The notes beneath the pieces were generated by a model. It saw only the letters and a list, made by a program, of their open reading frames with translations. It did no database searches and was not told the DNA's origin. Below, one piece after another: positions 1-64,000 of a DNA stretch of 64,000 nt (its first letter is position 1; each line of letters starts with the position of its first letter). The DNA is taken from contig CAVPBH010000017.1 of the NCBI GenBank assembly GCA_963701775.1, forward strand, positions 128,729-192,728, written 5' to 3'. Source of the DNA: an uncultured Chloroflexia bacterium. GTDB lineage: Bacteria; Chloroflexota; Anaerolineae; JAAYZQ01. The position numbers were made by a program, and so were the translations under genes.

Positions 1-262
1 AGATCTGCCGGCGCTGCGTGCTTCGCTCGGCCAGCCGACGCTCGACGCGCATGGAGAACCCATAGGATGGCCCGACCATAGGCGTAGTGCCCAACAGGGT
101 CGAAACCCTGCGCATGGCAGCGGCCTCAGCCCGGCAGGCGGGACAGGCCGCCATGTGCCGTTCCAGAGCGGACTCGTGCTCCGGAGCAAGCCGGCCGTCC
201 AGTGCCAGCGACACCCAAGAAGCTATCTTATCCCGTTCTTCACATCGTACCCTCTCACCCAT
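1..262 (-). CDS. anti-sigma factor, zf-HC2 type (N-terminal part; C-terminus runs off window start)
   Basis: Minus-strand ORF starting ATG at 262, 12 nt downstream of the sigma-factor stop. Translation is MGERVRCEERDKIASWVSLALDGRLAPEHESALERHMAACPACRAEAAAMRR. The HxxxCxxC motif is typical of zinc-finger anti-sigma factors paired with ECF sigmas. Confidence 0.6.
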   Translation of the reverse strand, partial: MGERVRCEERDKIASWVSLALDGRLAPEHESALERHMAACPACRAEAAAMRRVSTLLGTTPMVGPSYGFSMRVERRLAERSTQRRQI

Positions 263-274
263 CTTCCCCTCCCA

Positions 275-820
275 TCAGGCCACTTGAAGCAGCCCGGCCA
301 TCATCTGCCGCGCCCGGTGCAATCGCGATTTGATCGCGCTCTCGGTGGAGCCGGTGGTAGTCGCGATCTCTTCGTAGGACATGTCATACCAGTAGCGCAA
401 CACGACGGCTGCCCGGTAGTCCGGGGGCAACGTATCGAGTACCCTCCTCACCATTTCCTGCGCCTGTTTCCGATCCACTGCCTGCTCTGGCCTGTCTTCC
501 TCACTCGTCAGGTATTGGGGAGGGATCGTGTCGTCCAGCGGTAGCTGGGGCGCCCGCGCGTGGCGCCGCAGACGATCGATGCAGTAATGGGATGCGATAG
601 ACAGCAGCCAGTTGACAAACTTGCGATCGGGCTGATACGTCGCAAGCCTGGTATAGGCTCGCAGGAACGTCTCTTGCGCCGCATCTTCCGCATCTTCGGC
701 ACTCCCCAACATCCGATAAGCCAGGTTGTAAACCGGGCGCTCGTAAGCACGTACCAGTTGTCCAAAGGCGGCCTGGTCCCCTTGGATCGCCCTCTGTATC
801 CAGGTGCGTTCCTGGTCCAT
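275..820 (-). CDS. ECF (sigma-24/sigma-70 region 2+4) RNA polymerase sigma factor
   Basis: Translation shows region 2 (AAQETFLRAY) and region 4 (YEEIATTTGSTESAIKSRLHRAR). Start is placed at ATG 820, which is preceded by GGAGGAAGGG. The annotated ATG at 877 lacks an RBS. Confidence 0.85.
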   Translation of the reverse strand: MDQERTWIQRAIQGDQAAFGQLVRAYERPVYNLAYRMLGSAEDAEDAAQETFLRAYTRLATYQPDRKFVNWLLSIASHYCIDRLRRHARAPQLPLDDTIPPQYLTSEEDRPEQAVDRKQAQEMVRRVLDTLPPDYRAAVVLRYWYDMSYEEIATTTGSTESAIKSRLHRARQMMAGLLQVA

Positions 821-847
821 CCCTTCCTCCCCACAAGATCTATACGG

Positions 848-877
848 ATTATAGCGCCGGAGGTTGCCAGACTTCAA
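848..877 (-). promoter_or_regulatory. sigma-70-like promoter upstream of ECF sigma gene (TTGAAG-18-TATAAT)
   Basis: On the minus strand, TTGAAG (fwd 872-877) and TATAAT (fwd 848-853) are spaced 18 nt apart, about 30 nt upstream of the start codon. Confidence 0.35.
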
Positions 878-988
878 GTTTGGCCGGCGCTCTGTATTCC
901 GAGTACAATAGAATCCTGGGCAGCGCCGGACAGGGAGAAGACGGCCGTCTCAACACCGGTTAGCGGCAGGGCATGAGGAGGGGCCACG

Positions 989-1679
989 GTGGACGACAGA
1001 GCATTCAAACGCTCCTGGTATATCATCATCGAGGGCGCTATTGGCGTCGGCAAGACGACATTGGCCAGGATGCTCAGCGAGCACTTTCGAACAGGCTTGC
1101 TGCTGGAGGTGTTCGAGGAGAACCCCTTCCTGGCCCGGTTCTACGAATCGCGTGCCGCCTATGCCTTCCAGACCCAGATGTTCTTCCTGCTCAGCCGCTA
1201 CAGACAGCAGCAACGCGTTCCAGATCATGCTGCGGCAAGGCGCATTGATCTCTGACTATATGTTCAACAAGGACAGGCTCTTTGCCCAGTTGAACCTCGC
1301 CGGGGATGAGTGGGACATCTACCAGCAGATCCATACGGCACTGGCCGGCCAGATCGCTTCACCCGATCTGATTGTCTATCTCCAGGCGGATACCGAGGTC
1401 TTGATGGGACGGATAGCCCAACGCGACCGGCCCTATGAGCGGACGATGGACAGGGCATACCTGGACGATCTGCGCCTGGGCTACGAGGAGTTCTTCACAT
1501 CAAACCAGCCGGCGCCCGTCATGCTCGTGGATACCAATCACCTCAACTTTGTGACCCATCCCGAGGATTTCCAGTACATCGTCGAGCGCATCCGAGCAGT
1601 GCTCCGAGAAGGCGCGTTCCAGGAATTCTTGCCCGAGCTGCTTCCGGAGAAAGACGTAGATCGTAAGGATCAAGATTAG
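989..1679 (+). CDS. deoxynucleoside kinase (dAK/dGK family), apparent +1/-1 frameshift near 1215-1225
   Basis: The N-terminus has a P-loop (IIIEGAIGVGKTTLARML). It runs to FFLLSRYRQQQ, then the frame 1041-1679 continues with ALISDYMFNKDRLFA...YLQADTEVLMGRIAQRDRPYE, a classic dNK motif. An intact paralog lies at 45458-46123. Given the widespread indels elsewhere in this window, the frameshift may be a sequencing error. Confidence 0.7.
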
Positions 1680-2060
1680 AGTAAGTCTATTAGATAGTAG
1701 TCGTAGTAGGGGCTGGGGATAAGTGGATGACTTGGCTCATTTGCCGGTCATTGCCCCATATCTAGGGGCATGGCCGCTGGAGCATACGACGACTGGGCGA
1801 GAGCGGGTTTGCGGGCTGTGGATGAATGGGGGAGTTCCAGCCGCGAACTTTGAGGTTTTTCGTGTGGTGACGTAGCTGCAGTCTCAGGGAACGCGAATGG
1901 GTCGGATTCCGGCTCAGATATCCACACGACAAGAGGGTTATCCACAGGATTCGCGAAGTTATCCACAGTACAGGTGTGTTCTGTGGATCTGCCTTCCGTC
2001 AGTCGTGGACTGCCTGGCCACGCATCACCGAAGATTGCCGCCTTCTTCTGTGGATGAGAT
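1678..2060. promoter_or_regulatory. DnaA-box cluster with adjacent AT-rich stretch (candidate oriC / DnaA-titration or DnaA-regulated region)
   Basis: Two perfect TTATCCACA boxes at 1938-1946 and 1959-1967, 21 bp apart. 8/9 matches: ATATCCACA at 1918-1926, TCATCCACA (minus) at about 1817-1825 and 2049-2057. 7/9 matches at about 1982-1990 and 1723-1731. An AT-rich stretch at 1678-1715 reads gattagagtaagtctattagatagtagtcgtag. The region lies between convergent gene ends (dNK and sortase). Confidence 0.55.
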
Positions 2061-2858
2061 CTGCGGTAGCGCCACTACTATGACCCGGTGGGTGTTGCCC
2101 GGCCATTCGTAGGGCCAGCAGGTAACGAGTGTGAGCCGCTCTTCTCCGGCCGGCATGATCCACTGCGCATTCTTTTGGCGGACGCTGAGCGGCATCCCCG
2201 CCTCTTTCAGGATGTACTTCTCGGTGACGACGTAGGTGTAGGGCGTGTCGCCGGCGTAGAGCGTGATCTCATCGCCCGGTTGGAGCTCCACAACGTAGCG
2301 GAATACCTTGCCCTCGATGTTGTGGTGCCCTGATAGCACCACGTTCTCCCCGTGACCCGGCAGGGCCGAGTTCGTGTGCCATCCGGCCGCATTCTCGGGC
2401 ACGACCCAGACCGAGACCTGCACTCCCTTGCGATTTACCACCTCCCAACTCATCGGCACCACCTTGGCATCGAGATCGATGGCCGGGGCCACAATGCGTG
2501 AGGGTGGCCGGTCTGCGGCAGGCACCAGGGTCGGGTTGGGCGTGGGCGAAGGCAGCGTGAGGGCGCTTGCCCTACGCGTCGCAGTGGGGAGGGATTGGCC
2601 TGGTTCTGCCTCCCATTCGGGAAGTATTGCGGGCGTGGGTTTCTCTACCGGGCGCTCTGTGGCAATCACCGGTGGAGTGTATGTCCGGGTCGCGCGGGGA
2701 GAGGCCGTCTCGACGAGCACCACCGCGCCGGCATCGGTGACGATGGGTGTGCCTGAAGAGCGAATCCACGACCATACACCCCAGCCGAGGCCTGCCAAGA
2801 TCAACAGGCCCCCTACGGCGAGCATTGCGCGAGAAAGAATCGAGGAGCGTGCTGCCAT
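2025..2858 (-). CDS. class F-type sortase (transpeptidase)
   Basis: N-terminal TM (MAARSSILSRAMLAVGGLLILAGLGW), a proline-rich linker, and the catalytic TLVTC motif (ERLTLVTCWPYEW) with a conserved His (VLSGHHN). The alternative GTG start at 2906 gives a longer form. Confidence 0.8.
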   Translation of the reverse strand: MAARSSILSRAMLAVGGLLILAGLGWGVWSWIRSSGTPIVTDAGAVVLVETASPRATRTYTPPVIATERPVEKPTPAILPEWEAEPGQSLPTATRRASALTLPSPTPNPTLVPAADRPPSRIVAPAIDLDAKVVPMSWEVVNRKGVQVSVWVVPENAAGWHTNSALPGHGENVVLSGHHNIEGKVFRYVVELQPGDEITLYAGDTPYTYVVTEKYILKEAGMPLSVRQKNAQWIMPAGEERLTLVTCWPYEWPGNTHRVIVVALPQISSTEEGGNLR

Positions 2859-2991
2859 CCACCGAATCCTGACGAGGCCGGCATGAACCCGAAACGCGAC
2901 CGGCACTGGCCGGGTGCCTCACCCCTCCGGGCCGGGGCAGCCAAGGCCTCCTGCTTTCCGTAGGAGGCCTTGGATACCGAGTGCCCGGCTG

Positions 2992-3552
2992 CTACCCGCC
3001 GAGAGCCGAAATCCCGGCCGTCCCCAATCCAAAGATGGCGCCGACGACGAGGGAGAGGACGAGCGAGACTATCCAACCGATCACAACGGTGATGATCGCC
3101 TTGGTAGTGTCAAAGTCCATCGCCTCGCGGATGGCGATGACGCCGGCGATCAGCGATAGGATTGCTCCGGCCAGCGAGATGAGCCATCCCACACAGGGGA
3201 TGAAGCTAAAGATTCCCAGGAGGTTGGGCGCGTTGGCAAAGCCCAGCACGCGCATCATCTCGCGGATGTCGGTCGTTCCCTTGAAGAGAGTCGTGCCGAC
3301 AAAGTAGGTGATGACCGACCATCCAATCCAGCCGATCAGGATGGAGAAGACGATCAGCTGCATGATGAACCCGACCATCGCACTGCCGAATCCGTCTCCG
3401 GCCATCAGCACCTTGATGAATCCGCCGATGGCGGACATGAGGCTGACCACGACGACAATGATGGCCGCCTGCGTCATCGAGCTCTGATCCTCCGCTACCT
3501 CCCGGAAGACCGTGGGGTCCAGGCGGATGACTCGCATGATTCGATTGATCAC
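2992..3552 (-). CDS. Yip1-domain integral membrane protein
   Basis: Multi-TM protein. The start MINRIMRVIRLDPTVFREVAEDQ followed by 5 hydrophobic helices matches the YIP1 family architecture. Confidence 0.55.
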   Translation of the reverse strand: MINRIMRVIRLDPTVFREVAEDQSSMTQAAIIVVVVSLMSAIGGFIKVLMAGDGFGSAMVGFIMQLIVFSILIGWIGWSVITYFVGTTLFKGTTDIREMMRVLGFANAPNLLGIFSFIPCVGWLISLAGAILSLIAGVIAIREAMDFDTTKAIITVVIGWIVSLVLSLVVGAIFGLGTAGISALGG

Positions 3553-3615
3553 AATGCACCTCCATGTTTGTTGGATTTGTCTATCTATACGCCGGCCGCG
3601 GGATCGAGTTGCGCC

Positions 3616-4893
3616 CTAGCCGACCCTCTCAATCCGAGCCCCCAGCGCCTTCATCTTGGTCTCGATGTGCTCGTAGCCCCGGTCGATCTGTTGGATGTTG
3701 TGGATGACGCTCTCTCCTTCGGCACAGAGCGCGGCGATCAGCAGGGCCATGCCGGCACGGATATCCGGGCTTTGCAGGGTCTCTCCGTGCAGCGGCGACG
3801 GCCCGACGACGACGGCGCGGTGTGGGTCACAGAGGATGATTCGGGCGCCCATCGTGATGAGGCGGTCCACGAAGTAGAGGCGGCTGTCGTACATCTTTTC
3901 GTGGATCAAGAGTGTGCCGCGTGCCTGGCTCGCCACCACCAACGCGATGCTGAGCAGGTCGGTCGGAAAGCCGGGCCAGGGAGCGTCGTCGATCTTGGGT
4001 ACGGCCCCTCCCATGTCGTCCCGTATCTCCAGGGCCTGTCCGGCGGGCACGAACAGGTCGTCGCCCTGGATCTCGAAATCTATGCCCATCCGCGCATAGG
4101 TTGCGCGGATCATGCCCAGGTGCTCGGGCGCGGCGCCCAAGACCCGGATCTCGCCGCCCGTGACTGCGGCCAGACCGATGAAGCTGCCGACTTCCATAAA
4201 GTCGGGGCCGATGGTGAAATCGCCTCCGCCCAGGCCGTCGGCGCCCTGGATGCGCAGGACGTTGGAGCCGATGCCGTCGATGTGGGCTCCCATGCAGTTC
4301 AGCATGTGGCACAGCTCCTGGACGTGGGGCTCGCAGGCGGCGTTGCGGATCGTGGTCTGGCCGCGTGCCAGGCTGGCGGCCATGACGGCGTTCTCGGTCC
4401 CGGTCACACTCGCCTCGTCCAGCCAGATATCTGCCCCACGGAGGCCCTCCGAGCGCAGCTCGAGGCCCCCGTCCTGCTGGATGTCGGCTCCCAGGGCGGC
4501 GAGCGCCATCAAGTGGGTGTCGATCCGCCTGCGGCCGATCCTATCCCCGCCCGGCAGAGAGAGGCTTACCTGTCCTGCCCGCGCGAGGATCGGCCCCAAC
4601 ACGGTCAGTGAGCCTCGGATCTGGCCGGCCATCCCCGGATCGGGAGAGGTTGACGTGATGCGGTCTACGCGCACTGTTACCGTGTGGGGGTTCTGGCGTA
4701 CCACGCTGGCTCCCAGCTTTTCCAGCATGGAGAGCATGGTGCGGACGTCGCCGATGTTTGGCAGGTTGCGCAGGGTCACGGGCTGGTCCGTCAGCAGGGT
4801 GGCAGCCAGGATGGGCAGGGCCGCGTTCTTGTTTCCGCTGGGCACCACCGTGCCGCTGAGGGGTACCCCTCCCTGGATGACAAACTTGTCCAT
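3616..4893 (-). CDS. murA: UDP-N-acetylglucosamine 1-carboxyvinyltransferase
   Basis: 425 aa. Starts [34 protein letters not shown] and contains the ...LGA motif. Typical full-length MurA. Confidence 0.95.
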
Positions 4894-4923
4894 CGTTCCT
4901 CCTGTCTTTCTGACCTGACCGGC

Positions 4924-5721
4924 TCAGCGCGGCCAGGCCTGAGATGTGATGCGCACAGGGGCGCCGAGGCCGGCCCCCAGCTCTTTGGCGGCGTTTCCGT
5001 CGCGCACGGCGATCTCCAGGTGTCCGCCGGAGCCGATGTAGGCGAGGCGTGCTCCTATCTCCGCATCGCCGAAGGTGCTGCTCAGCCGATCGATCCGAGC
5101 GCCGGCGATCTCGATGGTGAGACGGTCAGGCAGGTCAGAAGGCCGGAAGCTCGTCACCACGTTGCCGAAGCGGTCTATGTGAAGCACCTCGCCGAGGAGC
5201 GACCCATCCGGCTGGGGTGCGGGCCCGGCGGCCGGCAGGCGGACTAGACTCTCCACCGGGATGGGCACTCCCATGACCAGTGGATCGACGCCGGCAGCCA
5301 GGTGTGCAGCCACAGGGGCAAAGATGTCCCGGCCGTGGAACGTGTGGCTGACGGCGCGCAGCCAGTAAGCCTGGTTTGTGAGATGGATTGCTCTGAGGGG
5401 AGGGTCCCGGTCAAGAGCCATGCTCAGGATGCCGTTGTCTGGGCCGATGTAGGTCGCCATCTGTGTCTGCACGAGCAGGGGGCGCCTGTGCCCGCCGACC
5501 CCCGGATCGACGACGGCCAGGTGGGTTGTACCCGGCGCAAAGAAAGGGGCGGCACAGGAGAGCAGGTAGGCCCCCTGCCGAACGGCCTGTGGGCGAACGT
5601 CGTGACTGATGTCGACCAGGATCGCATCTGGGCAGATCACGAGGATCACTCCCTTCATTGTCCCCACATAGCCGTCCGCCAGGCCAAAGTCGGTGGTCAA
5701 CGTAATCAAGGGTCGAGACAT
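4924..5721 (-). CDS. SAM hydroxide adenosyltransferase (DUF62; fluorinase/chlorinase-like SAM hydrolase family)
   Basis: Starts MSRPLITLTTDFGLADGYVGTMKGVI, a characteristic N-terminal motif. 265 aa, typical family length. Confidence 0.85.
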   Translation of the reverse strand: MSRPLITLTTDFGLADGYVGTMKGVILVICPDAILVDISHDVRPQAVRQGAYLLSCAAPFFAPGTTHLAVVDPGVGGHRRPLLVQTQMATYIGPDNGILSMALDRDPPLRAIHLTNQAYWLRAVSHTFHGRDIFAPVAAHLAAGVDPLVMGVPIPVESLVRLPAAGPAPQPDGSLLGEVLHIDRFGNVVTSFRPSDLPDRLTIEIAGARIDRLSSTFGDAEIGARLAYIGSGGHLEIAVRDGNAAKELGAGLGAPVRITSQAWPR

Positions 5722-5761
5722 AAGAACTCCATGGATATTGTATCTCAGGGCTGAGTGGGCG

Positions 5762-6511
5762 TCAATGCCTGGTATTCTTCTTCACAGGGCTGCCGTCGCC
5801 GAAGGTGTAGCCGACCTTCTTCACCCCTCCGGCCTTCAGGCTGGCCGTGCGGCCAGACACCACCAGCTCCAGGCTGTACCACTGCCCGGTGTTGATGGTT
5901 TCCGGGACAGCCGCCCGCGTGTAGAGAGTGCCTGCCAGCCTCTCGCCGATCACCCACTGGTTGAAGTCGTCCTGCAGGCCGGCGAAGCGGTAGTTGTCGG
6001 CGTCCCGATAGTCGAACACGAGGTACCCGTTGTGCGCGATGGCGCCCAGGCTCTGGGTTTGCACCTTGGCCCACACCTTGCCCGTCCGGAAGGTGGGCGT
6101 CCACAGGCTCACGGCATTGCCCAGCCCGCTGTAGGCTCGTTTCTCGACGGCCCAAGTGCCGCCGTTCGGGCTCCAGCCGTTGGCGTTGCCGTCGTTGAAG
6201 TCGTCGCCAACCAGGTCGCGGCCAGCAGGGATCTGGTAGACCTCGTATCCCGCGCCGGCGTAGGTCGTGACCCCAATGCCGTCGTCCTTCTTGACGAGAG
6301 TCCCGCCCCCGTCGTAGGTCAGCGTCGTAGTCTTCCCGGCGAAGGTCACCTCCTTCAGCCGGTTCTCCTCGTCCCAGGATTGCCCGTAGGTGACGCCGTT
6401 CTCCTTGCGCGTCGTCATGTTGCCGTTGGCGTCGTAGCCGAAGGCCTCGCCGTTGACCACCTTGGCGGCGTGTGCGTGGGCCGGATCGACGGTCAGCGTG
6501 CCTCCCGCCAT
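5762..6511 (-). CDS. RHS/YD-repeat protein fragment (YD repeats + truncated LamG/ConA-like domain)
   Basis: YD repeats: GYDANGNMTTRKENGVTYGQSWDEENRLKEVTF and TYDGGGTLVKKDDG. The C-terminal segment NGYLVFDYRDADNYRFAG...QWVIGERLAG...GYTFG is homologous to the N-terminus of the 7365-8780 ORF. Start placed at internal ATG 6511; the ORF is open upstream to 6739, overlapping the lipoprotein gene. Confidence 0.65.
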   Translation of the reverse strand: MAGGTLTVDPAHAHAAKVVNGEAFGYDANGNMTTRKENGVTYGQSWDEENRLKEVTFAGKTTTLTYDGGGTLVKKDDGIGVTTYAGAGYEVYQIPAGRDLVGDDFNDGNANGWSPNGGTWAVEKRAYSGLGNAVSLWTPTFRTGKVWAKVQTQSLGAIAHNGYLVFDYRDADNYRFAGLQDDFNQWVIGERLAGTLYTRAAVPETINTGQWYSLELVVSGRTASLKAGGVKKVGYTFGDGSPVKKNTRH

Positions 6512-6527
6512 GCGGTGAAGCCCGCTC

Positions 6528-7349
6528 TTAGGGACTGAAGCCCGGCCACTCCTCGAGCTTGTCCGGCCAAGGGACGCGCTCTGTTCCGCCCTCATGCTCG
6601 TTTGGCCACGTCTGCCAGTTGTATTGCACAGGCGAACGGATGAGGTCCCCCAGCGTCGTTGGTGCAAAACGGTACTCCGTGATGACCGAGTCTTGTCGTT
6701 CGACCGACGGATAGTGGAGGGTTGTGTCCACCTCAGCAACCAGCCCCTGAGTCGGATAGAGCATGACTAGTACGCCCATCTTGCAGTCGGGTGTGCTACC
6801 TGCGATCGCCCGCAGCACCTTCTCCGGCGCCCCGAGTCGCTCTACAAGGTCACTCGCGGTCAGGTGGCAGGCCGCAGAGTAGTGCTGCCACAAAAGCCAC
6901 TGCACAACGTCATCCTTCACCACGACGGCGTTTCGCTCCCCGCATGACGGGCAGGTCGTGCAGCGCCAGCCTATCCACGCCTGGCCCGGCCGCGAGGGGT
7001 CGGGCCACGGTCCCTCATACGTGTACCTCGAATCCACAAGCCCACAGGTGCGCAAAGCCTCGCGCACTTCGTCCACAGTCGTCTCTCCCGGAACCATTGG
7101 CACGAGACACGCAGGGCTGAGGTTCCCGGAGGGCGGGTTGCAGGCTGCCGCTATGGTGTCCATGGGCCAAGCGGCGCAAGTGACAGCCACCTGAGAATCG
7201 GGCGTACCGCTCAATGGGGCGGTGGCGCTCTCGCGTTCCGGGGGGATACGCCGGATGCCCGCTCCGGCGCACCCAGCAGACAATCCGGCCGCGATGAGGA
7301 TAGCCAGTAACCTTTTGCCGAACAGCTTGGTGTCCACGGGTCCGTTCAC
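6528..7349 (-). CDS. lipoprotein; candidate immunity protein for the upstream HExxH RHS toxin
   Basis: Signal peptide plus lipobox (LLAILIAAGLSAGCAG). Cys-rich (CTTCPSCGERN). Sits immediately downstream of the RHS-CT cassette on the same strand, the canonical immunity position. Confidence 0.5.
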   Translation of the reverse strand: MNGPVDTKLFGKRLLAILIAAGLSAGCAGAGIRRIPPERESATAPLSGTPDSQVAVTCAAWPMDTIAAACNPPSGNLSPACLVPMVPGETTVDEVREALRTCGLVDSRYTYEGPWPDPSRPGQAWIGWRCTTCPSCGERNAVVVKDDVVQWLLWQHYSAACHLTASDLVERLGAPEKVLRAIAGSTPDCKMGVLVMLYPTQGLVAEVDTTLHYPSVERQDSVITEYRFAPTTLGDLIRSPVQYNWQTWPNEHEGGTERVPWPDKLEEWPGFSP

Positions 7350-7364
7350 TTGGCACCTTCCCCT

Positions 7365-8780
7365 TCAGTCGACCAACAGATCATAGAACAACCATAGGAC
7401 GGGGGAGTTTGGATGACGCAGTGCAAAGGCGACGATACCTTGCGAATACCCCACCAATCCCCGCGGATCTCCCAGACCCGTGAGATGGAAGGAAACCCAT
7501 CTGGCCCATGCCTCCCAAGGTTGGGGATCGCCGCTACCGCGCGCCAGGTAGCTAAGCCAGTATCCGCTGTTGCGATCCCAGGCGTGTGCAAGCTCGTGGA
7601 GAGTGTCCGCCGCTCCTATGTCACGCGCTGCGTCGCCAAGTCGTGGCAGGTTTAGTACGTCGATGGTTCCAGTTTGCGGGTTGTACGCCATGCTGCGGGC
7701 ACATATCCTGGCGCCGCAAAGGAATGTCAGATCGTAGTTGACCCTTCTGAATACTATGCTGCCCACCGCCTTGCGGTACTTGGCGTGTCCGCCCATGGCA
7801 CGAACGAGTGCCATGACGCCGGAGTGAAGCTGCTCTGCCTGCCGCCGTAACCATCCTACGCCGTCGGACGTAATGGTAACGGCAGCCGAGAACAGGTCGC
7901 TTCTAACCAAGAAGGATGCATCCCACCCCCATGCGGCAAAATCCACGACCTGCAGGGAGAACTGATAGTCCCACCAGTCCTGATCCGTCGGTGTGTGACC
8001 GTGCTCTTGTTCAAACCTCTGCGCCCACTCTTCATCCCAGTGACCGGTGCGGTCGAGATACCTAAGCGGGTTGCCGAGAACATAACTGTATCGGTTGAGA
8101 CTTTGCGGATTTGAGGGATCTGGGACCATTGTGTCGGGGCTGATCCAGCGGCCGAGCTGGGGGTCATACTGCCTTGCGCCCATGAAATACAGGCTGGTGT
8201 AGCCGTCAAGGAGCTGCCCCGTGAAGCGATACTCGGTCGGGAAGGTGCCGTCCACCGGCCAGCGCTCCGTGCCATAGGGGTAGTGCCGGATCTCGTCCAC
8301 TTTGTTCCCCGCCGCGTCCAGCACCACACTCACCGTCCCCAGGTGGTCTGCAGCCAGGAAGTAGAGCACGTGGTCCCGGCGCATGGCGATCCGCTGCCCG
8401 CCGAATGTGTAGTACTTGGTGACCTGCGAAAAGGCGCGAAGGTACACCTCCTTGAAGTGGGTGTGTGCCTGGTCGATGCGCAGCCCCACCTGCCCGCCAT
8501 GGATGCCGCCGAAGGTGTAGCTTGTCTTCACCACGCCTCCGACCTTCAGGGTGGCCAGGCTTCCGCTGACTTGCACCTCCAACTCGTAGAGGGTGCCCTT
8601 GACGATGGTCCCCGCCACGCTGGCCCGCAGGGTGTCCGTGCCGCTGATCACCTCCCGGATCACCCATTGCCCGTTCGTGCCGTCCATGCCGGCATACTTG
8701 TAGTTGGAGCCGTCGAGATAGTCGAACACCAGGTAGCCGTTGTACTGAGGCGCCGAGTTGGTCTGCGCGACGGCCATCAC
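7365..8780 (-). CDS. RHS repeat-associated core + C-terminal toxin domain with HExxH (metallopeptidase-like) motif; orphan RHS-CT cassette
   Basis: The RHS core end reads YTFGGQRIAMRR...YPYGTERW...YRFTGQLLDGYTSLYFMGARQYDPQLGRWISPDTMVPDPSNPQSLNRYSYVLGNPLRYLDRTGH (DPxGL-type boundary). It is followed by a roughly 240-aa tip containing TLHELAHAWD. The N-terminus begins mid-LamG-like domain, so it lacks the N-terminal/secretion part of a full RHS protein. Confidence 0.8.
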   Translation of the reverse strand: MMAVAQTNSAPQYNGYLVFDYLDGSNYKYAGMDGTNGQWVIREVISGTDTLRASVAGTIVKGTLYELEVQVSGSLATLKVGGVVKTSYTFGGIHGGQVGLRIDQAHTHFKEVYLRAFSQVTKYYTFGGQRIAMRRDHVLYFLAADHLGTVSVVLDAAGNKVDEIRHYPYGTERWPVDGTFPTEYRFTGQLLDGYTSLYFMGARQYDPQLGRWISPDTMVPDPSNPQSLNRYSYVLGNPLRYLDRTGHWDEEWAQRFEQEHGHTPTDQDWWDYQFSLQVVDFAAWGWDASFLVRSDLFSAAVTITSDGVGWLRRQAEQLHSGVMALVRAMGGHAKYRKAVGSIVFRRVNYDLTFLCGARICARSMAYNPQTGTIDVLNLPRLGDAARDIGAADTLHELAHAWDRNSGYWLSYLARGSGDPQPWEAWARWVSFHLTGLGDPRGLVGYSQGIVAFALRHPNSPVLWLFYDLLVD

Positions 8781-8833
8781 CCCCAGCCGTCCGGAGGCTG
8801 CCTCTGCCCATGCCCTGATCCGCCTGCTCCCGA

Positions 8834-17445: not shown

Positions 17446-18608
17446 ACGTGCGGCGAGTCCTGGTTCTCGCCCGGCGGGTGATGCGGCAGATCCTGCGCGA
17501 CCGCCGGACCGTCGGGTTGCTGCTCTTTGCCCCGATGCTCGTGCTGACCCTGGGGGCGATCCTTTTCCGAGCCGAGCCGGCGCTCATCCCGCTGGGCGTC
17601 GTCGACGAGGACCGGGGGATGGCGACGTTGGCCGGCAAGGTGATCCTGGGGCAAGGCATCGTCGAAGAGCTGGAGGCCGGCGGGGCCTTCGATCTGGTCA
17701 CGTTGGCTCCCACCGAGGTCGAGGACCGGCTGCGCGACGGCAGCGTGCAGGCGGTCCTGGTCTTTCCGGAGGATTTCTCCGCCGGGTTCCAGGTGAACCG
17801 CCAGGCGGTTCTCGACCTGCGGCTGGAGGGCTCGAACCCCTCGCGGAGCATGGCGATCACGGCCCGCGTGACAGAGGCGGCGATGAAATCGCTCGCCGGG
17901 CTGCTGGCAAGCGGGCTGGGGATGCCGGGTGCGGCCCAGCCGGGTGGCGGCGAGACCCCTCTGCCGGTGACGGTGAAGGCGAGCTATCTCTTTGCCGGGG
18001 AAGAGTTCGACACGATGGATTTCGTGGCGCCGGTCTACATCGGCTTCCTCGCGCTCTTTTTTGTCTTTCTGCTGACCTGCGTCTCTTTCCTGCGCGAGCG
18101 CTCACAGGGCACGATGGAGCGGCTTTTGGCCACGCCCGCGCGCCGGGTCGAGGTCGTGCTCGGCTACATGGGCGGGCTGGGCTTTTTTGCTCTGATCCAG
18201 GTGGCGGTGATCCTCTTTTTCACGGTGTGGGTGCTCAAGATCCACTACCTGGGCAGCCTGGGGTTGGTGTTCCTGGTGATTGCCTTGCTGGCGGTGGTGG
18301 GAGTCAGCCTGGGGATCCTGGCCTCGACCTTCGCCCGCAACGAGTTCCAGGTGGTGCAGTTCATCCCGATCATCATTATCCCCCAGGCTTTGCTGGGGGA
18401 CCTTTTCTGGGCAGTGGAGGAGATGCCCCTCTACCTGAGGCCCTTTGCCTACCTAATGCCCATCACCTACGCCAACCGGGCACTGCGCGACGTGATGCTC
18501 AAGGGCTGGGGATTGGCCGAAATCTGGCCCAATCTGCTGATCCTGGTGGGGATTGCGGCGCTCCTTATCGTGCTGGGAGCGCTGACGATGCGGCGCGAGG
18601 TGGCGTGA
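17442..18608 (+). CDS. ABC-2 family transporter permease
   Basis: MNVRRVLVLARRVMRQILRDRRTVGLLLFAPMLVL, then 6 TM helices. Typical ABC-2 permease partner. The upstream part of the annotated ORF 17034-18608 is overlap artefact. Confidence 0.85.
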   Translation: MNVRRVLVLARRVMRQILRDRRTVGLLLFAPMLVLTLGAILFRAEPALIPLGVVDEDRGMATLAGKVILGQGIVEELEAGGAFDLVTLAPTEVEDRLRDGSVQAVLVFPEDFSAGFQVNRQAVLDLRLEGSNPSRSMAITARVTEAAMKSLAGLLASGLGMPGAAQPGGGETPLPVTVKASYLFAGEEFDTMDFVAPVYIGFLALFFVFLLTCVSFLRERSQGTMERLLATPARRVEVVLGYMGGLGFFALIQVAVILFFTVWVLKIHYLGSLGLVFLVIALLAVVGVSLGILASTFARNEFQVVQFIPIIIIPQALLGDLFWAVEEMPLYLRPFAYLMPITYANRALRDVMLKGWGLAEIWPNLLILVGIAALLIVLGALTMRREVA

Positions 18609-19580
18609 TTAGAGCCCCAGGCCGTAGGCCGCCGCCCCGAGCAATGCCGTGTCGGATTTGAGGATGACGTACACCGGCCACTGCGAGAGCATCTTGGCAA
18701 AGCGCCCCTTGTTCACGAAGGAAGCCATGAAGGTGCCGTCCTTGAGCTTGGGCAAGATCCTGGGCGGGATGCCGCCGCCCAGGTAGATCCCCCCGCTGGC
18801 CATTACCTTGAGTGCCAGGTTGCCGGCCTCTGCGCCCAGGATCGAGACAAAGGCATGGAGTGCCTCCGCGCACAGGTCGCTCTCGCCCGACATGGCCTTC
18901 TGGATGATGACGCGTGTCGGCTCGGGGGCTTGGTGGCATGCTTCGGCCGCTGACTGCGGCTCGCCGGCCAGGTGGGTCTCCCAGATATAGCCATATAGGT
19001 TGGGCAGGCCGATGCCCGAGCAGATGCGCTCGTAGCTGACGTGGTCGAACCTGTCCATCAGGTAGCGCAGTAGCCCAATCTCGAACGGATTTCTTGGGCC
19101 AAAATCGGTGTGCCCTCCCTCCGAGGCCAGGACGTGGTACTGCCCGTCGTGATGAAAGAGGACGGCCTCGCCCAGGCCGGTGCCGGGGGCGATAACTCCC
19201 TTGGTGCCGCCGCGGGGCGGGGCGTCGTTGAGCGTGCAGAGGTCGGCGGGGGACAGGTGGGGCACGCCGTATGCCGTCGCCTCCAGGTCGTTGAGGAGGG
19301 TGGCTTTCTGCAGCCCCAGCACCTGTTCCAGGGTGGCCTCGCGGATGACCCATGGCAGGTTGGTGACGGAAGCCTCTCCCTCAAAGACGGGGCCGGCTAC
19401 GCCAAAGACGGCGGTCTCCACGGGCGCGTGACCCTCGGCCAGGAACGACAGGCAGACGGCCTCCAGGCTGGGGTACTCCGCGCCTCGGAACGTGGCCTGG
19501 CGCAGGGGCGTCAGCCCAAGTTCGGGCGAATAGAGGGCCAGGTTGGTCTTGGTGGCTCCGATGTCTCCGGCGAGCAGCAT
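18609..19580 (-). CDS. glk: glucokinase
   Basis: MLLAGDIGATKTNLALY...GGGIPPRILPKL...LGAAAYG. Glk-family motifs. Confidence 0.85.
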   Translation of the reverse strand: MLLAGDIGATKTNLALYSPELGLTPLRQATFRGAEYPSLEAVCLSFLAEGHAPVETAVFGVAGPVFEGEASVTNLPWVIREATLEQVLGLQKATLLNDLEATAYGVPHLSPADLCTLNDAPPRGGTKGVIAPGTGLGEAVLFHHDGQYHVLASEGGHTDFGPRNPFEIGLLRYLMDRFDHVSYERICSGIGLPNLYGYIWETHLAGEPQSAAEACHQAPEPTRVIIQKAMSGESDLCAEALHAFVSILGAEAGNLALKVMASGGIYLGGGIPPRILPKLKDGTFMASFVNKGRFAKMLSQWPVYVILKSDTALLGAAAYGLGL

Positions 19581-19611
19581 CGAGTTCTCCTTCCTGAATC
19601 GGTACGACTCT

Positions 19612-20187
19612 CTAGTCCACAGGCCGGCCACCATCTCCCAGCAGCCGGTAGACGGTGGCAAAGTGATGCGCGTCGTGATGGACCCCTACCTGCAGCACCT
19701 GCACCAAGTTCAGCAAGCCTATGGCCGGGTCCCACAGGACGGCGTGACCCAAAAGCCGCTCGTCCTTCCCCTCATAGAAGAGATGGACTCTCCGGTGCTC
19801 AGCCTCGATGGCCTGCTGCAGGGCCGGGAGAGGAGCCGGGCGTTCTGCGGAGTGCTTCGGCGGCCACATCCAGCCAACATTCAGGGGAAAACCCGGCCGG
19901 GCATAGACGTCGTCAATCTCGGTCAGGTAGGGCCGGCCTCGCTTAAGGTAGGCCAGGGGCAGCAGGGCGGGCCAGGCGGCCGCGAAGATCCGGCGAAAGG
20001 ATCGCAATACCAACCACGCATGGTCGAGGTTCTCCCCGATGGACCAGTCCCGGGGGCCCGGCCGCTGCCACAGGCGCGCTTCGTCCATACCTGCCAGGCG
20101 GGCCAGGACGGCCTTTCTCTGAGCATCCAGCCGATCTAGGTGCATCTGAACGGCTTGAACGGCTTGTACAGCTTGTCCGGCGTGCAT
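19612..20187 (-). CDS. DinB/YfiT-like (DinB_2) metal-dependent protein
   Basis: MHLDRLDAQRKAVLARLAGMDEARLWQRPGPRDWSIGENLDHAWLVLRSF, a DinB-superfamily His-containing helix bundle. The N-terminus carries a QAV x3 repeat from a 9-nt tandem repeat. Confidence 0.65.
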   Translation of the reverse strand: MHAGQAVQAVQAVQMHLDRLDAQRKAVLARLAGMDEARLWQRPGPRDWSIGENLDHAWLVLRSFRRIFAAAWPALLPLAYLKRGRPYLTEIDDVYARPGFPLNVGWMWPPKHSAERPAPLPALQQAIEAEHRRVHLFYEGKDERLLGHAVLWDPAIGLLNLVQVLQVGVHHDAHHFATVYRLLGDGGRPVD

Positions 20188-20446
20188 CACTTGTCGCCTC
20201 CGTCGCCGATGGCCAACATTCCCGCCCAAGGTCCATGCTCCGGCAGGGAATGGCTCCTCTATTATAGACGGCAGATGCCGGACAGTCAAAAAGCCCCATT
20301 CTCTGGCGCCGTGACCGGGGAATGCTGGCTGGCTAGAGCCTTCTGTCTTTGTACGAGGGACGCTGCTTGCGCCGGCAGCCAAACCAGAATACAATCTGTG
20401 CGACGACAATGCAGCCGGCTCCAGCCGAGAAAGCCAAGGCAGAACC

Positions 20447-21565
20447 ATGGAAATCCGCCGCGTGGACACGACGAAACGCTCCGACGTGCGCCGCTTCGTA
20501 CAATTCCCCTTCGATCTCTACCGCGGCTGCACGCAGTGGGTGCCGCCCCTTCGCTCGGATGACCTCAAGGCCCTCGACCGGGCCGGCCACCCCTTCTATC
20601 GCCACGGTGCCGCCGAGTTCTTCCTGGCCGAAGGCCAGGGGCAGGTGCTGGGCCGCCTGGCGGTGATGGAAAACCGCATCTACAACGAGCACCTGGGCAC
20701 CCGGCGCGCATTCTTTGGCTTGTTCGAGTCTGTGGATGACCGGGAGGTCGCCTCCCGCCTCTTCGACGCCGCGTCCGACTGGGCGCGCGGGCAGCGCCTG
20801 AACGAGATGCTCGGCAGCCGCAAGCTCGGCTCTGCGGAGCCGGCCGGCATCCTGGTGGAGGGGTTTGAGCACCGGCCGGCACTGGATATGCCCTATAACC
20901 ATGCCTACTACGACGCCCTGGTCACCTCGGCCGGCTTTGAGAAAGAGAGTGAGACCATGTCGGGTTACCTGAGCGGCGACTACGAGCTGCCCGAGCGGTT
21001 CCACCGCATTGCGGAGAGGGTCAAGGAGCGCCGGGGCCTGTGGGTCAAGTCATTCGAGAGCAAGCGGGAGCTCTTGGCGTGGGTACCGCGTGTGGCGAAG
21101 GTCGTGACCGATTCCTTTGCCGAGTTTCCCGACTCGGTCCCGCCTACCGAAGACGAGATTGCCCAGTTCCGGGATGTGGTGCTTGCCGTCGCCCGTCCCA
21201 GCTTGATCAAGCTGGCGATGAAGGGCGACGAGGTCGTCGGTTTCCTCTTTGCCTACCCTGATATCTCGGCAGCACTGCAGAGGACGCGCGGGCGCCTCTG
21301 GCCTTTCGGCTGGGCTCATTTGCTTATCGAGCAGAGGCGCACGCCATGGGTCAACATCAACGGCATGGGGGCGCTGCCTGCCTACCAGGGGAGCGGCGCC
21401 ATTCTCCTGCTCTACACCGAGGTGGCCAAGGCCATTAAGCGCATCGGTTACCGGCACGCCGATGTCGTCGCGGTGGGGGAGGAGAACATGAAGAGCCGCG
21501 CCGAGATGGAGGCCATCGGCGTGCGCTGGTACAAGCGGCACCGAAGCTACCGGCGCGCGTTGTAG
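20447..21565 (+). CDS. GNAT-fold acyltransferase-like hypothetical protein
   Basis: 372 aa. MEIRRVDTTKRSDVRRFVQFPFDLY... The C-terminal part (GMGALPAYQGSGAILLL) looks like a GNAT acetyl-CoA site. Exact family not assignable. Confidence 0.45.
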   Translation: MEIRRVDTTKRSDVRRFVQFPFDLYRGCTQWVPPLRSDDLKALDRAGHPFYRHGAAEFFLAEGQGQVLGRLAVMENRIYNEHLGTRRAFFGLFESVDDREVASRLFDAASDWARGQRLNEMLGSRKLGSAEPAGILVEGFEHRPALDMPYNHAYYDALVTSAGFEKESETMSGYLSGDYELPERFHRIAERVKERRGLWVKSFESKRELLAWVPRVAKVVTDSFAEFPDSVPPTEDEIAQFRDVVLAVARPSLIKLAMKGDEVVGFLFAYPDISAALQRTRGRLWPFGWAHLLIEQRRTPWVNINGMGALPAYQGSGAILLLYTEVAKAIKRIGYRHADVVAVGEENMKSRAEMEAIGVRWYKRHRSYRRAL

Positions 21566-21594
21566 TCATCTGAACCATTGAAGGAGGCCCGTCT

Positions 21595-22992
21595 ATGCCA
21601 GACGAACACCCGAGGGTCTACCCCTACATCCCCAACTCCGTGCCGGAAGCCAGGCAGCGCATGCTCCGGGAAGTCGGCGCCGAGGGCACCGACGAGTTCT
21701 ACGCCGACGTGCCGGAGGAGCTCCGCCTCCATCGGCCCCTGAACTTGCCGCCTCCCCTTCTCTCCGAGGCGGCCCTGAAGCGGCACGTAGAAGGGATCCT
21801 GGCGCGGAACCGGCCGGCCGGCGAGCTGCTGAGCTTCCTGGGGGCCGGCTGCTACCAGCACCACGTGCCGGCCGTCTGCGACGAGGTCAACAGCCGCGGC
21901 GAGTTCCTGACGGCCTATGCCGGCGAGCCCTACGACGACCACGGCCGCTTCCAGACGCTGTTCGAGTACGCCAGCATGATGGGCGAGCTGCTGAACATGG
22001 ACGTCGTCAACGTGCCCGTCTACGACGGCTACCAGGCGGCCGCTACCGCCATCCGCATGGCGGCGCGGATCACCGGCCGGCACGAAGCGCTGCTGTGCCG
22101 GGCGATCAGCCCCGCCAAGCTTTCCAAGATCCGGGATTACTGCCGGCGATCGGTCTCGATTGGGCTGGTCGGCTATGACCGGCAGACCGGGCAGGTGGAT
22201 CTCGACGACCTGCGGGCAGCCGTCTCCGACCGGACGGCCGCCGTCTATTTCGAGAACCCATCCTACCTGGGCGTTATCGAGGGCCACGGCGACGAGATCG
22301 CCCGCATCGCCCACGAGAAGGGCGCGGTGTGCGTGGTGGGCGTCGATCCCCTCTCGCTGGGCGTCCTGGCGCCGCCGGCCGACTATGGCGCCGACATTGC
22401 CTGTGGCGACATCCAGCCGCTGGGCATGCACATGCAGTTTGGCGGGGGGCATGCCGGCTTTATCGCTACCCGCGACGAGGAGCGCTACGTCCTGGAGTAC
22501 CCCTCGCGGCTTTTTGGTATTGCGCCCACGCGCGTGCCGGGGGAGTATGGCTTTGGTGACGTGGCCTACGAGCGGACCTCCTTTGCCCGGCGCGAGGAGG
22601 GCAAAGAGTGGGTGGGCACTGCGGCCGCGCTGTGGGGCATCACCGCCGGCGTGTACCTGGCCCTGATGGGGCCGCAGGGCATGGCCGAGATCGGCGAAGG
22701 GATCATGCTCGCGGGCGCGCTATGCCATGCAGCAGTTGGCCAAGATCCCCGGCGTCAAGGCGCCGGCCTTTGGCGCTTCTCACTTCCAGGAGTTTGTCGT
22801 CGATCTGAACGGGACGGGCAGGACGGTGGCGGAGGTAAACCATGGCCTGCTCGAGCGCGGCATCCTGGGCGGGGTGGACCTCAGCCTGGAGTTCCCGGAG
22901 CTGGGCGAGAGCGCCCTCTACTGCCGTGAGCGAGGTCCACACCAAGGCGGACATCGATCGCCTGGCCGCGGCCCTGGAGGAGGTGGTGGCAT
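21595..22992 (+). CDS. gcvPA: glycine dehydrogenase (decarboxylating) subunit 1
   Basis: MPDEHPRVYPYIPNS...GADIACGDIQPLGMHMQFGGGHAGF. The C-terminus ...ALYC/VSEVHTKADIDRLAAALEEVVA is recoverable only by assuming two compensating indels near 22715 and 22925. The ATGA overlap with gcvPB sits at 22989. Confidence 0.9.
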
Positions 22993-24580
22993 GAGGGACA
23001 TCTCTGCCGAGCGAACCGTCGACGGCAAGCCCTGGCTGCGGCGCTTCCACCAGGCCCGCTGGGACGAGCCGGTCATCTTTGAGCTGAGCCAACCGGGCCA
23101 GCGCGGCATCCTGGTGCCGGAGGTCGAGCCCGAAATCCGGCAAGGAGGTGGGCGACAGTCCTGGCCGAGCTGCCCGCAGACGATGCGCCGCAAGCAGCCG
23201 CCGGCCCTGCCCGAGCTGTCGCAGCCGGCCGTCCTGCGCCATTACGTCCGCCTGTCGCAGGAGAACCTGGGAGCCGACCTCAACGTCGACGTGGGGCAGG
23301 GCACCTGCACCATGAAGTACAGCCCCAAGATCAACGACCAGCTTGCCCGCAGCCCCAAGGTGGCCGACTTGCACCCGCTCCAGGACGAGGCGACGGTCCA
23401 GGGCATCCTGGAGATCCTCTACCGCTTTGAGCAGATCCTGAAAGAAATCTCGGGCATGGACCGCTTCTCGCTCCAGCCCGGCGCCGGATCGGCGGCGATC
23501 TACACCAACGCCGCCATCATCCGGGCGTATCACGCGTCGCGCGGCGAGCCGCAGCGCGACGAGATCATCACCACCATCTTTTCGCACCCCTCGAACGCGG
23601 CCTGCGCCCGGACGGCCGGCTTCAAGATCATCACCCTTTACCCGGACGACGACGGCTACCCCGACCTGGAGGCGCTGAAGGCGGCCGTCTCGGAGCGCAC
23701 CGCCGGGCTGATGATCACCAACCCGGAGGACACCGGCATCTACAACCCCAAGATCGTCGAGTTTGTGCGGGTGGTGCACGAGGCGGGTGGGGTGTGCGCC
23801 TACGACCAGGCCAACCTGAACGGCATCCTGGGCATTACCCGCGCCCGGGAGGCCGGCTTTGACCTGTGCCACTTTAACCTGCACAAGACCTTCAGCACGC
23901 CGCATGGCTGTGGCGGGCCGGGGGCCGGCGCGGTGGGGGCGACGGCAGAGATGGCCTGCTTCCTGCCTGTGCCGCTCGTCGAGTTCGACGGCGCGCGCTA
24001 CTCACTGGACTATGACCGGCCGGACAGCATCGGCAAGATCCGTCCCTTCTACGGCAATGCCCCCGTCATCCTGAAGGCCTATGCCTGGGTGATGAGCCTG
24101 GGCGCCGAAGGGCTGCGCGAGGTGGCCGAGATCGCCGTCCTCAACAACAACTACCTGCTGCACAAGGTGCGCCAGATCCCCGGCGTGAGCGCACCCTATG
24201 CCAGGGGCAAGCGCCGCATCGAGCAGGTGCGCTACTCCTGGGAAGAGCTGGCGCGCGAGACCGGCGTCCACACGGAAGAGATTGGGCTGCGGGCGGCGGA
24301 TTTCGGCGTGCACTACTGGCTCAGCCACCATCCGTACGTCGTGCCGGAGCCGTGCACGCTGGAGCCGACCGAGTCCTATTCCCAGGCCGAGCTGGACGAA
24401 TACGCCGCGATCCTGGCCCATGTAGCCGAGGAGGCACGGACCGATCCCGAGAGGGTGCGCCAGGCGCCGCACAACAGCACCGTGCACACGATCGACCATC
24501 ACCCGCTCGACGACCCGGCGCAGTGGGCCGTGACCTGGCGGGCGTACCGCAGGAAGGTGGGGCAACAGCCGGGTGGCTAA
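22989..24580 (+). CDS. gcvPB: glycine dehydrogenase (decarboxylating) subunit 2
   Basis: MRDISAERTVDGKPWLRRFHQARWDEPVIFELSQ...PALPELSQPAVLRHYVRLSQENLG...NLHKTFSTPHGCGGPG (PLP-Lys motif). A short stretch near 23135-23200 is readable only with frame hops. Confidence 0.9.
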
Positions 24581-25694
24581 GCTCGGACTGATCGTGAACC
24601 CGGTCGCGGGGATCGGCGGCCGGGTGGGTTTGAAGGGCAGCGATGGGGCCGAGATCCAGCGGCGCGCGCAGGCATTGGGGGCGGTGCCCCAGGCGCAGGC
24701 GCGCGCTGCGCAGGCGCTGGAGCGGCTGAGGCGGCTGGTAGGGGAGGTTGATCTGATCACCTACCCTGGAGAGATGGGCGAAGACGTCGCGCGGGCGTGC
24801 GGCTTTGATCCGGTGGTTGCCGGCGCCATCCGGCCGGGGCAGACCAGCGCCGAGGACACGCGGCGGGCCGCGCGAGAGATGCGGGAGAGAGGGGTCGACC
24901 TGCTCCTCTTTGCCGGCGGCGACGGCACGGCGCGCAACATCTACGAGGCTGTGGGCGAGGACCTGGTCGTGCTGGGCATCCCGGCAGGCGTCAAGATCCA
25001 TTCGGCGGTGTACGCCACCCAGCCCGGCGCGGCGGGCGAGCTGGCGGCGCTGTATCTCGAAGGGCGGGCCGACGGGGTGCGCGAGGCCGAGGTGATGGAC
25101 ATCGACGAGGAGGCGTTCCGGCAGGGCAGCCTCTCGGCGCGGCTCTACGGCTATCTCCGCATCCCGGTGCGCTTGGGCATGGTGCAGAGCCAGAAGGTGC
25201 CTAGCACCGGTGAAGAGGCTTCCGTGGCAGCCATCGCCATTGACGTTGTGGAAAAGATGGAGCCGGGCGTCCTCTACATCCTCGGCCCGGGCACCACGGT
25301 CCGCGCGATAGCCGCCGAGCTGGGCGTGAGCAAGACGCTGCTTGGGGTGGACGTCGGTGCTGGACCGGGCGCTGGTCTTGGCCGACGCCAACGAGGCGCA
25401 GCTCCTGGCGCTGCTCGAGGGCGCCCGGCCAAGATCGTGGTCACGCCCATCGGCGGGCAGGGGTTCCTCTTTGGCCGGGGGAACCAGCAGCTCAGCCCGC
25501 GGGTCATCGCGGCAGTGGGGCGGGAGAACATCATCGTCGTGAGCACCCCGGATAAGCTGCACGGCCTGGGCCGGCAGCCTCTCCTGGTGGATACCGGCGA
25601 TCCGGCGGTGGACGCGATGCTGAGCGGCTATCTGATGGTGATCACGGGCTACAACGAGCGAGCGGTGCGGAAGGTGACCGGCAGCGGCGGATGA
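24573..25694 (+). CDS. ATP-NAD kinase family protein (NAD kinase-like)
   Basis: GLIVNPVAGIGG...LLLFAGGDGT (NAD-kinase GGDGT motif). The C-terminus ...TLLGVDV/VLDRALVLADANEAQLLALLEGAR/PKIVVTPIGGQGFLFGRGNQQ needs two compensating indels near 25357 and 25428. Confidence 0.65.
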   Translation: MAKLGLIVNPVAGIGGRVGLKGSDGAEIQRRAQALGAVPQAQARAAQALERLRRLVGEVDLITYPGEMGEDVARACGFDPVVAGAIRPGQTSAEDTRRAAREMRERGVDLLLFAGGDGTARNIYEAVGEDLVVLGIPAGVKIHSAVYATQPGAAGELAALYLEGRADGVREAEVMDIDEEAFRQGSLSARLYGYLRIPVRLGMVQSQKVPSTGEEASVAAIAIDVVEKMEPGVLYILGPGTTVRAIAAELGVSKTLLGVDVGAGPGAGLGRRQRGAAPGAARGRPAKIVVTPIGGQGFLFGRGNQQLSPRVIAAVGRENIIVVSTPDKLHGLGRQPLLVDTGDPAVDAMLSGYLMVITGYNERAVRKVTGSGG

Positions 25695-25716
25695 GGGGGA
25701 CACTGAGGAGAAGGCG

Positions 25717-26478
25717 ATGCGTTTTGAGGACAAGGTTGCACTGATCACCGGCGGGACCTCGGGCATTGGCCGGGCGACGGCGCTGCTCTTTGCCCAGGAG
25801 GGGGCGAAGGTGGCGGTCGCCGGCCGCGACGAGAAGCGGGGACGAGAGGTGGTGGACGACATCGAGAAGAGGGGTGGCTCTGCCCTCTTTCTCCCATGCG
25901 ACGTCCGCCTGGCGGATGACTGCCGCCGGGCCGTGGATGAGACGGTACGGGCCTTTGGCCGGCTGGATGTGTTGTTCAACAACGCCGGCGTCTACCTGGC
26001 CAATACAGTGGTCGCCTGCACGGAAGAGGAATGGGACCTGACCGTGGATACCGGGCTGAAAGGGACCTTCCTCATGTCCAAGTTCGCCATCCCGATCATG
26101 GTCGCCCAGGGCGGCGGAGCGATCGTCAACAACGCCTCCGGCTGGGGGCTGGTGGGGGGCGACCAGGCGGCGGCGTACTGCGCGGCCAAGGGAGGGGTAG
26201 TGGTGTTGACCAAGGCCATGGCCGTCGACCATGCCAGGCAGGGGGTCCGCGTGAACTGCGTCTGCCCGGGCGATGTGGACACGCCGATGCTGCCGGAGGA
26301 CGCCCGGCGGCGGGGCCTGGCCTGGGAGGCGTACCTGGCCGGCGCTGCCCAGCGGCCGATGGGCCGCATCGGCCGGCCAGAGGAGGTGGCACGGGCGGTG
26401 CTGTTCCTGGCTTCGGAGGACGCGTCCTTCATCACCGGCGCAGCGCTGGCGGTGGATGGCGGCGGCGTGGCCGATTGA
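25717..26478 (+). CDS. SDR family oxidoreductase (paralog 1 of 3)
   Basis: ALITGGTSGIGRA, NNAG, YCAAKGG. 253 aa. Confidence 0.85.
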   Translation: MRFEDKVALITGGTSGIGRATALLFAQEGAKVAVAGRDEKRGREVVDDIEKRGGSALFLPCDVRLADDCRRAVDETVRAFGRLDVLFNNAGVYLANTVVACTEEEWDLTVDTGLKGTFLMSKFAIPIMVAQGGGAIVNNASGWGLVGGDQAAAYCAAKGGVVVLTKAMAVDHARQGVRVNCVCPGDVDTPMLPEDARRRGLAWEAYLAGAAQRPMGRIGRPEEVARAVLFLASEDASFITGAALAVDGGGVAD

Positions 26479-26499
26479 GCAGGCCCTCAGGGAGGGAAG

Positions 26500-27261
26500 A
26501 TGGATATCCTGAAGGGTAGACGGGCATTGATCACCGGCGGGGCGTCGGGCATCGGGCGGGCCATCGCCGAGCTCTTTGCCCGCGAGGGTGCGGCCGTGGC
26601 CGTCGTCGACCTCAATGCCGCCGGCCAGGCGACGGCCGACGCCATCACGGCGGCGGGAGGGCACGCCCTCTTTGTTCGGGCCGACGTCACCCGGATGGAG
26701 GACTGCCGTCGGGCCGTAGACGAGACGCTGCAGGCGTTCGGCGGGTTGGATGTCCTGGTCAACTGTGCCGGCATCATCCGGCGCGCCAGTGTTCTCGGCA
26801 CGACCGAGGAAGAGTGGGACCGGGTGATGGCGGTCAACGTCAAGTCGGTTTTCTTGATGAGCAAGTGTGCCATCCCAGCCATGGCCCGGGCGGGCGGAGG
26901 CGTCATTCTCAACATCGGCTCGGGCTGGGGACTGAAAGGCGGGCGGGACGCCGTGGCCTACTGCGCCTCCAAGGGGGCCGTGGTGAATATGACGCGCGCC
27001 ATGGCGTTGGATCACGCCGGCCAGGGCATCCGCGTCAACTGCATCTGCCCGGGTGACACCGACACGCCCATGCTGCGCGAGGAGGCCCGGCAGCTCGGAC
27101 AGGCCGAGGGCCAGTTCCTTGCCTCGTCGGCCGAGCGCCCGCTGCGCCGCCTTGGCACGCCCGAAGAGATCGCCCAGGCAGCCCTCTACCTGGCCAGCGA
27201 CGCGGCCACTTTCGTGACCGGCACATCCCTGGTCGTGGATGGCGGCGGACTGGCGGGGTGA
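26500..27261 (+). CDS. SDR family oxidoreductase (paralog 2 of 3)
   Basis: ALITGGASGIGRA, NCAG, YCASKGA. 253 aa. Confidence 0.85.
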   Translation: MDILKGRRALITGGASGIGRAIAELFAREGAAVAVVDLNAAGQATADAITAAGGHALFVRADVTRMEDCRRAVDETLQAFGGLDVLVNCAGIIRRASVLGTTEEEWDRVMAVNVKSVFLMSKCAIPAMARAGGGVILNIGSGWGLKGGRDAVAYCASKGAVVNMTRAMALDHAGQGIRVNCICPGDTDTPMLREEARQLGQAEGQFLASSAERPLRRLGTPEEIAQAALYLASDAATFVTGTSLVVDGGGLAG

Positions 27262-27336
27262 AGGGCGATCCACGAAGGACACGAAGAACACGAAGGATTC
27301 CCGTCCGGATTCCCCTGCAACTGCGATGATTAGGAG

Positions 27337-28098
27337 GTGACCATGCGTGGACTGAAGGGCAAGCGAATCTTGATCACCGGCGGCGTGGGTGGCATTGGCC
27401 GGGCGATGGCCGTCCGCTTCCTGGAGGAGGGTGCGCTCGTCGCCGTGCTGGATCGCGACGACCGGGCCTGCCGCGAGCTGGAAAAGGAGCTTCCCAACCT
27501 GGACGGCTACATCGTGGCCGACGTGTCGAACCCCGAAGACGTCGCCCAGGCGTTCGAGGAGCTGGACGAGCTCTTTGGCGGGCCCGACGTCCTGATCAAC
27601 AACGCCGGGATCAGCCTCCGGCACGCGTTTCTGGATCTCTCCCCCGAGGACTGGCGCAGGGTGATCGACACCAACCTAACGGGCGCCTTCCAGGTAGCCC
27701 AGCAGGCGGCGCGGCGGATGCTGGAGGCAGGCGGCGGGATCATTCTGAACATGGGCTCGACCAACGGCCTGATGGGGTACCCCTACTATGCCGACTACAA
27801 CGCCTCCAAGGCAGGCGTCATCGAGCTGACGCGCTCCATGGCCCTGGAGCTGGCTCCCTCGATCCGCGTCAACTGCGTCTGCCCAGGCTTTATCCTGACG
27901 CCCATGCAGGAGGCCGAGTACACAGCGGAGATGCAGAGTGCATTTGCGAGCAAGGTGCCACTCCAGCGCCTCGGCCGCCCGGAAGACGTCGCCGCACTCT
28001 TTGCCTTCCTGGCTTCCGATGATGCCGCATTCATCACCGGTCAGGCGTTCGTGATCGACGGCGGCGAAATCGCGGGCGGATTGGCCAGCCAACGGTAA
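27337..28098 (+). CDS. SDR family oxidoreductase (paralog 3 of 3)
   Basis: ILITGGVGGIGRA, NNAG, YNASKAG. 253 aa. Confidence 0.85.
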   Translation: MTMRGLKGKRILITGGVGGIGRAMAVRFLEEGALVAVLDRDDRACRELEKELPNLDGYIVADVSNPEDVAQAFEELDELFGGPDVLINNAGISLRHAFLDLSPEDWRRVIDTNLTGAFQVAQQAARRMLEAGGGIILNMGSTNGLMGYPYYADYNASKAGVIELTRSMALELAPSIRVNCVCPGFILTPMQEAEYTAEMQSAFASKVPLQRLGRPEDVAALFAFLASDDAAFITGQAFVIDGGEIAGGLASQR

Positions 28099-28133
28099 GT
28101 GCCGGCGGGCGCGCGCAGATCGCACATCTCCAT

Positions 28134-28163
28134 TTGACAAAGTAGAACGTTTGTGCTATACTT
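28134..28163 (+). promoter_or_regulatory. recA promoter with embedded LexA(Cheo-type) box: TTGACA-N5-GAACGTTTGTGC-TATACT
   Basis: Same architecture as the 14831-14860 promoter. -35 at 28134-28139, box at 28145-28156 (one half-site mismatch, GTGC), -10 at 28158-28163. recA is the archetypal SOS gene. Confidence 0.55.
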
Positions 28164-28194
28164 CGCCTATCTTTCAGTGGATGGAGGTGTTTGC

Positions 28195-29274
<1,080 letters not shown>

Positions 29275-29330
29275 CCTCGCCGCCCTTTCATAGCCGGCCG
29301 TCGGGCCCCGTCTGCGCCACGGCCTTGAAG

Positions 29331-29362
29331 AACAGGACAAGCGGCCCGCTTGTCCTGTTTTT
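29331..29362 (+). terminator. rho-independent terminator of recA
   Basis: AACAGGACAAGCGG-cc-CGCTTGTCCTGTT followed by TTTT. Perfect 13-14 bp stem. Confidence 0.8.
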
Positions 29363-29458
29363 GGCGGCTGCTCCAGCCTCGGGTATAATGGGGATGGTGG
29401 GATCCTCGCGCAAGCATGGCAGCCCGCCCGTTCCGAGATTGCGAGGGAAGGAGCCTTC

Positions 29459-30496
29459 ATGCGAATCGAGGTCCATTACGAGAGCGGTGGCTTCTCAGCG
29501 CTCAAGCCCGAGTGGAATGCCCTGCTGGGCCGCAGCCGCAGCGACGCGCTCTTTCTCACCTGGGAATGGCAGTCTACCTGGTGGAAGCACCTGGGCGACG
29601 GCAAGCTGCTGCTTCTGGGCTTTCGCGCCGAAGAAGATGGCCGGCTGGTCGGCATCGCACCGCTCTTTTGGTCCAAGACGGATCAGGCCCAATCCCTCCT
29701 ATTTGTGGTCGGCTGCCGCGATGTGTCGGACTATCTCGATCTGATCGTCGAGCAAGGGCAGGAAGAGGCCGTTTACCAGGCTCTCCTGGACTATCTGCAG
29801 AACGAAGCGCCCGCCTGGGATGTCCTGGACCTGTGCAACCTTCCGCAGGCGTCGCTGGTGCCTGATCGCCTGCGCGCGCTGGCCGCGGCGCGGGGCTTCC
29901 AGACGCGGGTCGAGACCGAAGATGTGTGCCCCATCATCGATCTACCGGCGACCTGGGACGAGTATCTCAGCCGGCTGGACAAGAAGCAGCGCCACGAGGT
30001 GCGCCGCAAGCTGCGCCGCGCCGACAGCGAGGCCGACACGCGTTTTGTCGTCGTCGGCGACGAGCGCGACCTGGCTGTGGAGATGAGGGCGTTCATCCAG
30101 CTCCACCAAAAGTCCACGCCCGAAAAGGACAAGTTCATGGACCCGCAGATGCAGGGCTTCTTCTTCGATGTAGCCCAAGTTCTGCAGGCGCGGGGTTGGC
30201 TGCAGCTTGCCTTCATCGAGATCGAGGGGACGAAGGCTGCAGGCCTGCTCAACTTTGACTACCAGGGCTCCATCCTCGTCTACAACTCGGGGTACGACCC
30301 CGGGCAGTTTGCTCACCTGAGCCCCGGCTGGGTGCTCACCGCGCGGTGCATTGAGCATGCGATTGCGCTCGGCCGGCGCAAGTTCGACTTTCTTCGAGGG
30401 AATGAGGATTACAAGTACCGCTTCGGCGGGCGCGACACCGAGGTGCGCCGGCTGCTGATTGCCAGGCCCGGCGTGGTGCTGGAGGCTACCTGCTAG
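29459..30496 (+). CDS. GNAT family N-acetyltransferase, CelD/BcsL-like (FemAB-related acetyltransferase fold)
   Basis: 345 aa. MRIEVHYESGGFSALKPEWNALLGRSRSDALFLTWEWQSTWWKHLG is the typical N-terminus of CelD-like 'cellulose biosynthesis' acyltransferases. A TATAAT promoter lies at about 29383. Confidence 0.7.
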   Translation: MRIEVHYESGGFSALKPEWNALLGRSRSDALFLTWEWQSTWWKHLGDGKLLLLGFRAEEDGRLVGIAPLFWSKTDQAQSLLFVVGCRDVSDYLDLIVEQGQEEAVYQALLDYLQNEAPAWDVLDLCNLPQASLVPDRLRALAAARGFQTRVETEDVCPIIDLPATWDEYLSRLDKKQRHEVRRKLRRADSEADTRFVVVGDERDLAVEMRAFIQLHQKSTPEKDKFMDPQMQGFFFDVAQVLQARGWLQLAFIEIEGTKAAGLLNFDYQGSILVYNSGYDPGQFAHLSPGWVLTARCIEHAIALGRRKFDFLRGNEDYKYRFGGRDTEVRRLLIARPGVVLEATC

Positions 30497-30508
30497 AAAG
30501 GATAAACG

Positions 30509-30928
30509 ATGGCTGAGACGGTTCTTTGTGACAACTGCGGTGCTCCCCTGGCTCCTGAGGACGGCTTTTGCGGCGAGTGCGGGGCGCCGCGCCCTACTCT
30601 GACACCGGGGATCGCGCCGGCCGGACCCGAGATCCCGCCCCGTTCCGTGGAGGCGACATTCACGCCGGCGCCGCTTTCCCCGCCTGCTTTCCCGCCCAGG
30701 GCACGCTCGGGGGGCGGGCGCACCGCGGCCAAGGTCATTGCCATCTTGTCGGCCGTGGTTTCCATGGGCCTGTGCGGCATCGGCCTGATCCTGGCGCTCA
30801 TTACCCCGGTGCAGGATGCCACCAAGCAAGACATGCTGCTGACATCGACGCTCTGCTGCTTCAGTCCGGGCATTCTGGCCCTGGTCTTGGCAGTCATCCT
30901 TTGGATCGTCGTGGTTCGTCGCAAGTAA
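30509..30928 (+). CDS. zinc-ribbon domain membrane protein
   Basis: N-terminal CxxC...CxxC (CDNCGAPLAPEDGFCGECGAP), a Pro-rich linker, and two C-terminal TM helices. Confidence 0.55.
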   Translation: MAETVLCDNCGAPLAPEDGFCGECGAPRPTLTPGIAPAGPEIPPRSVEATFTPAPLSPPAFPPRARSGGGRTAAKVIAILSAVVSMGLCGIGLILALITPVQDATKQDMLLTSTLCCFSPGILALVLAVILWIVVVRRK

Positions 30929-30999
30929 GCGAAAGTGACGGAAGTGGCTCGGTCGGGATGGATTCGCTGCGCTCACCACAGGGACCGGCCACAGCAGGG

Positions 31000-32913
31000 C
31001 TAAGGGGGCGGAAAGCTGAGGGAGGGCTCCGTCCGCTCGCGGCCGGCCATGCGCCAACGGCCCTCTTCTAGCGCGAACGTCACTCCAAAGAGCCGGCCGT
31101 CCTCGGGATACTCCGCCCCGTCCACCCGTGCGTGGACCAGGACCACGCCCCGGGCACTCTGGCCGTCTCCCGCCACATCCAGGCGAACTACTTCCTGCCG
31201 GTAGGCGGTGAAGGGCAACTGCAGCGTCTCGGTCAGCGCCGCCGGCGGTGTGTAGGTGGTCTCCCAGGTATCCAGAAACGCTTCCATGCCCGCACGGAGC
31301 ACCGCCCGATCCTGATCGGCGATCAGCTCCAGGATTTCCAGGCGGGCCTCCAGCGATGGCCGGACTAGATCGCCTCCGGCATCCAGCGAAGCCTCTACAT
31401 CGTCCAGAAGTGCCGCAGCGCCGCCGGGATCGCCGCCCTTCAGGCGCTCCTGCGCGGCGATAAGCGCGGTCTCAAGCGCGACATTGGCGGGCGCCTGTTT
31501 CTGCCGCAAAAAGATCTTGAGCGTGTCGCTGGTCCAGTCTGCCGGCGACTGGTCGGGCAGGATCCGGGCATCGGGGTCCATCGCCGTCTCGTAGCGACGC
31601 ATCATGTCAAAGGAGCGGACGGTCAGGTCCCAGGTCTGGGCCTCTTCGGGCGTGGGGGACAGGCTCTTGAGGTAGGCCAGCCAATCGGCCTCCAGGGCAG
31701 CGTAGCCTTTGCCATATAGACGTTCGACCAGCTCCTCGTCGCGCTCTGCCTTGCCGGTGGCCTGGCCGTACAACTCCCGCATCTTGTCCCAGCCATGCCG
31801 GTCCACCAGGAATTTGACGAAGGACCCTGCCTCGAGATATGAGATTTCGTGCTGAAAGTCGTAGAAGGGCCCGGCGCGCAGCTTGGCCAAGGGGATGTAC
31901 TCATCGGACGCCGCCGTGACCGAGGCCCAGGCATCGATCGACTCCACGCCATAGTGACCGCCGCTCGCCCATACCGCCAGCCCTTCCACCAGCACACCGT
32001 CCGGGCCACCTTCTTCCTTGGGTTGGATCAGGTCCTGTGCCAGGGCGTGCGTTCCCTCGTGCGTGAAGTAGGACCAGGTTTCGACGTCGGTATAGTTCCG
32101 GTCCAGGTAGGAGATGAGCTGCACCTTGTCGCCGTAGGTAGCCGCGCCTTGCCAAAAGACGCGCGGCACAAGGTATATCTTCATCTGCCCGTCAAACTCC
32201 GCGCTCAGCACCCGGCGGGTGCGCCGGAACGCCGCCTCGGCCAAAGCGCCTATCTCGGGCAGGTCGCGCTCGGCGGCCGTTCCCGGCGCGTAATGGAAGG
32301 AAAAGTGCTGCGTGTCCGATACGGTCCAGGTGAAATCGGCCGGGGGCGTGTCGGTCGCAGTCGTCACATGGGCCAATAGGTTGGGGCCCAGGAGCACCGT
32401 CCCGCCCGATCGCACCGATTCGCCGGAGGTGTCGCGTACCAGCCACCAGTAGTCGAGCTCGGCGGATGTGGTCAGGGTCCGGGTGAGGCCCTCCTGCGCG
32501 GCATCGAGCCGGTAGGTCACGCTGAACGGGTTCGACAGGGGCCCGGCTGTGCGCTGCAGCTTGTGGCCGGCTTCGGTGTCGTACCAAAGGAGCACCTCCG
32601 CCACCTGCCGGTCTGCCGGCACCACGGCCTCCAGGCGGAATGTGACGCTTCCGGCGCCGTCGTCTACCACGGACTCTTCTGTGATGGTGGGATGGAGGAC
32701 GGAGGGCGTCGGGCTCGGGGGCGGCGCCGGGGTAAAGGTCGGGACGAGGGTGATCGAGGGAGCAGTGCGGCTCGGAGTCGCAACTGGGTCCGGCCGGGCG
32801 TTGTGCACGAGCCAGGCCCCGGCAAGCAGCAGTCCCACCAGCGAGACGCCGGCCAGCACAAGCCAGGCAATCAGCCGGCGAGATCGAGGTCGTGAATCAG
32901 AGCCCTTGGTCAT
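31000..32913 (-). CDS. membrane-anchored protein with HExxH (peptidase MA-like) domain and C-terminal helical-repeat region
   Basis: Start placed at ATG 32913 (MTKGSDSRPRSRRLIAWLVLAGVSLVGLLLAGAWL, a TM). The motif FTHEGTHALAQDL sits about 60 aa after a HYAPGT segment. 637 aa. Confidence 0.55.
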   Translation of the reverse strand: MTKGSDSRPRSRRLIAWLVLAGVSLVGLLLAGAWLVHNARPDPVATPSRTAPSITLVPTFTPAPPPSPTPSVLHPTITEESVVDDGAGSVTFRLEAVVPADRQVAEVLLWYDTEAGHKLQRTAGPLSNPFSVTYRLDAAQEGLTRTLTTSAELDYWWLVRDTSGESVRSGGTVLLGPNLLAHVTTATDTPPADFTWTVSDTQHFSFHYAPGTAAERDLPEIGALAEAAFRRTRRVLSAEFDGQMKIYLVPRVFWQGAATYGDKVQLISYLDRNYTDVETWSYFTHEGTHALAQDLIQPKEEGGPDGVLVEGLAVWASGGHYGVESIDAWASVTAASDEYIPLAKLRAGPFYDFQHEISYLEAGSFVKFLVDRHGWDKMRELYGQATGKAERDEELVERLYGKGYAALEADWLAYLKSLSPTPEEAQTWDLTVRSFDMMRRYETAMDPDARILPDQSPADWTSDTLKIFLRQKQAPANVALETALIAAQERLKGGDPGGAAALLDDVEASLDAGGDLVRPSLEARLEILELIADQDRAVLRAGMEAFLDTWETTYTPPAALTETLQLPFTAYRQEVVRLDVAGDGQSARGVVLVHARVDGAEYPEDGRLFGVTFALEEGRWRMAGRERTEPSLSFPPP

Positions 32914-33064
32914 CCGTTTGTGCCTTTGGGCGGGACTGCTGGATCTGGCTTGCGCCTCCGCCAGCCTATGGTATACTGGCCCGCGTGCCCGATTATACCA
33001 GCGCCGGATGGGACCGGCAAGGGCACCGGTGCGCGCTGGACATGGACGATCACGGGGACAGGAA

Positions 33065-34301
33065 ATGACGCAATCTGAAGGTACGCCGTCCGCACTCGCG
33101 GCAGCGCGGCGCATACAGTCGGCGGTGGCCGACGTGTTCACCGTCTACGATGTGACGGCGGGCCTGCCCGGACAACCCACAGGTGATCCGCCTGCGGGGC
33201 AGCTTGCAGCTCCCTTCGGAGCAGGCTTTCCCGCAGATCTCGGCGCGGCTGAGGGAGCTGGGGTTCACTGCCTGGCTGCGGGATGACCGCGAGAGCGGCA
33301 TGCAGGCGCTGCTGGCCATCCCGGGGGTTCTGCCGCAGGAAGACCGGCCCCGGTTGTGGCTGCACGCCTTGCTCTTTGGCGCGACAATACTTACCACGCT
33401 GTATGCGGGCGCCGGCATGGCCGAAGGGCGCCCGGCTGACGACCTGTGGTGGCCTCTCTTCCACCTATGGAAGGGCTGGCCCTTTTCCTTGGGCTTGCTC
33501 TCGATCCTGTTGGCACACGAGCTTGGGCACTATTTCGTGAGCCGGCATCACGGCGTGGCCCGCAGCCTGCCCTACTTTATCCCCCTGCCCCTGCCCGATT
33601 TCCTGGGCAACGTGCTGGGCACCCTGGGCGCGGTGATTGTCATGAAAGCGCCTGTTCCCAACCGGCGGGTCATGCTCGACGTCGGCGCGGCCGGCCCTTT
33701 CATCGGTATGGTGGTGGCCATCCCTGTTCTGCTGATCGGCCTTTCGCTGTCCCACGTCGAGCCAATCGTCACCGACCAGGCCTACATGCTGGAGGGCAGC
33801 TCGTTGCTGTACCTGGGGCTCAAGTTCCTCCTCTTCGGACGGTGGCTCCCCGGCGGCGGGCTCGACGTCTTTATCCACCCTGTGGCCTTTGCCGGGTGGG
33901 CCGGCTTGCTGGTCACCAGCCTCAACCTGATCCCGGCGGGGCAGTTCGACGGCGGCCACATCGTCTACAGCATCCTGGGCGAGCGGGCGCAGCGTCTCAC
34001 CTGGCCGCTCATCGGCGTGCTGTTTGCCATGGGCGTGATCTTTTGGCAGGGCTGGCTGATCTGGGCCTTCATGGTCTTGCTGCTGGGCCAGCGGCACCCC
34101 GGGCCGCTCGATAGCGTTACGAAGCTGGACGGCCGCCGCAAGGTGCTGGGGGTGGCAGCCATGTTGCTCTTCGTGCTTACCTTCACCCCGATCCCGCTCA
34201 CCATCGTCGATCCGACCTTGGGCCAGCCGGGGATAGAGGCCGCTGCGCTGGTCGCCGCAGGGCTCGCCGGCTTCTTCTCCTGGGCTAGGCGCAACCTGTA
34301 G
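33065..34301 (+). CDS. site-2 protease family (M50) membrane metalloprotease
   Basis: HELGH in a TM segment (LLAHELGHYFVSRHHG) and a second conserved motif (FDGGH). The N-terminus MTQSEGTPSALAAARRIQSAVADVFTVYDVT is in another frame, with an apparent indel near 33180. Confidence 0.75.
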
Positions 34302-34594
34302 AGCAGTCCCTTTTGGGCGCCTGAACGGGCACAAGGCCCTATACTACTGGAGCCCCGCGTAGCATAGCCCATCGTGGGCGTGGCGTTGCGTTCGGTCCAC
34401 CGGCAACTTGTCAAAGCCGGCATCCTGGAGTATGATAGACATCGAAGCTTGGCGCGGGATCCCGACTTTGCCGCTCGCTTGGTGCGGAGGAACCCGGAGG
34501 TGAAGGAGGTGGTGTACATCGGATGCGACCCTGCCCATCGATGCAATGATCTCCATTCCGTAACGACCATACAAAGGAAAAACGAGGAGGAACA

Positions 34595-35491
34595 ATGAAG
34601 AAGAATCTTTGGTTAGCCCTGTTGGTTGTGCTGAGCGTCATGGCCGTGGTCTTGGCCGGCTGCGGCAACCCCGATCTCGGCACCGCCGAGAACCCCATCA
34701 TCATGTCGTTCGTCCCGTCCGGCGACACGCAGGAGATCATCGCCAGCGGTGACACCCTGGCGAAGATGGTAGCGGACAAGACCGGGCTCGTCATCACCGC
34801 CAACGTCGGCACCGACTTTGCCGCGGTGCGCGAGGCGATGTGCGCCGGCAAGGCCCCGATCGCGTGGCTCAACACCTTCAACTACATCCTGGCCCACGAA
34901 AAGTGCGGGGCGGAAGTGGGTCTGGCGACCCAACGGTTTGGCGCTACCACCTACAAGGGCATCATCATCGTCAGGGCGGATAGCGGCATCGCGACGCTCG
35001 CCGACCTCAAGGGCAAGACGATGTGCTGGGTCGATCCCAACTCGACCTCCGGCTACATCATCCCGCGCATCTACATGAAGGCCAATGGCCTTGACCCCGA
35101 CACCGACTTTGCAGACACGGTTGAAGCCGGCTCTCACAACAACGTAGTCACGGCCGTCTACAACGGCGACTGCGATGCCGGAGCCGTCTATTCCGACGCC
35201 CGCAGCTCCATTGAGAAGGATTTCCCCGATGTGAAGGACAAGGTCAGCATCCTGGCTACCACGACCGATATCCCCAACGACGGTGTGGACTTTTCCAAGG
35301 ACTTTCCGGCTGACCTGCGGGAAAAGATCGTCAATGCCCTGCTCGAGATCGCAGGCTCAGAAGAGGGCGTGGCGGCCTTGAATACGCTGTATTCGATCGA
35401 CGGGCTGCAGGCAGTCGACGACACCTTCTACGATGGCTTCCGGGCCGACCTGAGCAAGGCCGGCATCAACATCGAAGACCTGGTCAAGTAG
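34595..35491 (+). CDS. phnD: phosphonate/phosphite ABC transporter substrate-binding lipoprotein
   Basis: Signal plus lipobox (VVLAGCG). PhnD-family. Followed by phnC and phnE. Confidence 0.85.
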   Translation: MKKNLWLALLVVLSVMAVVLAGCGNPDLGTAENPIIMSFVPSGDTQEIIASGDTLAKMVADKTGLVITANVGTDFAAVREAMCAGKAPIAWLNTFNYILAHEKCGAEVGLATQRFGATTYKGIIIVRADSGIATLADLKGKTMCWVDPNSTSGYIIPRIYMKANGLDPDTDFADTVEAGSHNNVVTAVYNGDCDAGAVYSDARSSIEKDFPDVKDKVSILATTTDIPNDGVDFSKDFPADLREKIVNALLEIAGSEEGVAALNTLYSIDGLQAVDDTFYDGFRADLSKAGINIEDLVK

Positions 35492-35497
35492 GATCGG

Positions 35498-35532
35498 CAG
35501 ATCTGCCAAAGGGAGAGAGGCTCGCCTCTCTC
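35498..35532 (+). terminator. intergenic hairpin between phnD and phnC (partial terminator / mRNA-stabilising stem-loop)
   Basis: AAAGGGAGAGAGG-ctcg-CCTCTCTCCCTTT followed by cttgtgtg. Preceded by the 12-bp palindrome GGCAGATCTGCC. Confidence 0.5.
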
Positions 35533-35608
35533 CCTTTCTTGTGTGCTCGATCTCACCGCAGGGGTGCAGCGCCCTGTACCCTGCGCAAAGACAGGGAGGT
35601 AGAACCGC

Positions 35609-36388
<780 letters not shown>

Positions 36389-36401
36389 GCAGGCCCACAG
36401 C

Positions 36402-38990
36402 ATGAACAACCAGAAACGCAACGGCGCGCCTTCCCGCTCCGGCTTGCCGGGGTTCCTGCCGCCTCTCCTCTCGCTGGCCCTGCCCGGCAGCGGGCAGTTC
36501 CTCCTGCGCGAGCGAGGACGGGGCATTGCCCTGCTTGTTGCCATCCTCGTGCTCGCGGCCCTGATCCTCTGGCAGGGCGCCACCGTCCTGTGGGCCCCCC
36601 TAATCGCCATCTGGCTCTGGGGCGCGTGGGATGCCTATCGCCTGCGGGCGGGGCACAAGGGGCGCCTGGGCGCGCCTCTGCTTCTCGTTGCGCTGATCGT
36701 CTATGGCCTCGGCTTCAAGGCCACCGATGTCCGGCCTGCGCGCCTGGTGACCGGGCTGCCGGGCGTCATGCCCTACTTGAGGGCGCTGACCGAGCCGGAG
36801 CTGATGACGCACCCTACCCAGGATGTGCGCGGCACGGTGCCTTTCCAGGTGCCATGCATTGATCCGCTGCCTGCTCCTTCCGTCAGCCCCTCCAAGCAAC
36901 CTAGCGTAACGGTCAGTGTGCCGTGTGCCAAGGTGGGTGATTCGATCGAGATCCGGGGCGAAGGGTATGTCGCCAACTCGGAGGGTGAGCTGTGGTGGCA
37001 GAACCCCATCGGCGATCTGCAACAGGTTGTCCAGGACGGCCGGCAGGTCACATTCGTCACCGACCAGGAGGGCAAGTTCATTGCCACCTTCAAGGTGCCG
37101 TTGGCCGTGCCGCTCACCCAATTGCCCGAAGAGGGCGAAACGCAGACCCACACCATCATTGTCGAGCAGCACATTCCCTACGGCGGCTGGGTGCCGACCC
37201 AGACCTTGAGCCTGGTGCTCGAAAAGATCGGCGAGACGGTGGCCATGGCCTTCATCGCCACCGTGCTGGGCATGATCTTTGCCATCCCGATCAGTTTCCT
37301 GGCTGCCCGCAACCTGATGAGCGGCAATCGCCTCACGCGTACCATCTACTTCGTCGTTCGAGCGCTCCTCAACATCGTGCGCTCGATCGAGACGCTGATG
37401 TGGGCCATCGTCTTTGTGGTGTGGGTGGGCGTCGGGCCCTTTGGCGGCATGTTGGCGCTGTTCTTGCACACCATCGCGGCGCTGGGCAAGCTTTATTCTG
37501 AGGCGATCGAGTCCATCGATCCCGGCCCCATCGAGGCCCTGAAGGCCACGGGTGCCAATGGGCTCCAGGTGATCGTCTATGCGGTGCTGCCGCAGATCGT
37601 CCCCACATTCCTCTCCTTCACCCTCTACCGCTGGGACATCAACGTCCGCATGTCCACCGTGATCGGCCTGATCAGCGATGCGGGCCTCGGGTTCCTGCTC
37701 ATCCAATGGATCCGCCTCAACAACCTGAGGGCTATGGCCACCTCCATTATTGCCATCGTGCTCGTGGTAGCCATCCTGGACTATACCTCCGCCTGGCTGC
37801 GCGAGCGGATCATCGCCGGCACGCCCATCGCCCGGAGGGCGAGCCCGCTGCGCCGGGGTGTGGTCACGGGCCTGGTGTTGGCCCTGTTTGCCGTCGCTTT
37901 TGCCTGGTCCTGGGGCGTCGCGCGGATCCGCCTCTTCGATCTCGTCGAAGGTACGCCCGACGGCCTGCGCATGTTGGGCGATTTCGCTGTGCCCAAGCTA
38001 TTCACCCGTCCCGCCGAAGAGCATACCGTCGGGGTGACGCTGCCGGTGCCCTGCGGCACCGGCGAGCAGGAGGCCGCCCAGACCGGCGGCGCGCGGGTGG
38101 ATCTGTCGCTCACCTGTGGTGCGGTGGGCGATCCTCTGGTGATCCGTGGCACCGATCTGCCGGCCAATGCCGATGTCTCGGTGCGTTGGGCCTTGTCCGA
38201 CGGTGCCTTTCTACGCATCAAGGAGAACTGCTGCACCACGGACGGCACGGGCAGCCTCACCCTGGAGACCAAGGTGAGCCCGTTGATGGTCGTGGACGCG
38301 GCCACGGGCCGGGCCGAGCCGGGCCGGGTCGAGATCGTCTGGAAAGAGATCGTCGGTGGCCCGCGGCTCAGTGACGAGTTCAAGGAGGTGGTCGATCTAT
38401 CGCTGGTCACGCTGCTGATGGCGCTGCTGGCGACAACGCTGGGATCGATCTTTGCCATCCCCTTGAGCTTTTTCGCCGCCCGCAACATCACCGGAAGGGG
38501 CCCGGTTGGCCGGGCCGTCTACTATGCCTTCCGCACCATCTTTAACCTGTGGCGCTCCGTCGAGCCGATGATCCTGGCCGTGATCTGCGCGGCGTGGGTC
38601 GGCCTTGGCCCTTTTGCCGGCGTGCTGGCGCTGGCCCTCAACAACATCCCCAACCTGGGCAAGCTCTTTTCCGAGACTATCGAGGAGATCGACACCGGGC
38701 CCGTCGAGGCGATCACCGCCACCGGCGCGAACCGCTTTCAGACACTCGTGTATGCCATCGTGCCGCAGTTGGTGCCCAAGTTCCTGGCATTCATCCTCTA
38801 CCAGTGGGACATCAACATCCGCATGTCCACCGTCATCGGCTACGTGGGAGGCGGAGGCATCGGCCAGTTCTTCCGCCAGAACGTCCAACTAAACCAGTAC
38901 GACGCGGCCGGCATGGCCGTGTGGGCGATCGTGGTCATGGTCTGGGCGATGGATTACGCCAGCGCCCGCGCGCGCGAGCGGCTAACGTAA
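36402..38990 (+). CDS. phnE: fused tandem PhnE-type permease (two PhnE domains, each with an inserted extracytoplasmic domain)
   Basis: 862 aa. Two copies of the PhnE EAA-loop region (ALKATGANGLQVIVYAVLPQIVP and AITATGANRFQTLVYAIVPQLVP), each preceded by a roughly 150-aa non-membrane insert. Confidence 0.8.
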   Translation: MNNQKRNGAPSRSGLPGFLPPLLSLALPGSGQFLLRERGRGIALLVAILVLAALILWQGATVLWAPLIAIWLWGAWDAYRLRAGHKGRLGAPLLLVALIVYGLGFKATDVRPARLVTGLPGVMPYLRALTEPELMTHPTQDVRGTVPFQVPCIDPLPAPSVSPSKQPSVTVSVPCAKVGDSIEIRGEGYVANSEGELWWQNPIGDLQQVVQDGRQVTFVTDQEGKFIATFKVPLAVPLTQLPEEGETQTHTIIVEQHIPYGGWVPTQTLSLVLEKIGETVAMAFIATVLGMIFAIPISFLAARNLMSGNRLTRTIYFVVRALLNIVRSIETLMWAIVFVVWVGVGPFGGMLALFLHTIAALGKLYSEAIESIDPGPIEALKATGANGLQVIVYAVLPQIVPTFLSFTLYRWDINVRMSTVIGLISDAGLGFLLIQWIRLNNLRAMATSIIAIVLVVAILDYTSAWLRERIIAGTPIARRASPLRRGVVTGLVLALFAVAFAWSWGVARIRLFDLVEGTPDGLRMLGDFAVPKLFTRPAEEHTVGVTLPVPCGTGEQEAAQTGGARVDLSLTCGAVGDPLVIRGTDLPANADVSVRWALSDGAFLRIKENCCTTDGTGSLTLETKVSPLMVVDAATGRAEPGRVEIVWKEIVGGPRLSDEFKEVVDLSLVTLLMALLATTLGSIFAIPLSFFAARNITGRGPVGRAVYYAFRTIFNLWRSVEPMILAVICAAWVGLGPFAGVLALALNNIPNLGKLFSETIEEIDTGPVEAITATGANRFQTLVYAIVPQLVPKFLAFILYQWDINIRMSTVIGYVGGGGIGQFFRQNVQLNQYDAAGMAVWAIVVMVWAMDYASARARERLT

Positions 38991-39030
38991 CGGCTGACGT
39001 AACGGCTAACGCAACGGCTGACGTGAAAGT
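38979..39030 (+). repeat. 4 x 12-bp tandem repeat (CGGCTRACGYAA) between phnE stop and HAD start
   Basis: cggctaacgtaa cggctgacgtaa cggctaacgcaa cggctgacgtga. Puts three stop codons in the phnE frame. Confidence 0.7.
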
Positions 39031-39922
39031 TATCATCGATTTCGACGGGACGCTGACGGCCGAGGAGACACAGGCGTGGCCGCTGGCCGCCCGGTGCCTG
39101 GACACGCTTGCAAGCGAGATCCTGTGCGTGCCTCGCCTCCGGCTGGAGGCGGAGTACGAGGCGGCGCGCGCGCGGCTGCTCCAGGCCCCGCACTTGTACG
39201 GGTGGAAGGTCCGCGGACTGCTTACGTCCTACTGCGATGAAGGTGCCTTCATCCTCAATACCTCGACCCTCCAGGCGCTGCTGAGCGAGAACCCGGGCTA
39301 TGCCGAGGTGGTGGCTGCCGCCTTTCCCCGGGCCGAGTACGATCCTATCGCCGATTGCATCAACCACCTCTTCCACCGCCACACCGCCGAGTTGCCTCCC
39401 GCTTTCCGGCCGGGCGCGAGGGCGCTTCTGGAGGCTCTGTCGAGCCGGGACGGCTGCCAACCACTCATCCTCACCAACTCGCTGGGCGACAAGGTCCTGC
39501 GCCTGCTGGAGACGCTGCATCTGGCAGCCAGGGTCAGCGTCCTGGGCGACACGCGCCAGTACGACATGGACCCCACCTGGACGCACCGCTTCCGGCATCC
39601 GCTCCTCGGCGACATCCAGGTCTGGCCGGTGTTCGCGGAGCGCAGCGTGGACCTGCGCCGCCCGGTCTACTACCAGGCTCTCCTCCAGGCGGCGGCCGAC
39701 GGCTCGCACCTGGCCGTGGTAGCCGACACCTTCTCACTGCCCGGCGCGCTCCCGCTGCTCATGGGCATTCCCTTTTTCCTGCTGCGCACGCCCTACACGC
39801 CCGACTGGTGTACCCAGGCAGTCTCGGCCCACCCGCTGGGGCGCGTGCTCGGGGACCTGGCGGAGCTGCCTGCGGCATTGGAGTCTCTCCGCGCAGTTGA
39901 CATCTTGCCCGTTCTGCGCTAA
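39031..39922 (+). CDS. HAD superfamily hydrolase
   Basis: A GTG start gives VKVIIDFDGTLTAEE (HAD motif I, DxDGT). The annotated longer ORF from 38549 would overlap phnE by 440 nt. Confidence 0.7.
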
Positions 39923-39991
39923 GATAGGGCCAGTTGTGACCTCGTCGCGCCCCTGGGCGCAGGCCACGGAGACAAAGGAAAGGAGAAAACC

Positions 39992-40459
39992 ATGTTTCAA
40001 CGTGTCACACTCATCGGCCATGTGGGCCAGGATCCGCAGATGCGCTATACCCCCGACGGCACACCCGTCGCCTCCTTCAACCTAGCGACCAAGACCACGG
40101 TGAGCAAGGCCAAGACGCCCGATTGCCCTGCCGGTTGGAAGGATTCTTACAACGGCAAGAACTGGGAGTTGACGACCTGGTGGCGCGTGACGTGCTGGCG
40201 GCAGTTGGCCGAAATGGTCAGCCAGTACGTGACCAAGGGCATGCTGCTCTTCATCGAGGGCGAGGTTCGCGGCGATGCGGCAAACGGGACTCAAAACCCA
40301 CGGGTGTGGACCGGTAACGACGGCGTCGCCCGCGCCAGCTTTGAGCTTACAGCGCGAACGCTCAAATTCATGAGCGGCCGCGGCGAGAGTGGGGCCGGAG
40401 CGGCGCCTATCGGCGAGGAGCCCATCGAGCCAGAAGACGTCGGCGACCTGCCGTTCTAG
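39992..40459 (+). CDS. ssb: single-stranded DNA-binding protein
   Basis: MFQRVTLIGHVGQDPQMRYTPDGTPVASFNLAT (OB fold) and an acidic C-terminal tail ...EPEDVGDLPF. Confidence 0.85.
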   Translation: MFQRVTLIGHVGQDPQMRYTPDGTPVASFNLATKTTVSKAKTPDCPAGWKDSYNGKNWELTTWWRVTCWRQLAEMVSQYVTKGMLLFIEGEVRGDAANGTQNPRVWTGNDGVARASFELTARTLKFMSGRGESGAGAAPIGEEPIEPEDVGDLPF

Positions 40460-40610
40460 CGCGGCATTGGCGCGTTTCTGAGGAGCTGCCGGCTGCCTGA
40501 GCCGCGGCCGGGCTGGTGAGACCAACCTGACCGGGGTGCAGCGTCGCCTGCGGCGATCTGGGCGCCGTTCGTCCTCGAGATGAGCGGCGCCTTTTCCTGG
40601 GAGGCTGACC

Positions 40611-40928
40611 ATGAGCAATCGAGAGCAGCAGCCGCAGCAGCGGCCCATCCAGATCGAGCTGCCCGCCGATCTGGATGCCACGTATTCCAACTTTGCCCTG
40701 ATCACCCATTCCCCGTCCGAGATCATCATCGATTTCGCCCGGGTGCTGCCCAATGTCCCCAAAGCCAAAGTGCACGCCCGCATCGTCCTGACGCCGATGA
40801 ATGCCAAGCTTCTCCACCGGGCGTTGGGCGAGAACCTGGGCATCTTTGAGGGCAAGTACGGGGAGATCAAGACGCCTGACCGCGGCTTTGATGCGCACGC
40901 GGAGAAAATGGGATTCGTCCGGGACTAA
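40611..40928 (+). CDS. DUF3467 domain protein
   Basis: 105 aa. The ...YSNFALITHSPSEIIIDFARV... pattern is typical of DUF3467. Confidence 0.55.
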   Translation: MSNREQQPQQRPIQIELPADLDATYSNFALITHSPSEIIIDFARVLPNVPKAKVHARIVLTPMNAKLLHRALGENLGIFEGKYGEIKTPDRGFDAHAEKMGFVRD

Positions 40929-40932
40929 GACT

Positions 40933-42303
40933 ATGAGACCTATCGTGGCCCTGGTAGGACGCCCCAACGTGGGCAAGTCTACCCTCTTCAATCGCATCCT
41001 GGGCGAGCGGCGCGCCATCGTCGAGGATATCGCCGGCACGACCCGTGACCGTCTCTATGGCGACTCGGAGTGGAACGGCGTGTCCTTCACCGTCGTCGAT
41101 ACGGGAGGGCTGGAGATCCTCGAGAGCCAGAAGAAGCGCCCGGGCCGCGACCAGCCGGTGCCGTTGTCGACGTCATCCGCCGACTTTATCGAGGAGATCC
41201 GCCAGCAGGCCGAAATCGCGATAGCCGAAGCCGACGCCATTGTCCTGGTGGTGGACGTCCTCGACGGCCTGACCCCGGCCGACCAGGACGTGGCCGACGT
41301 GCTTCGCCGGACCGACAAGCCGGTCTTTGTCGCCGCGAACAAGTCGGACAACCGGGCGCGGGAGCAGGGCGCGGGCGAGTTCTACGCCCTGGGCCTCGGC
41401 GAGGTGTTTCCCATATCGGCTCTAGGCGGCACCAGCGTGGCGGACCTGCTCGACAAGGTCGTGGCCGCCCTGCCTCCTACGGAAGAGGAGCCCGCGCCGG
41501 AAGCGCTCAAGATCGCCCTGGTGGGCCGGCCGAATGTGGGCAAGTCGTCCCTGCTCAACAAGCTGCTCGGCGAGGAGCGGGCTATCGTGAGCCCCATCCC
41601 CGGCACGACGCGGGACACGATCGATACCTTCGTGACCTGGCAAGAGCAGCCGGTGCTTCTCATCGACACCGCCGGCATCCGGCGCCGGGGCCGCGTGGAG
41701 CAGGGGACCGAGCAGTTCAGCGTGCTCCGGGCGATGAAGGCCATCTCGCGCGCCGACGTCGCGCTGCTCCTGCTCGACGCCCAAGACCTGGTGGCGGCGC
41801 AAGATGCCCACGTCGCCGGCTATGTTCTGGAGGAGTACCGAAGCATCGTCGTCCTGGTGAACAAGTGGGACCTGATCGAAAAGGACACCCACACCATGGA
41901 TGCCTTCACCCAACAGATCCGCACCGACCTCCGCTTCCTCGACTATGTGCCGGTGCTCTTTGTCTCGGCACTGACGGGCCAACGGGTGAACAAAATCCTG
42001 CCTCTGGCCCTACAGGTGTACCAGGAACGGAACCGGCGCATCCCGACGAGCGAGCTGAATCGCCTGCTCGAAGATGCAACCGTCCGTCACCCGCCGGCTC
42101 ACAAGGCGGGAAAAGAGCTCAAGTTCTTGTATGCCACCCAGGCGAGCGTCGATCCGCCCACCTTTGTGTTTTTCGTGAATGACGTGCGCCTGGTCCACTT
42201 TTCGTACGAGCGCTACCTGGAGAACCAGATCCGCCGGCGCTACGGTTACATCGGCACGCCTCTCAAGCTGGTGTTTCGCCCGCGCGATAAGGAGAAGGAG
42301 TAG
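40933..42303 (+). CDS. der: ribosome biogenesis GTPase Der (EngA)
   Basis: Two GTPase domains (GRPNVGKSTLFN and GRPNVGKSSLLN) and a KH-like C-terminus. Confidence 0.95.
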   Translation: MRPIVALVGRPNVGKSTLFNRILGERRAIVEDIAGTTRDRLYGDSEWNGVSFTVVDTGGLEILESQKKRPGRDQPVPLSTSSADFIEEIRQQAEIAIAEADAIVLVVDVLDGLTPADQDVADVLRRTDKPVFVAANKSDNRAREQGAGEFYALGLGEVFPISALGGTSVADLLDKVVAALPPTEEEPAPEALKIALVGRPNVGKSSLLNKLLGEERAIVSPIPGTTRDTIDTFVTWQEQPVLLIDTAGIRRRGRVEQGTEQFSVLRAMKAISRADVALLLLDAQDLVAAQDAHVAGYVLEEYRSIVVLVNKWDLIEKDTHTMDAFTQQIRTDLRFLDYVPVLFVSALTGQRVNKILPLALQVYQERNRRIPTSELNRLLEDATVRHPPAHKAGKELKFLYATQASVDPPTFVFFVNDVRLVHFSYERYLENQIRRRYGYIGTPLKLVFRPRDKEKE

Positions 42304-42337
42304 AACCCAGAAGGGGGCGCTGCCTGGCCGCCGGGCC

Positions 42338-43258
42338 TCAGATGGCCAGCCCGAACCGGGCCACCAGCCAGCTTCGCAAGAGGTCCAGGGCGGCGATCTC
42401 GACCAGGGCCATGGCCAGCCCGGCGCTGAGCGGCACCAGTGCCTGGCGCCACGTCTGGGCAAGCCCTTCTCTTCGCATCACGATCGCCGCGATCATGGAG
42501 TTGAGGAGGGTCAGGAGCAGCAGCACCCCCAGGCTGGAGAGTAGGGCCACCGGGTAGAGGAGAAAGCCGATTTCTGCCTGGACGACCAGGACGATCGCGG
42601 CTGCCGGCACGAGGATCGCAGCCAGCTCCCCCACGTTTCTGATCACGGGCTCGGCGGCCGACTCGCTCCAGAGCGTGAATCGGTAGACGGGGTAGACAAA
42701 GCTGATAAGGGCCATCCCGTTGAGCATCCCGGTGGACATGCGCAGCCAGTTGCGCGGCTCGTAGAGGTGAGGTGCGTTGGGGAAGAAGGTCAGGTAGGAG
42801 TTCAGGCCGTCAAAGCCCCACACGCCGATGAAGGCGACGAGCAGGGCCAACACGGCCGGCGGCGGCAGGCGGTGGGCCCGGCTGCGCCGCAGCAGGAGAA
42901 TGACCACCAGCCCCAGCACCGCGCCCAGGAATGTGCCGGTACAGCGGGCGCACAGCGGCAATTGGCGCCCCCCCAGAAAGAAGGAGCGCTCCGGGATCTG
43001 ATGGCAGATGGCGAACCCCACTTTGTCTGCCTTGGCCAGCAGAGCATGGGGCGGGAGCGCAGCGGCAAGCAAGATCACGCCAGCGGAAAGGATGATCGCC
43101 AGACGGCCTATGGCGGATGGCGTATGGCTGATGGCAGATGGCATATGGCTGATAGCAGATGGCGGATGGCTTATGGCAGATGGCGTGTCGCCCATAGCAG
43201 GCGGCTTCTCGCCCTCGGAAGATGGTCCGTCGTCCGTGCGGTATCCACTGCTCGTCAT
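42338..43258 (-). CDS. DUF2085 membrane protein with N-terminal pentapeptide tandem repeats
   Basis: FAICHQIPERSFF...LPLCARCTG is the DUF2085 Cys motif. The N-terminus carries (P/M)SAISHx repeats. The start is uncertain; alternative ATG at 43195. Confidence 0.7.
   Translation of the reverse strand: MTSSGYRTDDGPSSEGEKPPAMGDTPSAISHPPSAISHMPSAISHTPSAIGRLAIILSAGVILLAAALPPHALLAKADKVGFAICHQIPERSFFLGGRQLPLCARCTGTFLGAVLGLVVILLLRRSRAHRLPPPAVLALLVAFIGVWGFDGLNSYLTFFPNAPHLYEPRNWLRMSTGMLNGMALISFVYPVYRFTLWSESAAEPVIRNVGELAAILVPAAAIVLVVQAEIGFLLYPVALLSSLGVLLLLTLLNSMIAAIVMRREGLAQTWRQALVPLSAGLAMALVEIAALDLLRSWLVARFGLAI
43105..43200. repeat. 15-nt tandem repeat array (about 6 copies, GGCRGATGGCDTATG-like)
   Basis: atggcggatggcgtatggctgatggcagatggcatatggctgatagcagatggcggatggcttatggcagatggcg. 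Degenerate copies extend toward 43290 into the putative promoter. Confidence 0.7.
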
Positions 43259-43377
43259 CGGCTATCCGCTATCTGCTATAGGCCGCATTATAGCTGCCCG
43301 GGCAGGGATTTGCCAACCGGTGACTTTCGGTGAAGCAGGGAGGTGTGATAGAATGGGGCGGGAAGAGAAGATTCCAC

Positions 43378-45444
43378 ATGAGCATCGCCCTGGGCATTGA
43401 CACCGGCGGCACCTACACCGATGCCGCCCTCGTAGACTACTCCACCGGACAGGTCCTGTGCTCGGCCAAGGCACTGACCACGCGCCTGGACCTGTCGCTG
43501 GGCATTGGCGAGGCCGTAGACAAGGTCTTCCATGCCTGCGGCGCTCCCGATCCGGCCCAGGTGAGCCTGGTCGCCCTCTCCACGACCCTGGCGACGAACG
43601 CCATCGTGGAAGGGCAGGGCAGCCCGATCTGCCTCATCTTGATCGGCTACGATCCCGAGCTGGTCCGCCAGTATGGCTTCCAGGAAGAGCTGGTGACCGA
43701 CGACGTCGTGTACATCGGCGGCGGGCACGACATCCGGGGGGACGAAGCGACGCCCCTGGACGAGGCGGCGCTCCGGCAGGCAATCCTGGCGCGGAAGGAC
43801 CACGTGGAGGCCTTTGGCGTTTCGGGCTACTTTGGGGTGCGCAACCCAGCCCACGAGCAGCGCGCGCGCGACCTGATCCAGGAGATGACCGGGCTGCCGG
43901 TGACCTGCGGGCACGAGCTAACCAGCCGCCTCAACTCGGTGCGCCGCGCGACCACGGTGGCGCTCAACGCCCGGCTGGTGCCGCTACTGCGCGAGCTGGT
44001 CGAGACGCTGGGCCGCACGCTGGCCGAGCGGTCGATCAGCGCGCCGCTGATGGTGGTCAAGGGCGATGGCTCGCTGGTGCGCGCCGGCTGGGCCATGCAG
44101 CGGCCCATCGAGACGATCCTGTCGGGGCCGGCCGCCAGTGCGGTCGGCGCGTGGCACCTGGCCCGCCTAGCCGGGGGAGACCTGAATGACGGGGCGCTCT
44201 GGGCGGTCGACGTCGGGGGCACCACGACCGACATTGCCTCCCTGCGCGACGGCCGCCCGCGGCTGAACCCCGAAGGTGCCCAGGTCGGGCGCTGGCGGAC
44301 CATGGTGGAGGCGGTCGACGTTCACACCATCGGGCTGGGGGGCGATAGCCACGTCCGCCTGACGTCGGACCGGCAGCTTCTCATCGGGCCGCAGCGGGTG
44401 GTGCCGCTGAGCCTTCTGGCCAGCCTCCACCCCGAGGCCGTGGCCGAGCTGCGCCGCTATGCTGCCGTGCCTTCCCGCGAGGAGGTGGCGGCCCAGTTCC
44501 TGCTGGCGCGCCGGCCTCCTAGGCGCCCCCTGGATGCCGAGGAGACATCCCTGCTGCGGCGGCTGGCTCAAGGGCCGGCCCTGCTTTCCTCCCTGCTGCG
44601 CGAGTCACGCTATGGGGCACTACTGCTGCGGCGCATCGACCGGCTGGCGGCCGAGCACCTGGTCATCCGGGCGGGCTTTACCCCGACCGACGCGCTGCAC
44701 GCCCTGGGCCGCCTCGACTTGTGGGACGCCGAGGCCGCCCGGCTGGGGGCCCAAATCCTGGCGGCGCAGCGCCGTGGTGGCTCGGTCGGGAGACCGGCCA
44801 CAGCAGAGGGGAGACCGGCCACAGCAGAGGATCTGTGCCGGGAGGTGGTCGAAGGGGTGTCGGGCCTGGCCGCGGGCGCGCTGGTGACCAAGGCGTTGAG
44901 CGACGAGGCACACCTGCCCGACTGGAACCTGGAGCCGACCGCCGCCCTCCTGCTGCGGCACGCCCTGGGCGACGGACACGACAGCGAGCTGGGCTATGCC
45001 CTGACCCTGCGCCGGCCGGTGGTCGCCATCGGCGCCCCGGTGCAGGCCTATATGCCGCGCGTGGCCGAGATGCTCCACACGCGCCTGCTGATCCCACCCC
45101 ATGCCGAGGTGGCCAATGCCGTGGGGGCGGTCGTCGGAGGCGTGGTCCAGCGCCGGCAGGTCCTCATCACCCCGCACGAATCGGGGGGCGCCCTGCGGCT
45201 GCACTTGCCTGAGGGCGTGCAGGATTTCACCCTGTTGGAGGAGGCCGTCGCCTGCGCCCAGGAGCGGATGACCCCCTGGATGGAGGAGCGGGCCCGGCAG
45301 GCCGGGGCGAGCGTGGTCGAGGTCCACATGGCGCGCCGGGATACCGAGGCGACGGTGCGCGTCGGTTGGGGCGACAAGATCTACCTGGGAACCGAGCTGA
45401 CCTTTACCGCGGTGGGCCGGCCCAGCCCGACGCGCGACCCGTAG
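43378..45444 (+). CDS. hydantoinase/oxoprolinase-family protein (Hydantoinase_A-like)
   Basis: MSIALGIDTGGTYTDAALVD... is the N-terminal ASKHA nucleotide-binding motif. 688 aa. Contains a 21-bp tandem duplication (GRPATAE x2). Confidence 0.75.
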   Translation: MSIALGIDTGGTYTDAALVDYSTGQVLCSAKALTTRLDLSLGIGEAVDKVFHACGAPDPAQVSLVALSTTLATNAIVEGQGSPICLILIGYDPELVRQYGFQEELVTDDVVYIGGGHDIRGDEATPLDEAALRQAILARKDHVEAFGVSGYFGVRNPAHEQRARDLIQEMTGLPVTCGHELTSRLNSVRRATTVALNARLVPLLRELVETLGRTLAERSISAPLMVVKGDGSLVRAGWAMQRPIETILSGPAASAVGAWHLARLAGGDLNDGALWAVDVGGTTTDIASLRDGRPRLNPEGAQVGRWRTMVEAVDVHTIGLGGDSHVRLTSDRQLLIGPQRVVPLSLLASLHPEAVAELRRYAAVPSREEVAAQFLLARRPPRRPLDAEETSLLRRLAQGPALLSSLLRESRYGALLLRRIDRLAAEHLVIRAGFTPTDALHALGRLDLWDAEAARLGAQILAAQRRGGSVGRPATAEGRPATAEDLCREVVEGVSGLAAGALVTKALSDEAHLPDWNLEPTAALLLRHALGDGHDSELGYALTLRRPVVAIGAPVQAYMPRVAEMLHTRLLIPPHAEVANAVGAVVGGVVQRRQVLITPHESGGALRLHLPEGVQDFTLLEEAVACAQERMTPWMEERARQAGASVVEVHMARRDTEATVRVGWGDKIYLGTELTFTAVGRPSPTRDP
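44776..44802. repeat. left copy of 27-bp perfect inverted repeat (GGTGGCTCGGTCGGGAGACCGGCCACA)
   Basis: The reverse complement occurs at 45449-45475. Followed by the 21-bp direct duplication gggagaccggccacagcagag x2. Confidence 0.8.
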
Positions 45445-45448
45445 GTCC

Positions 45449-45475
45449 GTTGTGGCCGGTCTCCCGACCGAGCCA
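45449..45475. repeat. right copy of 27-bp perfect inverted repeat, immediately after hydantoinase-like stop and before dNK RBS
   Basis: tgtggccggtctcccgaccgagccacc is the reverse complement of 44776-44802. Confidence 0.8.
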
Positions 45476-46123
45476 CCAGGAGGAGCCATGAAAAAGTTCA
45501 TCGCAGTCGCCGGCAACGTGGGGGTGGGCAAGTCCACCCTGACCCGGCTGTTGAGCGAGTACCTATGCTGGGAGCCCTTCTTCGAGGCGGTGGACGACAA
45601 CCCCTACCTGCCCGACTTTTACCGCGACATGCGCACCTGGGCCTTCCATTCGCAGGTCTATTTCCTCTCCCGCCGGCTGGGGCACCACCGGCAGATCATC
45701 GACCGGCCCGGGACGGTCGTGCAGGACCGCTCGGTGTACGAGGACGCCGAGATCTTTGCCCGCAACCTCTACCTTCAGAACCACATGGGCGAGCGGGACT
45801 GGGCCAGCTACTGGGACCTGTACCAGACGGTAATCACGATCCTGCCGCCGCCCGACCTGGTGATCTATCTCCAGGCGTCGGTGCCGGTGCTTCAGGAGCG
45901 GATCCGGCAGCGCGGGCGGGACTATGAGCAAAAGATCGCCGGCGAGTACCTGACGCAGCTCAACGACCTGTACGAGACGTGGGCGCAGGGCTTCCGCCTG
46001 TGCCCGGTGCTCACCGTGCCGACGGACAGCCTTAACTTTGTGTCGGACACCTCCCGCCTGCAGCTCATCGCCGACCGGGTGCTGGAGAAGCTGCATGGTA
46101 AAGAGGTGGTGGTGTTTGAGTAG
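45458..46123 (+). CDS. deoxynucleoside kinase (intact paralog)
   Basis: MKKFIAVAGNVGVGKSTL (P-loop), ...DRSVYEDAEIFA..., LVIYLQASVPVLQERIRQRGRDYE. Confidence 0.9.
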   Translation, partial: GLPTEPPGGAMKKFIAVAGNVGVGKSTLTRLLSEYLCWEPFFEAVDDNPYLPDFYRDMRTWAFHSQVYFLSRRLGHHRQIIDRPGTVVQDRSVYEDAEIFARNLYLQNHMGERDWASYWDLYQTVITILPPPDLVIYLQASVPVLQERIRQRGRDYEQKIAGEYLTQLNDLYETWAQGFRLCPVLTVPTDSLNFVSDTSRLQLIADRVLEKLHGKEVVVFE

Positions 46124-46234
46124 GGGGCATTGCCCGCCTCCCCCCGCCAGTTTGCTTCCATCCCTCCCTGGTGTACAATGCCCCCGGCGAAGCGGCCCAC
46201 ATGGCCGCTTTGCTTGACGTTTGACGGAGGCAGT

Positions 46235-47323
46235 ATGCAAATCGGGATCATCGGTCTGCCCAACAGCACCAAGACCACCATCTTCAACGCCCTGACGCGC
46301 AGCCAGGTCGAGACGGCGTCCTACACGACCGGCCTGGTCGAGACCAACACGGCCATGGTGCGCGTGCCGGACCCGCGCATCGACCGCCTGGTCGCCATGT
46401 TCCACCCGCGCAAGACGGGCTACGCCCAGGTGCAGTACAACGACATCGCCGGCCTGCGCGTCGGCCTCGGCCAGGAGGGCGGGCTGAGCGGCCCGCTGCT
46501 CAACGCCGTGGCCCAGAACGACGCCTTCCTGCACGTCGTGCGCGCCTTCGAGGACGAGGATGTGCCCCATCCTGCCGGGCGGGTCGACCCGACCCGCGAC
46601 CTGGAATCGATCGACTTTGAGCTGCTCTTCTCCGACCTGGTGATCATCGAGCGCAGCCTGGAGCGGCTGGCCGAGCGCCTGGGCAAGAAAAAGGCCTACG
46701 CCCAGCGGGAGGCCGACGAGGCGATGGATGCCCTGCTCCGGCGCCTCAAGGAGACGCTGGAGGCCGAAATCCCGCTGCGCGACCTCGATCTGACAGAGGA
46801 GGAAAAGACGTCGATCCGCGGCTACCAGTTCCTCACCGGCAAGCCGGTGCTGGTGCTGCTGAACGTCGGCTACGACGGCGTCACCGACCCGTGTGCCTAT
46901 CTGCTGCCGGAGCACCGCTGCACCGAGGCGATCTGCCTGCGCGGCGGGCTGGAGGCGGAGATCGCGCAGCTCGACGACGAAGACGCCAAGCTCTTCCTGG
47001 TGGAGTATGGGATCACCGAGCCGGGCCTGCACCGCATGATCCGGCTGAGCTATCGCTTGCTCGGCCTGCAATCCTTCTTCACCGTGGGCGAGGACGAGGT
47101 GCGGAGCTGGACCGTCCCGGTGGGCGCCACGGCGCTGGAGGCGGCCGGCGCGATCCACTCCGACCTGGCGCGCGGCTTTATCCGCGCCGAGGTGGTCGCC
47201 TACAACGACCTGATCGCCGCGGGCTCGCTCGATGCGGCGCGCAAGCAGGGCACCCTGCGCCTGCAGGGCCGCGACTATGTCGTCCAGGATGGGGATATCC
47301 TCTCCATCCGCTTTAACGTGTAG
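46235..47323 (+). CDS. ychF: redox-regulated ribosome-binding ATPase YchF
   Basis: MQIGIIGLPNSTKTTIFNALT, and a C-terminal TGS domain ...LRLQGRDYVVQDGDILSIRFNV. Confidence 0.95.
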   Translation: MQIGIIGLPNSTKTTIFNALTRSQVETASYTTGLVETNTAMVRVPDPRIDRLVAMFHPRKTGYAQVQYNDIAGLRVGLGQEGGLSGPLLNAVAQNDAFLHVVRAFEDEDVPHPAGRVDPTRDLESIDFELLFSDLVIIERSLERLAERLGKKKAYAQREADEAMDALLRRLKETLEAEIPLRDLDLTEEEKTSIRGYQFLTGKPVLVLLNVGYDGVTDPCAYLLPEHRCTEAICLRGGLEAEIAQLDDEDAKLFLVEYGITEPGLHRMIRLSYRLLGLQSFFTVGEDEVRSWTVPVGATALEAAGAIHSDLARGFIRAEVVAYNDLIAAGSLDAARKQGTLRLQGRDYVVQDGDILSIRFNV

Positions 47324-47340
47324 GCCAGGGAGGGATCAGT

Positions 47341-47877
47341 ATGCACCCACAGAAGCGCTGGATGCTCGGGATCAATGTGCTGGGCGGGATCGCCGTGCTC
47401 GGCAGCTACGCAATCGGCCTGGTCACCCATCCCGGGGAGGGCGGGGCGCTGTGGGGTGGAGTGCCCGACTCACTCCGGCCCCTCTACACCGCCGGCATGC
47501 TGCTGGCGGCGCTGGGGTACTTTGCCTTCAGCTACTTCCTCCTGTTCCGCCTTGACCCAAGCCGCACTCGCATCGGAGGGCGTTTCGGCTTTGGCCTGTT
47601 CAACCTTCTCCTTGCCGCCATGCTGGTCCCGTCGGCGCTCTGGATGCCGTTGACTATACGGATGGTGCAGCAGCCGGACCCTGGTTTGTGGGTGGCGATT
47701 CGACTGGTCTTGGCACTGGTGGGCCTGGCAGCCGTGGGCCTGGTCCTTGCCCTGCTGTGGCTCCGGCCCAGGCAGCCGCGCTGGGCCTACTGGGCCGCCG
47801 TGGCAGGGGCCGCGCTCTTTGCGCTTCACACCGGCGTGTTGGATGCGCTGATCTGGCCTGCCTTCTTTGCCGCCTGA
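47341..47877 (+). CDS. hypothetical polytopic membrane protein
   Basis: 178 aa, 5 predicted TM helices, no recognisable motif. Confidence 0.45.
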   Translation: MHPQKRWMLGINVLGGIAVLGSYAIGLVTHPGEGGALWGGVPDSLRPLYTAGMLLAALGYFAFSYFLLFRLDPSRTRIGGRFGFGLFNLLLAAMLVPSALWMPLTIRMVQQPDPGLWVAIRLVLALVGLAAVGLVLALLWLRPRQPRWAYWAAVAGAALFALHTGVLDALIWPAFFAA

Positions 47878-47885
47878 GGACTTCT

Positions 47886-48749
47886 GTGACACCCATCCCC
47901 ATCGCACTCTCCACCGGCTCGCTCTACACGTATGGCATTGCCCGTGTCTTTGAGCTGGCTGCGCAGGCAGGCTTTGACGGCGTCGAGGTGCTGATGGATC
48001 ACCGCTGGGACGGCCGCCACCCCGCCTACTTGCGCCGGGTCAGCCGGGACACCGGCATGCCCATCTTGGCCGTCCACAACCCTTTTGTGCCGCATGTGCC
48101 CGGCTGGCCTGCCGGCTCGCTCGGCCGGCTGCGTGCCTCGGCTGCCGTGGCCCGCGAGGTCGGGGCGCCGGTCGTCGTCGCTCACTTGCCGCTGCGCATG
48201 CTGGCAATCAAGGTAGAGCTGTTCGGCACGCGCTCGAAGCCTCTCCTGCTGCCGGTGCCGTGGCCTCTCCGCGACGGCGACTACCGGCGCCTGCTGCTGC
48301 ACGACCTGCCTGCCTTCGAGGCCGCAGAAGGGGTGCGCGTGGGCGTCGAGAACATGCCGGCCAAGCGTCTGTTGGGGTTCCGGGTGGATTTTCACGCCTT
48401 CAACGACCTGGAGGCGCTGGACGGTTTCCCGCACCTGACCCTGGACACCACCCACCTGGCGACCTGGGGCCTGGACGTGGTGGGGCTCTACCGGCGCTGG
48501 AGGGAGCGCGTGATCCACGTCCACCTGTCCAACTTTTCCGGGGGCAGGGAGCATCTGCTGCCTTCGCGGGGGCAGGTGCCCGTCGCGGATTTTCTCCGGC
48601 TGCTGGCCGAGGATGAGTACGCCGGCAGCATCTCGGTGGAGCTGCACCCGGAGGCGCTCGAAGCCGAGGACGAGGGGAAGGTGCTCGCCCACCTGCGCCG
48701 GGAGCTGGCCTTCTGCCGGGAGCATGTCGCTCCCCGCGCGTCGGCCTGA
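47886..48749 (+). CDS. sugar phosphate isomerase/epimerase (xylose isomerase-like TIM barrel)
   Basis: GTG start. IALSTGSLYTYGIARVFELAAQAGFDGVEV... and HLSNFSGG fit the AP-endonuclease-2/xylose-isomerase-like fold. Confidence 0.7.
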   Translation: MTPIPIALSTGSLYTYGIARVFELAAQAGFDGVEVLMDHRWDGRHPAYLRRVSRDTGMPILAVHNPFVPHVPGWPAGSLGRLRASAAVAREVGAPVVVAHLPLRMLAIKVELFGTRSKPLLLPVPWPLRDGDYRRLLLHDLPAFEAAEGVRVGVENMPAKRLLGFRVDFHAFNDLEALDGFPHLTLDTTHLATWGLDVVGLYRRWRERVIHVHLSNFSGGREHLLPSRGQVPVADFLRLLAEDEYAGSISVELHPEALEAEDEGKVLAHLRRELAFCREHVAPRASA

Positions 48750-48756
48750 GAGGAAG

Positions 48757-50460
48757 CTAGAAGTACTGCTCGCGGCGGGGCCGGCGGCGCAGGTCCCAGG
48801 CGAGCGCCGCGGCTGCGATCAGGGTCCCGGCAGCCAGACCGCTCACGGGCACGACGGGAAAGGCCGGCGGCTGCCCGGCATTCACCTCGAACGCATCCAC
48901 GTTGGAAAACCTGTTTCCACTGACCGTCAGCCGCAGCACGTGCTGGCCGGGCGCCAGGCCCGAGGCGATGGGCAGGCGTACCTGCCACGCCATGGTCGGG
49001 GCCTGCAGGTCAATGTAAGAGCGGCCCTGGTCGTCGCCGGGCAGGCCGTCGACGTTGCGGCCGTCCAGGGTCACCAGAAGCCGCCCGCCGCGCGGGTCCT
49101 GGCGGGCGATCAGGTCCACCGAGTGGCCGCGGAAGGTGAAGGTGACGCTGGCATCGATTGCGTCGTTCTCGAGCATAGACTGCCCGCTGGCCTCAGCGGC
49201 GATGATCTTGCGCCAGCCGGCGTCGACCGAGACTGAAGGGTTGGTCTCCTCAAAGTGCCCCGCCGAAGCCACGGCCAGGCCGGGGGTGGCGTCGCGCACG
49301 CCGTCGTAGACCCGGCGCGGGGTAAAGTCGACGTCGACCACGCGAAAGTAGTAGGCAGGCTCTTCCGGCGTGTACTGCTGGCCCGTCTGGCGGAAGTACC
49401 AGATGTTAAAGACCCCCACCCAGGGCCAATTCGCCCGGCCGTACTCGATACCCTGCAGGAGGTATTCGGCCTGCTCTTCCTCGCTGACCCGCTTCCAGGT
49501 CAGCTCTTCCTCGGTAAAGGTATCGGGCGCCGCGTTCCAGCCATACTCGTTGATCCACACCGCCTTGCCGCCGTCGCCGTTGCGCTCCATGATCGCGCGC
49601 TGCAGCTCCACCCGGCGGAAGTTCAGCACCTCGGGGTCAGGCGGATCGGCTGGCGGAAGGTCAAAGCCGAAGGCGTTGGTCGAGAGGATGTCAAAGCTGT
49701 CCTTGGCGCCTGCCTCGTACATCGCCTCCAGGTAATCGAGGTCGGACATCGAGCGCCATTTGCCCGCCTCTGGGTGAGGCTCGCCCAGCGTCTCGGCCAA
49801 GGGGGCGGAGAGCACGTAGACGTCGGGGTCTGCCTCTTTGGCCCGCTCGAAGGCGATTTGGAGCATCTCGACGTAGGCAGCCGGGTCGACGGGCTGCTCG
49901 CCCCACTCGGGATAGATGTTCGGCTCATTCCAAATCTGGATGTACTGCACCTGCCCGGAGTAGTGCTCGACAAAGGCGTAGACAAAGTCCCCGAAATCTT
50001 CCATGTCGAAGGGCGGGGTCTCGGCGCGGCTGCCGGCAGGGCGGGCCCACGCCGGCGCTCGATCCAGGCGGGCGATGACCTGGATGCCGCGGCTCCGGTA
50101 GAGGTCGACGATTTCGTCGAACTTGGCCCAACTGGGGTCGCCCGTGACAGAGTTGATGAACTCGCCTTTGCGCAGCGGCTCAATCTCGGCCCAGGAGAAT
50201 TCCTGCTTGGCCCAGCCGATGCCGGCCGCCTGGGCCATCTCGACCGTTCGCTCTCTCTTCCAGGGCTCGACCTCGCGCGCGAGGAAAAAGTTGGCGCCGT
50301 AGGGGTTGACGTCCGTGTTGGGGATCGCGCGCGCCGGAGCGAATTCCTTGTCGGTCGAGCTGCTGGAGATCGCGAAGCGGATCAGGAAAAAGCCCAGCAG
50401 CCCGGCCAACAGGGCCAGTACGGCGATGAGCGCTACCGTCCGAAATCGCAGCCGCGACAT
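48757..50460 (-). CDS. GH5-like (clan GH-A) glycoside hydrolase, N-terminal membrane anchor and C-terminal hydrophobic/basic tail
   Basis: IQIWNEPN (acid/base Glu) and WINEYGW (nucleophile Glu). N-terminal TM. The C-terminus ...PVVPVSGLAAGTLIAAAALAWDLRRRPRREQYF resembles a sorting-signal or anchor. Confidence 0.65.
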   Translation of the reverse strand: MSRLRFRTVALIAVLALLAGLLGFFLIRFAISSSSTDKEFAPARAIPNTDVNPYGANFFLAREVEPWKRERTVEMAQAAGIGWAKQEFSWAEIEPLRKGEFINSVTGDPSWAKFDEIVDLYRSRGIQVIARLDRAPAWARPAGSRAETPPFDMEDFGDFVYAFVEHYSGQVQYIQIWNEPNIYPEWGEQPVDPAAYVEMLQIAFERAKEADPDVYVLSAPLAETLGEPHPEAGKWRSMSDLDYLEAMYEAGAKDSFDILSTNAFGFDLPPADPPDPEVLNFRRVELQRAIMERNGDGGKAVWINEYGWNAAPDTFTEEELTWKRVSEEEQAEYLLQGIEYGRANWPWVGVFNIWYFRQTGQQYTPEEPAYYFRVVDVDFTPRRVYDGVRDATPGLAVASAGHFEETNPSVSVDAGWRKIIAAEASGQSMLENDAIDASVTFTFRGHSVDLIARQDPRGGRLLVTLDGRNVDGLPGDDQGRSYIDLQAPTMAWQVRLPIASGLAPGQHVLRLTVSGNRFSNVDAFEVNAGQPPAFPVVPVSGLAAGTLIAAAALAWDLRRRPRREQYF

Positions 50461-50469
50461 GCTGGATGT

Positions 50470-51042
50470 CTAGGGGCTAGTGGATGACTCGACGGCCATT
50501 CCATTGCTCTGCCAGGAGCCAAAGCCGCCCAGCAGGGTTTTGACGTTGGTGACGCCCAGCTCGATGAGTCTTGTTGCCACACGGGCACTCTGCTGTTCCT
50601 GGCTTCAGGTACAGTACAGGACCAACAGCGTGTCCTTGGGCAGCTCGGTATACTGCTCGTCGATCGTTTCTTCCGGGAAGGAGACGGCCCCAACCGCGTG
50701 CGACTGGTCATACGACGCCTGGGACCGCACATCTACCAGCACCGCCTTGCCCTTGTCCATCAACTCCACCGTCTGCTTCACCGAGACCCGCTCGATGCTT
50801 GGGAAAGGAATCGTCGTGGTGGGGTTCGGCTGGGCCGTGACCACGGGCACCGATAGGGTGTTCTGGATCGCGCCGGTCGTAACGGGTGCCTGCCGTTTTT
50901 CGGAGAGGACGATGGCGAAGACGATAAAGGCCACGACCACCAGGCCGACGAGGATAGGCAGGACGAGCGACCCAGCGCCTCCTGACGGCTGCTTCCCTTT
51001 GCGAGAGATGGGACGGGACTGCGAGCGTTTCTTGTTGCTCAT
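50470..51042 (-). CDS. membrane-anchored rhodanese-like protein with in-frame TGA at 50605-50607 (pseudogene, Sec/read-through candidate, or base error)
   Basis: MSNKKR... TM ...VLVDVRSQASYDQSHAVGAVSFPEETIDEQYTELPKDTLLVLYCT-TGA-SQEQQSARVATRLIELGVTNVKTLLGGFGSWQSNGMAVESSTSP. The continuation is in frame and rhodanese-like. Confidence 0.6.
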
Positions 51043-51117
51043 GTGGTATCCCCTTTGCTAGGCTGAACGCCCATTATACAGAACAGGGGCCGGGAGCGCA
51101 AGAAAGGCTTCGAGGTG

Positions 51118-51156
51118 AATAACAAGACATCCGAAGTCTCCAAGACTTCGGATGTC
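51118..51156 (-). terminator. rho-independent terminator of rpoD
   Basis: On the minus strand: GAGACATCCGAAGTCTtggAGACTTCGGATGTCTTGTTATT. A 14-bp stem with a U-rich tail. A TATAAT for the next gene follows. Confidence 0.7.
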
Positions 51157-51179
51157 TCAACCCTGTTGCGATTCGAACG

Positions 51180-52406
51180 CTAGGTGAGAAAGTCGCGCAG
51201 CTTTCGGCTGCGGCTGGGATGGCGCAGCCGGCCCAGCGCCTGGGCCTCGATCTGGCGAATCCGCTCGCGGGTGACGCCGAACTTTTTTCCCACCTCTTCG
51301 AGAGTGTAGGCATAGCCGTCCACCAGGCCAAAGCGCAATTGCAGGATGCGCACCTCGCGCGGAGTGAGCGACGAGAAGATCGAGTCGATCTGCTCCCGGA
51401 GAAGCTGGTGCGAGGCCTGGTCGGTCGGCGATGGCGCTTCGCTGTCCTCGATAAAGTCGCCCAGGAAGCTATCGTCTTCCTCGCCGACCGGCATTTCCAG
51501 GGAGAGCGGCCGCTGCGAGACCTTGATGGTGCGCTCCACCTTCTTGGCGGTCACGCCTAGCTCGCCCGCGATCTCTTCCATGGTGGGATCGCGTCCTAGC
51601 TCCTGGACCAACTGGCGCGAGACGCGCGCCAGGCGGTTGATCTGCTCGTACATGTGCACCGGCACGCGGATGGTGCGGCCTTGGTCGGCGATGGCCCGCG
51701 TCACTGCCTGGCGGATCCACCATGTGGCGTAGGTGGAGAACTTGTACCCGCGGTGATAGTCGAACTTTTTCACTGCGCGGATCAGGCCAATGTTCCCCTC
51801 CTGGATCAGGTCCAGGAAAGGCACCCCACGTCCCACGTACTTCTTGGCTACGCTCACCACCAGGCGCGAGTTGGCCTTGATCAGGTGCTCTTTGGCCGCC
51901 TTGCCGTCGCGGATGATCTCCCTTAGCCTTTGGCGCTCGTCCTGCGACAATCTTCCATCTTTGCTGAGGTTCCTCTTGGCATCCCGGGCGGCCTCCATGC
52001 GCTTGGCCAGGGACACTTCCTGTTCGGCCGTGAGCAGCGGAATCCGCCCGATTTCTTTCAGGTAAAGGCTGATCGAATCGTCTACGTCGATGGCCGAGAG
52101 ATCCAGATCCGCCGGTGAGCTCTGCACGATATCGACCTCTTTCCTTACTTCTTCCTCTACTACGATGACCGGCTCGACAAGTTCTGTATCACTGATCTCG
52201 ATACCACGCTCAATAAGCGCAGCCAAGGCATCCTCCAGTTGCTCAATGTTCAGCTCAGCCTCGGGGATCGCCTTCATGAGGTCGTCGTACGTGACGTAGC
52301 CTTGGCTTCCCCCAAGACCCAACAACATCTCGATCGGGCTTGGCTCTTCCTCTACGTTTTCGGGAGTCGCAGAGTTGCTCTCTTGCTCCAATTCTACCTC
52401 CGCCAA
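51180..52406 (-). CDS. rpoD: primary RNA polymerase sigma factor SigA/RpoD
   Basis: Regions 1.2-4 are present: [70 protein letters not shown]. Confidence 0.95.
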
Positions 52407-52636
52407 CCTAGGCCACCTCCTATGCCGCTAGAGAGTCGGCGTTGCCAGATCTCAAGACCTGCCGTCCTTTGGCTGACAATTCGTATGCTGTGCATAGTAT
52501 ACCACGGAATTTGAAGAAGGGAAGACCCCAGTTTCGGGCACTTGGCATAGGGTAGACTCGACGAACGATCGGAAAACTGAGGAAGAATACCACGCATAGA
52601 TTAATAGAACATGAACGAGAGATTAAAAAACGTTCA

Positions 52637-52665
52637 TTTGACAAGCCTTGGGAGCTCCTGTAAAA
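52637..52665 (+). promoter_or_regulatory. hppA promoter (TTGACA-17-TAAAAT)
   Basis: Consensus -35 and near-consensus -10, about 40 nt upstream of ATG 52705. Confidence 0.5.
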
Positions 52666-52704
52666 TAGCCCGATATCTCACTTCAACGAGGAGGATTCAT
52701 CGCA

Positions 52705-54983
52705 ATGGGGGACCTCAATGGTTTGGAGCAAGGGATGCTCTGGGGCGTCATCGTCGTGGCGTTCATCAGCTTGGCGATATGCCTACTGGCTGTGGCGCGA
52801 CACGCTGCGACGGGACAAGGGCACCCAGGCCATGCAGAAGGTGTGGAGCGCCATCAAGGTCGGCGCCAACGCCTATCTGGGGCGGCAGCTGCGCACGATC
52901 CTGCCTATCCTGGGCGTGCTGGCCGTGGCGCTCTTCTTCAGCGTCTACGTGGTCAAGCCGAGTGCCCAGGCACTGGAGATGTTCGGCGGCAACGTGCAGG
53001 CAGCACGGCTGGGCATCGGCTTTGGGCGCATGCTCGCCTTCATCGCCGGGGCCCTGTTCTCGACCCTGGTCGGGCAGCTTGGCATGCGCGTCGCCATCGA
53101 GGGCAACATCCGCGTCGCAGCCATGGCGGTCAAGGAGAACTACAACGGGGCGCTGACGGTCGCCTACCGGGCCGGCACCTTCACCGGCATGCTGACCGAC
53201 GGCTTGGGCCTGCTGGGCGGCACGATCATCTTCATGATCTTTGGCAAGGCGGCCCCCGATGCCCTGTTGGGCTTTGGCTTTGGCGGCACCCTGGTCGCCC
53301 TCTTCATGAGGATCGGGGGAGGTATCTACACCAAGGCGGCCGACGTGGGCGCCGACCTGGTGGGCAAGGTGGAGCAGGGCCTGCCCGAGGATGACCCGCG
53401 CAACGCGGCCGTCGTGGCCGACCTGGTGGGCGACAACGTGGGCGACTGCGCCGGTATGGCCGCCGACATCTTTGAGAGCTACGAGGTCACCATCGTTTCG
53501 ACGCTGATCTTGGGCCTCTTCTTGTACGGCATGACCGGCCACATACAGCTGGATTGTCTACCCGCTGATCGTGCGTGCCATCGGCGTCATCTCCTCGATC
53601 ATGGGCACCTTCACGGTCCCCATCTGGGAAAAGTTCCCGATCAAGTTCCTGCGGGCCAAGGACGCCGAGGGGGCCATGTTCCGATCCTACGAGGTGTCCT
53701 CGATCAATACTGTCGTCTGGGCCTTTGTCTTCTCCATCCTCTATGCCCAGGAGTGGCAGTTGGCCACGCTCAACGCCATTGGTGTGGGTCTGGCCGTGGC
53801 CTTTAACCCGCTGACCTCCCTCTTTACCTCGATCAAGAAGAAGCCGGTGCGCGAGATCGCCGAATCGACCCAGACCGGCTCGGCTACCACCATCCTCTCG
53901 GGCCTGGCGGTGGGTATGGAGGCCAGTGTGTGGAGCCTGGTGGCCATCGTCGTGGCATTGGCCGCCAGTTACCTGATCTTTCGCAACGACGGCTTGATCT
54001 ATACGCTCTACGGTGTGGCGATGGTCGGCATTGGCATGCTGTCCCACACCGGCAACAACGTGGCCATGGATGCCTTTGGGCCGATCTCGGACAATGCCAA
54101 CGGCATCGGCGAAATGGCCCACGTCGGCAAAAAGGCCTGGAAGATCCTGGCCGAGCTGGACGCCGTGGGCAACACCACCAAGGCGATCACCAAGCAGATC
54201 GCCATCGCCTCGGCCGTGATCGCTGCGACCTCCCTCTTCTTCTCTTTCGTGGCGGACGCCCTGACGCTGCCCTTTGGTGGCTTGGAGGGGATGGGGGTTG
54301 AGCAGTTCCTGAAGCTGCTCGACCAGGGCATCCCGGTCTCGACTCTGACGGGGACCATCGGCTTCCTGCTGGGCGGCGCCTTGCCCTTCATCTTCTCGGC
54401 CTTTTCCCTGCGCGCCGTAGCCCGCGGCGCCAACCTGGTCGTGCACGAAGTGCGCAAGCAGTTCAAGGTCAAGGGTGTGCTGGAGGGCACGGTAACCCCG
54501 GACTATGGCAAGGTGGTCGGCATTACCACGGCCGCCGCGCAGAAAGAGCTGGTCCCCTTGGTGGCCCTCTCGGTAGCCCTGCCGCTCCTGGTGGGCGTTC
54601 TCTTCGATGTCAAGGCGCTGGGAGCCTTCCTGGCCGGCGTGATCCTGAGCGGCCAGTTGATGGCCGTCTTTATGGCCATTGCGGGTGGAGCGTTGGACAA
54701 CGCCAAGAAGTACGTCGAGGATGGGCACTTTGGCGGCAAGGGGTCGCCTGCCCACAAGGCTGCCGTGGAGGGAGACACCGTCGGCGATCCGCTCAAGGAC
54801 ACCGCCGGGCCGGCGCTCAACCCGATGATCAAGGTCGTCAATCTGATCAGCCTGCTGGCCGCACCACTGATCGTGGAGGGCCAGGGCAAGCCGGGCATGT
54901 ACGTCGCCCTGGTTATCTTGGCCGCCATCGTGCTCTGGTCCATCTGGCAGAGCAAGCGGGACGTCGTGCCTGGGATGGGGTAG
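52705..54983 (+). CDS. hppA: K+-insensitive H+-translocating pyrophosphatase (V-PPase)
   Basis: GGGIYTKAADVGADLVGKVE and DNVGDCAGMAADIFESY motifs, ...GDTVGDPLKDTAGPALNPMIK. Three ORF pieces (52705, 52718, 53571 frames) join with apparent indels near 52795 and 53545. Confidence 0.9.
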
Positions 54984-55043
54984 AACCGCTGAGCAAGTGA
55001 GGGGTCTGAGGGCGCTGAACGTCCGTGCCCTCAGACCCTGTTT

Positions 55044-56276
55044 TTATTGTGCGATGACGCGGTGATACCGCTTCTTGCCGGCCCGCAGCAGGATCGCCCC
55101 GTCCTGCAAGTGCTCGGCCGTGATGCGATCGTCCACGCCGGCAACCGGCACGTCATTCACGTAGGCGCCTCCCTGCTGGATCAGCCGCCGGGCGTCGGCG
55201 CGTGACGAGCAGAGCCCGACCCGGAAAAAGAGGTCGGGGGCCGGGATCCCGGCTGCCAGCTCGGCCGGCTCCAGCTCGGTGGAAGGCAGGGCATCCCCTG
55301 CGACGCCTCCGCCAAAGAGCCGGCGCGATGCCTCCCGCGCCTCTACGGCCGCGGCCTCCCCGTGCAGGATCTTGGTCGCCTCGAAGGCCAGCACTTCCTT
55401 GGCCTGCCGGCTGTCGGCGCCTGCCAGCCGGCCCAGGTCCCTCACCTGGTCCATGGGCAGGAAGGTGAAGAGGGCAAGGAAGCGGCCGGTGTCGGCATCC
55501 TCCGCGTTGATCCAGAACTGGTAGTACTGGAAAGGCGACAGCATCTCCGGATCCAGCCAAATCGCTCCCTTGGCCGTTTTTCCCATCTTGGCGCCCGACC
55601 CGGTCGTGATCAGCGGGAAGGTGGCCGCCAAGACCTCGGCGCCGTCTTCCCGCCGGATCAGGTCGGCGCCGGCCAGGATATTGCCCCACTGGTCGTTGCC
55701 GCCCATCTGGAGGGTGCAGCCAAAGGTGCGGTACAGGTGCAAAAAGTCGTAGGCCTGCAGCAGCATGTAGTTGAACTCGAGAAAGTTCAGCCCGCCTTCG
55801 CCTTCGTAGCGCACGCGGTACGACTCGGCGGCCAGCATGCGGTTCACGGAAAAGTGCAGGCCGATGCTGCGCAGAAACTGCACGTAGTTGAGCGATCTCA
55901 GCCAGTCTGCGTTGTTGAACATCAGGCCCCGGCCCTCGGAAAAGTCGAGCAGGCCGGCGAGCTGCACCTTGAGCGACTCGACGTTGGCATCGACCTTGTC
56001 CAGGGGCAGCAGCTTGCGCATCTCGGTCTTGCCGCTGGGATCGCCTACCATGCCGGTGCCGCCGCCGACGATGGCAATGATGCGGTGGCCGTGGCGCTGC
56101 ATGTGCGCCAAGGCCATGATCGGCACCAGGCTGCCCACGTGAAAGCTGGGGCCGCTCGGATCAAAGCCCACGTAGCAGGTGACGGGCTTTTCCAGTGCGG
56201 CGCGCAGGCCCACCGCATCGGATACCTGCTCGATGAAGCCGCGCTCCGATAGGACGTCAAACACATTCTCTTCCAT
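55044..56276 (-). CDS. tyrS: tyrosine--tRNA ligase
   Basis: Start at MEENVFDVLSERGFIEQV. HIGH-type motif (PSGPSFHVGSL), KMSKS-type (KMGKT), and a C-terminal S4 domain. Confidence 0.95.
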   Translation of the reverse strand: MEENVFDVLSERGFIEQVSDAVGLRAALEKPVTCYVGFDPSGPSFHVGSLVPIMALAHMQRHGHRIIAIVGGGTGMVGDPSGKTEMRKLLPLDKVDANVESLKVQLAGLLDFSEGRGLMFNNADWLRSLNYVQFLRSIGLHFSVNRMLAAESYRVRYEGEGGLNFLEFNYMLLQAYDFLHLYRTFGCTLQMGGNDQWGNILAGADLIRREDGAEVLAATFPLITTGSGAKMGKTAKGAIWLDPEMLSPFQYYQFWINAEDADTGRFLALFTFLPMDQVRDLGRLAGADSRQAKEVLAFEATKILHGEAAAVEAREASRRLFGGGVAGDALPSTELEPAELAAGIPAPDLFFRVGLCSSRADARRLIQQGGAYVNDVPVAGVDDRITAEHLQDGAILLRAGKKRYHRVIAQ

Positions 56277-56543
56277 CTCTCGCTCCTTTCCGCCGGACAA
56301 AAAAGCAGCCCCGGTCTCGATCACCGGGGCTGTCGTGGCTCTGCACTGGACCGGCCAGTGCCCTCTCAAGCAATAGCCGGCTGCCCCGGGATCCTCGCGT
56401 ACGAATCGTACCGCTCACAGCGATAGAGCGGCTGACGTTGAGAGCCCCTGTGGCCGGTGCCCGAAGGCAGGGCGGCGCGAACGGCAACTTGCATCTGGTT
56501 CCTCACGCGTGCGAGTATACCATACATGCCCAAACTGCGTCAA
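56277..56543 (-). promoter_or_regulatory. tyrS leader: promoter (TTGACG-18-tgGTATACT) + roughly 230-nt leader ending in intrinsic terminator; T-box riboswitch candidate
   Basis: -35 at fwd 56538-56543, -10 at fwd 56514-56519. The leader contains UAC (Tyr) codons (GGUACGAUUCGUACG). The terminator sits directly before the RBS ggaaaggag. The T-box consensus is only weakly recognisable. Confidence 0.4.
56299..56334 (-). terminator. leader terminator/attenuator hairpin upstream of tyrS
   Basis: On the minus strand: CAGCCCCGGUgaucgagACCGGGGCUG followed by CUUUUUUG, 15 nt before the tyrS RBS. Confidence 0.7.
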
Positions 56544-56734
56544 ATCCGCTCTTTGACCGTTGACTGGCTCCGCGCCCATGCCCACTCGATATCGAGTAGA
56601 CCTTGAGGTATCATGTGTCCTTGACAGAGTGGCAGAGCTGTTGTATCGTGCAGGCAGGAACCCCATCCTTTTGTCCTGTGAAGGGGCAGCAACCATTATA
56701 CGGGAAGGCTTCAGAACTGCAAGGAGGTTGGTCC

Positions 56735-57286
56735 ATGGAACTGCAGGTCGATTTCCACGTGCCCGAGGCCGAACAGGTCGTGAGGGAGCGGATCCAGAGC
56801 CACTTTACCCAGGCCGGCTATTCACCTGCCGGGACCGGCGCCCTCGAGTTCCGGCGGGGCTCGGCCCTGGGCTCTATGACGTCGTTCTCGCCCCGCAAGT
56901 GGCAGGCGAAGGCCCGGGTTAGGGTCACCCCCATCGATGCCGGCACCACGTCTGTGGCCGCCATCTTCTCGGTCAACACCACGGGCCAGTGGGTGACCGA
57001 CAAGGAGCGCGCGGTGTGGCAGGCCGAAGTGGACGCCTTCCGTGGGTCCGTGGCCTCCGGGGAGGTGTCTACCGAGGCCGTACAAAGGGCCTCCGCCGCC
57101 GTCAAGGGCAACACGGCACGCGCGATCCTGGTGTTCATGGCGGTCAGCCTGGTGGTGGGCCTTGTCATCGGGTTAGGCGGGGTCATTCTCACAGGCAAGA
57201 GTATCTTCGCCAGCGTGGGCACTGTGGTCGGCCTGCTGGCCGGCTATGCGGTGATCCAGCGTTTCTACGGAGTGAACAGGCAGTAG
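56735..57286 (+). CDS. hypothetical protein with C-terminal TM anchor
   Basis: Start at MELQVDFHVPEAEQ after RBS aaggagg. The C-terminus has ILVFMAVSLVVGLVIGLGGVIL (TM). Confidence 0.5.
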   Translation: MELQVDFHVPEAEQVVRERIQSHFTQAGYSPAGTGALEFRRGSALGSMTSFSPRKWQAKARVRVTPIDAGTTSVAAIFSVNTTGQWVTDKERAVWQAEVDAFRGSVASGEVSTEAVQRASAAVKGNTARAILVFMAVSLVVGLVIGLGGVILTGKSIFASVGTVVGLLAGYAVIQRFYGVNRQ

Positions 57287-57309
57287 GGACGAGCATCGTC
57301 CCTACTGCC
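57279..57309. terminator. 31-bp palindromic hairpin between convergent genes (possible bidirectional terminator)
   Basis: GGCAGTAGGGACGAgcaTCGTCCCTACTGCC. Overlaps the stop codon of the + gene. No clear U-tract. Confidence 0.4.
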
Positions 57310-57323
57310 TGTGGACATACCCG

Positions 57324-59325
57324 CTAGCCCTGCGTGAGCTTGGCGTCTTCTTCCTTCGCGACGCGATGGCCCTCCTTCACGTCGACGAAGAGCAGCAGCA
57401 CGATGCCGACGATGAAGAAGGCGATCAGGCTCAGCACCGCCGGCCGGCTGCTGTTGAAGAGGATCCCCGCCGCGGCAAACAGCAGCGGCCCCAGCAGCGA
57501 CGAGAACTTTTCCATGATCGCAAAGAGCCCAAAGAACTCGCCGCTCTTGGCCGCCGGCGACAGGTGCGCGTACATGCTGCGGCTGAGGGCCTGGCTGCCG
57601 CCCTGCACGACCGCAACCATCCACGCCAGGAACCAGAACTCGATGACCGAGTCCAGGAAAAAGCCCCAGACGGCGATGGCGGCATAGACGATCAGCGCTA
57701 GGATGATGCTCGTCCGGGTGTCCAACCGGGCCGCCAGCTTGCCGAAAAGCGGCTTGCCCAGCAGCCATGCCAGTGCGAAGCCAATCGCCTCCAGTGCCAC
57801 CACGAGTCCGATGACCACGCCCAAGTTGCTCTTGCGGATTGGCGGCAGGACGCTGACCTGGGCCAGGGCCATGACCGTACCCTGGCTCTTGGCATCCTTC
57901 GTGCCGGTATTGATCAGGCTCAGCGTATGGACGCCCGGCGCGCCGGCCTGGAGCTTGGTGCGCACCCCGTAGCGTACCGTCTCGTTGTAGCCGTTGATCG
58001 TCAGCGGGCCGCCGGTCTCGTCGTCGATCAGTGGCTCGCCGTCGATCTCCACCGCCCAGATGCCCCGGTCGGGGCCGGTGCTGTAGATCATCTCGACCTT
58101 CTGGCCGTTGAAGGCCAGGTCTGCCCGCGCCCCGGGCTCCGCCGTCGTGGCATACAGCACGTCCGCGTCCTCGCGCACCACTTTGGCCGAGATGGTCTCG
58201 CTCTTCCATGTGCCGGTGTAGTCCAGCGCGGCGTCGCCGGCCGGGAAGGTGCCTTCGCCCACGGCTGTGGCGGTGGCTTCGTAGGCGGGCAGGGGGGCGC
58301 CGGAGAGGGTGCCGGGCAGCACGTACCGGCCGCCGATGCCGGCGAGCGGCAGGGCGACCAGGCTGAACAGGATAAAGGCCAGGTAGACGGGCCGCCGCCG
58401 GGCTGCCTTGCTCGATGGGTCCTCGCCCTCCCGTACCGGCAGGCTGCCAAAGATCAGGGCGTAGGGGCCGGCCACGAACTGGACCAGCAGAAGCGCCAGG
58501 ATGAGCTCTATGGTGCCAAAGCCCAGCTCTGCGCCATAGATGGCTGCCACGCCGATGATCGTGCCGATGCCGTCGTTGTAGATGAGGAAGGCGATCAGGT
58601 ACTTGAACAGCTCCTTGTAGCGGCGGATGTCGCCAAAGGTTCCTGCTATCCGCCGGAAGCTCGCGGTCCAGACGCTCTCACCGGGCTTGAGGGCCTCCGT
58701 GGCGGTGGGCGGTTCTGGCACGCGGCGGAAGAGGGGGATGGAAAAGACGGCCCACCAGATGGCCACGCTCAGGAACGACAGCCGCGAGCCCCAGTTGTTG
58801 CCCAGGGTGAAAATCATCACCACGTTGACCGCCAGCAGGATGCCACCGCCCAGGTAGCCGAGCGCATAGCCCCGCGCCGAAACCCGGTCCCGGTCGTCTT
58901 CTCGGGCGACATGGGGCAGCAAGCGCGTCGTAGAAGGTGATCGAGCCGTTGAACCCCACCCGGCCCAGGATGGCCAGGATCGAGGCCAGCAGCCAGTCGC
59001 CGGTACTGACCAGCACCAGCAGGGCCGTCCCCAGGATGCCCAGGCCGGCAAAGATGGCAAGGAACCGTTTCTTGCCGCGCATTACGTCGGACACCGTGCC
59101 CAGGATCGGGGAAAGGATGGCCACGATCAGGAGCGAGATGGTCAGGCCCAGGCTCCAGTAGGCAGTAGCCCGGGCTTCGCTGGGCAGGGTGGCCCCCGCC
59201 ACCCCGCTGTAGTAGACGGGCAGCACGGCCGCCAGGATGGTCGTGGCAAAGGCCGAGTTGGCCCAGTCGTACCAGCACCAGCCGTTGACCACACGGTTGT
59301 AGCTCTTCTGCTCACTACTCGTCAT
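57324..59325 (-). CDS. MFS transporter, UMF1/Atg22-like family, with inserted extracytoplasmic domain
   Basis: N-terminus MTSSEQKSYNRVVNGWCWYDWANSAFATTIL (UMF1 signature). An apparent indel near 58930 joins the ORF 58678-59325 to 57324-59060. A roughly 190-aa soluble insert lies between TM halves. Confidence 0.75.
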
Positions 59326-59402
59326 TGAGGCCTCCGTTTTTCTGCTTTGATGCGCCTGTTATCAGATACCGGACGTACGGGCGGCCAGAGAGGGTCGCCC
59401 CT

Positions 59403-64000: not shown

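Follow-up and report, generated by a model that had tools for sequence, protein, structure and literature searches.

A probable dnaA-unlinked chromosome origin between deoxynucleoside kinase and sortase genes of an uncultured Anaerolineae bacterium

Described origins and DnaA-box clusters

Chromosome origins located apart from dnaA are found in model bacteria, namely the oriC of Escherichia coli, which lies between gidA and mioC, and the Cori of Caulobacter, and DnaA-box clusters outside of origins also exist in model bacteria. To our knowledge, neither an oriented trio array nor an unwinding element is present in datA, DARS1/2 and the clusters of Bacillus subtilis, which affect how much DnaA is available or which nucleotide it carries; likewise, we know of no titration or reactivation sites that carry or need an oriented box pair, a GC spacer, trios and an unwinding element.

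In the incC/BUS of B. subtilis oriC, tandem DnaA boxes lead toward a short G+C spacer, in-phase 3'-GAT-5' trios and A+T-rich DNA (PMC6669920; PMC8287927). The rules published for such modules allow a box with at most 2 mismatches and an optional tandem box with at most 4, place the trios 5' on the strand reading TGTGGATAA, limit the box-trio spacer to 16 nt with a peak at 10-13 nt, and ask for at least three trios of the form 3'-NAN-5' with the consensus 3'-GAT-5' (PMC6669920; PMC8287927). A 4-nt spacer of CGGG or TCGG occurs in the BUS rows for Deinococcus, Geobacter and Bacillus cereus, the last of which also features overlapped tandem boxes, AATAGGTGT ATAGGTGT (PMC8287927), and the divergence of E. 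coli oriC from trio-type origins has been noted (PMC6669920). The entry for Anaerolinea thermophila UNI-1 consists of AAAAGGGGT, a 16-nt spacer and TAGCAGCATTAGCAT at genome positions ~420-460, with a score of 7 compared to 12-24 for Firmicutes and Deinococcus, and other Chloroflexi entries are also weak (PMC8287927 supplement).

The DNA described here, a stretch of 64 kb termed the window, comes from an uncultured member of the Anaerolineae, and a 345-bp intergenic gap within it is very probably the site at which copying of the chromosome starts. Like the A. thermophila entry, which stems from the same phylum and class, this is a computational box-plus-trio origin assignment (that of A. thermophila being based on DoriC), but the module of the window is near-consensus and resides at a different kind of locus.

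Unwinding module and DnaA boxes

An origin-unwinding module of textbook form, oriented as in published examples and comprised of DnaA-trios, a GGGC spacer and two abutting DnaA boxes, occupies 1695-1730 (Table 1) and had escaped an earlier, sequence-only reading of this DNA. Read 3' to 5', the plus strand displays AGTAGGTGA / AATAGGGGT, then CGGG, then GAT GAT GCT GAT GAT, with the trios 5' of minus-strand boxes as in the format of the published table. Both boxes lie within the published mismatch limits, and the spacer to the trios, within the 16-nt limit in either case, measures 4 nt for the proximal box and 12 nt for the distal one, the latter value falling into the peak at 10-13 nt. The trio array is in phase and four of its five trios are consensus, but the third, TCG, stops the run after two and the strict rule of at least three consecutive NAN trios thus does not hold. 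Among the matches listed in the metagenome scan described below, a base other than A fills this third position in at least 10 of the 40 controls linked to dnaA-dnaN and in most dnaA-unlinked origins. The array itself, TAGTAGNNNTAGTAG, has no second copy on either strand of the window. In its order, orientation and 4-nt spacer, the module equals the BUS entries of B. cereus, Geobacter and Deinococcus; the proximal box is the one nearer to consensus, whereas the upstream box is usually the nearer in the published survey. This high-G+C, dnaA-unlinked example keeps the Bacillus-type module almost letter for letter, which lends support to the idea of an ancestral module.

An AT-rich flank, part of the earlier reading, is real and stronger than was claimed. 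By nearest-neighbor free energy, the least stable duplexes of 20, 30, 40 and 60 bp in the entire 64 kb start at 1677, 1672, 1663 and 1650, respectively, and the flank at 1650-1709 ranks first (lowest) in stability among ~64,000 window positions. The 30-bp segment at 1672 has 27% GC, with only 0.016% of such segments lower. An easily melted A+T-rich element thus lies adjacent to the module.

Table 1. Features of the kinase-sortase junction (window coordinates; matches to the DnaA box are given as identities out of nine)
Feature	Coordinates	Strand	Sequence	Remarks
Deoxynucleoside kinase (dNK) gene, left flank	989-1679	+		Pfam dNK on both halves; 3' end abuts unwinding element
Candidate DNA-unwinding element, AT-rich	1650-1694			Overlaps last dNK codons and stop codon (1677-1679)
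DnaA-trio array	1695-1709	+	TAG TAG TCG TAG TAG	Reads 3'-GAT GAT GCT GAT GAT-5'
G+C spacer	1710-1713		GGGC	CGGG read 3' to 5'; between trios and proximal box
Proximal DnaA box	1714-1722	-	TTATCCCCA	8/9 (1 mismatch); kept in all orthologues
Distal DnaA box	1722-1730	-	TCATCCACT	7/9 (2 mismatches); shares one base with proximal box, 8 bp start-to-start
Imperfect palindrome	1754-1768		CCCCATATCTAGGGG	Copy of the CCCCATATATGGGG element of dnaA-unlinked origins in the class
Middle DnaA box	1817-1825	-	TCATCCACA	8/9; oriented as the module boxes; mean pairwise identity 0.62
Tandem DnaA box 1	1918-1926	+	ATATCCACA	8/9; pairwise identity 0.87 (7 orthologues)
Tandem DnaA box 2	1938-1946	+	TTATCCACA	9/9; 20 bp after box 1; pairwise identity 0.94
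Tandem DnaA box 3	1959-1967	+	TTATCCACA	9/9; 21 bp after box 2; pairwise identity 1.00
Weak DnaA box	1982-1990	-	AGATCCACA	7/9; inverted repeat with tandem box 3
Outer DnaA box	2049-2057	-	TCATCCACA	8/9; within 3' end of sortase coding region
Sortase-domain protein gene, right flank	2025-2906	-		Convergent with dNK; Pfam Sortase, 3.8e-22; synteny in L002, L005, L098, L188, L203, L204

Eight DnaA boxes with at most 2 mismatches to TTATCCACA, six of them with at most 1, are found in 1714-2057. Across the window, 12 boxes with at most 1 mismatch were counted compared to 4.3 +/- 2.2 in shuffled sequences, none of 100 of which reached 12, and 6 of these 12 fall within 344 bp. The densest 400 bp contained 0-3 boxes in 500 first-order Markov simulations as opposed to the 6 observed, and the cluster is thus significant. 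The boxes called previously, namely two perfect boxes 21 bp apart, three 8/9 boxes and at least two 7/9 boxes, are all in place, and to these is added a further 8/9 box, the proximal box of the module. The gene-free gap between convergent genes described with them stands for 1680-2024, which holds no convincing genes, but does not extend to the outer box in the sortase coding region. Two small open reading frames, at 1723-1875 (+) and 1748-1966 (-), were rejected as genes, since both run across conserved boxes and the intervening DNA shows no conservation.

The locus departs from the canonical dnaA-oriC-dnaN arrangement. Motif searches, together with tblastn using approximate E. coli queries and sequences derived from metagenomes, returned no homologues of DnaA, DnaN, RecF or GyrB in the 64-kb window, which extends 62 kb rightward of the element, or in its relative L002. 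Replication-protein Pfam families are absent among the called genes of L203, L204 and L207, and none of dnaA, dnaN, recF and gyrB occurs in the ~9 kb to the left of the element in relatives, such that the earlier remark that no dnaA or dnaN is nearby holds both for the window and for ~9 kb past its left edge as judged from relatives. A search of 1-6000 against Rfam gave no family, its sole match being a sub-threshold snoRNA at 4174. Nor did 1400-2400 contain a consensus promoter or terminator. With the flanking genes converging on it, the region is left without another explanation on these grounds. No parS-like site was matched at up to 3 mismatches within the window.

Conservation, recurrence and local skew

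Eight related sequences from Anaerolineae show the layout at this same junction of dNK and sortase genes: a module, a single middle box and a triplet of boxes spaced by 20-21 bp. The intervening DNA has diverged. The element is located beside the sortase gene and, on contigs long enough, beside dNK as well, in L002, L005, L098, L188, L203, L204 and L206. Across seven orthologous origins (the window, L002, L005, L098, L188, L203 and L204), the trios, box pair, middle box and three tandem boxes display pairwise identities of 0.62-1.00 compared to 0.32 for the DNA between them, the trios averaging 0.81. L005 bears five perfect TAGs, and four to five consecutive TAGs are present in L005 and L204. 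In L206, which is 95% identical overall, the trios, middle box and three tandem boxes are unchanged and the proximal box differs by one base. At the middle box, CTGTGGAT is kept in the window, L002, L005, L098 and L206, and GTTATCCACAG at the third tandem box is invariant across all orthologues. Conservation of the cluster, suggested earlier as a check, is thus borne out for this layout, but not for the two remaining boxes. The weak box is altered in L206 and missing in other relatives, and is probably not a core part of the element; the outer box is kept only in L206, the closest relative, with GGTGGAAGG in its place in L002, and its role in an origin is doubtful.

The module also recurs well beyond this junction. 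A scan of metagenomes with the pattern GTAG-N5-GTAG-N4-TGNGGAT-NN-GTGGA yielded at least 120 loci. The consensus of these at least 120 loci, TGTGGATAtGTGGAtAA, again features overlapped tandem boxes and a spacer of GG.c, and the 30 bp upstream, which the pattern leaves unconstrained, are 75-92% A+T among the at least 120 modules listed. The pair formed by tandem boxes 2 and 3 with a spacer of tTTTt.gcgag is found in at least 53 metagenome origins. Among the matches listed, 40 loci lie between or beside dnaA and dnaN, the canonical position of an origin, and serve as a positive control for the module motif. In these, dnaA is found ~200-300 bp beyond the boxes and/or dnaN beyond the trios, and recF and gyrB often come next.

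Local GC skew, calculated over flanks of only ~10 kb per locus, changes from negative to positive at the element in 17 of 20 loci overall (Wilcoxon p = 6e-5), including all eight dnaA/dnaN controls. The values to the left and right of the element are -0.020 and +0.058 in L002, -0.070 and +0.004 in L203, and -0.062 and +0.055 in L204. L207, from a single contig of 4.87 Mb (ERZ25039495 contig_13575) with the element at ~2.615 Mb, gives -0.012 and +0.033, with a local cumulative minimum at the element. The cumulative minimum of the window itself is located at ~12-14 kb and not at 2 kb, the skew being -0.023 over 2-14 kb and only +0.0115 over the whole right arm.

Gene orientation presents no comparable switch. 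From the sortase gene to the RHS cassettes (2-12.6 kb), the genes lie on the minus strand, head-on to a rightward fork, and orientation in L207 likewise runs one way through the element. By a crude GC3-based gene call, the first 10 kb rightward are head-on and from 13.5 kb onward the plus strand is favored ~2:1, for a balance of ~50/50 over the window; gene-strand bias was accordingly judged uninformative and set aside as an origin signal.

An origin weighed against other roles

The segment 1650-1967 is very likely the chromosomal oriC of this member of the Anaerolineae (Chloroflexota), unlinked to dnaA, and the gap has all of the usual components of a bacterial origin, which relatives share. 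The sequence-only reading had offered either such an origin or a DnaA reservoir of the datA/DARS kind, and the former is supported. A reservoir or regulatory locus, resembling datA, DARS or the B. subtilis clusters in that consensus DnaA boxes are grouped away from dnaA, would titrate DnaA or alter its nucleotide state, and would account for a dense cluster far from dnaA between convergent genes and for a skew minimum of the window that falls elsewhere. Such sites are not known to carry an unwinding module, whereas here the oriented box pair, GC spacer, trio array and least stable duplex are all attached and all conserved in relatives, the identical module is present in dnaA-dnaN intergenic origins, and L002, L203, L204 and L207 show a switch of skew at the element over their ~10-kb flanks. 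For these reasons, the origin is favored and a reservoir appears very unlikely.

The element might instead be a secondary, dormant or relic module, with the active origin beside dnaA elsewhere on the chromosome, as would agree with the DoriC placement of the A. thermophila UNI-1 origin beside dnaA and with gene orientation that passes through the element unswitched. That published module, with its 2-mismatch box and wide spacer, is itself weak, as are the other Chloroflexi entries, and a relic would hold neither identities of 0.8-1.0 in functional elements against 0.32 in spacers nor a fixed geometry over at least 53 metagenome loci; together with the local skew minimum in the closed contig of L207, these observations make this reading improbable. 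The least probable of the roles considered is DnaA-dependent transcription control of the neighboring genes, for example a coupling of dNK salvage to the replication cycle. DnaA controls nrdAB in E. coli, and the element has dNK as its immediate neighbor in 8 orthologous sequences and 18 metagenome origins among the at least 120 loci listed, but the element lies downstream of both converging genes with no consensus promoter found, and kinase genes of the dNK/c4 group 0.1-1.4 kb away likewise point toward it. A trio array and an unwinding element would moreover have no role in the control of a promoter.

We infer DnaA binding, unwinding and in vivo initiation at 1650-1967. By analogy with the B. 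subtilis BUS, domain IV of DnaA would bind the tandem boxes at 1714-1730, while the middle box and the three phased boxes, ~190-240 bp away, would supply more ATP-DnaA, probably by means of a DNA loop. From the tandem boxes, DnaA would oligomerize onto the plus-strand trios and stretch this strand, whereupon the unstable duplex would open and the helicase could be loaded there. The second, distal set of boxes of the window, ~200 bp away, resembles the distal subregion of B. subtilis, which acts via a loop. The B. subtilis BUS differs from the window in its position between dnaA and dnaN, whereas the window has the third trio TCG, distal boxes in a fixed triplet at 20-21 bp and a class-specific palindrome; unlike that of B. 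subtilis, the module and mechanism of the window are proposed from sequence. As with E. coli oriC and Caulobacter Cori, the proposed origin would depend on DnaA and lie away from dnaA/dnaN among unrelated genes, namely dNK and sortase as opposed to gidA and mioC in E. coli. The E. coli oriC differs further in its 13-mer repeats, IHF and low-affinity sites, and has no clear box-adjacent trio array.

For this class of Chloroflexota, which is widespread and mostly uncultured and for which published predictions of origins and unwinding modules are weak, the assignment provides an origin with good support. Its main use lies in annotation for a poorly studied group, since a correct origin is needed for growth rates from metagenome coverage (the peak-to-trough ratio), for rotating or checking closed assemblies, and for replicating vectors.

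The palindrome near the module is the only match to the CCCCATATATGGGG element with up to 3 mismatches in 64 kb. Among the matches listed, CCCCATATATGGGG is fixed in position and present in 33 of 81 non-dnaA origins compared to 0 of 38 dnaA-linked ones, and it is not matched in ~450 kb of flanks. A hairpin was considered and set aside, as its variants are mostly one-sided and not compensatory; the element could be the binding site of a putative lineage-specific origin regulator. Our search of the literature found no paper with this sequence and none on Anaerolineae origins. Tentatively, many Anaerolineae (Anaerolineaceae, Bellilinea-like lineages and relatives) may possess one origin design located off dnaA-dnaN, often flanked by dNK, and bearing this position-fixed, 14-bp palindrome that is absent from dnaA-linked origins. 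Were this so, the published dnaA-adjacent origin assignments for the class would be misplaced. The class-specific palindrome and the recurrent linkage to dNK are modest, testable clues to how initiation may be controlled in this lineage. As a universal anchor of origins, dNK was rejected, since in L202 it is followed by a tRNA gene with neither box cluster nor origin. The dNK gene of the window itself is frameshifted (+1) near 1226 by a 1-nt insertion that the intact genes of L002 and L206 lack.

Predicted unwinding module and DnaA-box cluster

The cluster of DnaA boxes claimed by the sequence-only reading is present and lies far above shuffled and simulated expectation: TTATCCACA, with at most one mismatch, occurs at 12 sites in the 64-kb window compared to 4.3 +/- 2.2 in shuffles (0 of 100 reach 12). 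Six of the 12 fall in 1714-2057, and the densest 400 bp contained no more than 3 boxes in 500 Markov-simulated windows as opposed to the 6 observed. A two-mismatch search added boxes at 1722-1730 and 1982-1990. The gene-free region of about 350 bp described between convergent genes proved to be a 345-bp gap (1680-2024). The earlier box list holds for the cluster as a whole, but two of its members are poor candidates for parts of the element; the one at 2049-2057 lies inside the sortase coding sequence, and conservation of the one at 1982-1990 already fails in a relative of 95% identity.

Directly left of the boxes is a predicted unwinding module that the first reading overlooked, in which a pair of abutting DnaA boxes is followed by a G+C spacer of four bases and by in-phase DnaA-trios on the strand running 5' from the boxes. 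In the 3'->5' format in which published basal unwinding systems are tabulated, it reads AGTAGGTGA / AATAGGGGT, CGGG, GAT GAT GCT GAT GAT, and TAGTAGNNNTAGTAG is unique in the window, both strands counted. The order, orientation, spacer and one-base box overlap are those of the Bacillus cereus, Geobacter and Deinococcus entries in the supplement of Pelliciari et al. 2021 (PMC8287927). Nearest-neighbour energies place the least stable duplex of all 64 kb in 1650-1709 at each length considered (20, 30, 40 and 60 bp), and thus the AT-rich flank, previously described as adjacent, sits exactly at the position of an unwinding element relative to the trios. The second least stable duplex (52572-52640, ATAGATTAATAGAACATGAACGAGAGATTAAAAAACG) occupies an intergenic gap with no DnaA boxes close by.

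Features of the candidate origin and its neighbours (identities are mean pairwise values from a seven-way alignment)
Feature	Position	Strand	Identity	Remark
Deoxynucleoside kinase (dNK) gene	989-1679	+		left neighbour of gap
A+T-rich DNA	from 1663	read on +		candidate unwinding element
Trios TAG TAG TCG TAG TAG	1695-1709	+	0.81	
GGGC spacer	1710-1713	read on +		
TGGGGATAA box	1714-1722	read on +	0.79 (box pair)	
(A)GTGGATGA box	1722-1730	read on +	0.79 (box pair)	
Imperfect palindrome copy CCCCATATCTAGGGG	1754-1768			only match with <=3 mismatches in 64 kb
Middle box	1817-1825	-	0.62	
Tandem box 1	1918-1926	+	0.87	
Tandem box 2	1938-1946	+	0.94	
Tandem box 3	1959-1967	+	1.00	
DNA between elements			0.32	
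Sortase-domain gene	2025-2906	-		right neighbour of gap

Relatives and a probable dnaA-unlinked origin family

The best GTDB representatives by MurA are Anaerolineae MAGs of 88%, 78% and 71% identity, which places the source, an uncultured organism, in this class. The cluster and module are found between the 3' ends of the dNK and sortase genes in L002 (MurA 88% identical), in L005 (71%; dNK fused to a MazG domain), in L188 (MurA 86% identical) and L098, both from a metagenome scan, in L203 and L204 / L205, found via dNK homologues, and in L206, 95% identical in DNA. Whether the cluster is conserved in relatives, a question raised by the first reading, can be answered in the affirmative, with identities of 0.62-1.00 in the elements compared to 0.32 between them. 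Such a pattern is the footprint expected of a putative functional protein-binding array and would not be given by a chance cluster or relic. The synteny is not universal, given that L003 and L004 have neither the sortase gene nor the cluster at the corresponding position. Tandem boxes 2 and 3 are separated by 12 bp (1947-1958; GGATTCGCGAAG in the window) that are conserved in their own right, with the consensus GtTTTt.gcgag in 53 metagenome origins among the matches listed, which suggests constraint beyond the boxes themselves.

Metagenomes were scanned with GTAG-N5-GTAG-N4-TGNGGAT-NN-GTGGA, the positions common to the window, L002 and L005, and at least 120 loci were returned. Among the matches listed, their consensus is aaTAGTAGTagTAGTAGGG.cTGTGGATAtGTGGAtAA, and A+T makes up 75-92% at the pattern-unconstrained positions of the upstream 30 bp. 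At least 40 loci carry dnaA approximately 200-300 bp past the boxes and/or dnaN just past the A+T-rich side, in many cases with recF and gyrB next; this is the classical dnaA-dnaN origin position and serves as a positive control, from which it follows that the motif marks real origins. Among the matches listed, the third trio has a middle base other than A in at least 10 of 40 dnaA-linked loci and is mostly TCG or TCT in the remaining loci, so that TCG in the window, which interrupts the run of three NAN trios required by the published program, is a common natural variant.

The dnaA-unlinked loci display the whole layout of the window in a tight geometry, the tandem pair TTATCCACAG-tTTTt.gcgag-TTATCCACAG lying 272-296 bp from the module with a third box before it (both among the matches listed); in the lineage of the window, the pair is 241 bp away. 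This makes the element a member of a wide family of probable dnaA-unlinked Anaerolineae origins. At least 18 of these loci bear dNK genes together with c4, a conserved protein to which no Pfam family corresponds, and at least 18 (L088, L099, L116-L201) a Peptidase_M1 gene on the trio side; the box side of the latter bears an ArsR-type HTH gene (weak DUF5937 match) and an MFS transporter. For c4 homologues, the named sources include Bellilinea sp., Anaerolineaceae bacterium and Chloroflexota bacterium; for dNK homologues, they are Anaerolineae and Chloroflexota.

Among the matches listed, a 14-bp palindrome, CCCCATATATGGGG (<=2 mismatches), recurs at set positions inside 33 of 81 dnaA-unlinked origins versus 0 of 38 dnaA-linked ones, mostly 213-226 bp from the module (e.g. 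~+213 in L107, L128, L175, L186, L196 and L201). It is missing from ~450 kb of DNA flanking the scanned origins, and no mention of it was found in the literature searched. Its variants are one-sided rather than compensatory, suggesting a putative protein site.

Strand asymmetry and alternative readings

Local GC skew, taken from the flanks left and right of the element, changes from -0.020 to +0.058 in L002, -0.070 to +0.004 in L203, -0.062 to +0.055 in L204 and -0.012 to +0.033 in L207. A switch from negative to positive is seen in 17 of 20 loci overall (Wilcoxon p = 6e-5), and in 8 of 8 dnaA-dnaN controls with enough flank. In L207 (21 kb out of a single contig of 4.87 Mb), the cumulative minimum falls at the element although the genes keep one direction on both sides of it. 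The window gives -0.045 over the left 1.7 kb and +0.0115 over the right 62 kb, but the skew at 2-14 kb is negative and its cumulative minimum is consequently at 12-14 kb rather than at the element. This stretch coincides with an array of RHS/YD-repeat C-terminal fragments absent at the corresponding position in relatives, including L002 and L204. The skew evidence is consistent with an origin, yet short of decisive, and gene-strand bias is uninformative.

The element is very probably a chromosomal origin located away from dnaA, as supported by the module, its identity with that of dnaA-dnaN origins, and conservation. The first reading had also offered a datA/DARS-like DnaA reservoir. Such a locus, or one of the kind of the Bacillus DnaA-box clusters, would account for the boxes but leaves unexplained both the attachment of an oriented trio array to the least stable duplex and a module identical to that of dnaA-dnaN origins, and is disfavoured. 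A dormant or secondary origin is less likely, fitting poorly with the conservation pattern and the L207 skew minimum. A promoter control region is unlikely because the neighbouring genes are both directed at the element and the search there yielded no promoter consensus. An RNA element was rejected, as no RNA family matches the region.

That dnaA and dnaN are not nearby, as first described, was borne out by a DnaA motif search and by tblastn with E. coli DnaA and DnaN and with dnaA, dnaN, recF and gyrB of metagenome loci; no DnaA, DnaN, RecF or GyrB homologue was detected in the window or an extra 9 kb leftward in L002, nor any replication gene among the called genes of L203, L204 and L207. 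The chromosomal origins of E. coli (oriC) and Caulobacter (Cori) are likewise located away from dnaA. By sequence criteria, the element is a predicted origin that would depend on DnaA and use a basal unwinding system of the Bacillus type (PMC6669920, PMC8287927). The box-plus-trio modules that have been published for Chloroflexi are weak predictions; in the Anaerolinea thermophila UNI-1 entry (genome position ~420-460), the spacer is 16 nt long and the score is 7 (PMC8287927), whereas the window module is near-consensus and at a different kind of locus, so published origin assignments for Anaerolineae may be misplaced. The probable origin is a sound and useful annotation rather than a surprise, with two modest additions, namely the contrast with the weak published Chloroflexi modules and the palindrome.

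Neighbouring genes

Left of the element are genes for an ECF sigma factor and its zf-HC2 anti-sigma factor, and beyond the sortase rightward are Yip1, MurA and SAM hydroxide adenosyltransferase genes. The RHS array (5762-12555, - strand) includes an Ntox44 toxin domain with small unannotated ORFs in between, and constitutes orphan toxin/immunity cassettes. Genes run one way through the origin in the window (2025-12555) and the whole 21 kb of L207, leaving one flank head-on to replication for ~10 kb.

The window dNK gene bears a +1 frameshift from an indel near 1226 (GATCATG versus GACATG in L206), meaning that the gene is a true pseudogene or that the assembly contains a single-base error; the frame is intact in L002, L188, L206 and the protein homologues P0001-P0003. 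Close homologues are mostly ~345-aa fusions of dNK and a MazG-type NTP pyrophosphatase (L005 8776-9604; P0014-P0120), and the unfused 229-aa form is found in the window, L002 and L206. In L202 (11030-11110, 807-kb contig), what comes after the dNK homologue is not an origin but a tRNA-like sequence, located on the opposite strand, and hence the dNK-origin linkage is not universal. The c4 gene (~334 aa; L086-L196, L207 10001-11014) directly follows the tandem boxes and precedes dNK, with a second dNK paralogue across the origin; its N-terminal GS...DIDL may represent a nucleotidyltransferase motif. Near murA in Litorilinea/Caldilineaceae loci (L007 4929-8537; L008 3510-8423), gyrB aligns to GyrB queries in separated pieces, as if interrupted, possibly by an intein.
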